A DNA stretch of 64,000 nt. Origin: a virus. Lineage: Duplodnaviria > Caudoviricetes. The stretch is taken from the IMG/VR virus record IMGVR_UViG_2756170261_000003, positions 1-64,000 of that record; one strand, written 5' to 3'. The notes below the pieces were generated by a model. The model saw only the letters and a list, made by a program, of their open reading frames with translations. It was not told the origin of the DNA and did not search any database. The position numbers and the translations under genes were made by a program. Below, piece after piece: positions 1 through 64,000 of this stretch; position 1 is the first letter of the stretch, and every line of letters starts with the position of its first letter.

Positions 1-2337
1 ATGCGAATTGAGTTCGTCGAGATAGCGAATTTTCGAAAACTACTTTCGACAAGGGTCGGTCTTTCATCCAACAAGACCGTCTTCGTCGGAGCAAATAACA
101 GCGGCAAGACGTCGGCGATCACCGCGTTGCGTTATTTTCTCGTGGACCGCGGGCACTCCAGGTTCTGCCTTAATGACCTCACCCTTGCTCATTGGCCGAT
201 CATCAATGCCATGGGCACCACGTGGGAAGAGGCGCATACCAATAATGAGGTATTGCCAGCGCCGAACTGGGATCCGGTATTACCGCTGCTTGACGTGTGG
301 CTCCAGGTTGCCGTGAATGAAGTGCACTACGTGCAGAAAATCCTGCCCACCCTGGACTGGGACGGCGGACGGCTGGGCGTGAGGATGCGCCTGGAGCCCA
401 GGGACGCGGAACAGCTGCAACAGGAATATCTGAATGCGCGTGCCCAAGCCGTGGCATTGCAAGCGGCGGGGGCCGCGCTCGCCGCCGAACAAGGCAAAGC
501 GGTCGATGAGTTTCAAGTTGCGATCTGGCCTCAAAACCTCATTGATTTTCTACAGCGTAGATTAAAGACGCTTTTTACTGTCAGGGCCTACATTCTCGAC
601 CCGGCCGCCTGTGTCGCCCCTGAGCACGGCAGAGCCAGGCCACAAGCACTGGACGGAAGCGAGCCCATCGACGGTGACCCGTTCTATGGCCTTATCCGTA
701 TCGACGAGATCAGCGCTCAACGCGGTTTTGGCATGGAGGGAGAACGCGACGACGAAAGCGACGACATCACCGCCGGCAGAAGCGGGTCGAGAAAACTATC
801 TGTTCAACTCCGGCAATACTACACCCGCCACCTCGACCCTTACGAGAATCCGGATGCGCAGGATCTTCTTGCTCTGAAGGCGATTGAAGAGGCCCAGCAA
901 GCCTTCAATTTGCGGCTTAGCGACGGCTTCAAGGGACCGCTCATGGAGATGCACAAACTTGGGTATCCAGGTGTCACCGACCCGAAATTGAACATCTCGA
1001 CGCGGCTGCGCCCCGTCGAAGGATTAAACCACGACGCCGCCGTGCAATTTATTGTCCCCATACGTGACGGCGGCAATACCGCGAACCTATATTTACCCGA
1101 GGATTCCAACGGGTTGGGTTACCAGAACCTCATCTCCATGGTGTTCCGCCTCATGGCCTTTCGTGACAGTTGGATGCGTGTTGGCAAAGCGAAACATAAA
1201 GCTTCCGATGACACCATCATCCCCCCTTTGCATTTGGTTCTCATCGAAGAGCCAGAGGTGCATCTTCACACTCAAGTTCAGCAGGTCTTCATTCGGCAGG
1301 CCCATAAAATTCTACGCAACCACCCCAATCTCGGAAACGGTCCAAACTTTGTGACCCAAATGGTGGTCAGCACCCACTCCAGCCACATCGCGCATGAGTG
1401 TGAGTTTGATTCCCTCCGTTATTTCCGGCGCCTGCCGGGTGGCGACAAGGCTATTCCAACCTCCTGCGTCGTCAATCTCGAAAACGCGTTCGGCGCAGAT
1501 CTGGACACCAAGCGCTTCGTGACGCGCTACCTGCGTGTCACGCATTGTGACCTGTTCTTCGCCGACGCTGCGGTCCTAATAGAAGGGCCGGCCGAACGTA
1601 TTCTCATACCCAATTTTGTAAACAGTCATGCGGAATTCCAAAAGCTCTCGGAAAGCTACATCACCTGGCTTGAGATTGGAGGTAGCCACGCGCACAAGCT
1701 GCGCAGCCTGGTCGAGAAAATTGGCCTCACCACACTAGTCATCACCGACATCGACTCGTGCAATGCCGAAGGAGCCAGCGCCCCTCCGGTCAGAGGGGCG
1801 AACTATACAACTCGCAACGCCACTCTGCGAACGTGGTGGCCCCTCATCAATGAACTTGATCCACTGCTCGACAAACCCGAGAACGAAAAGGTCAAAACCT
1901 ATGCGGATGAGAATTTCTCGGTGCGTGTTGCCTACCAGTCGCCCATCCAGGCGACGTTCAAAGGGGAAGCCGCCGAAGCGCTCTCCTACACCCTCGAAGA
2001 CGCGATAGTGATGGCGAACCTGGACTTGTTCGCAACCATGGCTGGAACCGGGCTAATCGCCAAATTTCGCACCGCCATTGCAGATAGCGCCAATTTGGCC
2101 GCCTTGAGCGAAGCGCTCAAGGCGGCTCTCCAGGGAGGTGGCAAAGCCGAGTTCGCATTGGATTTGCTCGAAATTGAGAACCCGCTTTCCCTAAGGCCGC
2201 CAAACTATATCAAGGACGGACTGGTCTGGTTGGCCGACCAGCTTGAACAAAAGCAGTCCGAGCTTGGCCTCGTCCAGTCCGCCGGAAACGATGACGGTCA
2301 ACCGGAGAGGGACATGCCCGTGGAGGCCGTGGCGTGA
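1..2337 (+). CDS. gajA: OLD-family ATP-dependent endonuclease (ABC ATPase + TOPRIM), GajA-like
   Basis: Walker A GANNSGKT, Walker B LIEEPEVHLH, STHS motif, TOPRIM IEGPAE and TDID; overlaps downstream helicase (GTGA). Confidence 0.8.
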   Translation: MRIEFVEIANFRKLLSTRVGLSSNKTVFVGANNSGKTSAITALRYFLVDRGHSRFCLNDLTLAHWPIINAMGTTWEEAHTNNEVLPAPNWDPVLPLLDVWLQVAVNEVHYVQKILPTLDWDGGRLGVRMRLEPRDAEQLQQEYLNARAQAVALQAAGAALAAEQGKAVDEFQVAIWPQNLIDFLQRRLKTLFTVRAYILDPAACVAPEHGRARPQALDGSEPIDGDPFYGLIRIDEISAQRGFGMEGERDDESDDITAGRSGSRKLSVQLRQYYTRHLDPYENPDAQDLLALKAIEEAQQAFNLRLSDGFKGPLMEMHKLGYPGVTDPKLNISTRLRPVEGLNHDAAVQFIVPIRDGGNTANLYLPEDSNGLGYQNLISMVFRLMAFRDSWMRVGKAKHKASDDTIIPPLHLVLIEEPEVHLHTQVQQVFIRQAHKILRNHPNLGNGPNFVTQMVVSTHSSHIAHECEFDSLRYFRRLPGGDKAIPTSCVVNLENAFGADLDTKRFVTRYLRVTHCDLFFADAAVLIEGPAERILIPNFVNSHAEFQKLSESYITWLEIGGSHAHKLRSLVEKIGLTTLVITDIDSCNAEGASAPPVRGANYTTRNATLRTWWPLINELDPLLDKPENEKVKTYADENFSVRVAYQSPIQATFKGEAAEALSYTLEDAIVMANLDLFATMAGTGLIAKFRTAIADSANLAALSEALKAALQGGGKAEFALDLLEIENPLSLRPPNYIKDGLVWLADQLEQKQSELGLVQSAGNDDGQPERDMPVEAVA

Positions 2338-4226
2338 ACGATTCTATGACGGCATCGAATATCACGCTTGACGATCATGTTGAATGTGAGCTGGCTGAAT
2401 TCCTGAACTTGGAGAAACCAACCAGCTTCTTTCTCTTTGCCGGCGCCGGATCGGGAAAAACACGCTCGCTGGTGAATGCGCTGAACCACGTGGCGAACAC
2501 GTATCGCGACACTCTCCATCTGCGCGGCCGCAAAGTCGCCGTCATCACCTACACCAACGCCGCTTGCGACGAGATCATCCGCCGGACGGAGTATGACCCG
2601 TTATTCGTTGTGCGCACCATCCACAGTTTCGCTTGGTCGCAATTCCAGGGGTTCAATTCCGACATACGCGATTGGCTAAGAGAAAACCTACAGCAAGAGA
2701 TCACCGATCTTCGAGCGGAAGAGGCAAAGGGTCGAGCGGGCACCAAGGCCTCGGCGGCTCGCCAGGTCCAAATCGATTCCAAGCACCGCCGGTTGGACAG
2801 GCTCGCCGACATCAGAACCTTCACATACAACCCCAATGGCGACAACCGAGAACGTAATTCGTTGAATCACAGCGAAGTTATTAAAATATTCTCGACGTTC
2901 CTGCTAACGAAGCCACTCATGCAGCGCATGTTCGTTGAAAAGTTTCCATTTCTATTGATTGACGAAAGTCAGGACACTAGCCGCGCGCTGATCGATGCCC
3001 TACTCGCGGTGCAAAAGACGCATGCGGATCGCTTCTGCCTTGGCCTGATCGGCGACACGATGCAGCGCATTTACCCAGACGGCAAGGAGCGGATAGAAAC
3101 AGACATACCGCAAGACTGGGCGACGCCTGAGAAGAGGCTTAACCACCGCTGCCCACGCCGTGTTGTTCGACTCATCAATCAAATTCGCGCCGGCGCGGAT
3201 GACCATGCGCAGGAACCACGCGACGATAGTCCCGAGGGCTGGGCGCGGCTGTTCATTTTTCCAATCGATACGCCGGACAAGCCCGCGCTTGAGCAGCGAA
3301 TCCGGGGCCATATGATGGGAGTGACCGGCGACCCGGACTGGTCCGATGTCAGTAAATGCAAAATCCTGACCCTTGAGCATCACATGGCGGCCCGAAGGAT
3401 GGGCTTTATGCAGATGTTCGAAGCACTGGCTTCCGTTGACGATTTTAGGACGGGTTTTCTCGACGGCAGCTTTGGGCCTACCCGCTTTTTCACACACCTC
3501 GTCCTGCCACTCGTCATGGCACAGCAAAAGAACAACAAGTTCGCGACCGCCAAGCTGATGCGAGAGAACTCGCCGTTGCTCACCAAGGACAGCCTCAAGA
3601 GCAACGACAAACCCATGGCGCAACTTCGCGCAGCTCAAGCCGCCATCGACAGCCTAATGGGTCTTTGGGCTGATGACGAACCCACTTGCGCCGAGATCGT
3701 CGAGAACATCGCTAAAACCGATCTCTTTGAAATGCCTGATGGGCTCAAGACGGCCCTGGCCGCCAAACTGGCTGAATCGGCGGCAAGTCCCGACGACAAC
3801 CAGGCGGATCCCGTCAGTGATCAAATCGCAGCACTCATCACGTTCCTTGACTGTGGGTTCTCGGAGATTGCGCCATATGCCGCCTATGTCGCGCATAAGG
3901 CGCCGTACGATACCCACCAAGGGGTGAAGGGGCTGGAGTTCGAGCGTGTCATGGTGCTCATGGATGACGAGGAGGCTCGCGGATTCTTGTTTGGTTACGA
4001 CAAGTTGCTAGGAGCCAAAGCGCCCACACCCGCCGACATTAAAAACGTCCGGGAGGGGAGGGAAACCTCCATTGATCGCACACGACGGCTATTTTATGTG
4101 ACATGCAGTCGCGCGCAGTCCAGCTTGGCCCTTATCGCATACTCTACGGATCCCGCCGCCGTGCGGGCTCATGTCGTTGACAGCGGATGGTTGGAGGATC
4201 ACGAGATTTTATTGGAGATTCCCTAG
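2334..4226 (+). CDS. gajB: UvrD/SF1 helicase, GajB-like
   Basis: AGAGSGKT, TYTNAA, IDESQD, GDTMQRIY, THQGVKGLEFERV, RRLFYVTCSRA; coupled to OLD nuclease. Confidence 0.8.
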   Translation: MNDSMTASNITLDDHVECELAEFLNLEKPTSFFLFAGAGSGKTRSLVNALNHVANTYRDTLHLRGRKVAVITYTNAACDEIIRRTEYDPLFVVRTIHSFAWSQFQGFNSDIRDWLRENLQQEITDLRAEEAKGRAGTKASAARQVQIDSKHRRLDRLADIRTFTYNPNGDNRERNSLNHSEVIKIFSTFLLTKPLMQRMFVEKFPFLLIDESQDTSRALIDALLAVQKTHADRFCLGLIGDTMQRIYPDGKERIETDIPQDWATPEKRLNHRCPRRVVRLINQIRAGADDHAQEPRDDSPEGWARLFIFPIDTPDKPALEQRIRGHMMGVTGDPDWSDVSKCKILTLEHHMAARRMGFMQMFEALASVDDFRTGFLDGSFGPTRFFTHLVLPLVMAQQKNNKFATAKLMRENSPLLTKDSLKSNDKPMAQLRAAQAAIDSLMGLWADDEPTCAEIVENIAKTDLFEMPDGLKTALAAKLAESAASPDDNQADPVSDQIAALITFLDCGFSEIAPYAAYVAHKAPYDTHQGVKGLEFERVMVLMDDEEARGFLFGYDKLLGAKAPTPADIKNVREGRETSIDRTRRLFYVTCSRAQSSLALIAYSTDPAAVRAHVVDSGWLEDHEILLEIP

Positions 4227-4367
4227 AAATACGGGAAAACTCTATCCCTTGAATAACCTCTAATCATCCCCACGCCTTTGTCTTCAAGACCGATCAGCTT
4301 CGACTTGACGTCATGCGCCCCTGCGCCAACATCATCAATTAACCAACAGGCAGTGTTCGCCACCTCC

Positions 4368-4517
4368 AGGGCCGTTCGCGATGAGCTAGTCGATGTGGTG
4401 TTGTATCTCGTGCGGCTATGCAGCGTGTTGGGCGTCGATCTCAACGAGGCGGTCACACACAAGATTCAAGCCAACGGCAGGAAGTATCCAGCCGGCGACT
4501 CGACACCTTATCTGTAG
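4368..4517 (+). pseudogene. C-terminal remnant of a MazG-like nucleotide pyrophosphohydrolase
   Basis: AVRDELVDVVLYLVRLCSVLGVDLNEAVTHKIQANGRKYP resembles the MazG/dCTPase C-terminal half; N-terminal EExE helix absent. Confidence 0.65.
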
Positions 4518-4539
4518 TGCCCCAAGCCGTTGCCTGGCA

Positions 4540-5061
4540 TCACCGAACTGTTTTCACCGTTTTCCGTATCGACTCCGCATGATGCGGGCCAACTCCTATA
4601 TCGCTCATCAACTGGAAAAAATCGTCCGCGCAGGCCGAACCCCTGCCCGTTGAGCGCGCAAGCCGGCGCGCCATCCGCGTGATGGGCTCCAGCTCGCCGC
4701 TGTAAAAGTGGGCCGGCTCCCCGACCGCTTCCGCCATCTCCGCCTTGACTTGATCGGGCAGATCGGCCCCATGGATGAAGTAGCGAAGATGCCTCAGGAA
4801 ATTCCCGTGGCTAAATATCTCGGCGCCCGACGTGCCATTGCCGATGAAGACCTCCATCCTCGATTTTTTCCCGCCGTTGTACTCGGGATCGTCAAAATAG
4901 CGAAGACGGTTCGCGGGGATGGCCTCGCGCCGCAGCAACATTGGCGTCAGCTCCCCGGCCCGCTCACAAGCCAGACGCAATTCGTCATGTAAGCGCCAGC
5001 TAAAGTTGATGTCCCGCAGCAGTGCCGCTTCCTCAGCCGTCAATTCAATGGTTCCCAGCAT
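4540..5061 (-). CDS. Hypothetical protein
   Basis: 173-aa ORF with GGAG RBS and protein-like composition. Confidence 0.7.
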   Translation of the reverse strand: MLGTIELTAEEAALLRDINFSWRLHDELRLACERAGELTPMLLRREAIPANRLRYFDDPEYNGGKKSRMEVFIGNGTSGAEIFSHGNFLRHLRYFIHGADLPDQVKAEMAEAVGEPAHFYSGELEPITRMARRLARSTGRGSACADDFFQLMSDIGVGPHHAESIRKTVKTVR

Positions 5062-5194
5062 TGCCCACTCCCGATTCGATTAATTAGATAGGCACTCCCG
5101 TTGCCCATGGATGCCGATCCCGTCTTCCGCATGCCACGCGGCATATAAACTAGGGCATACGCGATCATCATAACCGTCCACCGACTGGAGGCTT

Positions 5195-6415
5195 ATGCAT
5201 AAGACCACCACTTTTCCTCGACGGGAGCTGTATGACATGGTCTGGGAAACCCCGCTCACACGGTTGGCCGAGACCATCGGCGTCTCCGACGTCGCCTTGG
5301 CCAAATCCTGCCGCCGGGCGGGCATCCCTCTTCCCGGACGGGGATACTGGGCCAAGGCCGAGCGCGACCGTCCCCGCAGGCCGCCGCTACCCAAGCTGAA
5401 GGACGAATACTACGAAGTCATCCGCTTCCAGCTCGCCTCGACCAACGACCCCCACAATCAACGCAAGCTCAAGCCGGAGAAGGGCGAGCCGATCATCGTG
5501 CCGACCCGTCTCGACTCGCCACACCCGCTCGTCGCGCAAACCTTAAAGGCGGTGGGCAGGGCCAAAAGCGACCAGGGACATCTATCACCGCCTTCGGGAC
5601 GCGCGCTGGACATCAGGGTCTCGCCGGGTTCGCTCGACCGGGCCGCGCGGCTCATGGACGCGCTGATCAAGGCCTCGGAGACCAGAAGACATGTGTGGCG
5701 GATCACGGAGAATGGCCCGACGGATGTGGAGGTGGACGGCGAGACCCTGCACATCCAACTCCATGAAAAACTAAAACGCCACGAGCTACCGCCGCCTTCC
5801 CGGCCCACCCGAGCGCGCGGGCCCCGCCCATGGGAGCCAGATCTGGACGCTTTGTTCGCCTTGAGAAAACAATTCGAATGGCGTCCGACCGGAATCCTGA
5901 CCCTCGGCATAGACGGCCCCTGGCTCACCGGTTCGGTCAGAAAAAACTGGAACGACACCGAGCACGGCTCGCTTGATAACAAGCTGCATGAGGTTCTTGC
6001 CGGTCTGGCGCCCGCCGCCGCGGCCATCAAGGCCCATCGCGAGGAGTGCGAGCGCCGACGAAAAGCCGAGGAGGAGCGTGCCGCCCGCCGACGCGAGGAG
6101 GAGCGACGCGTGGCGCACCAGCGTCGCCTGCGCGCGCGGCTTGTCCGGGCCGCCGGGCAATGGGAGCGGGCGCAACGTCTGCGCGCGTTCCAAACGGCGG
6201 TCTCGGCCCGGTTGGACGAGCTCTCCCCGCCACAGCGGGAGAAGGCGGACACCTGGCTGCGATGGGTTGACGAGCAAATCGATAAGCTCGACCCGCTCCA
6301 AAGCGATCTATCCGGCCTAATCGATCTCGATCCACCGTCCGGTGATTCGTTCACGCACGACCCGCCAAACGGCGACGAGTGGGATTGGTGGTCAATCAAT
6401 CGCCGCCGATACTGA
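5195..6415 (+). CDS. Hypothetical protein with N-terminal HTH-like region and C-terminal coiled coil
   Basis: GGAGG RBS; RRELYDMVWETPLTRLAETIGVSDVALAKSCRR..IPLPGRGYWAK is a HTH-like N-terminus of a type seen in mobile islands. Confidence 0.75.
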   Translation: MHKTTTFPRRELYDMVWETPLTRLAETIGVSDVALAKSCRRAGIPLPGRGYWAKAERDRPRRPPLPKLKDEYYEVIRFQLASTNDPHNQRKLKPEKGEPIIVPTRLDSPHPLVAQTLKAVGRAKSDQGHLSPPSGRALDIRVSPGSLDRAARLMDALIKASETRRHVWRITENGPTDVEVDGETLHIQLHEKLKRHELPPPSRPTRARGPRPWEPDLDALFALRKQFEWRPTGILTLGIDGPWLTGSVRKNWNDTEHGSLDNKLHEVLAGLAPAAAAIKAHREECERRRKAEEERAARRREEERRVAHQRRLRARLVRAAGQWERAQRLRAFQTAVSARLDELSPPQREKADTWLRWVDEQIDKLDPLQSDLSGLIDLDPPSGDSFTHDPPNGDEWDWWSINRRRY

Positions 6416-6550
6416 TTCAGCAGCCTCGCCTGCCGGCCCGCGCGGAGGTCATTTGAAGCTTTTGGATGGATTTGCCCCGGGCCTGACTATACTATCGGGT
6501 TGATACGGGTGCGCCGAAGGGAAACAAGTGTGTTTCGGCGGCGAGGGATT

Positions 6551-6580
6551 TGATAGAATACTGTTTTTATATACAGTATT
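6551..6580 (+). promoter_or_regulatory. Extended -10 promoter (TGaTAGAAT) overlapped by LexA/SOS box CTGTTTTTATATACAG
   Basis: CTGT-N8-ACAG at 6561-6576 within palindrome AATACTGT...ACAGTATT (6557-6580), 21 bp upstream of MTase ATG. Confidence 0.75.
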
Positions 6581-6601
6581 TTGGTGATGGGAGGGCGCGG
6601 T

Positions 6602-7813
6602 ATGAAATCGGTGGAGCTATTCGCTGGCGCGGGCGGGCTGGCCATGGGCTGCGAAATCGCGGGTTTCAACCATCTCGCAGTGGTCGAATGGGACAAATGG
6701 GCCTGCGACACCGTGCGCGAGAATCAAAATCGCGGTTACCCCCTGCTGGCCAACTGGGTGCTGCACGAGGGCGACGTGCGGACCTTCGATTGGAGCTCCG
6801 TTCCACCGGGCATTGACCTGCTGGCCGGCGGCCCCCCGTGCCAGCCCTTTTCCATCGGCGGCAAGCACAAGGCCCATGCCGACAACCGCGACATGTTCCC
6901 GGCGACGGTGGAGATCATCCGGCAACTCAAACCCAAGGCCTTCATCGTCGAGAACGTCAAGGGGCTGACGCGCGTCTCCTTCGCCAATTACTTCAGCTAC
7001 ATTCAGCTCCAACTGGAGTTCCCCGAGGTTCCCCCGCTGAAAAACGAGGACTGGTCCGAGCACCTCGCCCGCCTCCAGATTGAAAAAACGTCGGGCAGGC
7101 GCAAGGGCCGTGGACTCACCTACAACGTGGTGCCCACGCTGGTCAACGCGGCCGATTACGGCGTCCCCCAGAAACGCGAGCGGGTCTTCATCATCGGCTT
7201 TCGGGACGATCTGGGCATTGAATGGGCCTTTCCGGCGCCCACACACAGCTATGACGCGCTGCTGCGCGACCAATGGATAACCGGCGCCTACTGGAAGCGG
7301 CACGGCATGCGCATGCCGCCCGTTCCCCAAAAACTGGCAAACCGGGTGGCCAAGCTGCGCCAGACAGTGCTTTTTGACACGCTCGCCTGGCGCACGGTCC
7401 GGGACGCCATCCAGGGATTGCCCGACCCGCGCTCTCGCGCGGCGGCGCGGGTGCCCAATCATGTGTTCCAGGCGGGTGCGCGCAGCTACCCCGGCCACAC
7501 CGGCAGCCCCTTGGACCTGCCAGCCAAGACGTTGAAGGCCGGCGATCATGGGGTGCCCGGCGGCGAGAACATGCTGGTTGGCGACGATGGCATGGTCCGG
7601 TACTTCACGGTGCGTGAAAGCGCCCGCATCCAGACGTTCCCCGACGGATTCCGCTTTCACGGCAGTTGGACCGAGACCATGCGCCAGTTGGGCAACGCCG
7701 TTCCGGTCCTGCTCGCGCAGCGCGTGGCCTCCAGCGTTGCGGAGCAACTGGCGCTGGCCGAGTTGCGGACCCTTGAAAAAATACAAAAAAATAATCGAAG
7801 GATGAGCGCGTGA
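6602..7813 (+). CDS. DNA cytosine-C5 methyltransferase (cognate to Eco29kI-like REase, probably CCGCGG)
   Basis: ELFAGAGG, GGPPCQPFS, ENV, QKRER, TVRESARIQTFP, GNAVP; GGAGG RBS before ATG 6602. Confidence 0.93.
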   Translation: MKSVELFAGAGGLAMGCEIAGFNHLAVVEWDKWACDTVRENQNRGYPLLANWVLHEGDVRTFDWSSVPPGIDLLAGGPPCQPFSIGGKHKAHADNRDMFPATVEIIRQLKPKAFIVENVKGLTRVSFANYFSYIQLQLEFPEVPPLKNEDWSEHLARLQIEKTSGRRKGRGLTYNVVPTLVNAADYGVPQKRERVFIIGFRDDLGIEWAFPAPTHSYDALLRDQWITGAYWKRHGMRMPPVPQKLANRVAKLRQTVLFDTLAWRTVRDAIQGLPDPRSRAAARVPNHVFQAGARSYPGHTGSPLDLPAKTLKAGDHGVPGGENMLVGDDGMVRYFTVRESARIQTFPDGFRFHGSWTETMRQLGNAVPVLLAQRVASSVAEQLALAELRTLEKIQKNNRRMSA

Positions 7814-8460
7814 CAGCCAAGGTAATTCCATTCAATCCGCTGGACAAGAAGAACCTGGGCGCAAGCGTCGCCGAGGCGCTGCTCACCAAGGAGATACATC
7901 CGCTGGGCGAGGTTGCCTCCTTCGAGGGCGCGGGAATCTACGCCATCTACTACACCGGCGACTTCGAGGCCTATCAACCCCTGGCGCGGCTCAACCAGAA
8001 CGACAAGTTTCTTTGGCCGATCTACGTCGGCAAGGCGGTGCCGGCCGGCGCACGCATGGGCGCCGGCCTGGAACTGGCCGCCGGCAAAGTCCTGCATAAA
8101 CGATTGAAGGAACACGCCGACAGCGTCAAGGCCGCCGAGAACCTGGACATCAAGGACTTTCATTGCCGCTTCTTGGTGGTGGACGATATCTGGATACCTT
8201 TGGGCGAATCGCTTATCATTGCGCGCTTCACCCCCGTCTGGAACTCCCTCATTGACGGCTTCGGCAACCACAATCCCGGCAAGGGTAGGCACGCCGGCAT
8301 GCGGCCACGCTGGGACGTTCTGCATCCCGGCCGTTCCTGGGCCATGAACCTGGCGGAGCGCCCCGAGACGCAGGCCCAAATCGGACAGGACGCAGCCACC
8401 TATCTGCGGACGCCACCCGCCTGTTTGTCGGGCCAATTCATCGAGGCCGAGGGAGCATGA
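7810..8460 (+). CDS. Eco29kI-family GIY-YIG type II restriction endonuclease
   Basis: FNPLDKKNLG, GAGIYAIYY, IYVGKA, RLKEH, WIPLGES, PVWN..IDGFGNHNPGKGR, WDVLHPGR. Confidence 0.9.
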   Translation: MTAKVIPFNPLDKKNLGASVAEALLTKEIHPLGEVASFEGAGIYAIYYTGDFEAYQPLARLNQNDKFLWPIYVGKAVPAGARMGAGLELAAGKVLHKRLKEHADSVKAAENLDIKDFHCRFLVVDDIWIPLGESLIIARFTPVWNSLIDGFGNHNPGKGRHAGMRPRWDVLHPGRSWAMNLAERPETQAQIGQDAATYLRTPPACLSGQFIEAEGA

Positions 8461-8512
8461 CGCCTAGCTGCTCCGTGGCTGACGCGACACCCCATCACCA
8501 AGCTGTTCGCCG

Positions 8513-9274
8513 ATGAGTTACTTCGAGGATTTCGAGTTCGATCTGCCGTCCGCTCTGCTGGAGCGTCTGGTGTTGCTCTTTTCGAAGATGACGCCCGGCG
8601 CGTTGAATGACGAAACCGTGCAAGGCGTACCCGAGGCCCAGGGAGTTTATCAGCTATTTTTCAACAATGAGCTAGTCTACATCGGGAAGACTGACGCTGG
8701 TGCGGGCTTGAAGAAACGGCTGCTGCGCCATGCGCGCAAAGTCCAATCGCGGCGCAACCTGCCACCCGGGACCGTGACTTTTAAGGCCATCAGGGTTTAT
8801 GTATTTACCGCAATGGATTTGGAGGACATGCTCCTCAAACACTATCGCGCGGACGGCCCTCACCCAGCATGGAACAACAGTGGCTTCGGTTCCAACGATC
8901 CCGGTCAAAAGCGTGATCAATCGGATCTAAAAGACCATCACTTTGACAAACTCCACCCTATTGACCTGGATGTAGCGATCACTCATCACTTTGAGTCTTT
9001 TCCGATCACTGCGGCGGACTTTCTAAAGTTCCTAAAGACCGAACTCACTTATACGATCCGATACCAAAGCACTGGGGGCCGCTCACGAAGAGCACACGCA
9101 GACTTGGTGGCATGTCAGATTGTGCTCACTGAAGCCACCAAAACGGTTCGCGAGTGGCTACGTCAAATAAAAGGAGCATTGGGAGCTAACTGGCAAATCA
9201 CCGCCTTACCCGGCTATGTCCTTGTCTATAAGGAGAACAAACCGTACCTTCACGGTGAGATTATTGAGGGATAA
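8513..9274 (+). CDS. Second GIY-YIG nuclease (Eco29kI-related) with C-terminal extension
   Basis: GVYQLF..LVYIGKT..LKKRLLRH, E..LL, PAWNNSGFGSNDPG. Confidence 0.8.
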   Translation: MSYFEDFEFDLPSALLERLVLLFSKMTPGALNDETVQGVPEAQGVYQLFFNNELVYIGKTDAGAGLKKRLLRHARKVQSRRNLPPGTVTFKAIRVYVFTAMDLEDMLLKHYRADGPHPAWNNSGFGSNDPGQKRDQSDLKDHHFDKLHPIDLDVAITHHFESFPITAADFLKFLKTELTYTIRYQSTGGRSRRAHADLVACQIVLTEATKTVREWLRQIKGALGANWQITALPGYVLVYKENKPYLHGEIIEG

Positions 9275-9698
9275 GCGGGGACTGGGCCGGCGGGTCAAGA
9301 AAACGGGTGATTCGTTGCAAAACCGCATTCAAATCCCGTAGCTCGCACTCCCAAATCACCATCGTGTCCCAGCCCATTTCATGCAGCCGACGGCAATTGG
9401 CAGAATCCCGAGCCCTGTTCCCCTCCAGCTTGGCCGCCCAAAAATCCTCATTAGATTTCGGCATCCGTGACAACACGCAATGAGCGTGCCAATGCCAAAA
9501 GCACCCATGCACAAAGATCACCTTGCGTCGGCCGGAAAACACCAGGTCCGGCTTGCCCGGAAGCTTAGCTCCGTGCAAGCGATAGCGGTAGCCGGCACCG
9601 TGCACAAGTCGCCGAATCAACATTTCCGGGCCAGTGTTCTTAGATTTGATTAACGCCATGACCCGGCTTCGTTCTGAAACGCTGATCGTATCAGTCAT
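9261..9698 (-). CDS. vsr: Very short patch repair endonuclease
   Basis: MTDT..ERSRVMALIKSKNTGPE, LPGKPDLVF, FVHGCFWH, IWECE. Confidence 0.92.
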   Translation of the reverse strand: MTDTISVSERSRVMALIKSKNTGPEMLIRRLVHGAGYRYRLHGAKLPGKPDLVFSGRRKVIFVHGCFWHWHAHCVLSRMPKSNEDFWAAKLEGNRARDSANCRRLHEMGWDTMVIWECELRDLNAVLQRITRFLDPPAQSPLIPQ

Positions 9699-10257
9699 CG
9701 AAATCACACTCGCTTTTTGTGAACAGGCGCTTGCGCCACCTATTAAGAGCAGCTTAGGAGACTTTACTGCTGGCCGATCAGCCAGGTTCTCAATCATACT
9801 CTGTCGTTAACACCAAAGATGTCGAACGCATGCTCGTGCCAACGTCAAGCTGGGTCCACTGCACCACAATAGGCAGCAGATGCGCAAAAACCTGCATTGG
9901 CAGAAATATATGGCTCTAATCGACTCGCACCCAGCAAGTAGGGCAAACGTCCAAGCGGCAAGGAATAGCCATTAGTTCCTGCAAACCAAACGAAACAAGG
10001 AATAGCTTTTTTGCTTTTGTTGGGAACGCCCCTCTTCGGGACATATGTACAGTGGCAGTGTATTTCGCGGTGGCTTGTGGGGGGAATCAATGGAGCCCTC
10101 GTTAGCGAGGCCGAACTAACGGAGAAAGGCGTCCGCCGCAATCTAGCATCCTTGGTGAGGATGGGCAAAGCCTCGGCCAGTTAATCCGATGTCATGACGC
10201 TCAAATAGCGACTTCCGCCGTTGTCTTTACCTCCATCACTGACGTCTCTTTCTATAT

Positions 10258-10548
10258 CTAAATAGCTGACACGTTAAGTCGCAACCCCACTGCGTGAAGC
10301 ACTTTATGCACGGTGGCAAGCGTCGGATTTCCCCGGTCAGACAATGCACGAAATAAAGTCTTCTCGCCTAATCCTGCCCGGCGGGCAACCTCCGCCATAC
10401 CATGCGCCTTGGCAACTTGGCGCAGAGCTAAAAGCAAGGCGGCAGAATCGTCCAGCTCAATTATCGACTGCAAATAAGCAGCGGCCTCCTCTGGATCGCG
10501 CATAGCAGCGATGGTAGTTTGTTCATAGCTTTTATCTTTTGCATTCAT
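10258..10548 (-). CDS. Addiction-module antidote protein (HigA-like HTH)
   Basis: AAAYL...LLALRQVAKAHGMAEVARRAGLGEKTLFRALSDRGNPTLATVHKVLHAVGLRL. Confidence 0.85.
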   Translation of the reverse strand: MNAKDKSYEQTTIAAMRDPEEAAAYLQSIIELDDSAALLLALRQVAKAHGMAEVARRAGLGEKTLFRALSDRGNPTLATVHKVLHAVGLRLNVSAI

Positions 10549-11140
10549 AGCAGGCCTTCGTCCAACGAATCACGCAGATGGGCTAGTTTGGCTTCCACGA
10601 TATCTCTGGGTTACTCATCGCAACAATATTTGCGCCATGCCGCCAATCTCAACCGTTGGCAGCCACTGCTTGAATCGTGATTAATCCAGGGCGTACCTTG
10701 GTAGCCCCGTTTCCGCAAGCGCCAAAGTGCCCGGGTTATTCATCTCGGCCAAGCCTACATTGAACGAAACCCCCACTCCCAGCAGCTTGCCCGTTACTTT
10801 GGCAATGGTATCCTAAACGATACCACGCAACGCTATCGACGGCTATTCCTACCCAGGAGACAGTCAGACGACGTGTGGCCAATCCCTCGCCAAGTCAGGT
10901 CATCCTGTGGTGCCAAAGACTATCTGCAAGCCCTTACCAACTCGATATCCCCCCTGCGCTCTCTTGTCGGTGTGGTGCTTTGCCCAATAACAGAAACTTC
11001 TGTTAACATTTTGATTCCGAGCTGACCCAGTAGGCCAACGCATGTATTTATGCGCATGCTGGTTGTCCCCGGAGGCGAAGAGGGCGCTGAAACAGGGCCG
11101 GTTACTATGAACATTCCTCCAGAGTAATTTCCCAAAGCCT

Positions 11141-13192
11141 ATGAACAACGATAATTCTGCGCCTGAGTCATCTTCCGGAGCGGGTTCTGCAGAGATTCCC
11201 CTCATAGATGAAACCGATGAGTTGAAAACCTGGCTTGGCGATGAGTCAAACGAAGGACACGTTGTCCATACCCGACTGAAGACGAGCGATAGGGTAATAG
11301 CACGTGTGACAGACGGCATTTATCGCCAACCATCGTCAGCGCTGCGTGAACTAATTTCCAATGCCTGGGATGCCGACGCCAATGAAGTCACGGTCCTGAC
11401 AGACGCTCCTCGTTTTTCACGTATTTACGTAAGAGACGATGGCATGGGAATGTCATACGAAACGTTATCCCGGCTTGTCCACTCCATCGGTGGAAGCGCA
11501 AAACGACAAGATGACGGTAAAAAACTCGGCGTGACATCTCCAGAGGACTCTGACCGCACGCCTGGCGGGCGCTTGTTAATTGGGAAGATTGGCATCGGTC
11601 TTTTTTCCGTAAGCCAATTGGCACGGCGCTTTCGCATCATCACCAAAGTCCAAGGGAACAATTATCGGCTTATAGCTGAAGTCCGCTTGCGGGCATACTC
11701 CGAAGATGATTGGGACAATGCAGATCGCGATGATGACGACCAGTATGTTAGTGGTGATGTACTCATAACACGTGAATTTTCCGCTGACACTGACGCGCAC
11801 GGCACAGATATCATTCTTGATGACATCAAACCCAGAGTGCGTGACATGCTTCGCAGCGCGGATAGATGGCGCGCGCTTGATGACAAGCAAGAAGCTGAAC
11901 AGTCCGGCGACCTGGATACGGCAACCAGCATCAGCGTTGTGGAACCAAAATTCCACGTCGGCTGGATCGGCGATCTCTCACAAAAGGAGGATCAGCCAGC
12001 GGTCCTGTCTCGTGATCCAGTATTGCCGTGGGATTCCGACGTGCCCGCTGATCAGCGGATGAATCGGCTGATTGATGCTATTGAAAATGAGTCTAAGAAA
12101 ACCGAACGCCCCGACCTTGTCAAAACACTTGATCTGTATCTAGAGACGCTCTGGACTCTCGCATTATCTGTTCCGGTAGGATACGTTGACAAACATCCTT
12201 TCGACTTAACCGAAGACTCTGGCATAGGCCTGTATTGGATATCAAACGAAACCAGAGGCCAGGCCATGGAGCTTACCTTGTCGGGCTCCAAGACGGTTCG
12301 CGACGCCGTTCGTGAGCAGGTTTCAGGACATCCTGAATTGGAAGACGGGAAGTTAACGAAAGCAGGATCGTTCAAAGTGACCATTGACGGAGTGGAGTTA
12401 AAGCGCCCCATCCGTTTCAATTTTGTCAGGTCCACATCCAGGGGATTCGGCAAGCTCGTTCTTTTTGTGGGGCGATATGCGCCCAATTTAGATAAGGTAG
12501 ATCCCGCCTTGCGGGGCGGGTCCTTCGGGCTCGAAGGATATTTACTTTGGAATGGCATGGTAATTCCAAAGGAGAACAATGGTGTTCTCATACGTATCCG
12601 AGGCGCTGCAGGTGCACTTTTTGACCAGACGTTTTTCAAGTACCAAGTCTCAGAACAAACCAGACTTCGTCAGATCACTTCAGAGCTTTTCATCACAAAG
12701 GGTCTGGATGCGGCGCTAAATATAGATCGTGAGTCCTTCAATTTCTCCCACCCGCATGTTCAATTCGTCGCCCTCTGGCTCCATCGCGCTATCAGGCAGC
12801 TTACAAATAAAGCAAAGGATCTCGGAAAAAAAGCCCGCGCAGAAAAACTCGAACAGGCGGCACACGAGAAGCGGGACACCATTACTCAGCAGTCGGAAGG
12901 GGTTTGGTCGGAGAAGAAGGGTGACGAGTTACCTCCCGATATAACCATCGCGGAAACTAGCGATGATGCGGAGTCTGCCCGATCCCAGGGGCACATGGCT
13001 CTGAATCGCGCGGATATACCAATATTGTCTGTGTCGGCACGGGCTCCTGACCGTTCGGATCGAGATATTAAGGCTCAAGCTTTGTTGCGTGTTCTCGCCG
13101 CCTACGGTGCACTTGACGACCGTTCTTATGAGGAGCAACAAGCGCTTGTCCAGGCCATTCTTCAAATTTTCTTGGAAGCTCCTGGTAAATGA
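11141..13192 (+). CDS. GHKL/MORC-type ATPase (HATPase + S5-like domain + helical C-terminus)
   Basis: RELISNAWDADA, DDGMGMS, IGKIGIGLFS, HGT; S5-like NGVLIRIRG...LNIDRESF. Confidence 0.85.
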   Translation: MNNDNSAPESSSGAGSAEIPLIDETDELKTWLGDESNEGHVVHTRLKTSDRVIARVTDGIYRQPSSALRELISNAWDADANEVTVLTDAPRFSRIYVRDDGMGMSYETLSRLVHSIGGSAKRQDDGKKLGVTSPEDSDRTPGGRLLIGKIGIGLFSVSQLARRFRIITKVQGNNYRLIAEVRLRAYSEDDWDNADRDDDDQYVSGDVLITREFSADTDAHGTDIILDDIKPRVRDMLRSADRWRALDDKQEAEQSGDLDTATSISVVEPKFHVGWIGDLSQKEDQPAVLSRDPVLPWDSDVPADQRMNRLIDAIENESKKTERPDLVKTLDLYLETLWTLALSVPVGYVDKHPFDLTEDSGIGLYWISNETRGQAMELTLSGSKTVRDAVREQVSGHPELEDGKLTKAGSFKVTIDGVELKRPIRFNFVRSTSRGFGKLVLFVGRYAPNLDKVDPALRGGSFGLEGYLLWNGMVIPKENNGVLIRIRGAAGALFDQTFFKYQVSEQTRLRQITSELFITKGLDAALNIDRESFNFSHPHVQFVALWLHRAIRQLTNKAKDLGKKARAEKLEQAAHEKRDTITQQSEGVWSEKKGDELPPDITIAETSDDAESARSQGHMALNRADIPILSVSARAPDRSDRDIKAQALLRVLAAYGALDDRSYEEQQALVQAILQIFLEAPGK

Positions 13193-14460
13193 CCGGCAAT
13201 AATCAAACCAATACGGGAAATGGCGATGGCGACGTTCAGGAAGAAGACATCCTAGCGGTGTATGGTACTCAGGACCCTGTCACCAATGATCTGATCCATT
13301 TCACAGAGCGCAAACGTAACTTTGCGCCGTGGCACCATCCCGTGAAACAGATTGTCCGGGATCGCCAATGGGCCACGCTAACCGAAAGGCTTATACGCGA
13401 GAGGATATCTTCCGGAGGGCCTCCGCAGGTATTAAGATATTTCACTCTTCCCGGGCAGGATTTACTCGATGTCAAAGTTCTCATAGAGGCCTGCACGCCA
13501 TTTAATGTCAGAATTGAGTATTTTGGATTCAATTCAGCAACTGTGGGAGAAGAGGAAAGTGGCAATACCGACACGACCACGACGGGAAACGCCCCCTGGG
13601 TAATGACCGAGTCTGCCCTTCGCCAAGCAGGGCACATTACCTCGGAGGCAATCATTCACCCGGATCGGCTGGAAGATATCGCGTTGAACCATTCGCACGC
13701 CGCATCGCAGCTGCGAACCCGTGCAACCTTCGACGTCATTAATATTGACGCGTGTGATCATCTTGCATATGCCCCTGCTGGCCGAAACCACAGCACTTTT
13801 GACGCTCTGCAGGCTTTGCTTTGTCATCAGATGCCAGCGCAGAAACCATGGCTTCTATTTTTAACAACTCGGGTCGATCCTGATCTACTTGGACAACCCG
13901 GAATTAACTTTCAAAGTGCGATCAACCAGAACTTGGGAGTTTCCCAGAGTGGATTTGGGGCGGCATTGGCTGAATGCCTTGATGCCGAAGAATTAAAGCT
14001 CGCCACTGAGCTTAACACCACATGGCGTAATCATGACACACGCTTTCTCAAACTCTACAGTGTCGGCCTGGGCAAGTTTTTGCTCCAGTTTTTCTCTGGC
14101 CAACCAAATTTACCAGCCAACGTGGAGTTGGCCAGTGTTTACGCCTATCGCGTTCACAAGGACGAACCAGATATGCTTGCCTTAGCCTTCCGGATTATTC
14201 CGGACGGGCCGCGCGTATATCCTCCGAGCGTCGGGGGCGCGGCCGTCATACCAAATTTAGAGCCCGCTCGTGCGGTCCGGGTGGCTCAACGAGCTATGAG
14301 GCTTTGCGATATTGATGACGCTCTGGAGAAGGAGGATGATCTCCGTGAAGCTGCGATAGCAGGAACACAAAAATTACTTCAGGGATCCAATTATGATATC
14401 GATGAATGGCATAAATGGTTGGCCACCCACGATAAACGCCCATTGATTATAGGAGTCTGA
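13189..14460 (+). CDS. Uncharacterised protein with Rossmann/SAM-binding-like motifs (resembles PP_RS20740-type proteins)
   Basis: YFTLPGQDLLDV and FDVINIDAC; ATGA-coupled to the ATPase. Confidence 0.6.
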   Translation: MTGNNQTNTGNGDGDVQEEDILAVYGTQDPVTNDLIHFTERKRNFAPWHHPVKQIVRDRQWATLTERLIRERISSGGPPQVLRYFTLPGQDLLDVKVLIEACTPFNVRIEYFGFNSATVGEEESGNTDTTTTGNAPWVMTESALRQAGHITSEAIIHPDRLEDIALNHSHAASQLRTRATFDVINIDACDHLAYAPAGRNHSTFDALQALLCHQMPAQKPWLLFLTTRVDPDLLGQPGINFQSAINQNLGVSQSGFGAALAECLDAEELKLATELNTTWRNHDTRFLKLYSVGLGKFLLQFFSGQPNLPANVELASVYAYRVHKDEPDMLALAFRIIPDGPRVYPPSVGGAAVIPNLEPARAVRVAQRAMRLCDIDDALEKEDDLREAAIAGTQKLLQGSNYDIDEWHKWLATHDKRPLIIGV

Positions 14461-14478
14461 TTATTGATAGATATACCA

Positions 14479-15627
14479 TCAATTCTCAAGGACATCAGCT
14501 TTACAGTTCTTTCCGACTTTTAGAGCTCTTTTAACCGCGCTGGCGATACTTTTTCCCAACGGCGGTGGAACAGCATTAGAGACTTGCTCCACTTGCTCAG
14601 AAAGATTCCCCTCAAGCACAAAGCTCTTAGGAAACCCTTGCAGCAACATGGCCTCATAAATACTTAAGCGTCTTGTTCCGTTCGGGTGGACATGAATTTC
14701 CCGATGCCCATAAGCCACCGTCGGGCTTGGCTGGTCCCACTCCAATCGCTTAAAGCTACGCCCATCAGAAAATGAAGCCCCCGGGTTCGAAAATTTCAAT
14801 GACTTGGGGCGCATCGTCCAGTGGTTAGCGTGGACTGGGATATCCACTGCAGTCAATTTTCTATCAAAATACTTAGGAGCGGGCAACCCTTCTATCGCCT
14901 CCCGGACCGTTTTCTTTCCTGCTTTCCTGACAGGCCGAACAGCTGCATATCCTTGTCCATCGCGCATAGCAGAAAGAATTATCCGACGCCGGTTCTGAGG
15001 CACCCCGAAATCCAAGGAGCACAATTCTTTTTCTGTGACATCAAAATCGAGGGTTCTCAGCCCCTCGACCAGTTCCTTATACTTTGCGGCATGCTTTCTA
15101 TCCCGGATGCCAAGCACATTCTCAAAAACTACAAACTCAACGGTATATTCTTGCTGCAGTCTTTCAACAATATCGAGATATAGTTTCGGCAGCTCATTTC
15201 GCGGGTCATCAGCAGAAGAAGCCGTGTTCGCTCTTGAAAAGCCTTGACAAGGAGGTCCACCAATCACGCCAATTCGTGCACCTACAGGCACAGACTCACG
15301 GACAAGCTCAAGAGTCCCAACTGGCTGAAGCTGGATTAAATCAGCCGCAACGCTGCGTGTCATTGGAAAGTTCCTCTTGTGAGTCCGTATTGCAGCTTCC
15401 GAAATATCTATAGCAAGTGCGACATGAAAACCTTCCTGGTGAAAGCCCCAGTCCAGCCCTCCCGCCCCCGAAAACAAACTAACGACTTGCGGCAAGGCTG
15501 GGTGGGTGTCCCGCTCTATTGCCAACTTTGAATTAGCAGCCCTATGCTTCGAGCCCGTTTTAGCAACTTGGCCCGCGATGAAAGTAGTGGTGTCCACTAC
15601 GCGGCCTCCAGTGCTGCTACGGTACAT
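14479..15627 (-). CDS. DNA cytosine-C5 methyltransferase (second; start uncertain)
   Basis: SLFSGAGG, GGPPCQGFS, FENV, QNRRR, RRLSIYEAMLLQGFP, SNAVPP. Confidence 0.92.
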   Translation of the reverse strand: MYRSSTGGRVVDTTTFIAGQVAKTGSKHRAANSKLAIERDTHPALPQVVSLFSGAGGLDWGFHQEGFHVALAIDISEAAIRTHKRNFPMTRSVAADLIQLQPVGTLELVRESVPVGARIGVIGGPPCQGFSRANTASSADDPRNELPKLYLDIVERLQQEYTVEFVVFENVLGIRDRKHAAKYKELVEGLRTLDFDVTEKELCSLDFGVPQNRRRIILSAMRDGQGYAAVRPVRKAGKKTVREAIEGLPAPKYFDRKLTAVDIPVHANHWTMRPKSLKFSNPGASFSDGRSFKRLEWDQPSPTVAYGHREIHVHPNGTRRLSIYEAMLLQGFPKSFVLEGNLSEQVEQVSNAVPPPLGKSIASAVKRALKVGKNCKADVLEN

Positions 15628-16003
15628 ATTAAGAGCGTTGGAATAATTGCGTCTCTATACATTTGACTTATCTCGCCATCTTCTGGCATAAACGAACGGG
15701 ACACTGACAATGCCACAAAGTAATCTACGCGAGTTTAGCCTGAATGGGTACCTAGTACGCCCAGAAGAAGCGATGGCGCCAGCCAACCACCCCGCAAACG
15801 GATCTATCGCTGATAGCCAGAGAAGCTTTCATTTAGCATAGTATCTTGTAGGATACCATTTTGCATGTTTTTCCGACAGCTCATGGCAATGATCACTATC
15901 GTGTAGGCAGAGCGCCGCCAATCGATCCTCATAAAGCGGGTACTCCCTCCACGGACTGCACCGACACCTTGCTGGCAGGCCTTCCTACCCAAAACTTGAC
16001 GGG

Positions 16004-16240
16004 TCAACATTCCTCACATTCGTCAATCAGGCGGGCGACATCGCTTGCACGAAAATATACACGCCGTCCAATCTTTCTCTTAAGTGGCCCCCATATCCGA
16101 GCAAATTCCGAGTTGCCTAACATCGCTACGCGCACCCCATCCCGACTACGTTTGAGAACATCTGACAGTTCATCGAGAGATAAAAGGATACCGTAGCGCT
16201 CAACCAACTGTTCTTCCGTCTTAGTTCTTGCAACTGTCAT
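16004..16240 (-). CDS. Excisionase/AlpA-like HTH DNA-binding protein
   Basis: LLSLDELSDVL...RKIGRRVYFRASDV; ATGA overlap with integrase stop. Confidence 0.75.
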   Translation of the reverse strand: MTVARTKTEEQLVERYGILLSLDELSDVLKRSRDGVRVAMLGNSEFARIWGPLKRKIGRRVYFRASDVARLIDECEEC

Positions 16241-17574
16241 GACTGCTCCTCCTTCGACATTTCTGCGTGCTTGGTCCCGGGCGGAATCGCGCGGTCCAGC
16301 ACCCGACGATGTCGATAAGGTTGGTACTTCCCCAAGCTAGTGCGTTCTCTTGCCTGATCAGTTGGGACTGGCACAATCTGTGATGCAACTCCCTCTAGAC
16401 TTGCTCCAACCAGCTCCTTACGCAAGTGCGCCACGCGCTCAGCGGCCTCCCGCACAGGGTTATCTTCAGCATGCACGTACCGCATGAACATGGCAGCTGT
16501 TTTATGCGCCGTCAACGCCATCCCGATTTTGACGGACACACCTGAGTTGGCGATGTCGGTAGCTGCTCGATGTCGGATGCCGTGCGTGCCAACATGGGGA
16601 ACCCCCGCACGCTCGAGAATTCGCACCCACCCGTTCTTATAGGTGCCCTCGGACATCGGCTGATCACCACGAAAGACACTCGGGCAGACATAAGGCGATC
16701 CTTTAATGCGCGGCGCCGAGGACAGAAGCTGATATGCATCTTCGCTCATGGGTTTGGAAATTTTCCCCGTCTTGCTGTCCGGCCACTCGACGCGGCGATT
16801 TTCAAGGTCTACCCATGCCCATTCCAACAGCCTGATCTCAGACATACGTGCTGCGAAGGAGAACTGCAGACGTATGCCCAAGGTCAGTAGCGGATGCTCC
16901 AGACCCTCCTGATCCGCACGATCCAGATATGCGTAGATGCGTACCAGCTCCTCATCGGTGATAAAGCGGGTCTTCCCCTTCTCTGGGTACATCGGTATAT
17001 GACGGCAAGGATTCGAGCCATCCGGACGATAACCCCAGACCTCCGCCATGTTAAGCATCTTGCGCAGGCATGCAAAAGCCCGGTTGATCGTGGAAGGGAT
17101 GCGCGAATAGGCGCGCATCATCTCGCTCACATCGGCGCGTGTCAGATCAGGCACCTTGATGCGGCCCAAAGTCGGAATGATGTAGCGATTGATATGGTCT
17201 TGGTAGGTCTGGACCGTGCTTGGCTTGTTGCGAGGCGTCGAATACTCCTCGATAAACTGCTTGCACAATTCCTTGACCGTCAACGCTCGGCGGGCCGCGA
17301 CTTTTGCCGCACTGGGATCGTGCCCCTTGCGAATATCGGCAAGCCAGTCCCGTGCAATTTCGCGCGCCTGGTCAACGGTCAACTCCCCAAAGCGGCCGAT
17401 GGTCGGCTTGCGACGCTCACCCGCATTTGTGCGATACTGAAGGGCAAATATCTTCTTGCCCTTGGTGGTGACTTTGCAGACAAAGCCAGGAACGAGCGTG
17501 TCACGCAGTTCGTAATCCTTGCCAGCCGCTGCAGCGGTTTCCACAACGGTTTTGGTTAGCTTCAAAATAGCCAT
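16237..17574 (-). CDS. Tyrosine integrase with N-terminal arm-binding domain
   Basis: Catalytic ARMSE, SKTG, HGIRH, AHK, RY; GGAGG RBS; adjacent to tRNA fragment. Confidence 0.93.
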   Translation of the reverse strand: MAILKLTKTVVETAAAAGKDYELRDTLVPGFVCKVTTKGKKIFALQYRTNAGERRKPTIGRFGELTVDQAREIARDWLADIRKGHDPSAAKVAARRALTVKELCKQFIEEYSTPRNKPSTVQTYQDHINRYIIPTLGRIKVPDLTRADVSEMMRAYSRIPSTINRAFACLRKMLNMAEVWGYRPDGSNPCRHIPMYPEKGKTRFITDEELVRIYAYLDRADQEGLEHPLLTLGIRLQFSFAARMSEIRLLEWAWVDLENRRVEWPDSKTGKISKPMSEDAYQLLSSAPRIKGSPYVCPSVFRGDQPMSEGTYKNGWVRILERAGVPHVGTHGIRHRAATDIANSGVSVKIGMALTAHKTAAMFMRYVHAEDNPVREAAERVAHLRKELVGASLEGVASQIVPVPTDQARERTSLGKYQPYRHRRVLDRAIPPGTKHAEMSKEEQS

Positions 17575-17599
17575 AACGCCTCCTGTAAATGACGATTTC

Positions 17600-17620
17600 T
17601 AGGAACCAAATAGGAGCCAA
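17600..17620. repeat. Tandem direct repeat TAGGA(A/G)CCAA x2, candidate arm sites for island integrase
   Basis: 17600-17609 and 17611-17620, between integrase start and att core. Confidence 0.45.
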
Positions 17621-17749
17621 GAGAGAGCGAAACTCACCCTAAATCGTCCAACTACAGCGTAATGCTAAATTGACCCGACCCTCCGGAAAACCAAGCCTGG
17701 CGCGGCTTAGCGGGTTCCAGCGGGTTTTATCATCTCAAATTTTGGCATT

Positions 17750-17802
17750 CTCAAAATCCCCCGCCGCAAGGCGTGCCGGTTCGATTCCGGCCCCGGGCAC
17801 CA
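17750..17802 (+). tRNA. 3' half of tRNA-Leu(CAA): att duplication, not a complete tRNA
   Basis: CTCAAAATCCCCCGCCGCAAGGCGTGCCGGTTCGATTCCGGCCCCGGGCACCA has anticodon loop, long variable arm, T-loop and CCA; 5' half missing. Confidence 0.88.
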
Positions 17803-17816
17803 TTTCAAAAACAGCG

Positions 17817-17849
17817 AAACCCCTATAAGCGATTGATTTATAGGGGTTT
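17817..17849. terminator. 12-bp inverted repeat after tRNA fragment (terminator-like)
   Basis: AAACCCCTATAA-9nt-TTATAGGGGTTT followed by T-rich tract. Confidence 0.6.
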
Positions 17850-17870
17850 TCTGTTTCTTACGGCTGTCAT

Positions 17871-17962
17871 TCTTGGGGACGCAATAAGCCGAAAACGGTA
17901 GAAATCTTCCTATGTGGAATATTTGAATGTCCCCAGGCTGTCCCCTATACTTGTCCCCAAGA
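17871..17962. repeat. TGTCCCC(A/T) x3 direct plus one inverted copy, candidate prophage integrase arm sites
   Basis: 17928-35, 17939-46, 17952-59; TCTTGGGGAC (17871-80) is the exact reverse complement of 17953-62. Confidence 0.55.
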
Positions 17963-17982
17963 TCACTACAGGGGCCGTCAAA

Positions 17983-19104
17983 ATGGCATCATATGAACAG
18001 CGCGGATCATCGACGCGCGCCGTGGTACGCCTGCCAGGCGGAGGGAAAAAAACCAAGACTTTCGACACCAAGCGCGAAGCGCAGGCGTGGGCGGAAGGAA
18101 TGGAGAAGAAAAAGCTCATAGGCACGCTCACGTCCAGCAAGTCAATAACGGTCGGCGACCTCTTCGAGGCCTACATGCCCATAGCCGAAAAGGAAGACGG
18201 CGGGCGCTGGAACAAGCTTCGGATCATGAAGTGGCTGGAAGACAGGATATTGTGCAAAAAGCCCCTGCCCGAGGTCATTACCCATGACATTGACGAATGG
18301 ATTGTCCGGCGGCTGGATATTCCGAACGAGCAAACCGGAGAGCCAATATCTGGCTCTACAGTGAACCGCGAACTGAACCTCATGAGCGGCGCTTTCGCCT
18401 ACGCCATCAAGACGCGCAAGTGGATAAAAGAGAATCCCTGTCACGGGGCGAACCGCCCGGAAGACAACCCCAGCCGGCGCAATAAACCGCTTCTCACGGC
18501 AGATCAGATCAAGGAAATCCGAATCACGACCGGGGTTGATGCAGATCCGAAGCTTGAAACCATCACGGCCCGGGTTGGGGCAACATTTTTGCTCGCCCTT
18601 GAAACGGGAATGCGCTCGGGCGAGATACTGCGGCTTAGGCCTGAGGACTACCAAAAGAAGAAGCGCACCGTCCACGTCCGGGCCATTGAAAAAGGCGGAA
18701 GAAAGGGGGCCAGAAGCGGCAGGAACACCACCACGGCAGCGCGCAACGTTCCCCTGACGGCCAGGGCAATCGAGCTGCTAGACCTGCTTCTGAAAACCAT
18801 GCCGGCGGATCAAAAGCCCCGCCCGGAACTTGGGTTTTCGTACCCGCCATATATAGTTGGCCTCAACGACAGGCAGCGCGACGCGAACTGGCGCAAGGCG
18901 CGCGACAAGACCTCTATCGAGAACCTGCACTACCACGACACCAAGCATGAGGCCGCTACCCGCCTTTCTAAGTTCCTCGACGTGCTGGCCCTGTCTCACG
19001 CCATCGGCACAAAAGACCTGCGGCTGCTGCGCGACACCTACTACAACGACGACGCCGAACAGGCCGCATCGCTGCTTCCTGAACGGCTCGCGATTCACGC
19101 ATAA
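17983..19104 (+). CDS. Prophage tyrosine integrase (Rci/HP1-like)
   Basis: MASYEQRG start; TVNRELN, LALETGMRSGE, HYHDTKHEAATRL, DTYY. Confidence 0.88.
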   Translation: MASYEQRGSSTRAVVRLPGGGKKTKTFDTKREAQAWAEGMEKKKLIGTLTSSKSITVGDLFEAYMPIAEKEDGGRWNKLRIMKWLEDRILCKKPLPEVITHDIDEWIVRRLDIPNEQTGEPISGSTVNRELNLMSGAFAYAIKTRKWIKENPCHGANRPEDNPSRRNKPLLTADQIKEIRITTGVDADPKLETITARVGATFLLALETGMRSGEILRLRPEDYQKKKRTVHVRAIEKGGRKGARSGRNTTTAARNVPLTARAIELLDLLLKTMPADQKPRPELGFSYPPYIVGLNDRQRDANWRKARDKTSIENLHYHDTKHEAATRLSKFLDVLALSHAIGTKDLRLLRDTYYNDDAEQAASLLPERLAIHA

Positions 19105-19113
19105 GGCATTGAA

Positions 19114-19602
19114 ATGACTGAAATACCAATGGATGAAATGCAGGCTGACATACTCGCCTCTATCAATAATTTTGCACTCGGTCGGCCCGTGAGGAATTCG
19201 ACCCTGGCCGAAGTCAGGGATATTGCCAGAACGTACTTCCGAGACCGCTACGCAAGGGGCGAGTTTTCGTTGATATTTGATGGGGCTATGGTCACTGGGA
19301 TCAAGGCCAAGCTTGGGGATACGCCGGACAAGCTTGATTTGTCCTATGAAACGGATTTTTTCCCGCGCGCCAGGTACGCAGGGCAATCCGGCGACTGCAT
19401 CGTGCTCGGCTTCCACGGCAACTACGACCTGTACTACGCCGCCCAGGGGGATTTGCCCGGTACGCTGGTTGCCCGGTACGGGAATAGTGGCGCGGACTAT
19501 GAATCAGCAAACCCGTGGTTGCTGTCGTGGGAACAGGTGGCTGAATCTGGAGCGCATTTTCATGAGGCGCTTCGGCGCGCAAAGACCCTCGGATGCATAT
19601 AG
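19114..19602 (+). CDS. Hypothetical protein (moron-like, downstream of integrase)
   Basis: 162-aa ORF ending at a terminator. Confidence 0.65.
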   Translation: MTEIPMDEMQADILASINNFALGRPVRNSTLAEVRDIARTYFRDRYARGEFSLIFDGAMVTGIKAKLGDTPDKLDLSYETDFFPRARYAGQSGDCIVLGFHGNYDLYYAAQGDLPGTLVARYGNSGADYESANPWLLSWEQVAESGAHFHEALRRAKTLGCI

Positions 19603-19618
19603 ATTGAACCGACGCTCC

Positions 19619-19651
19619 AAAAGCCCACGGCATAGGCCCGTGGGCTTTTTT
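19619..19651. terminator. Bidirectional intrinsic terminator
   Basis: AAAAGCCCACGG-CATAGGC-CCGTGGGCTTTTTT between convergent genes. Confidence 0.85.
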
Positions 19652-19655
19652 CGTT

Positions 19656-20816
19656 TCAGGCCATCATTTCGGGCGTAACAGTGGTGCGCGCCACTTCCCC
19701 GAACTTTGAATGGTAGGTCATGGCCGTTACCTGGCGCTCGGCCAGCCAGCCGCCCCGGGCCGCGTAGGCGTCGCGCGCGGCCAGCGTCGCATGCTGGTGA
19801 ACGATCATCCCGCTATGCTCGCGCTCTTCGACGTGGTGCCGGTGTCCGGTGTGGGCGTAGCGCTTGCGGGTGCCGCCCCATATCTTCGGGAACTGGGCGG
19901 CAAACAACAGGGGTAGCTGGTCGTTCTTGCGAAGGTGGCCGTGGTGGAAGGCCAGCATCGTTTCGCCGTGCTGGTACGTGTAATACGGCAACTCGGAATC
20001 AATGACGGTGATACGCGGCTCGTTCTCGTAGATGGCCTTGAACATGTGCCGCAACCAGACGCTTGAGGCCATGTCGTGATTCCCCTCGGCCAGCAGGACG
20101 ATGACATGCTCATGCCTGGACAGGGCAAAATCCACCACGCGGCGCAGTATGCGGATAGCCACGGCCACCATTTTCGAGAACCGGCCATCGGCGTCAACGA
20201 TATGGCCGCTGGTGGGCGTGACGGGCGCGATCCCATCCCAGTGCAGGAAGTCGCCCAGTTGGTTCACAACGCAGGACGCCGCCGGCGGGCTATGCATAAC
20301 CATGTGCTCAAAGCATTCGGTCAGCGTGCGCTCGGCGATCTTCATATCCCAGTCGTCGCCACCCTCCTTGTGCCAGGCCAGCATGCCTACGTGGCTGTCC
20401 GTCAGCGTGTACAGGTTGCACAGGTCGGCCACCAGGGTACGCTTAGGCCCGGCCACGGGGCGAACGCGCGGTAGCTCTTCGGCCAGCGCTTCCATGGCGG
20501 CGCGCTTGGCGGCCTGCAGTTTTTCGTCGTCAAGGCTGGACTTCACCCATTGCCCGGTGACTTTGCCATCCTTGTTGTAATAGGTGCTGACGCCCTTTGC
20601 GATATGCGTATCCGGTACGGCCCGGGTCATGTCGTGGGCGGGCGAATAGCCGTGTATGGCGGCCATGGTTCGGACACGATCCATGCCCTTGTCGATGGTT
20701 CGGCGGCTGATCCCCATGGCCTTGGCGGCCTTGTTGTTGCTTCCGTGCTTGATCACGGCGTCGATATACTCGGCCTGCCTGGGCGTGGCCCACTTTTTCA
20801 ACTCTACGTCAATCAT
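19656..20816 (-). CDS. HTH + calcineurin-like metallophosphoesterase
   Basis: N-terminal HTH (KAAKAMGISRRTI); DSH, GDFLHWD, GNHD, HHGH, GHRHH. Confidence 0.8.
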   Translation of the reverse strand: MIDVELKKWATPRQAEYIDAVIKHGSNNKAAKAMGISRRTIDKGMDRVRTMAAIHGYSPAHDMTRAVPDTHIAKGVSTYYNKDGKVTGQWVKSSLDDEKLQAAKRAAMEALAEELPRVRPVAGPKRTLVADLCNLYTLTDSHVGMLAWHKEGGDDWDMKIAERTLTECFEHMVMHSPPAASCVVNQLGDFLHWDGIAPVTPTSGHIVDADGRFSKMVAVAIRILRRVVDFALSRHEHVIVLLAEGNHDMASSVWLRHMFKAIYENEPRITVIDSELPYYTYQHGETMLAFHHGHLRKNDQLPLLFAAQFPKIWGGTRKRYAHTGHRHHVEEREHSGMIVHQHATLAARDAYAARGGWLAERQVTAMTYHSKFGEVARTTVTPEMMA

Positions 20817-20827
20817 TACAGCCCCAC

Positions 20828-21130
20828 TCAATCGCAACGGTTACGCTCTTCGTCCGGCGCGTACACGCGTTGGGCGGCCCAGTCACGTAGCGCGGCCTTG
20901 TCGGCATTGGACTGCCGCACCACGCAACGCAATTCGGCGTTCAGAATAAGCAGATTACGGTTCTTGTTGCCTTCCAATACAGGCTCGGGCCGGTCAGCGA
21001 TCAGCGCCGCCGGCGGCGTCTCCCGCACGATCTTCGGCGGCTCCGGTGCTATGGTGCGGGTTGCCCCACAGCCTACCAATAAGAGCGTCAGGAATAGGCA
21101 TATCAGCCCACGCGGAAGATTGCGGATCAT
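20828..21130 (-). CDS. o-spanin (Rz1-like lipoprotein)
   Basis: Lipobox LLVGC, Pro-rich, C-terminal SNADKAALRDW; overlaps i-spanin. Confidence 0.8.
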   Translation of the reverse strand: MIRNLPRGLICLFLTLLLVGCGATRTIAPEPPKIVRETPPAALIADRPEPVLEGNKNRNLLILNAELRCVVRQSNADKAALRDWAAQRVYAPDEERNRCD

Positions 21131-21431
21131 TATTCATTACCTCGTTCAAATCAATGCGCAGGGCCGACAATTGACGCTGCATGTCGTTATCTTCCGCCAT
21201 GCGGGCGGCCACAGTCGCCTCGGTTTCCGATTGGCGGCGGCTCATTTCGTCAATGGCCTTCTGAAAGCCCGTCAGCTTGCCGGCCAGTTCGGTTACGCGG
21301 GTCTCTGCCGTCTCCGCACGCTTGCGCGCGTCGGACACTTGGCCCCATAGGAGCCATGACAGGCCAGCCAGCGCGGCAATCACCAAGCCGCCGGCGGCGT
21401 AGGCCTTCCAGCCAGTGATTTTGCTAAGCAT
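20994..21431 (-). CDS. i-spanin (Rz-like)
   Basis: N-terminal TM, coiled coil, WADMPIPD. Confidence 0.8.
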   Translation of the reverse strand: MLSKITGWKAYAAGGLVIAALAGLSWLLWGQVSDARKRAETAETRVTELAGKLTGFQKAIDEMSRRQSETEATVAARMAEDNDMQRQLSALRIDLNEVMNNDPQSSAWADMPIPDALIGRLWGNPHHSTGAAEDRAGDAAGGADR

Positions 21432-21945
21432 CGGCGGCCACCATCAGGACGTTGGCGACTTCGCGCGCGACAAGCCATTTCTTGTCAAGGTATCGGCGCA
21501 GGTCATCCGGGTTGCTGATGAAGAAAAGCTCAAGGATGATGCCCCCGGCGCGAACGTAGCCAAGCCGCGAGTGCTGGCCAGAACCTTCCCCTTTCGCGCC
21601 ACGGTTGACGATGCCTAGAACATTCGCCACGGCCTCGCACAGTTTGGCCCCCAACGCCTTGTCCTTGTCTTGGCTCAAGGTCTCCACGCCGGTCGCTGAC
21701 GGGTTCGTGAATGCGTTGCAGTGGAATTCGACCGCGATGTGCCGGGGCTTGATCAGCTTGATTGCAGCGTTCAGCGACAGGTTTTCATTTCCCTCGCCAT
21801 CGGTGCGAATATCGGCGGCGGCCTGCCGAAGATAGTGGGCAACCATGTTGCGAAAATCCGTGACAATGTGGGCCTCGGTAACGACGCCGTTTGTTGCGCC
21901 GGGATCTACGTTGCTATGCCCCGCCGTGATGACGATAGTGCTCAT
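21424..21945 (-). CDS. Endolysin, N-acetylmuramoyl-L-alanine amidase (Amidase_3)
   Basis: TAGHSNVDPGA, E, FHCNA, ILELFFISN. Confidence 0.92.
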   Translation of the reverse strand: MSTIVITAGHSNVDPGATNGVVTEAHIVTDFRNMVAHYLRQAAADIRTDGEGNENLSLNAAIKLIKPRHIAVEFHCNAFTNPSATGVETLSQDKDKALGAKLCEAVANVLGIVNRGAKGEGSGQHSRLGYVRAGGIILELFFISNPDDLRRYLDKKWLVAREVANVLMVAADA

Positions 21946-22213
21946 GAGTGCATTTCCTTACTATGGCCGCGCAGTTGCCCCGCGCGCGCCAGACCAGCGC
22001 TGATACAACCAGCGAAACAAGTGCCGCCCAAATTGACGTTGATGTGAGATTGAAGGCCAGCGCCAGCAGGTATACGCCGGACGCGACAAGCAGCAGGTAG
22101 GCAAGCAAGGACGCGCCGAACTTATAGCGTGATCCCCCTCGCCGGTAACTGATCAGCCTGATTAGCGTCAGAACATTCGCCGTGATGGCAATGAGCGCGA
22201 TGATCATGTCCAT
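21914..22213 (-). CDS. Phage holin (3 TM)
   Basis: YRRGGSRYK, RARGNCAAI, hydrophobic segments, directly upstream of endolysin. Confidence 0.8.
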   Translation of the reverse strand: MDMIIALIAITANVLTLIRLISYRRGGSRYKFGASLLAYLLLVASGVYLLALAFNLTSTSIWAALVSLVVSALVWRARGNCAAIVRKCTHEHYRHHGGA

Positions 22214-22225
22214 GCTTGCCGCCCC

Positions 22226-22591
22226 TTACTTTTTGAAGGCGGCGATGATGGCCGCCCAGGTGGCCGCCACGTCCATTGTCTTGATTCGGTCGATAACGGT
22301 GAGCGTGGTATGCACCACCAGAGCCGATACGATGTAGGCAATGAAGAGCGGGTTCTTCAAAGGAGAAAGCGCGGCAACGTCCGGCACAGCCGCGTACCCA
22401 ACTACCAGCGACACCAGCATGTAAGCCAAGCGCCGCCATATATCGGTGTCCTTCGCCGTCAGGGCGAAAGTGACAGACCCGGCAAACGCCCCGATAACAG
22501 CCAGAGGGTCAAGCCTGGTGAACCAAGCGGTCGCCCCTACCGTTGCCGCAACAATGCCTGCCGCGATGCTTGTTGAGATTGGCTCGGACAT
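22226..22591 (-). CDS. Putative holin/antiholin
   Basis: MSEPISTS start after AAGGAG; VIGAFAGS; multiple TMs. Confidence 0.75.
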   Translation of the reverse strand: MSEPISTSIAAGIVAATVGATAWFTRLDPLAVIGAFAGSVTFALTAKDTDIWRRLAYMLVSLVVGYAAVPDVAALSPLKNPLFIAYIVSALVVHTTLTVIDRIKTMDVAATWAAIIAAFKK

Positions 22592-23244
22592 TAGGACGGC
22601 TCCTTTTTTGCGTATTGCTTGAACGGTGAAATTCGTGCGGCCAACATGGCCTTGTTTTGGGGGTCGCCATCCCACGGGATTTTCCAGCCGAGAACCACCT
22701 CAAGGCATCGCTGGCCGTAGAAATACCATTGCCACTGAAAGAGCCATGCCACGCGGCCACGCCCGTTTACGGCAGTCCACCAGCTAAGGCAGGGATAGCC
22801 GCTATCCCACTTGTCGTCTTCGTCGCGGTGCCTGATGACCTTCTTGACGCCGGTTTGATCGAACCCAACAAGGCGGGCAAAGCCGTAGGCCGGGTTGCGC
22901 CAGAGCCATGCAACGCGGCAGACGTAGCGAAACCACGACTTGCTGTCGTAGTCGGCCTGGGTGAATGATGCAAAGCGCTTGATGCCCCGATACTTGCCGC
23001 TGTACCACCACGCATCGGCGCAATCGTCATGCGTGGAAAAAAGGCGGAACAGCGGAATCAGGAACTCGCGCATCTTGCCCGGGAACTGGCTTGGGTAGCC
23101 GGTCGTAGCATTCTCTTCGGCCATGACAACAAAGCACGGGAGCGCGATGATTGGGCCGACGATGAACGTCAGGGCCTTCATCAGCACCAAGAACAGGTAG
23201 CAAGGGATGAAGCGAATGAATGAGGCAAAGAGTGCGCGAGACAT
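22591..23244 (-). CDS. Hypothetical phage protein (Trp-rich, N-terminal TM)
   Basis: 217-aa ORF with WLWRNPAYGF motif, coupled to holin. Confidence 0.7.
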   Translation of the reverse strand: MSRALFASFIRFIPCYLFLVLMKALTFIVGPIIALPCFVVMAEENATTGYPSQFPGKMREFLIPLFRLFSTHDDCADAWWYSGKYRGIKRFASFTQADYDSKSWFRYVCRVAWLWRNPAYGFARLVGFDQTGVKKVIRHRDEDDKWDSGYPCLSWWTAVNGRGRVAWLFQWQWYFYGQRCLEVVLGWKIPWDGDPQNKAMLAARISPFKQYAKKEPS

Positions 23245-23257
23245 GATTTTTTGAGCC

Positions 23258-23638
23258 TTACTTTTTGGCGCGCCTTTTGCGCCGGGTGTTGGTATTATTG
23301 GCCCCCTTCGAGTGCCGAATCTGGCACTTTTTCTGTTCTTCGACCCATGCGTTCAAACAGTGATTGGTTTGCCCGTCCAGCACGAAAAACAGCCAGTCAA
23401 TGAATTTGACCAGTCGCCCGTAAATGGCCTTGTCTCGCATTCGCCAGCAGCGCGAAGAGAAAACCTCGTCTTCGTCGCCGCCGGCGGCCACGTTGCCAAG
23501 CTGATCAAAGCCAACAGCCAGACGCCAGCCCCGCAGGCCCGAACCGAATACCGCCGACAGCGGTATTGCGGCCAGAGACCACAGAGAGACCAGCAGGCAG
23601 GCCAGCCAAATGAGCATCCAAGCCGCTACCTGCCTCAT
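23258..23638 (-). CDS. Hypothetical phage membrane protein
   Basis: FDQLGNVAAGGDEDEVFSSRCWR...IDWLF..NHC. Confidence 0.7.
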   Translation of the reverse strand: MRQVAAWMLIWLACLLVSLWSLAAIPLSAVFGSGLRGWRLAVGFDQLGNVAAGGDEDEVFSSRCWRMRDKAIYGRLVKFIDWLFFVLDGQTNHCLNAWVEEQKKCQIRHSKGANNTNTRRKRRAKK

Positions 23639-23640
23639 GA

Positions 23641-24258
23641 CTACGCTCCCATCTGTTCATCAAACAGCGCCTCGAAGGAAGGCACGGCCAGAACATCGTC
23701 ATGCGTTTCGGCTGCATCAAGCAGGTCTTCGACGCGCTGGCGGATGCCGATGATTCCGCCCGAGGCGACGGCGTACTGCTCGGTCTTCTGCAGGATGCGG
23801 GTCGCCAGGTCTTCGCGGCCCACGCTGCGCGACGCGGCAAGCGCATCAATCAGCGGCGTGCTTGCCGTGGTGGGGTTGTTGATAAGGTCTTCGGCTTCCT
23901 TGACCTGCTGGGGCCAACTGGACACCTCGCCCTGGGGGTAGCTCTTGGACAGCAGCGCAAGGAAGCGCTCCGCCGCCTGATTGGCCTGGGCCAAGCGTTC
24001 GCCCTTGGACTGGCTGATGATGGCTTCATCGCTGGCTTCCAGTTCCAGCATTGCGACAAACTGGGTTTGCGCCGAGTCGCAGGCGGGAATGGTTGGCACG
24101 CCGCCCTTGGGCTGAACGTCCACGAAGTAGCCGGATGCTGAATAGTCGGTCGGAACCGTCCACACGCGGACTACGGCGTCTTTCGCCAGCTTGGGCAGTT
24201 CCTGAATCTGCTCACCATTGGCAAGCAGGACGTGATTTTGAATGGTGATAGCGTTCAT
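23641..24258 (-). CDS. Tail fibre assembly protein-like
   Basis: YPQGEVSSWPQQVKEA...TPLIDALAASR...GIRQ; located after the fibre/DGR cassette. Confidence 0.65.
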   Translation of the reverse strand: MNAITIQNHVLLANGEQIQELPKLAKDAVVRVWTVPTDYSASGYFVDVQPKGGVPTIPACDSAQTQFVAMLELEASDEAIISQSKGERLAQANQAAERFLALLSKSYPQGEVSSWPQQVKEAEDLINNPTTASTPLIDALAASRSVGREDLATRILQKTEQYAVASGGIIGIRQRVEDLLDAAETHDDVLAVPSFEALFDEQMGA

Positions 24259-25289
24259 GGTGCATAGCTCCGGGTGAGGGTAAAGTCAGAAAGGACGCCG
24301 GCAACCGTATCGGCGGCCTGGCAATGCTTTGCGTAGGCCAAGAAACTGGCTACGCGGGGTTGGATATAGTCGAGACCGACGATGCCGGCGCGGTATTGCT
24401 TCGCAAGCTTGCGGAACGCGATACGCGCCTTTTTGATGTTTCGCTTGCGCGGCAACATGTGCGTAGACCAGGTTCGATAGCCGGCGAAATCGACGCCGCG
24501 CGAAGCCGGGAAGTAGCTGGTCTTCGGGTTCAGGCGCAGGTTGAGCGCTTCGACTTCATCGGCCACAAAAATCAGGATCATTTCGGCGGCCCGCTTGTTG
24601 GGCGCAACGATGATGAAATCGTCCATGTAGCGCACGTACATGCCGATGCCGGCGTAATCCGTCACGGTATGGTCGAGCTGATCCAGCATGATGTTGGCTG
24701 AAAGCTGACTTGTGAGCGCGCCAACAGGCAGGCCCACGCCGTCATCGTGGCCGTAGGCCGCCGTGATCGTTCGCCACAGATTCAGCGTGTCGCGGCATGA
24801 GATAACTTTCTCGATGGCGCGGAACAGAATCGCATGATCAATGCTGGCGAAATACTTGCTTATGTCCGCCTTGATGACGTACGGATGCTCGTACCGGCGC
24901 TGGGCCTCGCGCAGCATCTTTTGCAAAGCAAAGACGGCGCGCTGTGCGCCCTTGTCGTGGCGGCAGGCGTAGCTATGGTTGATGAACCGTTTTTCGAATA
25001 GCGGCTCCACCACGCTGAACAGGGCATGATGAACAATCCGATCCTTAAACGGCGGGGCCTGAATGTTCCGCTGCTTCGGCTCCATGACGCGAAACTCGCG
25101 CGCGATGCCGGGTTGCCATGACTTCCAGATCAGGTGGTTGTGGATATTGATCAACCGCTCTTCAAGGTTTGCGCTGAACTGCGAGACCTCGCGGTGATAC
25201 CTCTTGCCCATTCGGGCCGATAAATACGCCTTCCAAAGATTATCGAAATCAATCACACTGCTGTACAGATTGTTGTACGTCTTTGCCAC
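24255..25289 (-). CDS. brt: DGR reverse transcriptase (likely GTG start 25289; alternative ATG 25319)
   Basis: FKDRIVHHA, KADISKYFASIDH, GLPVGALTSQ (DGR GxxxSQ signature), YVRYMDDF, GVDFAGY. Confidence 0.93.
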   Translation of the reverse strand: MAKTYNNLYSSVIDFDNLWKAYLSARMGKRYHREVSQFSANLEERLINIHNHLIWKSWQPGIAREFRVMEPKQRNIQAPPFKDRIVHHALFSVVEPLFEKRFINHSYACRHDKGAQRAVFALQKMLREAQRRYEHPYVIKADISKYFASIDHAILFRAIEKVISCRDTLNLWRTITAAYGHDDGVGLPVGALTSQLSANIMLDQLDHTVTDYAGIGMYVRYMDDFIIVAPNKRAAEMILIFVADEVEALNLRLNPKTSYFPASRGVDFAGYRTWSTHMLPRKRNIKKARIAFRKLAKQYRAGIVGLDYIQPRVASFLAYAKHCQAADTVAGVLSDFTLTRSYAP

Positions 25290-25475
25290 TGGTGAACCTT
25301 GGTGATACTTGTGTTGCATAGGTGCCACCAGCCACGTTCCCGCTGGTATCCCGGTACTTGCCGCTGGTGACTTTTTATCTTCGTCGCGCCGATGGCGGCG
25401 CGTCTGGACAACCGCTCCGAAGGATAGGTACTGGAATGCGGCCCGTGAGCCGCAAGCTTCTGACCGTGAAAATCG

Positions 25476-25596
25476 TTCGCGAGGCGAGCGCCGATGTTCG
25501 TGTTCGAGTTGGACGCGGGGTTGTTGAGGTTCAGGCACCACAGCCCCGCATTGGACGCGTTCGTCCAATTCCCGCCCACAATCGAGAAAAACTCGC
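25476..25596 (-). repeat. DGR template repeat (TR)
   Basis: 121-bp copy of VR; 9 AAY codons; mismatches to VR only at TR adenines. Confidence 0.95.
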
Positions 25597-25620
25597 ACTA
25601 TCAAGCGATTGCCCATACCG

Positions 25621-26022
25621 CTATCCCGCCGATCTAAGCCAGCCACCAACCATGCGGCCAACTTCATTGACGTGATTCATCCACGTTGCATACTTGTGCG
25701 GGTTGATGTATTCCAAGCGCAGGCTCTTGGTGAGCCATTTGCGCAAGACTTCCACCTCTACGTCCAAATCCTGCAACGTGGTTTTTTTGTGATACCGCTT
25801 CCATCCCACAATCGTCAGGCGCTGAATGATGTTCATCGACGCTTGAATCTGCGAACACAGCAAATGCCGCTCTATCCGTGGATATTGCTGCAATGCCTTA
25901 TGCGTGTACGTTTCCAATTCCTCAAGCTTTGCCAACAGTGCTTCATGCGGCGTTGGCTGCTTGTGAGATTTGGATTGGAGCGGGCTTTCGCCCGCCCCTT
26001 CGTGACTCAAGGGGCTAGACAC
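25621..26022 (-). CDS. avd: DGR accessory variability determinant Avd
   Basis: YPRIERHLLCSQI, KKTTLQDLDVEVEVLR, EVGRMVGGWLRS; located between VR and TR. Confidence 0.9.
   Translation of the reverse strand: MSSPLSHEGAGESPLQSKSHKQPTPHEALLAKLEELETYTHKALQQYPRIERHLLCSQIQASMNIIQRLTIVGWKRYHKKTTLQDLDVEVEVLRKWLTKSLRLEYINPHKYATWMNHVNEVGRMVGGWLRSAG
25980..26015 (-). other. DGR target-recognition hairpin(s) downstream of VR
   Basis: GCGGGC-GAAA-GCCCGC (25995-25980) and GCCCCTT-8nt-AAGGGGC (26015-25994). Confidence 0.7.
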
Positions 26023-26023
26023 A

Positions 26024-28597
26024 TCACACCTTCGCGAGGCGAGCGCCGAGGCTCGTGCTCGAGTAGGACGCGGGGTTGCTGAGGTTCAGGCACCACAGCC
26101 CCGCAGGGGACGCGTTCGCCCAATTCCCGCCCACAAGCGAGAAAAACTCGCCGGCGCTGTTGAAGTATTGGTAGTCCGGTGCCGTGGCGTCGGTGTTGGT
26201 GGTGGGGCCTGTCTTGGCGATGAACACATCATCCAAGTCGAACCCTTCGCCCGAGGCGTCCATGAACGTAGTCGGGTAGGTTGCGCCCGTCATGTTCGGC
26301 GGATTCTGTCCGGTGGGAATCCATGAGCGGTTGCCGTCGCGATCCCACAGGTGAACCACGCCGTTTACCAGCTTCAAGCCATCCATCCAGCCCCAAACGT
26401 TGCCCCACAGGCCAGTAATGCCCCGATAGGTCGCCTGCATTACGTCAGCGGCGTCCACGTTGGCGGCGCTGCTGGTGTTGACGCGGCCTTGCCCGGTCTT
26501 CGTCTGGCTGTCCATCGTGGCGTTTTCGACCAAGTACAGCCACTGGATGGCGCTCCACATGTAGACGTTCCACAGGCCAAAGCCAGAGACGCCCGACACG
26601 TTGCGCGCTTGCGCGTCAGCCTGGAACTGAGTCAAGGTGCGGCTGACAGTCGGCAGTACGCCAGGCTTGGAATCCAGCTTGCCGCCGGTCATGCTGGCCT
26701 GATACTTGCCTACATAGAACTGGTCAATATCAGTGCCGTAATGGCGGAACGCGGGGTGCAGCGTGTAGCCTTCCAGGGCTTGGTCAGAGATCCACCATGC
26801 CGTTTTGCCGTTGTTCGCACCGCCAGAAATCACAGCCTTGCGGATATAGAACTTCGGTATCTTCATCATCGTCTGACCGTCGATCAGAACTTCTTGGATA
26901 CCGCCCCAAATCGGGTGAGAGTTGAAGAAAGAAGCGCCAGGCGCAGCAACGGTATTGCCGTCTTCATCGACGTAGCCCCAGGCCCCGCCGTTTCCGCCCG
27001 TTGTCAGCAGCACCACGCCGGAGACGTTGGCGAACGCCGCCTTGGTGGTGATCTTCACTTCGGCGGAATACTCCGACCAGCCGCGCGCCGTGCCTTTGTG
27101 GCGGGCGCGAATGAAGTAGACCGTGCCGCCGGCTTCCAATTCGTTCGCGGGAACAACCCGGGAAAGCAGGTTTACCGCGTCTTCACCAGAATCCCAAACA
27201 GGGGTAGCCCATGTGCCGCCCGCTGCGCGGATTTGCCACTGGCTGGCCGCGTGCGTGTCTTCGCCGCCAACCGTTGAGAATGAGCCGGTTTGAAGCGTGG
27301 GGGTTTCGCCCACTTCGGTTGCATTGTTGGCGGGGGATACGAGAGTAGGAGCCGAAACATAGGAGAAAGACGAATCAGTGGTAAAGCTGGTGGCAGCGCT
27401 CCAGTCAGACCAAAGGCCGGACGAATCCATGACGCGAGCGCGGACGTAGTACGTGGTGTCAAGCTGCAGGACGGCGGCAGGCATCGAGTACGACAGGCCG
27501 GCGGCCTGGGTGCCGGAATCATGGAGAACGGCCAGGAAGTTCGAGGTCGTGGAGACTTGGAACTGAATGCCGGCCTGCTGGGTGCCGCCCGGGCTGGTGT
27601 AGTCGATGATGGCGAGCGTGGGCCGCTCCATGATCCCCGTCGCCCCATTGCCGGGCGCGGTGATAACGGGCATCGTCGGACGCATTTCGGGATTGGCAAA
27701 GCCGCCCAGGCCGGTAGCCGCCGACATGGAAACGATGTGCTGCAGAACCATCGGTTCGCCTTCCACGTCCACGCGCAGGTAGCCGTCGCCGCGCATAGGC
27801 AGGGCGTATTCGTAATCAGCGAAGCCGGCGGGAATATCGCCGCCCTGGCGACGCATCGACCACTTGCGCTCAACCCAGTTGGGATTCAGGCTGTCACGGA
27901 AGTACAGGCGCGCCAGGCCAGAGTTCAGCGTACGGCGAATGACGACCGCGCCGCCCTCTGCATCGCTTCCGATATTGACGGGCTTGGACAGCCAGATATT
28001 GCCAACATCCGCCTCCGCGCGGATCGACGGAATGATATTCATCGAACAGCGCGAAATGGTGCCGCCTTCGAAGTTTCGCGGCAGGTTGGAGTGCAGCCGC
28101 AAGCGGAACTCCGACAGGATGGCCTGGACGCGGATCAGAACCGAACCCGATTCATCGTGCAGCACGTAGTAATCGCCCACGGAAATACCGGCGGTCGATT
28201 CAACGTCTACGGAGTCGTCGCCGGAAACGCCTTGCGTGATGGCCGCGCCCTCGAAGTTGATCAGCGTGAAGCCCGGCCCCCACAGTTCCAGCGCAATGCG
28301 GTTATCACGGTACAGCCAATCGAGCGACACAGCCCGCTGAACGGATACCGCGCTGGTGCCGGAAATGCTACCGAATTCGGACTCCATCATGCCGAGGGCT
28401 TCGGCGATCTTGGTTACGCGCGCGCCGAGGGTAGGCTCACTACCGCGTGCCGTTTCGAGTTCGCTTTCAACGCCCTCTTGCCGACCATCAAGGCCCGCAA
28501 AGTTTTCGTCAATTTCAGCGTAGCGGGTATTCCAAAGAGCGGGAACCGCATCGGGTTCGTCATTTGGAATAGGCGTGATTTTTTCGTGGGTTAGCAT
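26024..28597 (-). CDS. DGR target: tail-fibre/receptor-binding protein with two FnIII/Ig-like repeats and C-terminal CLec (Mtd/FGE-like) domain
   Basis: PVITAPGNGAT / PTLVSPANNAT repeats; VGKYQAS, GLWGNVWGWMDG, GGNW...GARLAKV. Confidence 0.88.
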   Translation of the reverse strand: MLTHEKITPIPNDEPDAVPALWNTRYAEIDENFAGLDGRQEGVESELETARGSEPTLGARVTKIAEALGMMESEFGSISGTSAVSVQRAVSLDWLYRDNRIALELWGPGFTLINFEGAAITQGVSGDDSVDVESTAGISVGDYYVLHDESGSVLIRVQAILSEFRLRLHSNLPRNFEGGTISRCSMNIIPSIRAEADVGNIWLSKPVNIGSDAEGGAVVIRRTLNSGLARLYFRDSLNPNWVERKWSMRRQGGDIPAGFADYEYALPMRGDGYLRVDVEGEPMVLQHIVSMSAATGLGGFANPEMRPTMPVITAPGNGATGIMERPTLAIIDYTSPGGTQQAGIQFQVSTTSNFLAVLHDSGTQAAGLSYSMPAAVLQLDTTYYVRARVMDSSGLWSDWSAATSFTTDSSFSYVSAPTLVSPANNATEVGETPTLQTGSFSTVGGEDTHAASQWQIRAAGGTWATPVWDSGEDAVNLLSRVVPANELEAGGTVYFIRARHKGTARGWSEYSAEVKITTKAAFANVSGVVLLTTGGNGGAWGYVDEDGNTVAAPGASFFNSHPIWGGIQEVLIDGQTMMKIPKFYIRKAVISGGANNGKTAWWISDQALEGYTLHPAFRHYGTDIDQFYVGKYQASMTGGKLDSKPGVLPTVSRTLTQFQADAQARNVSGVSGFGLWNVYMWSAIQWLYLVENATMDSQTKTGQGRVNTSSAANVDAADVMQATYRGITGLWGNVWGWMDGLKLVNGVVHLWDRDGNRSWIPTGQNPPNMTGATYPTTFMDASGEGFDLDDVFIAKTGPTTNTDATAPDYQYFNSAGEFFSLVGGNWANASPAGLWCLNLSNPASYSSTSLGARLAKV
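26031..26151 (-). repeat. DGR variable repeat (VR)
   Basis: Encodes C-terminal EFFSLVGGNWANASPAGLWCLNLSNPASYSSTSLGARLA; 112/121 identical to TR. Confidence 0.95.
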
Positions 28598-28606
28598 TTA
28601 AGCTCC

Positions 28607-28987
28607 TTAATATCGCAAGGTGAGATTGATTCCGTACTGCTCGCCGTCTTCTTTGTGCTTGGGGGCAAACGTCTTGATGCCGCAAAGGTTTCCATCGGCA
28701 TCGACAAGCGCCGCCTCCGAAACGGCGACGCCGATCAGTTCATCGCCATCGACAAGGCCCTTTCCAGTGACCGAATAGAAGTCTTCTTGAGTGACGGCGG
28801 CCAGGGGCTTGCGCAGGACTTCGTGAAAAAGCGCGGTCGCCTCTTCATCCGGCGATTTGGCCGTCATGTCTGCGTTGTGGCCGCCGTCGCCAAAAGCCAT
28901 GAAGGCAATTGGCTTCATGACCATCAGGCCGGCGTTATGCGCGGCAAGCCGTCTGCGGTAAGCGTTTAGAGTGATGGCTTCTGACAC
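28607..28987 (-). CDS. Stand-alone tail-collar/fibre attachment domain protein
   Basis: MAFGDGG..HEVLRKPL..SEAALVDADGNL resembles myophage fibre N-termini. Confidence 0.6.
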   Translation of the reverse strand: MSEAITLNAYRRRLAAHNAGLMVMKPIAFMAFGDGGHNADMTAKSPDEEATALFHEVLRKPLAAVTQEDFYSVTGKGLVDGDELIGVAVSEAALVDADGNLCGIKTFAPKHKEDGEQYGINLTLRY

Positions 28988-28991
28988 AGCA

Positions 28992-30728
28992 TCAATCCTT
29001 ATTTACTTTGGTGATGAACATTTCAAAACCCATGTTTCGCGGGCCTCCCAGCTTCCAGTTGCCAGATAGAGAAAGCCGCGATTGCGGCGGCGGCAAAAGA
29101 ATGGGCGGGCGATTTGGAATGATTTTGAATTGCCCAATGCGCGGGGATTCGCTCATTTTCCGAACCCGCAGCGTGTGCCGGCCATCCAGGCGGAATCGGC
29201 CCACGCGATTGACTGCGCCAAGCGCCCACGAACCATCCAGGCGGCGCGGGCGGCGCGTCATCTTGATTGGCTTGGGGGCATCAACGTATTGCGGAACCGG
29301 ATCGGGCGGCAGCGTTTCCCGGCGGGCGACGTTGATCGTCACGTTCTTGATCATCGACAGGTTGCCGGACATGCGCCCAGGCTTGAGCCGCCAGCTTGAC
29401 TTACCGCCGACGCGCTCACCCAGCCGGAACGACCCGAACGGGGCCGGCAGCTTCGTATAATCGCCGTCAGTGCCAAGCTTCCACTTGCCGGAAGGCTCTT
29501 GCGTGATGACGCGCCCCGGCCACGGATAGCGCTGCAGCACGTCCTTGCGCATCTTGAGGTCGCCATAGAACTGCGTTTCCAGCCTGAACGCGGCGTTCAG
29601 CATGAACTTGAATACAGGCACAATCCGCGCAGGAACCACCGAACGGATGATCTGCATCAGGTTCGCCACCGAACGCACGTTGACGCTGAAATCCAGGGCA
29701 ATCTCTACGCGGCTGGTCAACACCATGCCGGACGTGTCGGGCATTCGGCCCTTTCTGGTTTCTTCCGCGCCCTCAATGCGCCGGCCAAGGCCCCATGTGC
29801 CATCCAGCTTTAAGCCAGGCTCCCCGACCTGATACAGCCACCAGGCGAAGATGGGTTTAGGCGCGTACAGCGCTTTGGAGTACGGGTATTCGCGATCCTG
29901 CCAAAGCTGGTTGACCTCGCAGGCATTGGGAAACAGCACTTGCAGGTACGTGCGCAGGAAATGCAGGCCCCGTCCCTGGCCGTCGCCGGCCTTCCAGGCG
30001 CGGTACAGATACCTCGTAGCCGATGATTCCCGGTCGCCCTGCATCAGCACCAGGCCATCGGAATTGATCGACCGGCGCACAAGATCGAGTGACCCGAGGT
30101 GCGCAGCGCCCAGCACGTTCGCGTCAAACACCTTGTCAGCGAACAGCTTGTCGTAGAGGTCGCAGAACAGACGGCGAAGATCGTCTTCAACCGGATTTGC
30201 GGCCGCACTTCGGCGCAGCGGTTCAAGCCCGGGCGCTTCGGCATTCTGAAAGCCGAACTTGCCGATGGGCCAAGTCACCTTGCCAAAGGCCAGCGCGCCG
30301 GTTTTCTTTTGCTCGATGATGGCCGCGCCATCAATAGCCGCCTCGCCCCGGGCGTCCATAACCTGACGGTCTGACGTGCGGCGCAGCTCACCATCAATAA
30401 CCAGCTTGCCGGATACGGACACGCTTGCGCGCGGGCCGCCGATCAGCGCATCAGCGTCGATCAGAAGCACCCCGGCGGCCTCAACCGTAGCGGCGTCGGT
30501 GGATACCGCAACCGAACCGACAACAGGCTGTCGAACGATGCCGTTTAGCGTCGATCCGCTGACATATTCGCCAACCCTGAACGATCCGAACGGGGCCGGC
30601 AGCTTTACCCGCCTGTCGGTGCTGTGCGTGTCGTGCGAACGAGTGGCAACGACGCCAGATACAACCGCTTGCGCGGTTATTCCGGCCAGGGCGGGCCGAT
30701 GCTTGGCGGCGACGTAGCCCTCATGCAC
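28992..30728 (-). CDS. Baseplate wedge/tail protein
   Basis: RGLHFLRTYLQVLF, IRSVVPARIVP; repeated KLPAPFGSFR and LDGxWxLG. Confidence 0.6.
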   Translation of the reverse strand: MHEGYVAAKHRPALAGITAQAVVSGVVATRSHDTHSTDRRVKLPAPFGSFRVGEYVSGSTLNGIVRQPVVGSVAVSTDAATVEAAGVLLIDADALIGGPRASVSVSGKLVIDGELRRTSDRQVMDARGEAAIDGAAIIEQKKTGALAFGKVTWPIGKFGFQNAEAPGLEPLRRSAAANPVEDDLRRLFCDLYDKLFADKVFDANVLGAAHLGSLDLVRRSINSDGLVLMQGDRESSATRYLYRAWKAGDGQGRGLHFLRTYLQVLFPNACEVNQLWQDREYPYSKALYAPKPIFAWWLYQVGEPGLKLDGTWGLGRRIEGAEETRKGRMPDTSGMVLTSRVEIALDFSVNVRSVANLMQIIRSVVPARIVPVFKFMLNAAFRLETQFYGDLKMRKDVLQRYPWPGRVITQEPSGKWKLGTDGDYTKLPAPFGSFRLGERVGGKSSWRLKPGRMSGNLSMIKNVTINVARRETLPPDPVPQYVDAPKPIKMTRRPRRLDGSWALGAVNRVGRFRLDGRHTLRVRKMSESPRIGQFKIIPNRPPILLPPPQSRLSLSGNWKLGGPRNMGFEMFITKVNKD

Positions 30729-30730
30729 GA

Positions 30731-31150
30731 TCAGTTCCCGTTACCGTTGGTGAACGTCATCGTCGCGATGGCGATGGTCTGGCCCTTGGCGATGTTGGTG
30801 TTATTCAGGTTCATGTCGCAGCCTGAAATACCGACAGAGCCGTCGATATGCGCAACCCCGCCCGCCGTCACGATACGGAACCACGTAGCATCCGTACCGT
30901 CTCCCGCCTGGGTGGTGCCTACGCCGATTTCCAGCGGGTTGACCGTCAAGGTGCTGCCAACCGCTGGCGGCGCGAATGTGGCGCTGCAAGCAATCGAAGA
31001 CAGCAATACTTGATCGGTAATCGCTGTGTCCGGGCTGGCCGGCTGTTCTCCGCTGTAGACGCGAACAACTGCATTGGCCCCAAGCCTGGCCGTGATCTGG
31101 TCTTGCTGCGCGGCCCGCAAAGCGGCTGAAAATTTGAGATTAAGCGCCAT
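30731..31150 (-). CDS. Virion structural protein (hypothetical)
   Basis: GGAG RBS; VYSGEQPASPD, ATWFRI, IDGSVG. Confidence 0.65.
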   Translation of the reverse strand: MALNLKFSAALRAAQQDQITARLGANAVVRVYSGEQPASPDTAITDQVLLSSIACSATFAPPAVGSTLTVNPLEIGVGTTQAGDGTDATWFRIVTAGGVAHIDGSVGISGCDMNLNNTNIAKGQTIAIATMTFTNGNGN

Positions 31151-31171
31151 TACGCACTCCTAGATTTAGGG

Positions 31172-32665
31172 TTAACCGCCCCATGACGGGGTGGTGATAT
31201 TTGCCGTTGTCACGGAAACGGTGAGGCTGTCTTCGGCCACGAATCGCCATATCTCGGGGCGCGGCTTATCCAGCTCTGAAATCGACACCTTGAGGTCTGC
31301 TTGCCCATCGGACAGCGCCGGAATCTGGCTTTTCAGCAGTGCGTACACGCGCTGGTACAGTGGCTTGTTGGAGCCACGGCGCGACGCTGCGGATTCCTCG
31401 CCGAACTCCTTGAGCAGCACGTCACGCATGGCGCGCTGAATGTCGCTGGACACGTAGGACGTGGACACGACCGCGCTTACCTGCATGGCGATCTTGGAGC
31501 GCACGGCGGTAAAGAAGCGCACCTTGTAGCTGTCATCGGCGGCAAGAATCGTTGCGCGTATGGCCTTCTGCGTAGCCGTCAAGTCGGCCTCGGCCACGGT
31601 CTCTGGTGCCGGGTCTGGCTGGCCTACCGCCGCCTCTTGCACCACGGCCTCTTCGCCGCCCTGGGATAGGCAGGCCACAAACAGAGTATTGATGTTGTCC
31701 CACGAAGGGCCGCGCGCCGCTTCCTCGGCGGCTTCGTTCCATACGGACAGGAACCGCAGGCTTGGGTACGCCTTGCGCACCAGCAAATCGAACTCGCCCA
31801 GGAACACGGCGGAATCGTCATACGTGGACGGGTAGCGCGCCAGGTCTCGCAGGGTCGCCATGTCCATCGGGTTTTGCCCGACTACGAGCATGGCATCCAT
31901 CTGCAATTCGATATTGGCCTCAAGGGGCGAGCGGATATATTCGAACGAGAACGGCGATCCGGCAGCCACGTCAATTGCGCCGGACGTTCTGAATACCGTG
32001 ATCGTGAATTCCTTGCCATCGGCAGGCTGAACGCCCACAACACCCTCGTACCCGAACCGGACATACACGCGCTGGCGGTCGTCGGCCTCTACGTGGTAGA
32101 TGCGTTCGTCTGCCCAGCAATTTACGTATCGGTTTCGGTGCTCGAATTGCCCGGCGGAATCAGCCACGGCAATACCGCACAAGTGCGAATCATCCTCGGC
32201 AGGCGGAACCTGAATTGAGTAGAACGGAACGGAACCGAATACCCGGTGTTTGATGGCCGTTTGGTAGACCTGTGACGCCTCGAAGGTCACTTCCTCGCCG
32301 GGCAGGGAATGGGCGGACGTTTCGATCCGGTACGGGCGGCCAGCAGAATCCAGCACGGTTCGCCCGCTGTCGATCTGGAACGGCTCCGCACCCTTGTTGA
32401 TGACGCGCACGCGCACGCGGCTGGGCGTTCCCTTGGGGATGATCCCGCGCATGGCGGAATCGGCCAGAACGGTAGAGTCGCGCGTTTTCTCGTACGGCTC
32501 CGCCATTGATGTTTCGACCTGCGCCGACAGCATGGACAGCATCGTCGCCATCGCATTCAGGTGCTGCAATATGCGCGGGTCGCCCGCCTGGTACAACGGC
32601 GCGAGATTCGGGTACTCATTGATCGAATCTTGGATTACCTGCTGTAAGTCTTGTTTCGTCAGCAT
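31172..32665 (-). CDS. Baseplate J-like protein (P1 BplA-like)
   Basis: STVLADSAMRG, YVRFG, LSVWNE; follows wedge gene. Confidence 0.7.
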   Translation of the reverse strand: MLTKQDLQQVIQDSINEYPNLAPLYQAGDPRILQHLNAMATMLSMLSAQVETSMAEPYEKTRDSTVLADSAMRGIIPKGTPSRVRVRVINKGAEPFQIDSGRTVLDSAGRPYRIETSAHSLPGEEVTFEASQVYQTAIKHRVFGSVPFYSIQVPPAEDDSHLCGIAVADSAGQFEHRNRYVNCWADERIYHVEADDRQRVYVRFGYEGVVGVQPADGKEFTITVFRTSGAIDVAAGSPFSFEYIRSPLEANIELQMDAMLVVGQNPMDMATLRDLARYPSTYDDSAVFLGEFDLLVRKAYPSLRFLSVWNEAAEEAARGPSWDNINTLFVACLSQGGEEAVVQEAAVGQPDPAPETVAEADLTATQKAIRATILAADDSYKVRFFTAVRSKIAMQVSAVVSTSYVSSDIQRAMRDVLLKEFGEESAASRRGSNKPLYQRVYALLKSQIPALSDGQADLKVSISELDKPRPEIWRFVAEDSLTVSVTTANITTPSWGG

Positions 32666-32666
32666 G

Positions 32667-32957
32667 TCAGACCCCAGTAACTTCAAAAGTCCGGCCCGCT
32701 ATCTCGATAATCAGGTCTTGCCTGTCGGGAGGCGTTTCAACGGAATAAAGGTTGAGCGCACCAGCCGGCAGCGCTTGAAGCGCAGGAATGTCTTCGCGCA
32801 TCTTCGCCAGAAACGCATCAGCCGCACCATCCGCGAGCGGAAGTTGCAGCAGCGCTTTAAGGTCTTGCCCGTAGTCCGAACCCAAGTAGCCATTGACTTG
32901 GATTTGGAGCCAGTGCTCGACCATCGCGTGGATTTCAGTGCCGGTAATGGTTGCCAT
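32667..32957 (-). CDS. Baseplate wedge/gp25-like small protein
   Basis: HWLQIQVNGYLGSDYG; position between tape measure and baseplate J. Confidence 0.55.
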   Translation of the reverse strand: MATITGTEIHAMVEHWLQIQVNGYLGSDYGQDLKALLQLPLADGAADAFLAKMREDIPALQALPAGALNLYSVETPPDRQDLIIEIAGRTFEVTGV

Positions 32958-32964
32958 GCCAGCC

Positions 32965-33005
32965 ATCGTATGGGTCGATAGCTGGCAAAAAGGGCTGGTT
33001 TTTCC
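32965..33005 (-). promoter_or_regulatory. Putative late promoter GGAAAA-N29-TACGAT
   Basis: Copy 1 of 7; upstream of baseplate/fibre/DGR/lysis genes. Confidence 0.7.
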
Positions 33006-33011
33006 GCGTTA

Positions 33012-35678
33012 TCAGGACGAATAGCCGCCCGTGACAATGTGGGCAATGCGGCGGTCTCGAACGTCCTGGCCGGCGTCCGGCGGCGGCACGTTGACCTGGG
33101 GGGGCTTGCCGTTATCACCGCTCCCCAGCGGCACGGGAACCTTGGGCGCTTCGGCAATGGCCGGCGGGGCCGGAACCGATGGCGGGGTGACAGCCGGCGC
33201 AGATACCGTATGCGCTGGCGCTGCGGCCATCAGCACGGGCGACGCAGCGGGCGACGCGGCGGGCGAGCGATTATTCAGGCCGTTGCCGTAGTAATCCTCG
33301 GGATCAGGCCCATTGTTGGCCAGTAGCCTTGGGTCTCCGATCATCTTGTCGGCCCCGGGGGCAACGACTGGCACAATTGTTGACGAACCCCTGTGCTGAT
33401 TGGCGATATAGCGCGGCTGATCGCCCGCTTCTGGCGCGGCGTCGGCCTGGGCCAGTGCCAGCAGCTTTTCCTTTTCCTGTGAGGCCCGATTTAGCGTGCC
33501 TTTCCTGACGGCAGCCGACGAACTGGCGAACAGCTTGTCGTTGTTCTGAATCTTGTAGTCCTGAATGGCCGACACGATTTCAGCATCGGACATTTTTTCA
33601 GTGTCGCGGCCCTTGAGCGCCTTTTCGATCAGGCTTGTTTTGCCGCCGAACTGTACGGACGTGCTCCAAATGGAATCCTTTACCGCCGCGCCGCGCCCGG
33701 ACAGGTCAATGCCGGACTTTTGCAGCTTTTCCATTTGCGGGTCAAAGTGCGTCTGCTTGATGAAATTGTGCTGTGCATCGCCGAATGCTGGATCGTCCTT
33801 GGCTACCTGCTTCCACTTTGCATTGAACTCCTTTGTGCCGGGCGTCATGCCCTTGAACTGTTCGCCGTACTGGGTCGAATCAAGGAATTTTTGCAACGTG
33901 CCGGTCTTGGATGCAAGCTGATAAGTGCCGTAGGACGCGCCCCCAAAATCCCCCTTGCCGGTCGATACGGTGGCCGCGCCGCCCTTGCCGGACTCGAACA
34001 GCTTGGACGTTTTGCCCAGTACCCAATCCTTGGCCGAGGTGGCCTTGTCGCCCACCCAGGCCGCGCCTTCCCTGGCGGCATCAACGGCACGCCCGGCCCC
34101 GGCCTTCACGTCAATGCCGGTCTTTTCCTTGACGTAATCGTTTGCGGCATTGCCGGCGCTCTTGACTGACGCTATGGCGCTGGCCGCCACTTCCTTGGTG
34201 CTGGCTACGGCAGCCTTGGCCGTTTCCTTTACGTCAACACCAGTCACGTCCTTGATGTAGGCGTTCGCTTGGTCTCCCTTGTCCTTGACCCAATTGAACG
34301 CCTCGCCAGCGGCCTTCGTGACGTTCCCCCACAGCCCCTTGAGGTCGCCAACCAAGCCCTCCCACTTCGATTGCATCCCCTTGGTCAGGTCGCCCCATTT
34401 CGCGCTGAATCCGTCAGACACCTCGTTCCACTTACTGGTGAAACTCGCCATGCCGGTATCCCAGCCATTGGAGATCCATGTGGTCGCGGCTTCCCACTTT
34501 TGGGAAATCATGCCCCCAATGTCGGCACTGCGAAGATCGGCCACCCAGCCGCCCACGGTTTCGCCGACGACCTGCCCGGCCTTGTCGCCAAAGAACATGC
34601 CCGCCGCGCCGCCCACCACGCCGCCAATGGCCGCGCCGATAGGCCCGCCTAGCGCGCCCACGGCAGCGCCAAGCTTTGCGCCGGCCCACATGCCGCCCAG
34701 CGTTCCGGCCAGTCCGCCAACACCCTTGCCGGTCTTTACGTCCTTTTCACCACGGCTCAATGAATCGTCGCTTTCGCTGCTGAATATGTCGAAAATGTTG
34801 CCGGCGCTGGCAATCAGGCCGCCCAGGACAGGGATTTTCTTCAACAGCATGGCCGCGCCGGAGGCTATTCCACCCTTGGCGAACAGGCCACCAAAGAGGC
34901 CGCCGCCACCGCCGCCACCGCCTTCGTCCGGCTTCTTCTCGATTTCCTTGAGCGTCTTGTTTGTTGCCTTGGAAAACGCCGTCTCTTCCTTTCGGAACGA
35001 GCGCAGTTCACCGAATATGCGCCGATACCAGCGCTCCTTTTTCTTTTCGCTCTTGTCGCCGCCCAGGCCCTTGAGGGCGCTGTAGCCCTGGCTAAGCGGC
35101 TGGGCAATCTCATTGAATGCCTTGACGGTCGGGTCGGCCTCTTCAATCCCACCAGCCGATCCCGATACCGCAGCACTCAACCGCTTGACCAGTCCAGTTA
35201 CCGCCGTTGATTCGCCGGGGTCTCGCGGCGGATTGTTGCCGTGATTGTTGTCGCCCCCAGGCTGCTTTCCAGCGCCGGCGACGAATCGCCCGGAGGCGTC
35301 GCGCCTGGCGGTCGGGCGAACGGCCTGGGCGGCTGATCGCGCAATAGCCGCCTTCATGGCCGCTTCTGGCACGGCGCGCGCGCGCGGCTGGGCAATCTCA
35401 TTGGATGCCCTGGCGGTCGGGCTATTGCCTTTCTGGCGGCCATTGCCGAACCGGGCCGCCGCCGGAATGACGGTTCCCCTTGCGGATGGCGTGGCTACTT
35501 CGCGGCGCGCTGGCGCGCTGGCGCGCTGGCCCGGGCGCTCCGCCTTTTCAGACCTCGGGGCGGACAGAATCTGGCGGATAGCCGCCACATCGGCCTGTAT
35601 CTCACCCCAAATATCAATAGCCCTGGTCAGGTCTATGGGGTCTCCAGTCAGGAACCCATCGTCATCGTGCTTGAGCAT
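33012..35678 (-). CDS. Tape-measure-like protein with C-terminal peptidoglycan hydrolase-like domain
   Basis: Gly/Ala-rich TM region, Trp-periodic repeats, FESGKGG...SYGTYQLASKTG. Confidence 0.75.
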   Translation of the reverse strand: MLKHDDDGFLTGDPIDLTRAIDIWGEIQADVAAIRQILSAPRSEKAERPGQRASAPARREVATPSARGTVIPAAARFGNGRQKGNSPTARASNEIAQPRARAVPEAAMKAAIARSAAQAVRPTARRDASGRFVAGAGKQPGGDNNHGNNPPRDPGESTAVTGLVKRLSAAVSGSAGGIEEADPTVKAFNEIAQPLSQGYSALKGLGGDKSEKKKERWYRRIFGELRSFRKEETAFSKATNKTLKEIEKKPDEGGGGGGGGLFGGLFAKGGIASGAAMLLKKIPVLGGLIASAGNIFDIFSSESDDSLSRGEKDVKTGKGVGGLAGTLGGMWAGAKLGAAVGALGGPIGAAIGGVVGGAAGMFFGDKAGQVVGETVGGWVADLRSADIGGMISQKWEAATTWISNGWDTGMASFTSKWNEVSDGFSAKWGDLTKGMQSKWEGLVGDLKGLWGNVTKAAGEAFNWVKDKGDQANAYIKDVTGVDVKETAKAAVASTKEVAASAIASVKSAGNAANDYVKEKTGIDVKAGAGRAVDAAREGAAWVGDKATSAKDWVLGKTSKLFESGKGGAATVSTGKGDFGGASYGTYQLASKTGTLQKFLDSTQYGEQFKGMTPGTKEFNAKWKQVAKDDPAFGDAQHNFIKQTHFDPQMEKLQKSGIDLSGRGAAVKDSIWSTSVQFGGKTSLIEKALKGRDTEKMSDAEIVSAIQDYKIQNNDKLFASSSAAVRKGTLNRASQEKEKLLALAQADAAPEAGDQPRYIANQHRGSSTIVPVVAPGADKMIGDPRLLANNGPDPEDYYGNGLNNRSPAASPAASPVLMAAAPAHTVSAPAVTPPSVPAPPAIAEAPKVPVPLGSGDNGKPPQVNVPPPDAGQDVRDRRIAHIVTGGYSS

Positions 35679-36584
35679 TTACTTTCTCATGAAGGTGTCG
35701 AGCTGGGTAAACGTCATTTGGACTTCTTCAAGCCCGTCTTCCCGCCTCGAAAGGCTTACGTCAATGTTGGCCGGGCGAAACAGGCCAACGTCTTCATACC
35801 CGCCCTGGTTGCTTCCAGAGGTGACGAAGGCGTGAACGATCTTGACGCCAACCGCATAGCTGGCCGGCGGGCCTATCGTGCCGTCTCGGGCCACGGCTGC
35901 GCCGGCATGCGCCATGAACCACCGCTTGATGAACCCACTCTTGTCATCCATCGTCGTGATGCGTAGTTCAATGGGGTCGCTTGAGTTCACAGAGTCGGTG
36001 TAGGCCGCGCCCAGCTTGCGCTTGTCGCCCGACAGGATCATGGGCGTGTACTCAACATCGGTAACGAACAGGTTGAACCGGCTGGACACGTCGCCCTGCA
36101 GCGGGCTGTCAATTTCAATCAGAAACAGGTTCTTGCGCGCAAACTCGGTGGCGCGCGACTCGTCGTGAATGCGCTTCGCTTCGCTCGGGCTGATACCGCC
36201 CATGAGCGGCGTGGGCGTACCCCAATAGGCCGCCTGCGAGGCAATGCCGCCCATGCCCGGGAAGTACTTCGACAGCAGACCGGAATCCAACAGGCGCACG
36301 GCTGCGCCCTCAAAGTCGCCACTCAACACGTCGCCCAGCATGCCGCCGCCGGTATTGATCATCTTCGCCATTTGCGGCGAGATATGCTTGTTGATCATGT
36401 TCTGCGCGGCAGTGTTCGCCATGTTCGCGCCGTACTTCGTGACGGCTGTAGCAAGCTTGCCGCCGCCAAGCGCGGACGCGACACTGGATGACGCACTGCC
36501 AACGGCGGAACTGATGCCGCTCTTTATTGAGCCAAGCAGGCCCTTTGACGACAGGCTTTCAGCGACGTTGTTGTAGAGGCTCAA
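35679..36584 (-). CDS. Tail/baseplate morphogenesis protein
   Basis: 301-aa ORF coupled to portal and tape measure; tube-like C-terminal half. Confidence 0.55.
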   Translation of the reverse strand: MSLYNNVAESLSSKGLLGSIKSGISSAVGSASSSVASALGGGKLATAVTKYGANMANTAAQNMINKHISPQMAKMINTGGGMLGDVLSGDFEGAAVRLLDSGLLSKYFPGMGGIASQAAYWGTPTPLMGGISPSEAKRIHDESRATEFARKNLFLIEIDSPLQGDVSSRFNLFVTDVEYTPMILSGDKRKLGAAYTDSVNSSDPIELRITTMDDKSGFIKRWFMAHAGAAVARDGTIGPPASYAVGVKIVHAFVTSGSNQGGYEDVGLFRPANIDVSLSRREDGLEEVQMTFTQLDTFMRK

Positions 36585-38134
36585 AACCGCCCCCCTGAAT
36601 CATGCCCCCCGTCTTCGGGCGGCTTCGCATTGACGATGCTGGCAAACAGCTTGGCCTGGTCGTCATCGACCATCATGGTTCGGGATAGGAACGATTCCAT
36701 GATCTGTTCGCTTGCGCCCAGTTCTTTCATGGTTTGAAGGGCCTGGGCCAGCATCATGCCGGAGTTCATGGCGTCCGCGCGCGTGCGCTGCTTTTCTGCC
36801 TCAAGGGCCGAAATGGAACCGTAGAAGTTGATCGTCCAGGGGCGCTCCCCGGCGGGGAACACCACGCCGTAGCGGCGATAGGTGTGAATATCAATGATCT
36901 GGTTGAAGAATTCCGACAGGGCCACGCGGATAATGCGCGCGCGCTCCGCCGCCGCTGCGGACACGCGGAAGAATCCGCCATCGCCCAGGCCGCCGGCAAG
37001 CTGATCGGCAAATCCCAGCATGGACAGGTCAACGCCAAGCGCTCCGGCAAGCAATCGTGCATGCAGCATCACGTCTTCGATGCTGATATTGTTCGTCCGG
37101 CCCGTTTGTGTCTGGCCGCTCACGTTGATCAGTTGCTTTTCACCAAAAACGGGTATCAGGTGCCGGATACGCTCCATTACCGGGCGGCCATTCTTTACGG
37201 CGGTCTCCGATAGCTCCTTGGACTTGCGCAACATGCCCGTGACGGACTTGATGAACATTTCCTGTTGCTCTTTGGTCATGGAATCCATGTTGACGCCGTA
37301 CATTTGTTCGTCAATTGAATCCATCCAGCGCTGACCAACCAGGCCCATAAGCGAAGCTGAAAGGTTGTCGTAGGCCTCTTCTGCGCTGTACAGCAGCGAT
37401 CCGCCGGCCATGGACGGCATGATCGGAAGCGCGTCAATATCATCTTCCTTGAGCGCTATCCTGATCGACTTTTCATAGACGCCATGCTGGGGAACCCATT
37501 GGGTGCGCGGCATGCGCAGGCGCGCAAGCTGCGATACGTCCAGGCGCTCGAAGTTTCGCTCCCCGATGTAGACGGCATAGCCCACGGTGCGGCTACCGCG
37601 CTCGAACGGCTGCACAAGCTGCGGTCGCACCAGTTCATCTATGTACAGGTCAACAATGCCGCTCTGGTCGGCGTAGATACGCGCGTAGCTATCCCCAAAC
37701 GATGCGCCCGTGTAGGCGGTCTGGAACGCCACCTTGTTCAGAAGCGGGCCAATGTCGCGCGAGATTTCGTCAACCACGTTCGCGACGCGCTTGTTCTTTT
37801 CGGCATCCGGGGTCTTTTCCACGAACACCAGTTGCCCGCTGGTCTCATGCCCGCCCAGGGCGGTAGTGACAAGCAGCGACATGGCGGTAGAGCAAATCGG
37901 GTCGCTCTCCATGTAGGCCCATTTGTGATAAATGGACTGCCGGGTTCTGGCCAGCTTTTTGCCGGAACCCAGCAGGGAAGCAACGGTGGTGGTGCCAGCG
38001 CCGTACAAAAAGGTGTCGGCCTGGTTGATTTCTTGGGCCGGCGCAATGTTGGATGCCGCCCAGCGCTTCGCGCCTATACCCGTCATACGGGATAGGAGGC
38101 CTGGCTTTTTCAGGGCGGGGTTTTTCTCGGACAT
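36581..38134 (-). CDS. Portal protein (P1 Prt-like)
   Basis: MESDPICSTAM, FGDSYARIY, LGFADQLAGGLGDGGFFRVS. Confidence 0.75.
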   Translation of the reverse strand: MSEKNPALKKPGLLSRMTGIGAKRWAASNIAPAQEINQADTFLYGAGTTTVASLLGSGKKLARTRQSIYHKWAYMESDPICSTAMSLLVTTALGGHETSGQLVFVEKTPDAEKNKRVANVVDEISRDIGPLLNKVAFQTAYTGASFGDSYARIYADQSGIVDLYIDELVRPQLVQPFERGSRTVGYAVYIGERNFERLDVSQLARLRMPRTQWVPQHGVYEKSIRIALKEDDIDALPIMPSMAGGSLLYSAEEAYDNLSASLMGLVGQRWMDSIDEQMYGVNMDSMTKEQQEMFIKSVTGMLRKSKELSETAVKNGRPVMERIRHLIPVFGEKQLINVSGQTQTGRTNNISIEDVMLHARLLAGALGVDLSMLGFADQLAGGLGDGGFFRVSAAAAERARIIRVALSEFFNQIIDIHTYRRYGVVFPAGERPWTINFYGSISALEAEKQRTRADAMNSGMMLAQALQTMKELGASEQIMESFLSRTMMVDDDQAKLFASIVNAKPPEDGGHDSGGRF

Positions 38135-38163
38135 GATGCGCCATTCTCGAAACAATGGCTTTC

Positions 38164-38204
38164 ATCGTATGGCCCGCCCTATATGTCGATCGCGCTCTTT
38201 TTCC
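38164..38204 (-). promoter_or_regulatory. Putative late promoter GGAAAA-N29-TACGAT
   Basis: Copy 2; upstream of portal. Confidence 0.7.
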
Positions 38205-38269
38205 GAACGTGGACAGCAACGGCCAATGGCCGCCAAAAAGGCGGCCCTATGGTCAACAGCCCGACGAAA

Positions 38270-38704
38270 TTAGATGGGCTGGATCAGGCTGTTTTCAGTC
38301 TCCGAGTCATCCAGCACATAGAATTCCCCCGCGCCGAACAGGTCGAACTCGCGCGTACCGGCAAACATGGTTGCGTCGTACAGGGCGCGGAACTCGAACG
38401 CAGCCGCAATGGTCAGGTCGCCGTCAATCTGCCCGCTCAATTTGCGAACGCTGTAGGCCGATGCCAGCAGGCCGTCAACCTCGGGGCCATACAGATAGCC
38501 CCGGTCGATCAAGATGGATTTCAGCGCCCACCAGTAGGGGCCGAAGCGCAAGTATCCGCCCGGCTCCTTTCTCACGTCGCGGTCAACCAGCGCCGTGATG
38601 AATTGCGAATGGCTTGGCTCCGTATAGCGCTGGCGGTATTCGGTTCGATAGGCTTCCAGCCGGTCGGCAATGCCTGGCTGGGGAAGGTAATTGACAAATT
38701 TCAT
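38270..38704 (-). CDS. ulx: Ulx-like protein (Dar antirestriction accessory)
   Basis: 144 aa directly after darB; YLRFGPYWWALKSILIDRGY resembles P1 Ulx as I recall it. Confidence 0.6.
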   Translation of the reverse strand: MKFVNYLPQPGIADRLEAYRTEYRQRYTEPSHSQFITALVDRDVRKEPGGYLRFGPYWWALKSILIDRGYLYGPEVDGLLASAYSVRKLSGQIDGDLTIAAAFEFRALYDATMFAGTREFDLFGAGEFYVLDDSETENSLIQPI

Positions 38705-38715
38705 GATGGCGGCCC

Positions 38716-41700
38716 TTATGCGATTGTGATGCTGTTGCGACGAACGCCATCTGCATGAGTATCAAGCAGGCGATCATAGACCTTGCGGGGAACAACCCAA
38801 GAGTTTTGCGGCGCGGATGGCAGCGAACGGTTGGGGTATTTCCCTCGGAATATAGCCTTGATCCCCATGGAAAGGGCAACGCTCTTGATGGTGTCCTTGA
38901 ATGCCTTGGTGTCACCGATAATCGCCACCAGCTCGTTAGGGTCGCCCCCGCTGGGCTGGGCCGCCGGTTCCTGCGGCTCTGGCACAACTTCCGGTTCAGG
39001 CGGGGTAAGCTGCGCCTCGCGCCGGCGCATCATGGCCGAAAACTGCCATGGCGCAAGCGTGAACCACGCCTCATTCGGGCCGATTTGCATGGCCTTGTAG
39101 TGGCGCGCAAGGAAGTCTTCCGCCAGCGCGTCTATTGCCTCGACGGTATCGACGGCTTCCAGCGCCGCATTGAAGGCCTCGGCGGATGGCGCGCCTATCA
39201 CCCTGTCCAGGGCATTGGCAATGTGCTTGGACGAATCGCGAACTCCAAGGATCTCCGAAGCGGCGACATAGGAAACCTGAACGCCATGGCGGATGGCGTA
39301 GGCCACCAAATCCGAAGCAAGCTGCGGCGAACCCACGTAGCCGCCATCAGACTCTACCGCGTCGGCCTCGAAGATGGCGTAGTTGTCCTGAATCTCAACA
39401 ATCCCGCGCTGTTCGGTGGTGATCCGATCAAGCAACGGATCGCCCTGCGTTTCACCACGGTACAAGTGCGGGAACATCGGCTCGGCAAAGCGGATGGTGC
39501 GCGCCTCGGCCTTCATCTTCGGCCTGGCCTGCAGGGCATCGCGCACATCGGTATTGAACGAGAAATACCCTTGCGCGCCAGAGGTCAGCGCGCCGCCCAT
39601 GCGGGCAATCAGCGCGTCGTCTTCCTTGGCCGCCCGGGCCACGCACGCGCGATAGTCGGCATGCTCTTTGGCAACAATGTTGCCGGTCAGCAGAATGTCG
39701 GCATTGGCCGTGTATTTCCGGCCGCCTTCCACGTCCAGGCGATACGCCTTGTCAGAAGACTCCATGATCCAAAGGTTATCCAGGCGATCAAGCACGAAAT
39801 CACCGGCACCGACAATCTGCCCGCGCACCACGCGCGCCTGCCCGCCCTTGACCTGCTCGATGCGATCATCCTTGACGCCCGCCGGGCCGCACAGCTTGGC
39901 CGCCTTTTCTTCGGATTGCTTGGCGAGTTGCTCGGCTGTCGATATTTCGATTTCCCAGTCTTGCGAGACCGGGCCATCCTCGACCACTTCAAACTTGAGG
40001 CCGTAGTACCTGTTGCCGTTGGCGACGTTCGATACGGAACTGATGACCTGCTCGCGGTCGATGCCCTTCACCTCGTACGAGCCGCGCGTGCGCAGCATCC
40101 AGCTACTTTGGGAAAGGGCTTTTTCCAGCGTGTCGTATGAGCCGCTACCGTCGATACGGATGCTTGCCCGGATAGGTTCGGCCAGCTTTTCGTAAGCGGC
40201 CTTGGCCTTGTTCAGGGCGACTTGCGCCCGAGAAATGCGGCCTTCATCCTCGGCTTTCTCGGCAGCAGCAAGGCGCGCCTCGGCCTTTGTCACCAGCAGG
40301 TAGGTTTCTGCCGCGTCGGCCACACGTTCAGCCAGGAAGCTACCCACGTTGGGGTAACGATCCACGATGGCGCGCTGGGCAATCATGTTCTGCACGTTCG
40401 ATGCCAGCGCTTCCTGTGCGGCCCGGCGGCGCTCTTCGGCTTCGCGCGTGGCGATCCGCTCTTGCACGCGGCGCATGCCTTCTTCGCTCCCGGCGGCCTC
40501 GGCCAGCATTTCAATGTCCTGGCGCGACATGCCGGCGGATACCTGAACCTTGTTGCCCGTGCCGGACATGAGTTCACCGATCCAGTCAGATTTTTTGCTG
40601 ACAATTTGCCGCTTGTACTGGTCAAAGGTGCCGATGGCGTCATAGAAGTAGGCCCGCACCGCGTCAACCACGTTGCCCTGGCGCGCGCCGCGCCCGTTGC
40701 GCTGGTGGATGCTGTCGGGCGTCCAGCCTACCGTCAGGTGGTGGATGGCCTGCGTTCCTTTTTGCAGGTTGATGCCCACCTCGGCCTTTTTGTTGGCGAT
40801 GATGACGCGATAGCGGTTGTCTTCGCCGTTCGCGTTGAAACCGTCCTGAATGTCCTGCATGTCCGCCGGGTCGCGTACGGCCTCGCCGTTGATGATCGAA
40901 ATGGCGCTGGCGCTCACGCCGGCCCGCGTCGTCAACAGCAGTTTCAGCTTATTGTGCAGGCCCAGCATGTCGCAGAAAACAAGCTGCTTGGCCGCGCCGC
41001 CCGCGCTCGGGGTGGCCTGTTCGCGCTGGAAATTCTCCAAGAACGCGGCGATCTTCGGCGGGATCGTGGCATCCAGGCTCAAGCCCAGCTTGTCGGCAAT
41101 CTTGATGAATTCGAGCTGCGTAGAGTACGTTTCCGTGTCGATTACGATCCGGTCGTCGTCAATCTGCGCCGCCACCTTGACCGTCAAAACCTCGTAATCG
41201 TTGTCGCCAGACTTCTTGATGACCCGCTTCACGATGTTTTCGTCTTTCAGAAGCGGGGTGCGCCGGCTGCGCTCTTCGCGTACCGCGCGCTTGTTGAACT
41301 GCTCTACCGCCTTTTTGGCCTTGGTCGCGTCCGTGATCAGGAACACGGTGGACTGGTCGGCAAGCTCGGGGTCAGCGATCAGCTTTGTGACCTTGTTGAT
41401 GAAGTTGAACGGGTGCGCCAGCAGTTCCAGCGTTTCGCCCGTGCGCTCCATTTCGGCGTGGACGGCGGCCTCTTCCTCGGGCAGCACGTCCTTTTCCCGC
41501 TGCATGGCGGACGCGGCAGAGTAAACCGCCTGCAGGCGGCGAAGCTCGGCCATGATGGGCGGCTCGGACAGCGAAACCGGCACCGGCACCGGGTCAATGC
41601 CAGGCACCTTCAAGCCCACTTCCACGGCGGAGCGGATAGTCGCAACTTCGCCCAGGACGTTGCGCAGCAGGGCCGTATTGTTCAGGCCACGGAACACGCG

Positions 41701-44700
41701 GTTCATGCGCTCGACGCCGGCCAGCGACGTGGTGGTTTCTTCGGAAATGTCGCAGAACGCCTCCATGAAGGCATCCGCGCCGCGCACGCCGCCCATCCGG
41801 CGGTTTACCTCGGCCTCGCCAACGGCCAGCGTCAGCATGGAATAGATTTCCAGCGGGCTATTGGTGATCGGCGTGGCCGTCAGGGCCAGCACGCCATCAT
41901 TCAGCTTGCTTTGGCCGCGTATGTACCACGTCTTGATTTGGGCGTCCATGCCACGGTTCGAGACCGTGGGAGCGGACAGGTATTTCGCGCCCTGAAAGTC
42001 GGTGGTGGTCTTGGAATTCTTGTAGGAGTGGGCTTCGTCAATGACGATGGAGTCCACGCCCATGTCTTCGAAGAACGGCACCGCAGCCGATCCCTTGCCC
42101 GCGCCCTGGACGGCCTTTTCAAGCTTGCCCTCGGTCTTGACGGATTCCGACTTGCTGGTAATGCTGCTCGCGTCGAACGATTCATCAACAGTGGTCAGGT
42201 ACTGCGCATAGGACTCGCGGGTTTCCTCGCGCAGCGGGATCATGCTGAACGCTTCCAGCGTCATGTAAATCTTGCGATGCTCGTTGTTCAGGATGGCGTT
42301 CAGGTCGCGCACGTAGTTGGACGAATTGACGGTGGCCGTGCCATCCTCGGCTACGTCCATGCCCACAAAAAGGCAATCGGACGTGTCGGAATAGCAGGCC
42401 ATCGTTTCCTTGCGCCAGTTCGTCAGCGTGGCGTTTGGCACCACAAAGAACGTCTTGCGCTTTACGCCGATGGCGTGAATGTGCTGAACGGCGGTCAGGG
42501 CCGTGAAGGTCTTGCCCAGGCCCACGTCGAAGCCAAGGATGCCGGACATGCGGCGCGCGTACTGGCGGATGGCCGCGTTCTGATAGCCGTGCGGCTGGAA
42601 TGCTGGGTTCAGACCCGGGATTTCCAGCGGGCTTTCATCGTCCGGCTGGCGGAAGTACAGGTTCTCGGGATCTGCAAAGCGGCTGTTCAGTTCCGCCTGG
42701 ATGGCCGGGTTCGCGCGCGCCCAGGCGTCAAACTGCTGGTTGCTCGATGAAATCAGTTCGCGCAGGCGTTCTACGCGGCTACGCTCCACCTCGGGGTCGT
42801 CTTCCTTTTCGGCCTGGGTGGTGCGGGTGCTAAGCGTGCCGTTCTTGATGTAGTCGGCAAACCGGCGCATATTGCGTAGCTGTTCGCTGTTGCGCGCCAG
42901 CTTGCTTTGCGTCTGGTCGAACCGCACCTCGGGGCCGTCAGCGCCGCCCACCAGCAGGGAAAAGCCCGGGTCAACGTACTTGCGCAGGAATTCCACCTTG
43001 CGCGCAATCTCGATGTAGGGCGATGACAGGTTGAAACTCAACTCGCCCACGTCCGTCTTGACCAGCCGGCCCTCGGCGGCCTGGCGCTGGGCTACCAGCT
43101 TGGCGCGCAGGGCTTCATCTTCAACCGCGAGTATTTCGGCATTCGTGCGCGCAAGGAACTCGGCATAGTTGCCGGCGTAGTAGTCGTCTGCCGACATTGC
43201 GCCCTGGCCGTCAGCGGACACGCACCAGTCATCACTGACGAACGGGTCGAAGTCCGCCCCCATGGTTTCGCGCAGCACGGCCAGCGGGATGAAGCCGTTT
43301 TCGTCGGCCTGCTCGTATTTGGCCCGCTCGTACTGCTGGGTAGGCGTGAGCGGCGTGGCCTCCACCTGGGCGGGCGCGGTTCCCGTCCAGCGCGGCGTGA
43401 ATTCATCGCTGCGCACGGTATACACGACGCCCGGGGATAGCAGCTTGAGCGCGTCCTTGATGTTGGACGGTAGCGACTTGGGAAGCTTGCGGGCGGCGCG
43501 CGCGGCCACCTTAATGTCGGCGGTCAGGCCCGGGTAGGATTCTGCGTAGGCGAACGGCTCTTCGCTGGAATGGCTCTGCAGCGCTTCTTGCAGGGCCAGG
43601 GCGGTACGAATGACGCTGTACGCCTGATCCCGCTCGGCCTCGGGGAACTGCGAACGAATGGCGCGCACGGCGGAATTCAGCCATGGCGGGATGCTGTCGT
43701 AATCGGATCGGGCCGCCAGGCCGTCAACCAATGCGCTGGACTCGGCCCAGCCCGTGCGCGAACCAAGCGCGTCCAGGGCGGTCGATACGCGAAGCAGGGT
43801 ATCGGCCTGGGCGGCGTCGCCCTCGGGGGCCTTGACCGCCACAAACGTACCGTCGCGGTACTGGTATGTCACCCCGGCGGACGTAACGGTGTCGCCGTTG
43901 GTGTACGTGATGGCCCGCGTTTCAGCGGCCCCCAGCGCTTCCCAGTTGATGCGGGATTCACCGAAGCGGCGAAGCAGGCGCGATATGTTGCCGATGGAGT
44001 CATCATTGACGACGCGCTCGACCTCGCCCCAGCGGCCCGTACCGATGGCGGTCTCGCCCAGGATGAACCGGCGGCCTTCGTCTTGGAAGTACTTGCCCTC
44101 AAGGAACGGTTCCCATAGGACGTTGGCAGAACGCAGGGCATCCGGGTTCTGCTGCTGCAATTCAGCAATCTTGTCGATGGTGTCATGGTCGAACTTGCGA
44201 AACACCAGCACGTCCGTTACCACGTCAGCGCCGCCGGCCTCGAACATCTTATTGGGCAGGCGGTACGCGCCCATGAATTCGGCTTTGAGCGACGCGGCAA
44301 ACCGCAGCTTCGATTCTTTGGCCCCACGATTGGACACAAAGCCCTTGGAGCAAATGAAGGCGGCCAGCCCACGGGGGCGCAGCTTTTCCAGCGAACGAAG
44401 GATGAAGTAGCCTTCCAGCGATTCATGCTGATAGCGTTCGTCCTTGAATCGTTCCTTGCCGCGCGCGGCCACGTCGCCAAACGGCACGTTCGTTACCACG
44501 GCGTCGTAGATTTCGTCCGGCGTGTTGGCGGCCACGGACTCGAATGCGCTGATTGTGACGTTGTTTTTGGCGTTGATAAGCTGGTTGATCCGCCCGGAGG
44601 TCTGATCCAGTTCGACGGCATCAATTACCGCGCCATCCGGGGCCGTAGCGCCGAATATGCCCGTGCCGGCGCTCGGGTCAAGAACCTTGCCGCCCTCGAA

Positions 44701-45324
44701 TCCCATTTCAGCCAGCAACGACCAAACGCCAACGGCCAGGGGCTTCGGGGTGTAATACTCGTACTGGCTCCCCACCTTGCCATCAGCGCCTGTCATGCCA
44801 CCGCCATTGCCCGAATACTGGGCGAGAATCCGGCGGTGTTCGTCCGTGACTTCGGCAATGGCCCCCATTTCGATCTGCGAAAGCAAATCCATGGCGTCCC
44901 GGTTCGCGCGCTTGCGCTGGGAAGCCTTGATGTCGGGGTTGAACTCGAACAGGGTTGCGGGCGGCGCGTCCGGCTCATTTACAATGGCCGGCGGCTCTTC
45001 CTGGGCTGTGACGGGTTCTGACGGCTGACCATGCTCAAGGGGCGCAGCGGTAGCGCCGTTCAGCTTCTGCACGATTTCACGCATGCGAACGGCCAGCTTC
45101 AATTTCTCCATCAGGTCTGACGGTTCATCGCCAAGCTGGCCCATGCTGCGCAGCAGGCCGGAAAGCTCGCCAGCGAGGCGCAAGGTCTCGATGGAGGGCA
45201 TTCCGCTTACCTTGTCCAGGGCAACGCCAGAAAGCGCCAGCGTTGCCGCCTGGATAATTTCACCGATTGCCGGCGGCTCCTGCATTACTTCTTCGGCTGT
45301 GAGGTCGCCGGCATGTTGCGTCAT
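38716..45324 (-). CDS. darB: DarB-like N6-adenine methyltransferase + SF2 helicase
   Basis: YYTP, VLDPSAGTG, TNVPFG; FDVGLGKT, IDEAH, TATP, QRNGRGARQGN; 2202 aa. Confidence 0.85.
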   Translation of the reverse strand: MTQHAGDLTAEEVMQEPPAIGEIIQAATLALSGVALDKVSGMPSIETLRLAGELSGLLRSMGQLGDEPSDLMEKLKLAVRMREIVQKLNGATAAPLEHGQPSEPVTAQEEPPAIVNEPDAPPATLFEFNPDIKASQRKRANRDAMDLLSQIEMGAIAEVTDEHRRILAQYSGNGGGMTGADGKVGSQYEYYTPKPLAVGVWSLLAEMGFEGGKVLDPSAGTGIFGATAPDGAVIDAVELDQTSGRINQLINAKNNVTISAFESVAANTPDEIYDAVVTNVPFGDVAARGKERFKDERYQHESLEGYFILRSLEKLRPRGLAAFICSKGFVSNRGAKESKLRFAASLKAEFMGAYRLPNKMFEAGGADVVTDVLVFRKFDHDTIDKIAELQQQNPDALRSANVLWEPFLEGKYFQDEGRRFILGETAIGTGRWGEVERVVNDDSIGNISRLLRRFGESRINWEALGAAETRAITYTNGDTVTSAGVTYQYRDGTFVAVKAPEGDAAQADTLLRVSTALDALGSRTGWAESSALVDGLAARSDYDSIPPWLNSAVRAIRSQFPEAERDQAYSVIRTALALQEALQSHSSEEPFAYAESYPGLTADIKVAARAARKLPKSLPSNIKDALKLLSPGVVYTVRSDEFTPRWTGTAPAQVEATPLTPTQQYERAKYEQADENGFIPLAVLRETMGADFDPFVSDDWCVSADGQGAMSADDYYAGNYAEFLARTNAEILAVEDEALRAKLVAQRQAAEGRLVKTDVGELSFNLSSPYIEIARKVEFLRKYVDPGFSLLVGGADGPEVRFDQTQSKLARNSEQLRNMRRFADYIKNGTLSTRTTQAEKEDDPEVERSRVERLRELISSSNQQFDAWARANPAIQAELNSRFADPENLYFRQPDDESPLEIPGLNPAFQPHGYQNAAIRQYARRMSGILGFDVGLGKTFTALTAVQHIHAIGVKRKTFFVVPNATLTNWRKETMACYSDTSDCLFVGMDVAEDGTATVNSSNYVRDLNAILNNEHRKIYMTLEAFSMIPLREETRESYAQYLTTVDESFDASSITSKSESVKTEGKLEKAVQGAGKGSAAVPFFEDMGVDSIVIDEAHSYKNSKTTTDFQGAKYLSAPTVSNRGMDAQIKTWYIRGQSKLNDGVLALTATPITNSPLEIYSMLTLAVGEAEVNRRMGGVRGADAFMEAFCDISEETTTSLAGVERMNRVFRGLNNTALLRNVLGEVATIRSAVEVGLKVPGIDPVPVPVSLSEPPIMAELRRLQAVYSAASAMQREKDVLPEEEAAVHAEMERTGETLELLAHPFNFINKVTKLIADPELADQSTVFLITDATKAKKAVEQFNKRAVREERSRRTPLLKDENIVKRVIKKSGDNDYEVLTVKVAAQIDDDRIVIDTETYSTQLEFIKIADKLGLSLDATIPPKIAAFLENFQREQATPSAGGAAKQLVFCDMLGLHNKLKLLLTTRAGVSASAISIINGEAVRDPADMQDIQDGFNANGEDNRYRVIIANKKAEVGINLQKGTQAIHHLTVGWTPDSIHQRNGRGARQGNVVDAVRAYFYDAIGTFDQYKRQIVSKKSDWIGELMSGTGNKVQVSAGMSRQDIEMLAEAAGSEEGMRRVQERIATREAEERRRAAQEALASNVQNMIAQRAIVDRYPNVGSFLAERVADAAETYLLVTKAEARLAAAEKAEDEGRISRAQVALNKAKAAYEKLAEPIRASIRIDGSGSYDTLEKALSQSSWMLRTRGSYEVKGIDREQVISSVSNVANGNRYYGLKFEVVEDGPVSQDWEIEISTAEQLAKQSEEKAAKLCGPAGVKDDRIEQVKGGQARVVRGQIVGAGDFVLDRLDNLWIMESSDKAYRLDVEGGRKYTANADILLTGNIVAKEHADYRACVARAAKEDDALIARMGGALTSGAQGYFSFNTDVRDALQARPKMKAEARTIRFAEPMFPHLYRGETQGDPLLDRITTEQRGIVEIQDNYAIFEADAVESDGGYVGSPQLASDLVAYAIRHGVQVSYVAASEILGVRDSSKHIANALDRVIGAPSAEAFNAALEAVDTVEAIDALAEDFLARHYKAMQIGPNEAWFTLAPWQFSAMMRRREAQLTPPEPEVVPEPQEPAAQPSGGDPNELVAIIGDTKAFKDTIKSVALSMGIKAIFRGKYPNRSLPSAPQNSWVVPRKVYDRLLDTHADGVRRNSITIA

Positions 45325-45328
45325 TTGG

Positions 45329-48300
45329 TTAGGCTCCAGAAAGGGCGGCGCTGGCCGCTTTGGTCATCTGTGCGATGTAAGCGCGGGTAGCGTCAGCCCA
45401 AAGGGCCTCCATTTCCTGATTACCGGCGTTTTCATTGCGAATGGCCTCAAGCTTCGCAGGTACGTCGCCGTCCAAAGCGTCCGTTTTTCCTTCAATCACA
45501 GCTTGAAGGAACGTTTTCGCCTGACCCTCTCCCGATGCTTCCGCCTGGGGTTCTGCCTGGGCCTCTGCGCGCGCGATCAGAAACGCGGCATAGTCCATGC
45601 CGGTCTTCGTGGTTTGCCGCTCTTCGAGGTATCGCCCGTCTTCCGCCTCCAAGCGTCGGCGGCCATCATGGGAAACGACCTTGTAGCCGTCAGCTACGCG
45701 GCTATCCACCAGCGATTTGCGCGTAATGACAGCCCCGGCACTCTTTACCTGCGCTACGAGCGCCAGCCTTGTCCTCTCGGCGTTCGCGGGCGTCATGCCG
45801 CTGGTGAATTCGGCAATCTCTGCGTTGACCTTATCGGCTTGCTCGGCTGCTCTGGCGTCTCTTTCTGCGCGAAGGCGTCGGGTCTCTTCGGCCTCCGCCT
45901 GCTCTGCCGCATATTCAGGCGTCAGTCGGTATTCGTCCGTCTTGATCGTGTCTTCTATATCGTCCACGCGATACCGGCGAACCTCGCCGCTGCCGTCTCC
46001 CCCAAGGGTCTCAACCTCATACATGTCTCCCGTGGGGTGCTGAATGCGCTGCGCAATACGCTGGCGGCCATACGTTGAATCCCACTCGCGGCCAATGTTG
46101 GGGTCTGCTGGCGTTTCGATCATGGCAATGAGCCAGTCGATCATGCTGGGCGCATCGTCATCGGAATACATGGCCGTGATGCCGCTCGGCGTCTTCACGC
46201 GGTCGCCGCCATCCTCGCCCACGAACACCATGGCCTTGCCGTCGCCGCCCATGTCGATTCGACCGATGACGTTGCCGCCCTTACGGATTTTGCCGACATA
46301 CGACTGTTCGCCCGCCGAATCCAGCGCAGCATCTGGCGTATGCTCTACGATTTCTTCCAACGGTTCGCCATCGGACGCGAAGGTCTGGCCTATCTCGCCT
46401 TCGTCAACGGCGAATTCGGCCAGAATGTCCATGGCTTCACGAATGCTTGCGGCAACGTCTTCCTCAAGCGCCGCCTGTTCGGCATTGCCCTCGGCGGCAT
46501 TGATCGGCGCATTGTTCTCCACCACATCGAGCGCGACTTGAAGCTGGGCCACGGCATGGCCCACATCGTCAAGGACGGTTCCGCCAAAGAATCCCCATTC
46601 GACGCTTGCGCCGTGGCGTTTGGCGGCTTCATCCATGACCCGTGCGGATTGGAATGGCGAATAGTCGGATTCATCCACCGAGGCGCTTAGCCAGGCCTTG
46701 AACTCCTTTGAGGCGTTCTCGAACTGGTAGGCGGCATCAACAGACGCCGCCTTTTCGGCGTCTTCGTCAACCGGGGCGGAAATGTCAGCGCCCACGGCTT
46801 CCAGCGCCTGGCGTAGGCCACCAAAGATAGCGGCATCGCGGAAAAACGCATTGAAGGCCTTGGCGCGCGTAACGGTGCGCAAGGCGTTGCCATTTTTCAT
46901 GCCGTACGTGGTCGCAGCGCCACGCTTGCTTGTGCCGATTTCTTGATAGCCTTCCGCAAACGCATCAATGACGAACTTCTGGCCAGTAACGATGCCGGAA
47001 TCTGTTTGCACCTTCACGCTGTTCAGGAACGCCCATCCGTCCTTCACATTTTCAAGGTCTCGGCTCGCCTTGCGCTCGGCATCCTTGTTGGCTTGAATCT
47101 CTGCGCGCTGTTCAGGCGATATTCCTGCCCATTCGTCAATCTGGCGGGCGCGCTCTTTTTGGGTCTTGCCAAGCTTGATGCCGGTTGATCGGGCAAATAC
47201 CTCTGCGCTGGCCTTGTTTCTGTCGCTACCAACACTGGCAAGAATTCGGCGCAGGTAATCCGCATCCTTGCCGTCAATGGCATTAACAAGGCGCATAATC
47301 CATTCGCTACGCCCGCCCACCTCAATACCATGCTTTCGATATATGGCAATGGCGGCACCGGCCAGCGGCGCGTCATCAGGCAATGCGGCGAGTTCCGCCG
47401 CGCCCGCTTCCTGTAGCTTTTCCTTCGCAATTGCACGAAGGCGGTCAACCAATTCGCGATACGCCTGGTTGGCGGCGCTGTTGGCGGCGTATTCAGGGGT
47501 ATCGTGCAAGATAGACAGGCGGGAATCCCATGACTTGATGCCGGCGGCCTCAAGTGCATCGCGCGCCCGGAATATGTAGCCGTCTTCGCCCCTCGGGTTT
47601 ACGGCATCGCCCAAGCGGCGCTCTTCGGCCTTGGCCTGCTCTGAATCCGCAATCGCCTCAATATCTACCGAAGCCACCAGGGCGTTTATACGCTCGGCCT
47701 CTTTGCCCCATGCCTTGATGTAGGCATCAATAAGCGCCTGGTGCTCATTCTCGGGCGTGTCCGCTGGCGTTTCCTCGGTCTTTTCCCCGGCCGCTTCTGC
47801 CAGTTCGGCAAGCAAGGCATCCGGGTCAATATCGGCAACGCTGGTGGTGTCTTCGGATACAGTGTAGCCAGCCGCGCGCATCCGATTCGCCGTCTCTTCG
47901 GCGTGTTGCGTGAGAACCTTTGCGGTTCCATCCGTCTGCTCTGCAAGCTCGCGCCAGGCATCTTCCCCGGCTTTCGTGTTCGCGTAGAACATCGTGAACA
48001 TTCCGTCCACGGCCCGATACGACAGATCCGTTTTGACCGGCGTTTCGGGCTGATCAAGTTTCAGCGTACCCGGAGCCGCAGCCGATTCTTTGGCCCACGC
48101 CTCGGTTTTCGCGTTGAACTCTTTCGCCGCCTCTGCTGCATCCTTATCGCGGCAATCCATATCGAATACGGTCTCCATGCCTGATTCCAGGGATAGATAC
48201 CGCTGATTGCCGGAATTGAACACGCCAAAGACAATGCGCGATCCGCCCGGATTCAGTTCGCCGCCGGCGGTAGCGCCCCCAACGTCCTTCTGAACCGACA

Positions 48301-49990
48301 GTTCGTTTTCTCGCGTCCAGCCGTGCGCCGTAACCAGCATGCCCAGTATTTGCACCGAGTAGTGCGGCTCTTCGATGGGCGCGAACGTCTGGTCGTTGCT
48401 GAAATCATGCTCACCAACCGCATACCTTGATGCATTGCCAGGCTTAAAGAAGTACGGCACGCCGTCTTTTTCGACGTACACGTTCTCCGCGCCCACTTCG
48501 TCAATGCGCGCCACGCCAAGCGCTTGCAATTTCTCTTGCGTGTCGATTTCGCTGGCCTTAGACCAGTCGATTGCCGGGGCCGCCGCCGGTTCCGGGTCTG
48601 CCCCCATGACGGCGCGCGCAGCATCCTGCGGGCTGCTCTGCTTGACCCATTCAGCATCCACGGCATCGGGATTGACCTCAATTGCGCCCTGCGCATCCGA
48701 ACGGCTCATGCTCCAGCCGCTTTCAATGGCCTCAAGAACCGATTCCTCCCACACGACGCGGGCAGACCGGACGGGGCGGCTTTCGGCGGCGATCTTCGCC
48801 ACTTCCAATTCCCGCTGCGCCTGGGTCAGCTCCGTTTCAAGCTGGGCGATTTCGGTTTTCAATCCCTCGATGGACTGCATGCGGTCGGCCCGTCGGGCGT
48901 TCGCGCGCGCGAAGGCCGCGCTGTTCTTTTCGGCCAGCTTCATGATGCGCCGCGCCACTTCCCGGACATTCAGATCATTGCCGCGCTCGGGGGCAACGAC
49001 AATCGTTATGTCCTTTTTGTTCAGCATCCACTTCCACGACACCAGTTCATCGGTCGGGGCAATGCGCGTGGGCGTTACGTCCGGGTTATGGAAAAACACG
49101 GACACGGTTTGGCCGTCCGAAAGCTCGAACACGGCGGCCACGTTGGCCGTGCCGCGCTGCTTGAACGGCTCGGTAATCTGCAAGGCCGAAGGCTTCACGG
49201 TCTGGCCGGCGCGCTCCATGACGCTGCGAATGATGTTCATCTGGCGCTCAAGGCGCTGGAACGGCACCACAAGCGCGTCCAGGGTCATGACGCTATCGGC
49301 ATCGTCCATAATCTCGGCCACGGTTACGGAGTCAAGCAACAGCCCGCCCGCGTCATTGCGGCGCACGTCATACAGAACGCGATCCAGAGTCACGCCCAGG
49401 GGGGCGGCGTTGTCATCCCATTGAAGTTTGCGGTTCATGTCTTCTAGTCCTTCGAAAGGCAATTGGTCAGCCGATAGCGGGCGGCTCAAGTCGGAATTCT
49501 TGAGCCACCACTTGAATTGAGAAATTGAGCAAGGGATAAGGCTTTTCAGGCCCTTCCAGCCTTTGTCATAGCTACCCAGGTACGCATTGCGCGCAGCCTC
49601 TTCATCGGGGAAGGCAAGCATGACCTTGTGTTCATCGAACCGGCCATCCCAATACTGGTTGATGACATAGACCATTTCGGACTGCGGGTAGTAGCCCACA
49701 AACACGTCCACGGCATCGCCATCAGCGCCCTTGGTTCCGCCCACATACCCGTAATGGGCGGCCATGCGGCTTACCCAGCGCTTGCCGGCATCCGACACGC
49801 CGGTACGGTATGAGTTGCGCGGCTGTTCGATGACGATAGGCAGGCCGTAGAGCGTGAACCGGCCCATCTTGTAGTTGCCCGGCTTCTTTTGTGCGTCGGT
49901 CGGCTCAGGCAGCCGGTTAACGCCGAAAGCGCCTTCATTTGAGGCGCTCTCGATGGTCAGGAATTGGGAGTCTGCGGGTGTCGTAGCCAT
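45329..49990 (-). CDS. darA: DarA-like polyvalent protein with N-terminal inorganic-pyrophosphatase-like domain
   Basis: HYGYVGGTKGADGDAVDVFVG..FDEHKVM; LSDGQTVSVFFHNPD..WKWMLNKKDIT..VAPE; coiled coil. Confidence 0.75.
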   Translation of the reverse strand: MATTPADSQFLTIESASNEGAFGVNRLPEPTDAQKKPGNYKMGRFTLYGLPIVIEQPRNSYRTGVSDAGKRWVSRMAAHYGYVGGTKGADGDAVDVFVGYYPQSEMVYVINQYWDGRFDEHKVMLAFPDEEAARNAYLGSYDKGWKGLKSLIPCSISQFKWWLKNSDLSRPLSADQLPFEGLEDMNRKLQWDDNAAPLGVTLDRVLYDVRRNDAGGLLLDSVTVAEIMDDADSVMTLDALVVPFQRLERQMNIIRSVMERAGQTVKPSALQITEPFKQRGTANVAAVFELSDGQTVSVFFHNPDVTPTRIAPTDELVSWKWMLNKKDITIVVAPERGNDLNVREVARRIMKLAEKNSAAFARANARRADRMQSIEGLKTEIAQLETELTQAQRELEVAKIAAESRPVRSARVVWEESVLEAIESGWSMSRSDAQGAIEVNPDAVDAEWVKQSSPQDAARAVMGADPEPAAAPAIDWSKASEIDTQEKLQALGVARIDEVGAENVYVEKDGVPYFFKPGNASRYAVGEHDFSNDQTFAPIEEPHYSVQILGMLVTAHGWTRENELSVQKDVGGATAGGELNPGGSRIVFGVFNSGNQRYLSLESGMETVFDMDCRDKDAAEAAKEFNAKTEAWAKESAAAPGTLKLDQPETPVKTDLSYRAVDGMFTMFYANTKAGEDAWRELAEQTDGTAKVLTQHAEETANRMRAAGYTVSEDTTSVADIDPDALLAELAEAAGEKTEETPADTPENEHQALIDAYIKAWGKEAERINALVASVDIEAIADSEQAKAEERRLGDAVNPRGEDGYIFRARDALEAAGIKSWDSRLSILHDTPEYAANSAANQAYRELVDRLRAIAKEKLQEAGAAELAALPDDAPLAGAAIAIYRKHGIEVGGRSEWIMRLVNAIDGKDADYLRRILASVGSDRNKASAEVFARSTGIKLGKTQKERARQIDEWAGISPEQRAEIQANKDAERKASRDLENVKDGWAFLNSVKVQTDSGIVTGQKFVIDAFAEGYQEIGTSKRGAATTYGMKNGNALRTVTRAKAFNAFFRDAAIFGGLRQALEAVGADISAPVDEDAEKAASVDAAYQFENASKEFKAWLSASVDESDYSPFQSARVMDEAAKRHGASVEWGFFGGTVLDDVGHAVAQLQVALDVVENNAPINAAEGNAEQAALEEDVAASIREAMDILAEFAVDEGEIGQTFASDGEPLEEIVEHTPDAALDSAGEQSYVGKIRKGGNVIGRIDMGGDGKAMVFVGEDGGDRVKTPSGITAMYSDDDAPSMIDWLIAMIETPADPNIGREWDSTYGRQRIAQRIQHPTGDMYEVETLGGDGSGEVRRYRVDDIEDTIKTDEYRLTPEYAAEQAEAEETRRLRAERDARAAEQADKVNAEIAEFTSGMTPANAERTRLALVAQVKSAGAVITRKSLVDSRVADGYKVVSHDGRRRLEAEDGRYLEERQTTKTGMDYAAFLIARAEAQAEPQAEASGEGQAKTFLQAVIEGKTDALDGDVPAKLEAIRNENAGNQEMEALWADATRAYIAQMTKAASAALSGA

Positions 49991-49996
49991 AGCAGA

Positions 49997-50037
49997 ATCG
50001 TATGGCCCTGCACCCGCAGGAAAGGGGTACGTTTTCC
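49997..50037 (-). promoter_or_regulatory. Putative late promoter GGAAAA-N29-TACGAT
   Basis: Copy 3; upstream of darA. Confidence 0.7.
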
Positions 50038-50039
50038 GC

Positions 50040-50522
50040 CTATGCGGGCTGCGCGTTCAATGCGGCGATTTCACCGCGCACCGCCGCGATGGCCTCTTTC
50101 AGGTCGTCGCGCTTTTGCGTCAAGGCCACCTCCATGCGTGGCGCGGCAGTACGTACGCTGGGCGGCAGCTTGACCAGCGCGCGCGCCAGCTTCTTCTGGA
50201 ACTTGGAGCGTCCGGCATCCAGCGACTTGACGATTTCGCCAATGGCCGCCACATGATCGTCCTGATTGCGGATCGGCAGCACCGAACCATTCACCAGCAC
50301 TTGGAATATGTCGCCAGACTGTTTGATGCGAAACACGACCTTTTGAGAATCGCTCATGGTCAGCGTCATTTCGCGGTAGCTCACGCCGGAAGAGCGCTTC
50401 GGGCTGGCCGACACGTCCTGGGCGATGACATTGGCCCCGGCGCGCGCGAAATACTTGATGGCCTGCTTGGCGGCCTTGTCCTTGGTGGACATGTCTTCAA
50501 ACGAAAATAGAATGTTCTTCAT
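50040..50522 (-). CDS. hdf: Hdf-like protein (DarA N-domain homologue)
   Basis: GAGGG RBS; SDSQKVVFRIKQSGDIFQVLVNG plus coiled coil; directly upstream of darA. Confidence 0.65.
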   Translation of the reverse strand: MKNILFSFEDMSTKDKAAKQAIKYFARAGANVIAQDVSASPKRSSGVSYREMTLTMSDSQKVVFRIKQSGDIFQVLVNGSVLPIRNQDDHVAAIGEIVKSLDAGRSKFQKKLARALVKLPPSVRTAAPRMEVALTQKRDDLKEAIAAVRGEIAALNAQPA

Positions 50523-50529
50523 GGTTCCC

Positions 50530-51126
50530 TCAATGGCTATGGTGATTGCTATTTGCCCCGTCTGCGAGAATGTCGCCCGTTGCGTTGACATTGCCCTTGA
50601 CGCCGATATTCCCCTCGACAGAGACCCCGGAGCCGCCGGATACGGCCATGCCGCCCTTGCCGACGATGGCCCCATCAACCAGCATGTTCCCCTTTACGTG
50701 GGTATCGGCAGCGTCAATGGTGGCGCTGGGCGCTTGCACAATGACATGCGTGCCGGACTTGATCAGGAAGTCGCCCCCCGCAATCATCCGCATGAGCGTT
50801 TCGGCCAACAACTCCATGTTTGCATGGTGCCAGCGCCGCCAGCCTGTAGAGTTTCCCGCCTGCGGGTTGCGGTATCCCGTGATGATCGGATAGCGCGGAT
50901 CGCCGCCAATGAAGGCCACCCATATAGGATCGCCCGGGGTGATTTCGATTTCGGTGGTGTTTGCGCCGGCCCGCGACTTGTCGCCGATGGAATACTCGAT
51001 TTCAGCCTCGGGCAGCACGTCGCCGCCGTCCGTCAGGCCCGGTATCTCAACCCGGCAGGTGCGCCGGTCGGCATCGTACGAGCGAACAATCGCCGGGTAT
51101 CGGCCCGGCATCAGGCCTATTTCCAC
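50530..51126 (-). CDS. Baseplate spike (gpV-like)
   Basis: CRVEIPG, GDPIWVAFIGGDPRYPII, VxG beta-helix, terminal HHSH. Confidence 0.88.
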   Translation of the reverse strand: MEIGLMPGRYPAIVRSYDADRRTCRVEIPGLTDGGDVLPEAEIEYSIGDKSRAGANTTEIEITPGDPIWVAFIGGDPRYPIITGYRNPQAGNSTGWRRWHHANMELLAETLMRMIAGGDFLIKSGTHVIVQAPSATIDAADTHVKGNMLVDGAIVGKGGMAVSGGSGVSVEGNIGVKGNVNATGDILADGANSNHHSH

Positions 51127-51129
51127 CGC

Positions 51130-52026
51130 TCATTCCTCCACGCTTCCCAGCCATAGCCGGGAATACTGGTTGCTACCGTCGCCGTCCACGTTGTTCTCGA
51201 ACACATGCGCCGCCGTGATGACGACAAGCGGCTTTTCAGAGGCCACGCTCACCACGTCGCCGGCGTTGATTTGGGCAGAAAATCCCAGCTTGGCGGTTTT
51301 CTTGAGCACCAGGCAGCGTGTCATGTTGCGCAGTCGAAGCGCGTTCTTGAATGGCGCGTACGCGGCCAGTCTGGGCTTGTCGCGGTTGCCGAACACAGCC
51401 GCCCCCGCGTCATTGGTCGAAAAGAACCACGGCACAAGATGGCGCTCAAGAAAGCCGCTGTCCACATCTTCAATGGCGTTGTCAGGGATTGCGGTAACGG
51501 GCGCTTGCTTGATCAGGTCGGGCAGCCGATAGAAGCGTAGACGCCCGGATTTCCATCGAAGCGTGCCGCCTTCCTCTTGCAGGACGCGGGCAACCTGAAA
51601 CGTAGGGGTCTGGCCCACCGGGCAATAGAAGCGCGGGATTTGAAAATCGTTCTCGATGCCTTTCACGGCCGCGCCACAGGCCCGGTACGCTTCCAGCAGG
51701 GTGCAGTTTTCTTTGATGATGGCGCGCTGGCGAACAAACGAGGCCTGATGGCAGGCATCCAGCAGCGCCGTGACGCGGATTGCGCCGCTATCGTGCTGGC
51801 CCTGGGCCTCACGGCCTACGACGCGCTGCGCCTTGATGATACGCACCGTATCACCGTCGCGGCCTACCGTCATGGTCTTGCCCTCGGCCAGGTGCGCGCG
51901 CATTTCTTCGTCCGCCCGAATATCGGCCTCAAACGTGAACGGCACCGGGGCCATGTCGGAGCGGGCCACGGCGGACTTGATAATGTCGCCGCGTACCTGA
52001 TTGCCGTTTTCGAGGTAGACCAGCAT
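51130..52026 (-). CDS. Baseplate hub (gpD-like)
   Basis: Upstream of spike; INAGDVV..LVVITAAH. Confidence 0.65.
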   Translation of the reverse strand: MLVYLENGNQVRGDIIKSAVARSDMAPVPFTFEADIRADEEMRAHLAEGKTMTVGRDGDTVRIIKAQRVVGREAQGQHDSGAIRVTALLDACHQASFVRQRAIIKENCTLLEAYRACGAAVKGIENDFQIPRFYCPVGQTPTFQVARVLQEEGGTLRWKSGRLRFYRLPDLIKQAPVTAIPDNAIEDVDSGFLERHLVPWFFSTNDAGAAVFGNRDKPRLAAYAPFKNALRLRNMTRCLVLKKTAKLGFSAQINAGDVVSVASEKPLVVITAAHVFENNVDGDGSNQYSRLWLGSVEE

Positions 52027-52029
52027 GGC

Positions 52030-52398
52030 CTACACCGTGATGATGGGCTGATAGAACGCTCGGCGCGGCATTTCCGCTTCCATGGCGTTTATGTCCGCCG
52101 CAATCTCGGAAGCGGAGCGCCCGAACACGTCCAGGCCCAGCCCGCGCGACGCCTCAAGCTGCAAGGCGGTCTCGCGCTCGACGTACAGCAGGAACAGTGG
52201 GCGGATAAGCGCCCATTCTGAATCGCTGATTTCCGTCTCGCCGTCAACAGTCTCGGGGGCGGAAGTCAAGTATCCGTACCCGTAATAGAAGAGCGTTGCC
52301 GCCAGCGCCTGGGCCTTGACAGCTTCATCCCCGAGAATGTTCCCAGCCTCCCGCTCCTTTTCAGAGAAACGGGCGGCCAGTTCGTCCAGCGTTGCCAT
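52030..52398 (-). CDS. Hypothetical virion protein
   Basis: EWALIRPLFLLYVERE; coupled to tube gene. Confidence 0.6.
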   Translation of the reverse strand: MATLDELAARFSEKEREAGNILGDEAVKAQALAATLFYYGYGYLTSAPETVDGETEISDSEWALIRPLFLLYVERETALQLEASRGLGLDVFGRSASEIAADINAMEAEMPRRAFYQPIITV

Positions 52399-52898
52399 TA
52401 CCGATAATCGCTCGAATTACCGGCTTCTTTCTCGCCGAAGTAGTGGTAGAACATCGTGCCGTTGAAAAGCAGAACCTGCGAACGGTTCTCCCAGTCACGG
52501 TCGGGGTTGTCCATGACCATGAAGCAATCCACGATGCGCTTCATGTTCAGGTATTTTTGAGGCGTACCCTCGTAGACCTTGGCATTGAACTTGCCTCCGC
52601 CAGCGATAATATCGACAAGCATCTGATCGATAGAGCCGGCCACGGTCTCCATGAAGGCGACTTGGCCCTGATGGTTAACCCTAAGCTGTTGGGCTTCCCA
52701 GGCCGCCGCGCCAAGCGGGGTAGGCACCTCGATTTCACCGGACGGCGAAAGCTCGGGCCACGGGGCCTGCTTGCACAGCAAATAGTTCTGCTCGAAACCC
52801 TCGATTTCGAGGGTGAAGTCGGAGTTGATTACCTTCGCGCCCAGCGCCTGGCCGGCGTCATGGAACTGCTTCAAGTAATTAGCGTTGGATACCGTCAT
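52398..52898 (-). CDS. Tail tube protein (P1 BplB/Tub-like)
   Basis: 166 aa, beta-rich, GQVAFMET, GTMFYHYF; has its own promoter motif. Confidence 0.65.
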   Translation of the reverse strand: MTVSNANYLKQFHDAGQALGAKVINSDFTLEIEGFEQNYLLCKQAPWPELSPSGEIEVPTPLGAAAWEAQQLRVNHQGQVAFMETVAGSIDQMLVDIIAGGGKFNAKVYEGTPQKYLNMKRIVDCFMVMDNPDRDWENRSQVLLFNGTMFYHYFGEKEAGNSSDYR

Positions 52899-52945
52899 GG
52901 TGGCCGCCCTTGGTGATTGAATACGGAATAGGTGTTGGTGCTCAA

Positions 52946-52986
52946 ACTGTAGTCAACGGGGCGGGCCGGAACCCCGTTGATTTTCC
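52946..52986 (-). promoter_or_regulatory. Putative late promoter GGAAAA-N29-TACAGT
   Basis: Copy 4; spacer contains 9-bp IR TCAACGGGG/CCCCGTTGA. Confidence 0.7.
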
Positions 52987-53015
52987 AGATTCAGGGCGAT
53001 CTAGGCGGATTGACG

Positions 53016-53294
53016 CTACCGCCTACCGCCCGCCGCCTTGGCAACCGTTCCCAGGCCGCGTATCACGTCATTGAGACGGTTGACGATGGCCGCCTGTAGC
53101 TTGGCGTCGGCCTCCCTGGCGCGCTTCCAGTCAGAGAATGGCTTGCCGTCAAAGAATGCCTTTGCCATGGATGGCGTCATCGTCATGGCCTCGGTAATGG
53201 GCGTGTTCGCGTACAGGGTCAGACTGGCGGCCAGTTCCACCAGGGATTCAGACCAACTGGAGCACGATGCTCGCGAGGCCGGAACGTACCGGAA
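53016..53294 (-). CDS. Small ORF or possible frameshift extension of upstream chaperone
   Basis: WSESLVELAASLTLYANTPITEAMTMTPS resembles tail-chaperone 'T' segments; overlaps upstream gene in +1 frame. Confidence 0.5.
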   Translation of the reverse strand, partial: FRYVPASRASCSSWSESLVELAASLTLYANTPITEAMTMTPSMAKAFFDGKPFSDWKRAREADAKLQAAIVNRLNDVIRGLGTVAKAAGGRR

Positions 53295-54003
53295 ATCGGG
53301 CGGGCGGCAGTCCGGCTGCAGCCCCCTCCTTTGGCATGGCAAGCAGGCCCGAATCGTCGTAGTGCATGCGGAACAGGTGGTGCAGCTTGTCGCGCCCCTC
53401 GCCGAAGGCGTACACCATCAACTCGAATTCGCTTGACGGGAATCCCGCCATGATCTTCATGCGCGTAGCCAGCCAGTCATCGAACTCGCCTTCACCATCC
53501 TCGGGCAAGGGCGTTTCTTCGCCGTCTCGCACAAGCTGGGCGGCCATCTGCCCCAGCATCCAGTGCAAGCGCCCGCCGATCCCGTCCACCAGGCCGGCAA
53601 TGCGCTCTATCGACTCGGCCATGCCGCCGGTCAGGTGGCGCACGTTCCAGGCGTCGCCCCCGATTTCGCCAACCGGCACCAGGCGCACGGCCTGGGAAAT
53701 GTCGGACTCGCCATCGAAGTAGTCGGAATACTTGCTGTTGTCACCCAGGGAGAAGTCGGGGCCGTCATCGCGCACGCACGCGAGATAGTGGCAGACCGCA
53801 AAGGTGCGCTCTTGTACCGTCCACTTGGCCGGGTCTTGCTCGCCCTTGACCGATGACGCCGCAGTCCGCAGGAACGCGGTTGCAATGGCCTCATTCAGGT
53901 GTACCGGCATTCCGGCCACGGCGATTGATTCGCCAAGGGATAGCTCTTTCAATTGAATGGTAAGGCGCTTGGTGCGCAGTACCGGGAAATTCAGGTGTGA
54001 CAT
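53248..54003 (-). CDS. Putative tail/baseplate assembly chaperone
   Basis: DPAKWTVQER, acidic; between sheath cluster and tube. Confidence 0.55.
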   Translation of the reverse strand: MSHLNFPVLRTKRLTIQLKELSLGESIAVAGMPVHLNEAIATAFLRTAASSVKGEQDPAKWTVQERTFAVCHYLACVRDDGPDFSLGDNSKYSDYFDGESDISQAVRLVPVGEIGGDAWNVRHLTGGMAESIERIAGLVDGIGGRLHWMLGQMAAQLVRDGEETPLPEDGEGEFDDWLATRMKIMAGFPSSEFELMVYAFGEGRDKLHHLFRMHYDDSGLLAMPKEGAAAGLPPARFPVRSGLASIVLQLV

Positions 54004-54090
54004 GATTGCCCCATGCGCCCGCTAGAAAGTCGCGACACCCCGGGCGGGCAATGACCGGGTTCGGGAGCTACCTATAGCCGCGACACCCCC

Positions 54091-54131
54091 ATCATGGCCG
54101 CGCGCACGCCGCGCACTGGGGGCGCTTTTCC
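54091..54131 (-). promoter_or_regulatory. Putative late promoter GGAAAA-N29-CATGAT
   Basis: Copy 5. Confidence 0.65.
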
Positions 54132-54135
54132 TGCC

Positions 54136-54918
54136 TTACATTGCCACCTTGCGCACGTTCGCCCAGTCTTCCTTGTCCAGGGCCGTCAGCGAACATATCG
54201 TCATCGGCACCAGCAGCTCGACAAAGTTCCCGTCTGCATCAATGGGCGACGACAGCGGCATGCCGATGGACTCAATCACCAGTGGCGCGAAGGTTCGACC
54301 CTTGTATTGCAGGGCAATCATGACCGGCGACAGCGACGGCAAAAGCGCTTCGATAGATCCGGTTTCGCCCTTGGCCGACTCCACCAGGCGCGGCAACACC
54401 GTACCGTCCGTGGACAGCTTTTCAGGCAGCGACCATTGCATCAACTGTTCGAACGGCGCTTCGACCTCGGTAGCGGCATCGCGCCAGGCCCGGAACAGCG
54501 CCTGAACCGAGAATTTCACTGGCGGCATTCCGGTAAATACCTGGGTGCTGTTCAGCTTGGTAATGCCCGTGCGGCCCTCAAACTGTTTCAGGAAGTCGGC
54601 GGACGCCTTCTGTGCGCCGCTGGCCTGCTCGCCCTCCTTGGGCTTTCCCAGTACCGCGTCAACGAACGGCTGCAGCGTTCCCGATTGCAGCATTGCCAGC
54701 AAGGCCGGCGCTTTGCTCTCGGGGCCGGACTGCTCAAACGGGCTTTGCCAGTTCAGGCTGATTTCCATTTCAGCCTCGACCAGCGGAGCCTTGACGGTAA
54801 TGGCGCTGTCAATGCGCTTGCCTTGCCGGTCTACCTGATAGAACGATGCAATGAGGTGGGGATTCAGGCCATCCCATAGCGACGAAAGCGCGGGGGTCAG
54901 GCTGGCTACTATGCTCAC
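54136..54918 (-). CDS. Tail tube initiator-like protein
   Basis: NWQSPFE, LNSTQVFTGMPP, PLVIESI. Confidence 0.5.
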   Translation of the reverse strand: MSIVASLTPALSSLWDGLNPHLIASFYQVDRQGKRIDSAITVKAPLVEAEMEISLNWQSPFEQSGPESKAPALLAMLQSGTLQPFVDAVLGKPKEGEQASGAQKASADFLKQFEGRTGITKLNSTQVFTGMPPVKFSVQALFRAWRDAATEVEAPFEQLMQWSLPEKLSTDGTVLPRLVESAKGETGSIEALLPSLSPVMIALQYKGRTFAPLVIESIGMPLSSPIDADGNFVELLVPMTICSLTALDKEDWANVRKVAM

Positions 54919-54930
54919 GGTGCGAACTCC

Positions 54931-54968
54931 AAAATAAAAGGGGCGTCCTACGATATGCAGGACACCCC
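54931..54968 (-). terminator. Intrinsic terminator ending the capsid-sheath transcript
   Basis: GGGGTGTCCT-9nt-AGGACGCCCC-TTTTATTTT on minus strand. Confidence 0.8.
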
Positions 54969-54990
54969 GGTCTACACTGCCTGCAAGGGC

Positions 54991-55674
54991 TTAGATGCCC
55001 ATCTTGCGGCGCAGTCGCATGGACTTCGCCCGGCGCATCATGGCCCCCGCGTTATGGCTCTTCATGCGAGCCTTGCGCAGCCCCATCTTCTGCTTTGCGG
55101 ACAGCCGAATGGTGCCGGCCACGCGCTTGCGGATACGGGTTTTCTTGCCCTTGCGAATGGCGAACGTCTTCTTGTAGGTGGCGTCAAGCACTGCCTCTTG
55201 CTCGTCGTCGCCAAACACGAAGCTGTCAATGTCATCGCTGGCCGCGTCTTCGCCCTCGGGCAGCGTGGTAGCCACCAGATCGCGCACACGGTCGGCAACG
55301 TCGCCTTCCCAGTCATTCAGAAGCGCGTCAATGTCATCTTCGGCCACGCCCTGTTTTTCCAGATAGTCGCCCACGGCGTTTACGGCAATTTCCAGCACGC
55401 CGTATTCGTCTTCGGACAACTCGCCGTCCTTGTTTTCATCGGCAATGCCGACAAGCAAGGCCAACAGGCGGTCGGCCATCGTTTCGCCTTCGTCCAGATC
55501 GTCGGTTTCGACCCACTGGTGAACGGTAGCGACGGCGCGCAGCGTAATGTCCTTGGCCGCGTAGCTGTCAGCCCCGGACAGCGTGGGGCCATCGTTTTTC
55601 TTGGTGTCATCCAACACCACCGCAGGTTTAGCGGGCCGCATCATGGCCCCCCGCAAAAGTTCGTTGATACTCAT
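54991..55674 (-). CDS. Putative prohead core/internal protein (acidic body, very basic tail)
   Basis: D/E-rich residues ~55-160, then a K/R-rich C-terminus ending RRAKSMRLRRKMGI. Confidence 0.6.
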   Translation of the reverse strand: MSINELLRGAMMRPAKPAVVLDDTKKNDGPTLSGADSYAAKDITLRAVATVHQWVETDDLDEGETMADRLLALLVGIADENKDGELSEDEYGVLEIAVNAVGDYLEKQGVAEDDIDALLNDWEGDVADRVRDLVATTLPEGEDAASDDIDSFVFGDDEQEAVLDATYKKTFAIRKGKKTRIRKRVAGTIRLSAKQKMGLRKARMKSHNAGAMMRRAKSMRLRRKMGI

Positions 55675-55689
55675 TTCTTTGCTTCCTTT

Positions 55690-57534
55690 TTAACGATTGA
55701 GGGTTTGGGTGGTGAAGATTTGGCGAGCCACGCCGTCATACCGCAGCCAATACGACACGTCCATACGGTCATAGGGGCGCTGCTCGTTCGGGCGAACATC
55801 GAAGCGGTACGACATGCCGCCCATGGCCGGGTCGTCGGAGGCCACAAGCCAGCCGGCGGACGTAGCACCATCGAACAGCACTTTCAGGTAGTCGCGCATG
55901 CGCTTGACGGCAACGCTCATGGGAAGCTGTAGCGTGTCCTTGTTGAAGCGTGTCACGGCATCGTCAATGCTCGTAGACATGTCAGCAACGGAAATCAGCT
56001 TCTTGAGGCTGTTGTCCACCAGGGCGCACGTAAGCGAATCGCGGAACACGTAGCGACCGCCGCCGGTATAGACCTCCCACATAACCGGGTTGATCTTGGC
56101 GCGAGCCAGGGCGTTCAATTCCTGATCGCGCGGCGTGTACGTCTGCGTAACGCGCGTGCGACGGATGGGCCATTCGCGTCCGGCAATCGGGTAGTTCTTC
56201 GGCGCGAAGCCCTTGGTATCGGTCTGCGCATTTCGACCGCATGCGTAGGCGATATTCAGGGTGGCGGAGCCGTAGAAGTCCTTGCCGTTCACGCCGGTCG
56301 GGTCGTCGGACTTGAGCGGCGCCCAAAAGGCATGCATCAGGTGCGCCGTCAGGCTGGCCCCCATGTTCAACTGCTCGACAAAAGCAACCGCCGCCTCGGG
56401 GTTCAGGTTGCCCGGCACGTCAAAACGAAGCTGGCGGTTCGTGTCGAACGCCAGTTGCGCCTTTTGCGCCAGCAGGGCCGGGGCTTCGGTCATGCCGGAA
56501 CTGATGTAGGCGTAGTTGAACGGCGTGTATTGCAGCAACTCGCGCGCACGCATGTAGTCCTGGGTGGTGTAGCCCGTGCCGCCTTCCTCGAAGCAGACCA
56601 GAACCGGCGAAGATGCCCACTTCGGGAAGAAGTTGGAATCGTAGCCATAGGCCGCGCTATCGGGCTGAACGGTGCGGATCGCGCCCACGAAGAACTCCAC
56701 CGCATCGGTCTGGCCAGAAATCAGGTCAGGCAGATAGGCGGTGTTGCCGTAGTCATCCTTGGCGTCCGGGTCAAGCGAACCCTCGAACTCGAACAGGGCC
56801 ACATCGTCACGGTCAAGGACGCGCAGGGAAATGCGGCCATTCTCGACGGGCATACCGCCTTCGGTCTTTTCTTCGGCGCGGAACTGAACCTTGATGCCAT
56901 CATTGAAGCATTCGAGGTGTTTCAGGGCGAAGAAGAACGGGCCATCGGGCAGTTCATCCTGGGCGGCGAAGCTGTACTCCGACGAAACGCCCAGTTCGGG
57001 CGCAACGGTGTAGCCGGAGCCTGGGGCAACCACAGAGGCGGACACGATAGTGCCGTCTTCCACGGTAACGGACACTTGCGCGCCAGTTCCCGGGCCGCCC
57101 ACAGTGATTGTCGGCACGGCCAGGTAGCCGGAGCCGCCCTCGGTCACTTCAATCGCCGTCACCGCGCCGGCGGCAACAGTTGCAGTCAGGACAGCGCCAG
57201 CACCAACCGAGGCCACCAGATACTTGATCTTGGCGTTTTCGGTGGACAGGCGCTGCACGATGGCCTGATATGCGCCGTTGTTCACGGCCTCAACCACTTG
57301 AATCCAAGCCTTGTTCAGCGCCGAAACGCGAACAGGCTCACCACGGCCCAGGCGCTTGAAGACGTTGCCGCGATCAACCGCAAAAGGCTTGTCGATACGG
57401 CCACGGGTGGCGCGCATCATGATTCCGAATACTTGATCCGAATTGTCTTGAGACGGAATTTCGGAGTTATCGCGCAGCGGATTAAGCTGCACCCCGGATT
57501 CCGCCCCCAACTGACGTACGAAGGCGGTACTCAT
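55690..57534 (-). CDS. Contractile tail sheath protein (P1 gp22-like)
   Basis: ELNALARAKINPV, RYVFRDSLT, YDGVARQI. Confidence 0.8.
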   Translation of the reverse strand: MSTAFVRQLGAESGVQLNPLRDNSEIPSQDNSDQVFGIMMRATRGRIDKPFAVDRGNVFKRLGRGEPVRVSALNKAWIQVVEAVNNGAYQAIVQRLSTENAKIKYLVASVGAGAVLTATVAAGAVTAIEVTEGGSGYLAVPTITVGGPGTGAQVSVTVEDGTIVSASVVAPGSGYTVAPELGVSSEYSFAAQDELPDGPFFFALKHLECFNDGIKVQFRAEEKTEGGMPVENGRISLRVLDRDDVALFEFEGSLDPDAKDDYGNTAYLPDLISGQTDAVEFFVGAIRTVQPDSAAYGYDSNFFPKWASSPVLVCFEEGGTGYTTQDYMRARELLQYTPFNYAYISSGMTEAPALLAQKAQLAFDTNRQLRFDVPGNLNPEAAVAFVEQLNMGASLTAHLMHAFWAPLKSDDPTGVNGKDFYGSATLNIAYACGRNAQTDTKGFAPKNYPIAGREWPIRRTRVTQTYTPRDQELNALARAKINPVMWEVYTGGGRYVFRDSLTCALVDNSLKKLISVADMSTSIDDAVTRFNKDTLQLPMSVAVKRMRDYLKVLFDGATSAGWLVASDDPAMGGMSYRFDVRPNEQRPYDRMDVSYWLRYDGVARQIFTTQTLNR

Positions 57535-57537
57535 GGA

Positions 57538-58053
57538 TTATTCCCCTTTCTTTGCGGCAGCGGCCTTGGTGGTCTTGCCGGCGGGTTTCGATTCAGCAGC
57601 CTTGGCGGCCTCCTGATCATCGGCCTTGGGAGCCTCGCCAGTGCCTTCGGCCTTGTTCTCGCCGCCTTCATCCGTCTTGGGCGCATCCGCAGCGGGCGCT
57701 ACGGGGGCGGCAGGCGGTTCAGCAACGACAGGTGCAGCCTTGGGCGCTTCCAGCGATTCGATGGTCAGGGCAACGGCGTACTTGTTCAGTTCCGCAATCT
57801 GCTCGACGCTCGACGCCAGGCGCTGCAACTGGTCGTGATCCGCGATGGTCACGACAGCCTTCACGTCCGGCTTTCGGCTTGCCACGTTGCGCAGGAACAG
57901 GCCCCCAACCTCGGGGAATGTCACGTTGCGGGGCATCAGGTTGACGATTTCGAACTTGCCGGGATACGTCGCGTCGGCAAAGGCCTCGGCTACCACATCG
58001 TTGGCGTCCTTCCCGGTAAGGGAAGGAGCGCCCAATTGAACTTTGCTGGTCAT
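57538..58053 (-). CDS. Hypothetical virion protein with Ala/Pro/Lys low-complexity tail
   Basis: AGGAG RBS; between capsid and sheath. Confidence 0.7.
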   Translation of the reverse strand: MTSKVQLGAPSLTGKDANDVVAEAFADATYPGKFEIVNLMPRNVTFPEVGGLFLRNVASRKPDVKAVVTIADHDQLQRLASSVEQIAELNKYAVALTIESLEAPKAAPVVAEPPAAPVAPAADAPKTDEGGENKAEGTGEAPKADDQEAAKAAESKPAGKTTKAAAAKKGE

Positions 58054-58080
58054 GATTGGGTTCTCCTTTCTCTTTGCGGG

Positions 58081-59766
58081 TTAGTGGCGCAGGTTCTTCA
58101 CGTTGATCATGGCCGCGCCGCGAGCCGATGGGCCGTGCGGGTTGACGCTGGTGAAGTTGCGGGCGTAGAAGCCAGCGCCGGTCTTGAGGTCTTGATTGAC
58201 GGCCAGCGGAACCACGGTAGGCGGCACGGCGTCACCCAGCACGAACGGGTTACGGGTAACGTCCGTAGCGCGTCCGATGCACAGGATTTGCGCGGTGGTG
58301 TCGCCCTCAACAACAACCTTGGGCGTGTAGTACACCTCGTAGCGACCAAACAGCGTGCCGACACGGAAGATTCCCGGGCGCTCGACCACGCCAGACGGCA
58401 CAAACAGTTCGCGCGGCAGCGACATGAATTGAGCGGCGATGTTCTTGCCGACATAAATGTGCGTGATGCCGTGGTTCATGGTGTCGATAGCCATTTGCTG
58501 GGAAACGACAGCCAGGATCGAAGCGAAGTCGCCCCAAATCTGCGCAAGGGTCTTTTCCTGCTTTTGGCCGTCCCAGTCGAAATCGAAATCGACTTGGTTG
58601 TTCTGCGCCAGGCGCTTGGCCTTCAACAGGGTTTCGTAGTGGCGCTCGTTACCGAACTGCGCTTGAATGGCGATAACGCTTTCGCTGTACGGGTCAAGGC
58701 CCAGTTCGTTAGCCATCTGCGTACGGCTGTCGATGGTTTGCTGGGTAATGACGCGCCACGGCTTGGCGTTCAGGCGGAAGGTCTTGACGGACGAAATGAT
58801 GCGGGGCGTAACGCTCGGGTCGCGCTCGTAGTCGATAAAGCCCTCAACGTGGACAGGAACCGACACAGGCAGCGCGGGGGTGGACGTGAGGGCGATAGCG
58901 CCGGTATCCGTATTGATGGAGCCGCCAATCAGGTAGGTGGTGCCTTCAATGACGGTGGTGCCGGAAACGGTCGAATTGCCGGTGCCGGACGAATCGACTT
59001 CTTTGCCAACCACCAGGCCGTTGACGTAGACGATGGAGCGACCGCGCAGCAGCTTGACGCCGGGCGATGCGGGCGCGCAGGTTTCGTCGGAATCCTGAAC
59101 GGTGGTCAGCTTGCCGGTGATAGCGCCGGTGGGTTCGCCTTCGCCATCCACAGCAATGGTGCATTTGTGGACGCGAGACGATGAAATGTAGGAGTCGCCC
59201 GAGTGGGTGCCGTCCATGATTGCGCCTTCCGCGTACGCCCCGTGAGTCGATCCAGCGTCATGCGTCATGATCGCCAGAATGGCCTCGTTCGAGCCAATAT
59301 CAGCCGGCAGGTAGTGGGCGAAGGGGATAGCCTCGCCAATGGCCGACAGGATCGCGATAACAGCCCGGTTCGGCTGCAGCGAAATCTGGTCGTGGTGGTC
59401 GGAGCTTGCCGAGTCCAGATGGAACCGGCGGCGGGCATCGTCGGTGGTGGCGTAGGCCGAATGGATGGCCTGTTCGATCACGTCAGCGGAGGGTTCGGTG
59501 CCGTGCTGGCCCTCGAAGGCGCTGATGCCGTCGAGAATCGCGCGCGTAACCTTGATCTTGCCTTCGCCGCCGACTTCATCCAGCACAGTCGCCAGCTTTT
59601 CGGGCATCTTCGAGTCGCCACGGCTGGCGGATTCGGTAATGAAATCCTCGGCGGCGGCGGAATCGAACACACCGCTGGGGGCGGAGTTGTCTTTGAGGTC
59701 TGCAACAAATTGGGATACTTCGGCGGTTTCGCGCTTGAAGTAATCCTGATGCACTCGCTTAGTCAT
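58081..59766 (-). CDS. Major capsid protein (P1 gp23-like)
   Basis: 561 aa, strong codon bias, TIDSRTQMANELGLD, GTLFGRYEVYYTP, GDAVP. Confidence 0.8.
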   Translation of the reverse strand: MTKRVHQDYFKRETAEVSQFVADLKDNSAPSGVFDSAAAEDFITESASRGDSKMPEKLATVLDEVGGEGKIKVTRAILDGISAFEGQHGTEPSADVIEQAIHSAYATTDDARRRFHLDSASSDHHDQISLQPNRAVIAILSAIGEAIPFAHYLPADIGSNEAILAIMTHDAGSTHGAYAEGAIMDGTHSGDSYISSSRVHKCTIAVDGEGEPTGAITGKLTTVQDSDETCAPASPGVKLLRGRSIVYVNGLVVGKEVDSSGTGNSTVSGTTVIEGTTYLIGGSINTDTGAIALTSTPALPVSVPVHVEGFIDYERDPSVTPRIISSVKTFRLNAKPWRVITQQTIDSRTQMANELGLDPYSESVIAIQAQFGNERHYETLLKAKRLAQNNQVDFDFDWDGQKQEKTLAQIWGDFASILAVVSQQMAIDTMNHGITHIYVGKNIAAQFMSLPRELFVPSGVVERPGIFRVGTLFGRYEVYYTPKVVVEGDTTAQILCIGRATDVTRNPFVLGDAVPPTVVPLAVNQDLKTGAGFYARNFTSVNPHGPSARGAAMINVKNLRH

Positions 59767-59830
59767 GTTTTCTATCCTTATCGGAAAAGTTCAAATGCAG
59801 AAGACGCCGGAACAATTCCGACTGACTGCA

Positions 59831-59871
59831 ATTGTTTCCCGCGTGACTGGCGCGGGAAGTTGGCTTTTTCC
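59831..59871 (-). promoter_or_regulatory. Putative late promoter GGAAAA-N29-AACAAT
   Basis: Copy 6; upstream of capsid; 8-bp IR TTCCCGCG/CGCGGGAA in/at spacer. Confidence 0.7.
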
Positions 59872-59884
59872 GATATTGATAGGA

Positions 59885-60427
59885 CTATGGGGCAGGTTCG
59901 CCCGAGGGCGGCTCTGCGCCTGGGCCTGGCTCGAAATCGAGCGCACTGAAAGTGTCCATGTCTCCGCGTCGATTCATGACATAGCGCATAACATAAGGGG
60001 GGATGTTGATGGTGGTCTCGACCTGCACCACCTCATAGGCAACCCGCACCCCTTCACCAAGCATGATCAAGGCAACATCATTCTTCTTAACCTCGAACGA
60101 ATTTGGCATGCCAGGCGCTTCTGCTGGCTCAATCAGAAACCGGAATTCATCGCCCGAGTTGTTGTTCGCATCCATTCTGTCCATCATGACGGACGGATTG
60201 AACTGCTCTGCCTGCATCGTGTAGCCATTTCCAATGAATTCCCATTTGACCTGCTCTTCATCGTCCGAACTCATGACGGCCAGCCCGCCCATGGTCGGCA
60301 TGCCGCCCGACTCGGGGCCGGGGCGTGTCACCCTCTTTCTGAACACCTGGCAATTGAATGTATTGGGGTGGTTGATGATGACATTGCGCGCCATTCTGCT
60401 GACGCCCTGCGGTACATTAGTAAGCAT
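59885..60427 (-). CDS. Head-closure/neck-like protein (hypothetical)
   Basis: 180 aa, beta-rich; upstream of capsid. Confidence 0.55.
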   Translation of the reverse strand: MLTNVPQGVSRMARNVIINHPNTFNCQVFRKRVTRPGPESGGMPTMGGLAVMSSDDEEQVKWEFIGNGYTMQAEQFNPSVMMDRMDANNNSGDEFRFLIEPAEAPGMPNSFEVKKNDVALIMLGEGVRVAYEVVQVETTINIPPYVMRYVMNRRGDMDTFSALDFEPGPGAEPPSGEPAP

Positions 60428-60435
60428 CCTTTACC

Positions 60436-61476
60436 TCACTTGCTGCCTGCCGCTGCGGCCAAGGCTATTTGTTCGTCTGACAATCCCATAGACTTAAATA
60501 GGGCAATCTGCGCTGCGTTGAATCCTGCCGCCGATGGCTTTGCTCGCCTTGTGGCCGCCGTTAGCTTCTTTGGCTTTGGTGCCTTGCTTATGGCGTCCTG
60601 CAAGGCCCGGCGCTCGCGCGCGATGGCGGCGGCCTTGCGCCTGTCTTCCGTGGTCTTGATGTCGCGCACGCGCCCCTTTTTGGCGGCCTCTTCGGCCTCC
60701 TTTTGGGTCTGTCGCAGCACGGCCTTGTTTTCGTCGCTGTTGCGCGCACGCTCAAGCAGGCGGGTCAGGAACAGCAGCACCGTACCCGACGACTCGATTT
60801 CAGCCATGACGCGCAGGACGTGCTTGCACCCGACGCCGTGAAGGTTCGGGTTGCGGATCTTCGGGAAGCCGGTTTCGGCCCGGCCAGCGTTGAAGCTGCC
60901 AATGGTCGAAATGTAGCGAAACCAGTACGTGTGCCTGCCACAGTCGCAATCGAACTTGAGCGGTTGCTTGCGTAGCCAGTTGGCGGCCTGCTTGGGATTC
61001 TTCGCCCCCGCCGATGCCGCCGCCCCGTAACTCATGAACTCGACGGCGACGTGGTGGCGCGACACGTTAGAGTCCGGCCCGGCATTCGTCACGAAGCGCA
61101 CCCGGCCATTGCTGGCGGATGCTGGCACGGCCATGCGTATCTCGCGCTGGGCGCGCTCCCGGTCAACAGGAAGCGACATATCCAGCACCTGGCGCGCGCG
61201 TATTCCGCCCTTGAAATGGCGCTGCACCGTGCGTATGTTCTGCCGGAATACGGCCAGGTCATCGGCGCTGATCGGTCGGACTTCGCCCCCCAGCGTGGTC
61301 ATGAGCACGCGCCCGGCGTCGTATTCGCCCACAACCTCTTTCGGGTTCAGGATATTTTGAGCGACAGCCCGGCGGGCCTTGTCGAACGCGGCTGCCTCTT
61401 TGGCCTCGGTAGCGGAGCCGTACAGCTTGCCCATCCATGAGCCAGCGGAGCGCCCCCCGTTTTGATTGGTCGCCAT
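60436..61476 (-). CDS. SWIM zinc-finger protein
   Basis: FDCDCGRH...PKIRNP...CKHVLRV. Confidence 0.7.
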   Translation of the reverse strand: MATNQNGGRSAGSWMGKLYGSATEAKEAAAFDKARRAVAQNILNPKEVVGEYDAGRVLMTTLGGEVRPISADDLAVFRQNIRTVQRHFKGGIRARQVLDMSLPVDRERAQREIRMAVPASASNGRVRFVTNAGPDSNVSRHHVAVEFMSYGAAASAGAKNPKQAANWLRKQPLKFDCDCGRHTYWFRYISTIGSFNAGRAETGFPKIRNPNLHGVGCKHVLRVMAEIESSGTVLLFLTRLLERARNSDENKAVLRQTQKEAEEAAKKGRVRDIKTTEDRRKAAAIARERRALQDAISKAPKPKKLTAATRRAKPSAAGFNAAQIALFKSMGLSDEQIALAAAAGSK

Positions 61477-61811
61477 CAGTCATTCATCCATGTGGGCTTA
61501 CCGTCTTCCCGGTAATCGCCGCGCGTCTCGAACCCGGCTCGGCGCTTGAGCGCGTATAGCTGCCCCTCATTGGGAAGGGTCAGGCGCTGCTGGGCCAATG
61601 GCCGGTCGAATGCATCCAGGCCAGCGGCGGCGGCAATAACCATGAATTCATCACGGCGGCCATACACGCGCTGCGACACCAGCGACAAATCCCAAACTTC
61701 GTCGGGCTTGGTCTCGTAGAAAATCGCCTGTTCCCAGGGCTTCGTACGCTGGGCGAAATCGCGCACCATGCGATAGAAGTTCTTGGCGGCGTTGGTGTCT
61801 TGGTCAATCAT
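61476..61811 (-). CDS. Baseplate gpX/LysM-like protein
   Basis: YETKPDEVWDLSLVSQRVYG...IAAAAG...LTLP. Confidence 0.6.
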   Translation of the reverse strand: MIDQDTNAAKNFYRMVRDFAQRTKPWEQAIFYETKPDEVWDLSLVSQRVYGRRDEFMVIAAAAGLDAFDRPLAQQRLTLPNEGQLYALKRRAGFETRGDYREDGKPTWMND

Positions 61812-61818
61812 GGCCGCC

Positions 61819-62322
61819 CTAGAAGGTAATCACTTCGCCCGCGTTCAGGCGGTCGCCAATGCCGTTCAGGGAATCGACCATGGCGAACATGCTTTGCAGG
61901 GTGCCGGCGCGCTTGTACGCATACCAGCAGGTCATGACGGCGGCCACTTGGCTGCACGTCACAGCGTCCGATATTCGGTAGCGAAAGCCATTCATATCAA
62001 CGCCGTCCTTTTCGATCACCGATGACGGGTCAGAGCGCCCAGCGCGCGCGCCGAACGTCAGGCGCGGGCTTTTGCCGTCCGAGGCAATGCCGGTTTTCAG
62101 GGAAAAGAAGGCGTTGATGCCGTCCTGCATGTCGTCTTCGGTGAACAGGCCATCGCGCGGCACGGTCAGGTCATTGGTCAGCACAACGCAGTTTTCGCGC
62201 CGTTCCCGCCGGTAATCCGCCTCAACGGATACGGCCAGCACTTCGGCGTCCGGGTCGTAGGCCGAAAACAGGGATACCGGCTTGCCGCCGTACCCGGACA
62301 CGGTTGACTGGATCAGGATCAT
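61819..62322 (-). CDS. Hypothetical phage protein
   Basis: 167 aa, coupled to neighbours. Confidence 0.65.
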   Translation of the reverse strand: MILIQSTVSGYGGKPVSLFSAYDPDAEVLAVSVEADYRRERRENCVVLTNDLTVPRDGLFTEDDMQDGINAFFSLKTGIASDGKSPRLTFGARAGRSDPSSVIEKDGVDMNGFRYRISDAVTCSQVAAVMTCWYAYKRAGTLQSMFAMVDSLNGIGDRLNAGEVITF

Positions 62323-63038
62323 GCCAATTCCCCAGGGTAGGTATCGACGGCCACAACCAGCGGGTATCCACTTGGGTCGTCCGGGCCGGTTCCCTTGCCA
62401 TCGTTCGGTTCGCCATCCTTGGGGGCGCTGAAAAGCGGCACCGTCACGCGCAGCGTCACGTCCACGGCCAGAATGTTCTTGTTCTTGCTGTCGGTCTGGA
62501 TGCCCATAGCCACCATGCCCGGGTCTTCAATCTGAACCGGCCAGCGCTTGGCAATCCCTGCGAACGTGTAGCCGGCGTAGAAGCGCCGATTGACGGGCGA
62601 GTCAAGCCACAGGCCGAACTGGGCCGCCAGCGACTTGACTGTAGGCTCGTCTTCGGCGCAGAACGCCACTTGCGTACGTATCTCGCCCGATAGGGTGCGC
62701 AGCTTGAAATGGCGCTCTTTCGGGTCGCCCGGGATGATGACGCTCAATTCGTCGGCCACCTGGGTAGTGAAGTCACGCGACGGCGCGGACAAGTCGCGGG
62801 CCATAGCCACGAACACAACCGGCATCTTGGCCGGCCTGGTGGGGGCGCTGTCGGTGTCGTTGCGCTGCCAGCTTGCAAGCATGTCCTCGATGGCGTCCAC
62901 CATGCGCGATGGTGCCCAGGCAATGCTTTTGTCCAGCCCGCGATTGACGTATTCGTGCATCGGCTTTGTGGTCGGAGCCAATGAGCGGTAGTAGCCGCCC
63001 ATGAACTCGCCAAACGCCGCCTTGACCGGCTCAAACAT
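62319..63038 (-). CDS. Tail completion/terminator-like protein (hypothetical)
   Basis: 239 aa, MPVVFVAM motif, GAGG RBS. Confidence 0.55.
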   Translation of the reverse strand: MFEPVKAAFGEFMGGYYRSLAPTTKPMHEYVNRGLDKSIAWAPSRMVDAIEDMLASWQRNDTDSAPTRPAKMPVVFVAMARDLSAPSRDFTTQVADELSVIIPGDPKERHFKLRTLSGEIRTQVAFCAEDEPTVKSLAAQFGLWLDSPVNRRFYAGYTFAGIAKRWPVQIEDPGMVAMGIQTDSKNKNILAVDVTLRVTVPLFSAPKDGEPNDGKGTGPDDPSGYPLVVAVDTYPGELA

Positions 63039-63042
63039 GCGA

Positions 63043-63864
63043 TTACCTCAAGAATTTGCCAAGCAGGCGGTGGTAGAGCGGGTTATCCGGCTGGGATTCC
63101 TGTTGCGGCTCGATGAACTCGGGCAGTTTCTCCGCCCCCATGAAGGCCGCCGCGTCGCGCTTCATGCGGTCGATACCGGAAATTGACACGGCCACGGGCG
63201 AGATCGCCGCACTGTCCAGCACGGAAACGTCCTGGCCGCGCGATGACAGGATGGACAGCAACTGCTCGTTTTCGATCTGCAGGCGTTCCAGCGATTCCAG
63301 CGCCATATCGCGGGCATGGTTTGCGCTGTCCAGCAGCATGAGCATGGCCGCGTTCTGTTCGTTCTGCTCGGCCAGGACAACATCGTCGTACGTCATGCCG
63401 TTCACATCGTCCAGCGCATAGCCGCGATTGGTGGAGTAGTTCGGCTCGTTCACATAGTCGAAGCCGAAGAATTCCGGCCGCCTCGGGTCAATGGCCGACG
63501 AAAAGCCGCCCACCTTGCTGTTGTACATGCGTGCGGCAATCTGGCCTGTAGCGGTATCAAGGAATTCCGCCTGGTGCTCAATCGTGCCGTCAGGGTGCGC
63601 GCGCAGCAGTGTGGTGACAATGGCCGGCTCGACGGCGTGTACCTTGCCCTCGGCAATGCCGCCCTCGGCTGGGTTCATGCCAAAGCGGATGCGGGGCCAG
63701 TGACCGAAAAAGCCGGTCATATCCCGGTTCGCGACACGTTCCTGCGCCTCGGGGCTGTTGACAGCATCCACGATGGCCTTGATGTTGAAATGGCGTTCTT
63801 TGCCGCGATACTTGCGGCCCCGTTCCTTGAGGTTGTACGAAATAACGGGCGTAGTCGCTCCCAT
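63043..63864 (-). CDS. Prohead protease (P1 Pro-like)
   Basis: GFFGH, HQAEFLDTATG, GGFSSA, FFGFDYVNEPNY; AAGGAG RBS. Confidence 0.75.
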   Translation of the reverse strand: MGATTPVISYNLKERGRKYRGKERHFNIKAIVDAVNSPEAQERVANRDMTGFFGHWPRIRFGMNPAEGGIAEGKVHAVEPAIVTTLLRAHPDGTIEHQAEFLDTATGQIAARMYNSKVGGFSSAIDPRRPEFFGFDYVNEPNYSTNRGYALDDVNGMTYDDVVLAEQNEQNAAMLMLLDSANHARDMALESLERLQIENEQLLSILSSRGQDVSVLDSAAISPVAVSISGIDRMKRDAAAFMGAEKLPEFIEPQQESQPDNPLYHRLLGKFLR

Positions 63865-63892
63865 GGCGGACTCCTTTGCAATCTATACGGCA

Positions 63893-63933
63893 ATGATCGC
63901 CCGCCGGGAAACCATGGAAACCTTCAAATTTCC
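63893..63933 (-). promoter_or_regulatory. Putative late promoter GGAAAT-N29-GATCAT
   Basis: Copy 7 (most divergent); upstream of protease. Confidence 0.55.
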
Positions 63934-63936
63934 CAC

Positions 63937-64000
63937 CTACACGTCCGCGAAGGCATCCCCGGCCTTGGCCGCCACGTCATCGGCCAACGCTTCCGCGCCG
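63937..64000 (-). CDS. C-terminal end of upstream gene (partial)
   Basis: ...GAEALADDVAAKAGDAFADV* ends at TAG 63939-63937. Confidence 0.5.
   Translation of the reverse strand, partial: GAEALADDVAAKAGDAFADV

Follow-up and report, generated by a model that had tools for sequence, protein, structure and literature searches.

The stretch of DNA analysed here (the window; 64,000 nt, positions 1 to 64,000 of the IMG/VR virus record IMGVR_UViG_2756170261_000003, Caudoviricetes) carries a reverse transcriptase (RT) gene and two closely similar repeats beside a fibre-like gene, and the question arises whether these parts make up a complete and active diversity-generating retroelement (DGR) and whether this cassette has taken the place of the invertible fibre segment of phage P1. 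From our point of view, the locus very probably represents a canonical Avd-dependent DGR of a myovirus prophage that is integrated and about 79 kb long, with one template repeat (TR) serving two targets, because the mismatches to both variable repeats (VRs) fall on adenines only, Avd and RT are intact, IMH and hairpins are present, the tip of the first target is a predicted C-type lectin (CLec) domain, and TR and VR have changed together since the split from a sister phage. The features are compiled in Table 1.

Table 1. Features of the DGR locus and its surroundings; positions are those of the window.
Feature	Position	Strand	Remarks
Tyrosine integrase	17914-19104		
orf205, fibre-associated gene	23641-24258	-	start overlaps RT stop; PHROG 2618, function unknown
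DGR RT	24255-25319	-	354 aa; Pfam RVT_1 1.5e-20
TR-RT spacer	25320-25475	-	156 nt; by position
TR, template repeat	25476-25596	-	121 nt, 25 adenines, 9 AAY codons, single copy
avd	25621-26022	-	133 aa from GTG 26022; PF22296 bAvd 5.6e-22
Hairpin/cruciform 3' of VR1	25977-25998	-	9-bp GC stem (one G-T pair), GAAA loop; folding prediction
DGR target 1, predicted tail-fibre protein	26024-28597	-	857 aa; PHROG 5302 tail protein 6.4e-40, residues 573-855
VR1, variable repeat	26031-26151	-	121 nt, ends 4 nt ahead of target stop (TGA, 26026-26024)
GC-rich IMH core GGCGCTCGCCTCGCG	26034-26048	-	3' end of VR1; from TR/VR1/VR2 alignments
Tail-collar-like protein	28607-28987	-	126 aa, just upstream of target 1; PF12571 2.1e-4 (below curated cut-off), PHROG tail-collar

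A repeat search returned a single 121-nt direct repeat, the copies of which (TR and VR1) are 93% identical. On the minus strand, which is the coding strand, they differ at positions 15, 33, 45, 46, 73, 87, 94, 100 and 102, and all nine mismatches lie at TR adenines and alter the amino acid (I>L, T>A, N>P, N>S, N>Y, N>S, N>S, I>L). With adenine making up 20.7% of the TR, the probability of such a 9/9 outcome is about 7e-7, and across the 121 nt neither VR1 nor the second repeat, VR2, shows any non-adenine mismatch to the TR. From the 14 adenine-bearing codons of the TR about 3.9e13 proteins are possible, and a stop is unreachable from any of them. The coordinates, differences and codon changes given in an earlier, sequence-only reading were reproduced exactly by repeat search and alignment, as were its 23 internal TR adenines (25 counting the terminal AA) and nine AAY codons.

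The GC-rich tract with divergent IMH and IMH* ends that this reading had described was likewise recovered. The core GGCGCTCGCCTCGCG recurs at 25479-25493 in the TR and in VR2, these three copies being all that the genome contains, and the flanks of IMH (VR) and IMH* (TR) part immediately beyond ...GCGAA, with a shared GC tract of 15 nt. The predicted hairpin of VR1 lies 32 nt past the end of the repeat, and VR2 has its counterpart at 31 nt, where a stem of 9 bp carries a GATA loop; GC hairpins at roughly equal distance occur in three relatives (L013-L015). By analogy with BPP-1, IMH and downstream hairpin would have the same role here as they have there.

The proposed gene order target(VR)-avd-TR-RT is backed by the Pfam matches to bAvd and RVT_1. 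The RT retains intact YMDD and VGALTSQ motifs, the latter carrying the DGR-type SQ motif, and shows 35.6% identity, over 93% of the length, to Brt of BPP-1, 56-59% identity to the RTs of syntenic prophages and 98% identity to that of an Alcaligenaceae MAG. Its start is most likely ATG 25319, since homology to related RTs begins there; the 470-aa ORF (24255-25667) overruns the TR. Avd is 46-56% identical to the Avd of syntenic relatives, and its start codon is uncertain, TTG 25935 being the alternative, while ATG 25946 was rejected as out of frame. By analogy with BPP-1, the spacer between TR and RT is assumed to belong to the DGR RNA, which would prime synthesis of the cDNA; no Rfam family matched within 23000-29000.

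Target 1 has an attachment segment at its N-terminus and an Ig-like region in its centre (Ig_Rha78A_N, 1.6e-8), and its variable CLec domain occupies the C-terminal part (residues about 530-857). Its gene position and its attachment segment, with residues 2-52 being 45% identical to the fibre N-terminus of Xanthomonas phage Rb1, support the prediction of a tail fibre and agree with the fibre-like target postulated before. A CLec fold, for which structure prediction had been suggested as a check, is supported by an AF2 model of the tip (pLDDT 96.7; built on a 50-sequence alignment from a representative search), to which Foldseek matched TaqVP best (5vf4, 1.8e-16, TM 0.58), followed by Mtd (1yu0, 2.3e-4) and TvpA (2y3c), and also FGE-type CLec folds. 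Phmmer related the variable domain to 5vf4 at 1.3e-8. Pfam gave no match, even at E<=10, for the variable domain of target 1, for target 2 or for orf205.

The local gene order reads TMP-148-baseplate-139-578-collar-fibre-[avd-TR-RT]-205-126-217-holin-endolysin. The collar-like protein, 48% identical to the 'tail-collar fiber protein' of Rb1, belongs to the conserved partners of the fibre module, its gene lying upstream of the target in relatives too. For orf205, a role as tail-fibre assembly factor or chaperone is possible and may serve as a lead. In 12/12 of the more distant relatives from named genomes that have the module, a homologue (35-44% identical) directly follows the fibre gene. The same holds for IMG/VR relatives, atlas features match HI1402_helical (0.94), and Caudo_TAP occurs in some structural neighbour clusters. 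The gene behind the Rb1 fibre is not homologous to orf205, and hence Rb1 cannot be used for the chaperone assignment. The statement that the cassette sits between the fibre gene and its putative chaperone holds for the present genome and a 93%-identical MAG contig, but not for the 12 more distant relatives, all of which carry the orf205 homologue between fibre and avd.

VR2 lies beyond the window, 65 kb away from the cassette, where it forms the end of the gene for a 399-aa paralogue of target 1. It differs from the TR by ten mismatches, 10/10 at TR adenines (P about 1.4e-7), with substitutions unlike those of VR1, and each VR is located at the C-terminus of a CLec domain. In an early/DNA-modification region, C5 and Dam-type methyltransferase genes precede this second target, which is translationally coupled to the Dam-like methyltransferase; remote VR2 homologues are present in both relatives that were searched over whole records (G401 and G402). 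It could be imagined, although we consider it rather unlikely, that one TR has been kept to hypermutate two lectin paralogues with different jobs, one at the fibre tip and the other early, non-structural and methyltransferase-coupled, and that the latter is a hypervariable binder, inside the cell or on its surface, that serves in conflicts of the phage with its host or with other phages (e.g., superinfection exclusion or counter-defence) and is no spare receptor-binding protein.

The element that hosts the DGR is an integrated prophage with a 100%-complete genome. It lies within an 848-kb contig with host genes on either side, and a 16-bp direct repeat marks both of its ends, 79.3 kb apart. 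The host probably belongs to the Alcaligenaceae, because the RT is 98% identical to the one in the Alcaligenaceae MAG. Identities to P1 amount to 28% for the portal, 24% for BplA and 24% for Tub, and PHROG profiles identify Hdf-like, Ulx-like and DarB/DarA-type proteins and a tail sheath (4e-122); by sequence, virion and Dar modules are thus related to P1, albeit distantly. The designation 'P1-like' holds, in the sense of a distant relationship, for the virion and Dar genes, but not for the element as a whole, which has a tyrosine integrase and a chromosomal location instead of the plasmid prophage lifestyle of P1 and is closest, among deposited phages, to Rb1 (PQ569993).

For a view of the lineage, 39 IMG/VR loci were collected by an alignment query with the baseplate protein, a single-protein query having found no match in genome and viral contigs. 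The DGR adjoins the fibre gene in about half of the loci with enough flank. Where IMG/VR relatives have the module it is kept, with adenine-only core mismatches, and in the assembly of one relative an N stands in the VR at the site of a TR adenine. Twelve further named genomes contain the module as well, among them Castellaniella, Bordetella hinzii, Gulbenkiania and Pseudomonas; this fibre-DGR module is recurrent in many betaproteobacterial and Pseudomonas prophages. A sample of 400 same-order genomes yielded one baseplate homologue, G087, which is without an RT match.

Whether the cassette still works can be approached through a sister contig (L045) with 92.9% nucleotide identity. Its TR differs from the one described here by five non-adenine changes, and its VR has the same five, whereas the two VRs differ from each other at adenine sites, which suggests that homing has taken place after the two phages diverged; within the sister itself, TR and VR differ at one non-adenine, by T>G at position 29. 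The earlier description of a complete, apparently active DGR is thus borne out as regards completeness, and recent activity is probable from the adenine-only divergence and the co-change with the sister. One could nevertheless think of a recently silenced relic, in which all parts are intact and past homing is recorded but mutagenesis has ceased due to lacking expression or a subtle defect. The sequence comes from a single assembly, and decay does occur in the lineage, since in a double-cassette relative (G404) 11/20 mismatches between the TR of the orthologous cassette and the remote VR are at non-adenines. We regard a relic as improbable, as both VRs are free of such mismatches over 121 nt, the frames and motifs of RT and Avd are intact, and the VR has followed five TR changes since the split from the 93%-identical sister. 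That the repeats reflect an ordinary duplication or chance similarity next to an unrelated RT of the retron or group II intron type is a notion that might be encouraged by deposited phage records, which often label such RTs 'retron-type'. With 19/19 mismatches at TR adenines over two VRs (product P about 1e-13), the SQ motif, the adjacent Avd and the location of both VRs at CLec C-terminal ends, its probability is negligible, and it was rejected on the adenine statistics.

It had further been suggested that this lineage may have replaced inversion-based host-range switching with hypermutation, i.e., that the P1-related lineage formerly possessed an invertible fibre segment of the Cin type, the place of which was taken over by the DGR. 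The gene order from TMP/baseplate to holin does parallel that of P1 (sit-pmgA-bplA-16-R-S-U-[C segment]-cin-holin). However, a PF00239 (Resolvase) search over the whole complete genome found none, with controls detected in 12/14 genomes, P1 Cin and U gave no tblastn match in the 39 baseplate-lineage loci, and neither genome nor relatives contain an invertase, a cix-type system or a U homologue in these searches. The comparison across relatives that had been proposed shows a DGR in about half of them and a Cin-type invertase in none. The DGR-less relatives have plain fibres without invertase, followed by a Tfa-type gene in G087 and by an unrelated 218-aa gene in Rb1, where the sole nearby serine recombinase is, at 632 aa, integrase-sized. 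Moreover, identities of 24-28% to P1 are too low to infer the ancestral state. Replacement of an inversion system is accordingly improbable, and since no invertase is found in genome or lineage, the site shared with the P1 invertible segment is an analogy of position and no demonstrated replacement.

If the canonical DGR operates as its parts suggest, the RNA of TR and spacer would be reverse-transcribed by the 354-aa RT together with Avd, template adenines would be copied unfaithfully, and the cDNA would replace a VR, to which it would be directed by the GC-rich IMH and by the hairpin that closely follows each VR. Variation in VR1 would then alter the CLec tip of the 857-aa fibre and variation in VR2 the end of the 399-aa paralogue, and 14 variable codons with about 4e13 proteins and no stops would provide a very large repertoire of receptor-binding tips. 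These biochemical steps are adopted, by homology, from BPP-1; judged by its sequence the DGR may still be active today, and a role in host range would fit its first target.

All parts and their logic are already known, and the locus is a fresh example of a textbook DGR and no new kind. Our literature search found no paper on a DGR in P1-related phages, and the BPP-1 type of DGR now extends to a large, integrated, Rb1-like and distantly P1-related myovirus lineage of Alcaligenaceae, other Betaproteobacteria and Pseudomonas. The deposited phage nearest to this lineage has a host that can be cultured. As the family spans members with no DGR, one cassette or two tandem cassettes, it offers a natural series for the entry and movement of DGRs within receptor-binding-protein hotspots, and the conserved two-target design may help to work out the roles of non-structural DGR targets.

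Among known phages, Rb1 shares the portal (65% identical), baseplate (59%), tail-collar (48%) and a tube-like protein (48%) with the prophage, as well as the fibre attachment segment, a temperate lifestyle and a lambdoid-type control region, but its 540-aa fibre has an unrelated tip without a match to the variable domain of the target, and no RT is annotated. The P1 C-segment with Cin and the Mu G-segment with Gin are likewise host-range devices that follow the constant part of a fibre gene, where the baseplate-fibre operon ends and the lysis genes come next; they invert between two alternative tips, however, and are mechanistically unrelated to retro-mutagenesis. Among solved structures, TaqVP of Thermus aquaticus (10.1101/432187) comes closest to the variable domain in both sequence and fold. 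It is a CLec domain of the FGE type whose VR is C-terminal, but identity is only about 19%, and it belongs to a cellular DGR in which a phage-fibre context is absent. The Quimbyvirus DGR serves two CLec targets, one structural and one in a distant, non-structural, defence-related cluster (Benler et al. 2021, PMC8008677), and thus resembles the present one, in which the remote target follows methyltransferases, whereas it belongs to another phage group with Bacteroides as host and its RT is split over three frames instead of forming a single ORF. The prototype is the DGR of Bordetella phage BPP-1, the cassette architecture of which had been recognized from the outset and is present here with gene order (mtd-avd-TR-brt; here target(VR)-avd-TR-spacer-RT), Avd, TR, spacer, RT, IMH and hairpin. 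Common to both are the location of the VR, at the far 3' terminus of the tail-fibre gene, the adenine-only pattern on AAY codons, a GC-rich IMH, a GAAA-loop hairpin after the VR, a CLec tip, related RTs, a theoretical diversity of about 1e13 and, probably, the host family Alcaligenaceae. BPP-1 differs in being a 42-kb podovirus with one target, while the 79-kb myovirus prophage has two targets per TR and a variable domain nearer to TaqVP than to Mtd.

All defining traits of a DGR that in silico tests can address are present in the minus-strand cassette, and the layout is that of the prototype DGR phage BPP-1, so that the sequence-only reading of this region as a complete DGR with BPP-1 cassette architecture can be upheld. 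A repeat search of the window returned a single long direct repeat in the cassette region, namely the 121-nt pair of template repeat (TR) and variable repeat (VR1) with 93% identity, and on the minus strand the two copies differ at 9 positions, with A as the TR base at all of them. Given a TR with 25 adenines (20.7% A; 9 AAY codons), such an outcome has a chance probability of P ~7e-7. The 8 altered codons lead to the amino-acid changes I>L, T>A, N>P, N>S, N>Y, N>S, N>S and I>L, exactly as had been read before, and every other detail claimed for the pair was likewise borne out. The last bases of both copies are the GC tract GGCGCTCGCCTCGCG plus a terminal AA, beyond which the flanks part ways; the divergent ends noted earlier are hence confirmed, as would be expected for an IMH in the VR and an IMH* in the TR. 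In BPP-1, target recognition needs a hairpin element past the VR of the kind that is found here.

Features of the DGR, its two targets and the prophage ends
Feature	Position	Strand	Remarks
Target 1	26024-28597	minus	857-aa ORF; terminates 4 nt past VR1
VR1	26031-26151	minus	121 nt
Hairpin	25998-25977	minus	9-bp GC stem, GAAA loop; starts 32 nt past VR1
avd	25621-26022	minus	PF22296, 5.6e-22
TR	25476-25596	minus	121 nt; downstream of avd, followed by a 156-nt spacer and the RT
RT	25319-24255	minus	354 aa from ATG 25319; intact YMDD and VGALTSQ (DGR-type)
orf205	23641-24258
Tyrosine integrase, left prophage end	16237-17574	minus	back to back with the next
Tyrosine integrase, left prophage end	17914-19104	plus
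16-bp direct repeat CCGGCCCCGGGCACCA, left copy	17787		between the two integrase genes
16-bp direct repeat CCGGCCCCGGGCACCA, right copy	C2:329953		79.3 kb rightward
VR2	C2:323788-323908 (window-equivalent 90921-91041)		9-bp hairpin, GATA loop, 31 nt downstream
Target 2	L006:5858-7057		399-aa ORF ending in VR2

The ORF list gives the RT as a 470-aa ORF that extends across the TR, and since homology to related RTs begins just past the ATG at 25319, we take the shorter form as the protein. The start of avd is uncertain, with a GTG at 26022 (AAGG seven bases upstream) and a TTG at 25935 as candidates; an ATG at 25946 was ruled out as it is out of frame. A second RT of the same genome, a 456-aa ORF with 29% identity to the DGR RT, fills a 1.8-kb contig (G000:C15:90-1460; L002) and could belong to a group II intron or a retron-type element.

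By its position and its N-terminus, target 1 is a tail fibre, and its tip has a lectin fold. Upstream of it lie genes for a tape-measure-like protein, a baseplate protein (PHROG 1369, 3e-103), a 578-aa protein and a 126-aa tail-collar-like protein, with holin, endolysin and spanin on the downstream side of the region, and its first 50 residues share 45% identity with the N-terminus of the fibre of Xanthomonas phage Rb1 (PQ569993; 'minor tail protein'), whose gene has the equivalent position behind the corresponding collar gene. In a sequence search, the last 328 residues matched TaqVP (5VF4; 1.3e-8), the DGR variable protein of Thermus aquaticus (10.1101/432187). The structure prediction proposed earlier as a check for a CLec fold gave a variable-domain model with a pLDDT of 96.7 (50-sequence alignment), for which the top Foldseek match was TaqVP (1.8e-16), ahead of BPP-1 Mtd (2.3e-4), TvpA and the FGE/PvdO/EgtB group, and thus bears out the expected fold. 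At E<=1e-3, 2472 representative clusters fall into the variable-domain family, and the domain extends to the protein C-terminus in nearly all of the 150 matches listed.

A whole-genome search in which the long ORF that spans the TR served as the query uncovered a third repeat copy (VR2) outside the window, at the end of a 399-aa ORF whose product is 49% identical to fibre residues 529-856. Between VR2 and the TR there are 10 mismatches, again all at TR adenines, and the substitutions are unlike those of VR1. As this copy matches the TR except at adenines and GGCGCTCGCCTCGCG occurs at only three sites in the genome (TR, VR1 and VR2), we conclude that one TR serves two VRs. A Dam-type methyltransferase gene, whose stop overlaps the start of the 399-aa ORF, is translationally coupled to it; C5 methyltransferase and RdgC genes precede, and no obvious signal peptide was seen in the 399-aa protein. 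The two-target design recurs in two provirus records of relatives (G401 and G402), each with a third, remote repeat within a homologue of the 399-aa protein (36-37% identity). In G402 all 9 mismatches of this repeat fall at TR adenines, and in G401 the central mismatches do so, with the remaining ones at the repeat ends.

Neither VR1 nor VR2 shows a single non-adenine mismatch to the TR across its 121 nt. The best evidence for recent activity comes from a sister contig in an Alcaligenaceae MAG (L045; JAAZDZ010000041), which shares the gene order, 92.9% nucleotide identity over 3 kb and an RT that is 98% identical. Its TR differs from that of the window at 5 non-adenine positions (34, 35, 41, 62 and 63), its VR carries the same 5 changes, and between the two VRs there are differences at adenine-templated positions, a pattern that is the hallmark of TR-to-VR transfer after the two phages split. 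The one non-adenine TR/VR mismatch in this contig (L045:1004, T>G at repeat position 29, beside an adenine-site change) could reflect a sequencing error, drift or a rare non-A misincorporation. Mismatches in the TR core of more distant relatives are A-only as well, and the VR of a metagenomic assembly (L015:8279; IMGVR_UViG_3300001594_001560) contains an N exactly at a TR-adenine position, which would fit VR heterogeneity within the sampled population.

The earlier designation as a P1-like myovirus holds in its second part, since a tail sheath (PHROG 1036, 4e-122) and a tail tube are present. As for the first, the virion genes are P1-related but distant (portal 28%, BplA 24% and Tub 24% identity), there are PHROG matches to P1-type Dar antirestriction genes (Hdf-like, Ulx-like and DarB/DarA-like), and the closest deposited phage is Rb1 (portal 65%, baseplate 59% identity). 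Unlike P1, the phage is integrated, within an 848-kb contig. With one copy between the integrase genes and the other far to the right, the CCGGCCCCGGGCACCA repeats are candidate att sites; ARAGORN found no tRNA there, though the last bases of the repeat look like the 3' end of a tRNA. Past the right prophage end lie ordinary host genes. An IS-type rve ORF is located just past the right repeat copy.

It had further been proposed that the DGR replaced inversion-based host-range switching, as the cassette sits where P1 carries its invertible segment. The positional parallel is real: P1 has the order sit-pmgA-bplA-16-R-S-U-[C segment]-cin-holin, and the present phage tape measure-148-baseplate-139-578-collar-fibre-[avd-TR-RT]-205-126-217-holin. 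The replacement event, however, has nothing in its support. No Resolvase-family gene was detected in the whole genome (100% complete), in a search that gave matches in 12 of 14 control genomes, and neither P1 Cin nor U had a tblastn match in any of the 39 lineage loci that a DGR-independent survey (baseplate alignment against IMG/VR) had yielded. Of the relatives that lack a DGR, G087 has a plain fibre and a Tfa-type gene, and Rb1 a fibre next to an unrelated 218-aa gene. The identity to P1, only 24-28%, does not allow the ancestral state to be deduced. For other phage groups, the notion that a receptor-binding-protein hotspot carries an invertase or else a DGR has been published (10.1101/2024.10.15.618418).

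The comparison of related loci that had been suggested returned no Cin-type invertase, but it did show that the module with its DGR recurs. An RT-alignment scan of one genome per species found collar, fibre, orf205, avd, TR and RT in 12 further genomes (fibre 42-51% identity over its full length, RT 53-59%), including Gulbenkiania mobilis, Castellaniella denitrificans (twice), other Castellaniella, Bordetella hinzii, two Pseudomonas, Xylophilus and several Burkholderiaceae/Alcaligenaceae assemblies. Among the 20 IMG/VR loci with >=7 kb downstream of the baseplate gene, avd and RT adjoin the fibre in 10, and the other 10 have different fibres and no RT. Two tandem avd-RT pairs follow the fibre in five IMG/VR loci (L131, L132, L133, L135 and L160) and in an Azonexus MAG (L047), with RTs about 42% and about 56% identical to that of the window. 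In L160, the TR of the first cassette is matched by the VR of the adjoining fibre, with 11 of 13 mismatches at A; the sole match of the second TR lies far off, within a homologue of the 399-aa protein, and this pair looks decayed or non-cognate because 11 of its 20 mismatches are at non-A positions.

The claimed position of the cassette between fibre and assembly chaperone is true for this phage and L045, but it is not the ground plan. The order target-avd-TR-RT-orf205-orf126 occurs only in these two, 93% identical phages, whereas the other relatives compared (L046-L059) have fibre-orf205-(orf126 start)-avd-TR-RT, which marks the former as a local rearrangement, a two-block swap (window 23258-26022). 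The orf205 homologue lies between the fibre gene and avd, sometimes accompanied by the start of an orf126 homologue, in the IMG/VR loci L013-L015 and in every one of the 12 more distant named-genome relatives that carry the module; being directly after the fibre gene, orf205 travels with the fibre. Its role as a chaperone is a lead only: orf205 has no Pfam match, and its Protein-Atlas neighbours carry HI1402_helical (score 0.94) and, in some structural neighbour clusters, Caudo_TAP.

Our literature search turned up no paper that describes a DGR in a P1-related phage, and RTs in deposited phage records are no more than 42% identical to the one described here, so that the lineage context is new while the system is not. 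The layout is that of BPP-1, with an RT 35.6% identical to Brt, and Bordetella belongs to the same family as the probable host, the Alcaligenaceae. From our point of view, the most interesting point is the job of the conserved second, presumably non-structural target, a pairing with a structural one that resembles Quimbyvirus, in which one of two DGR targets is structural and the other lies in a non-structural, conflict-related cluster (PMC8008677).
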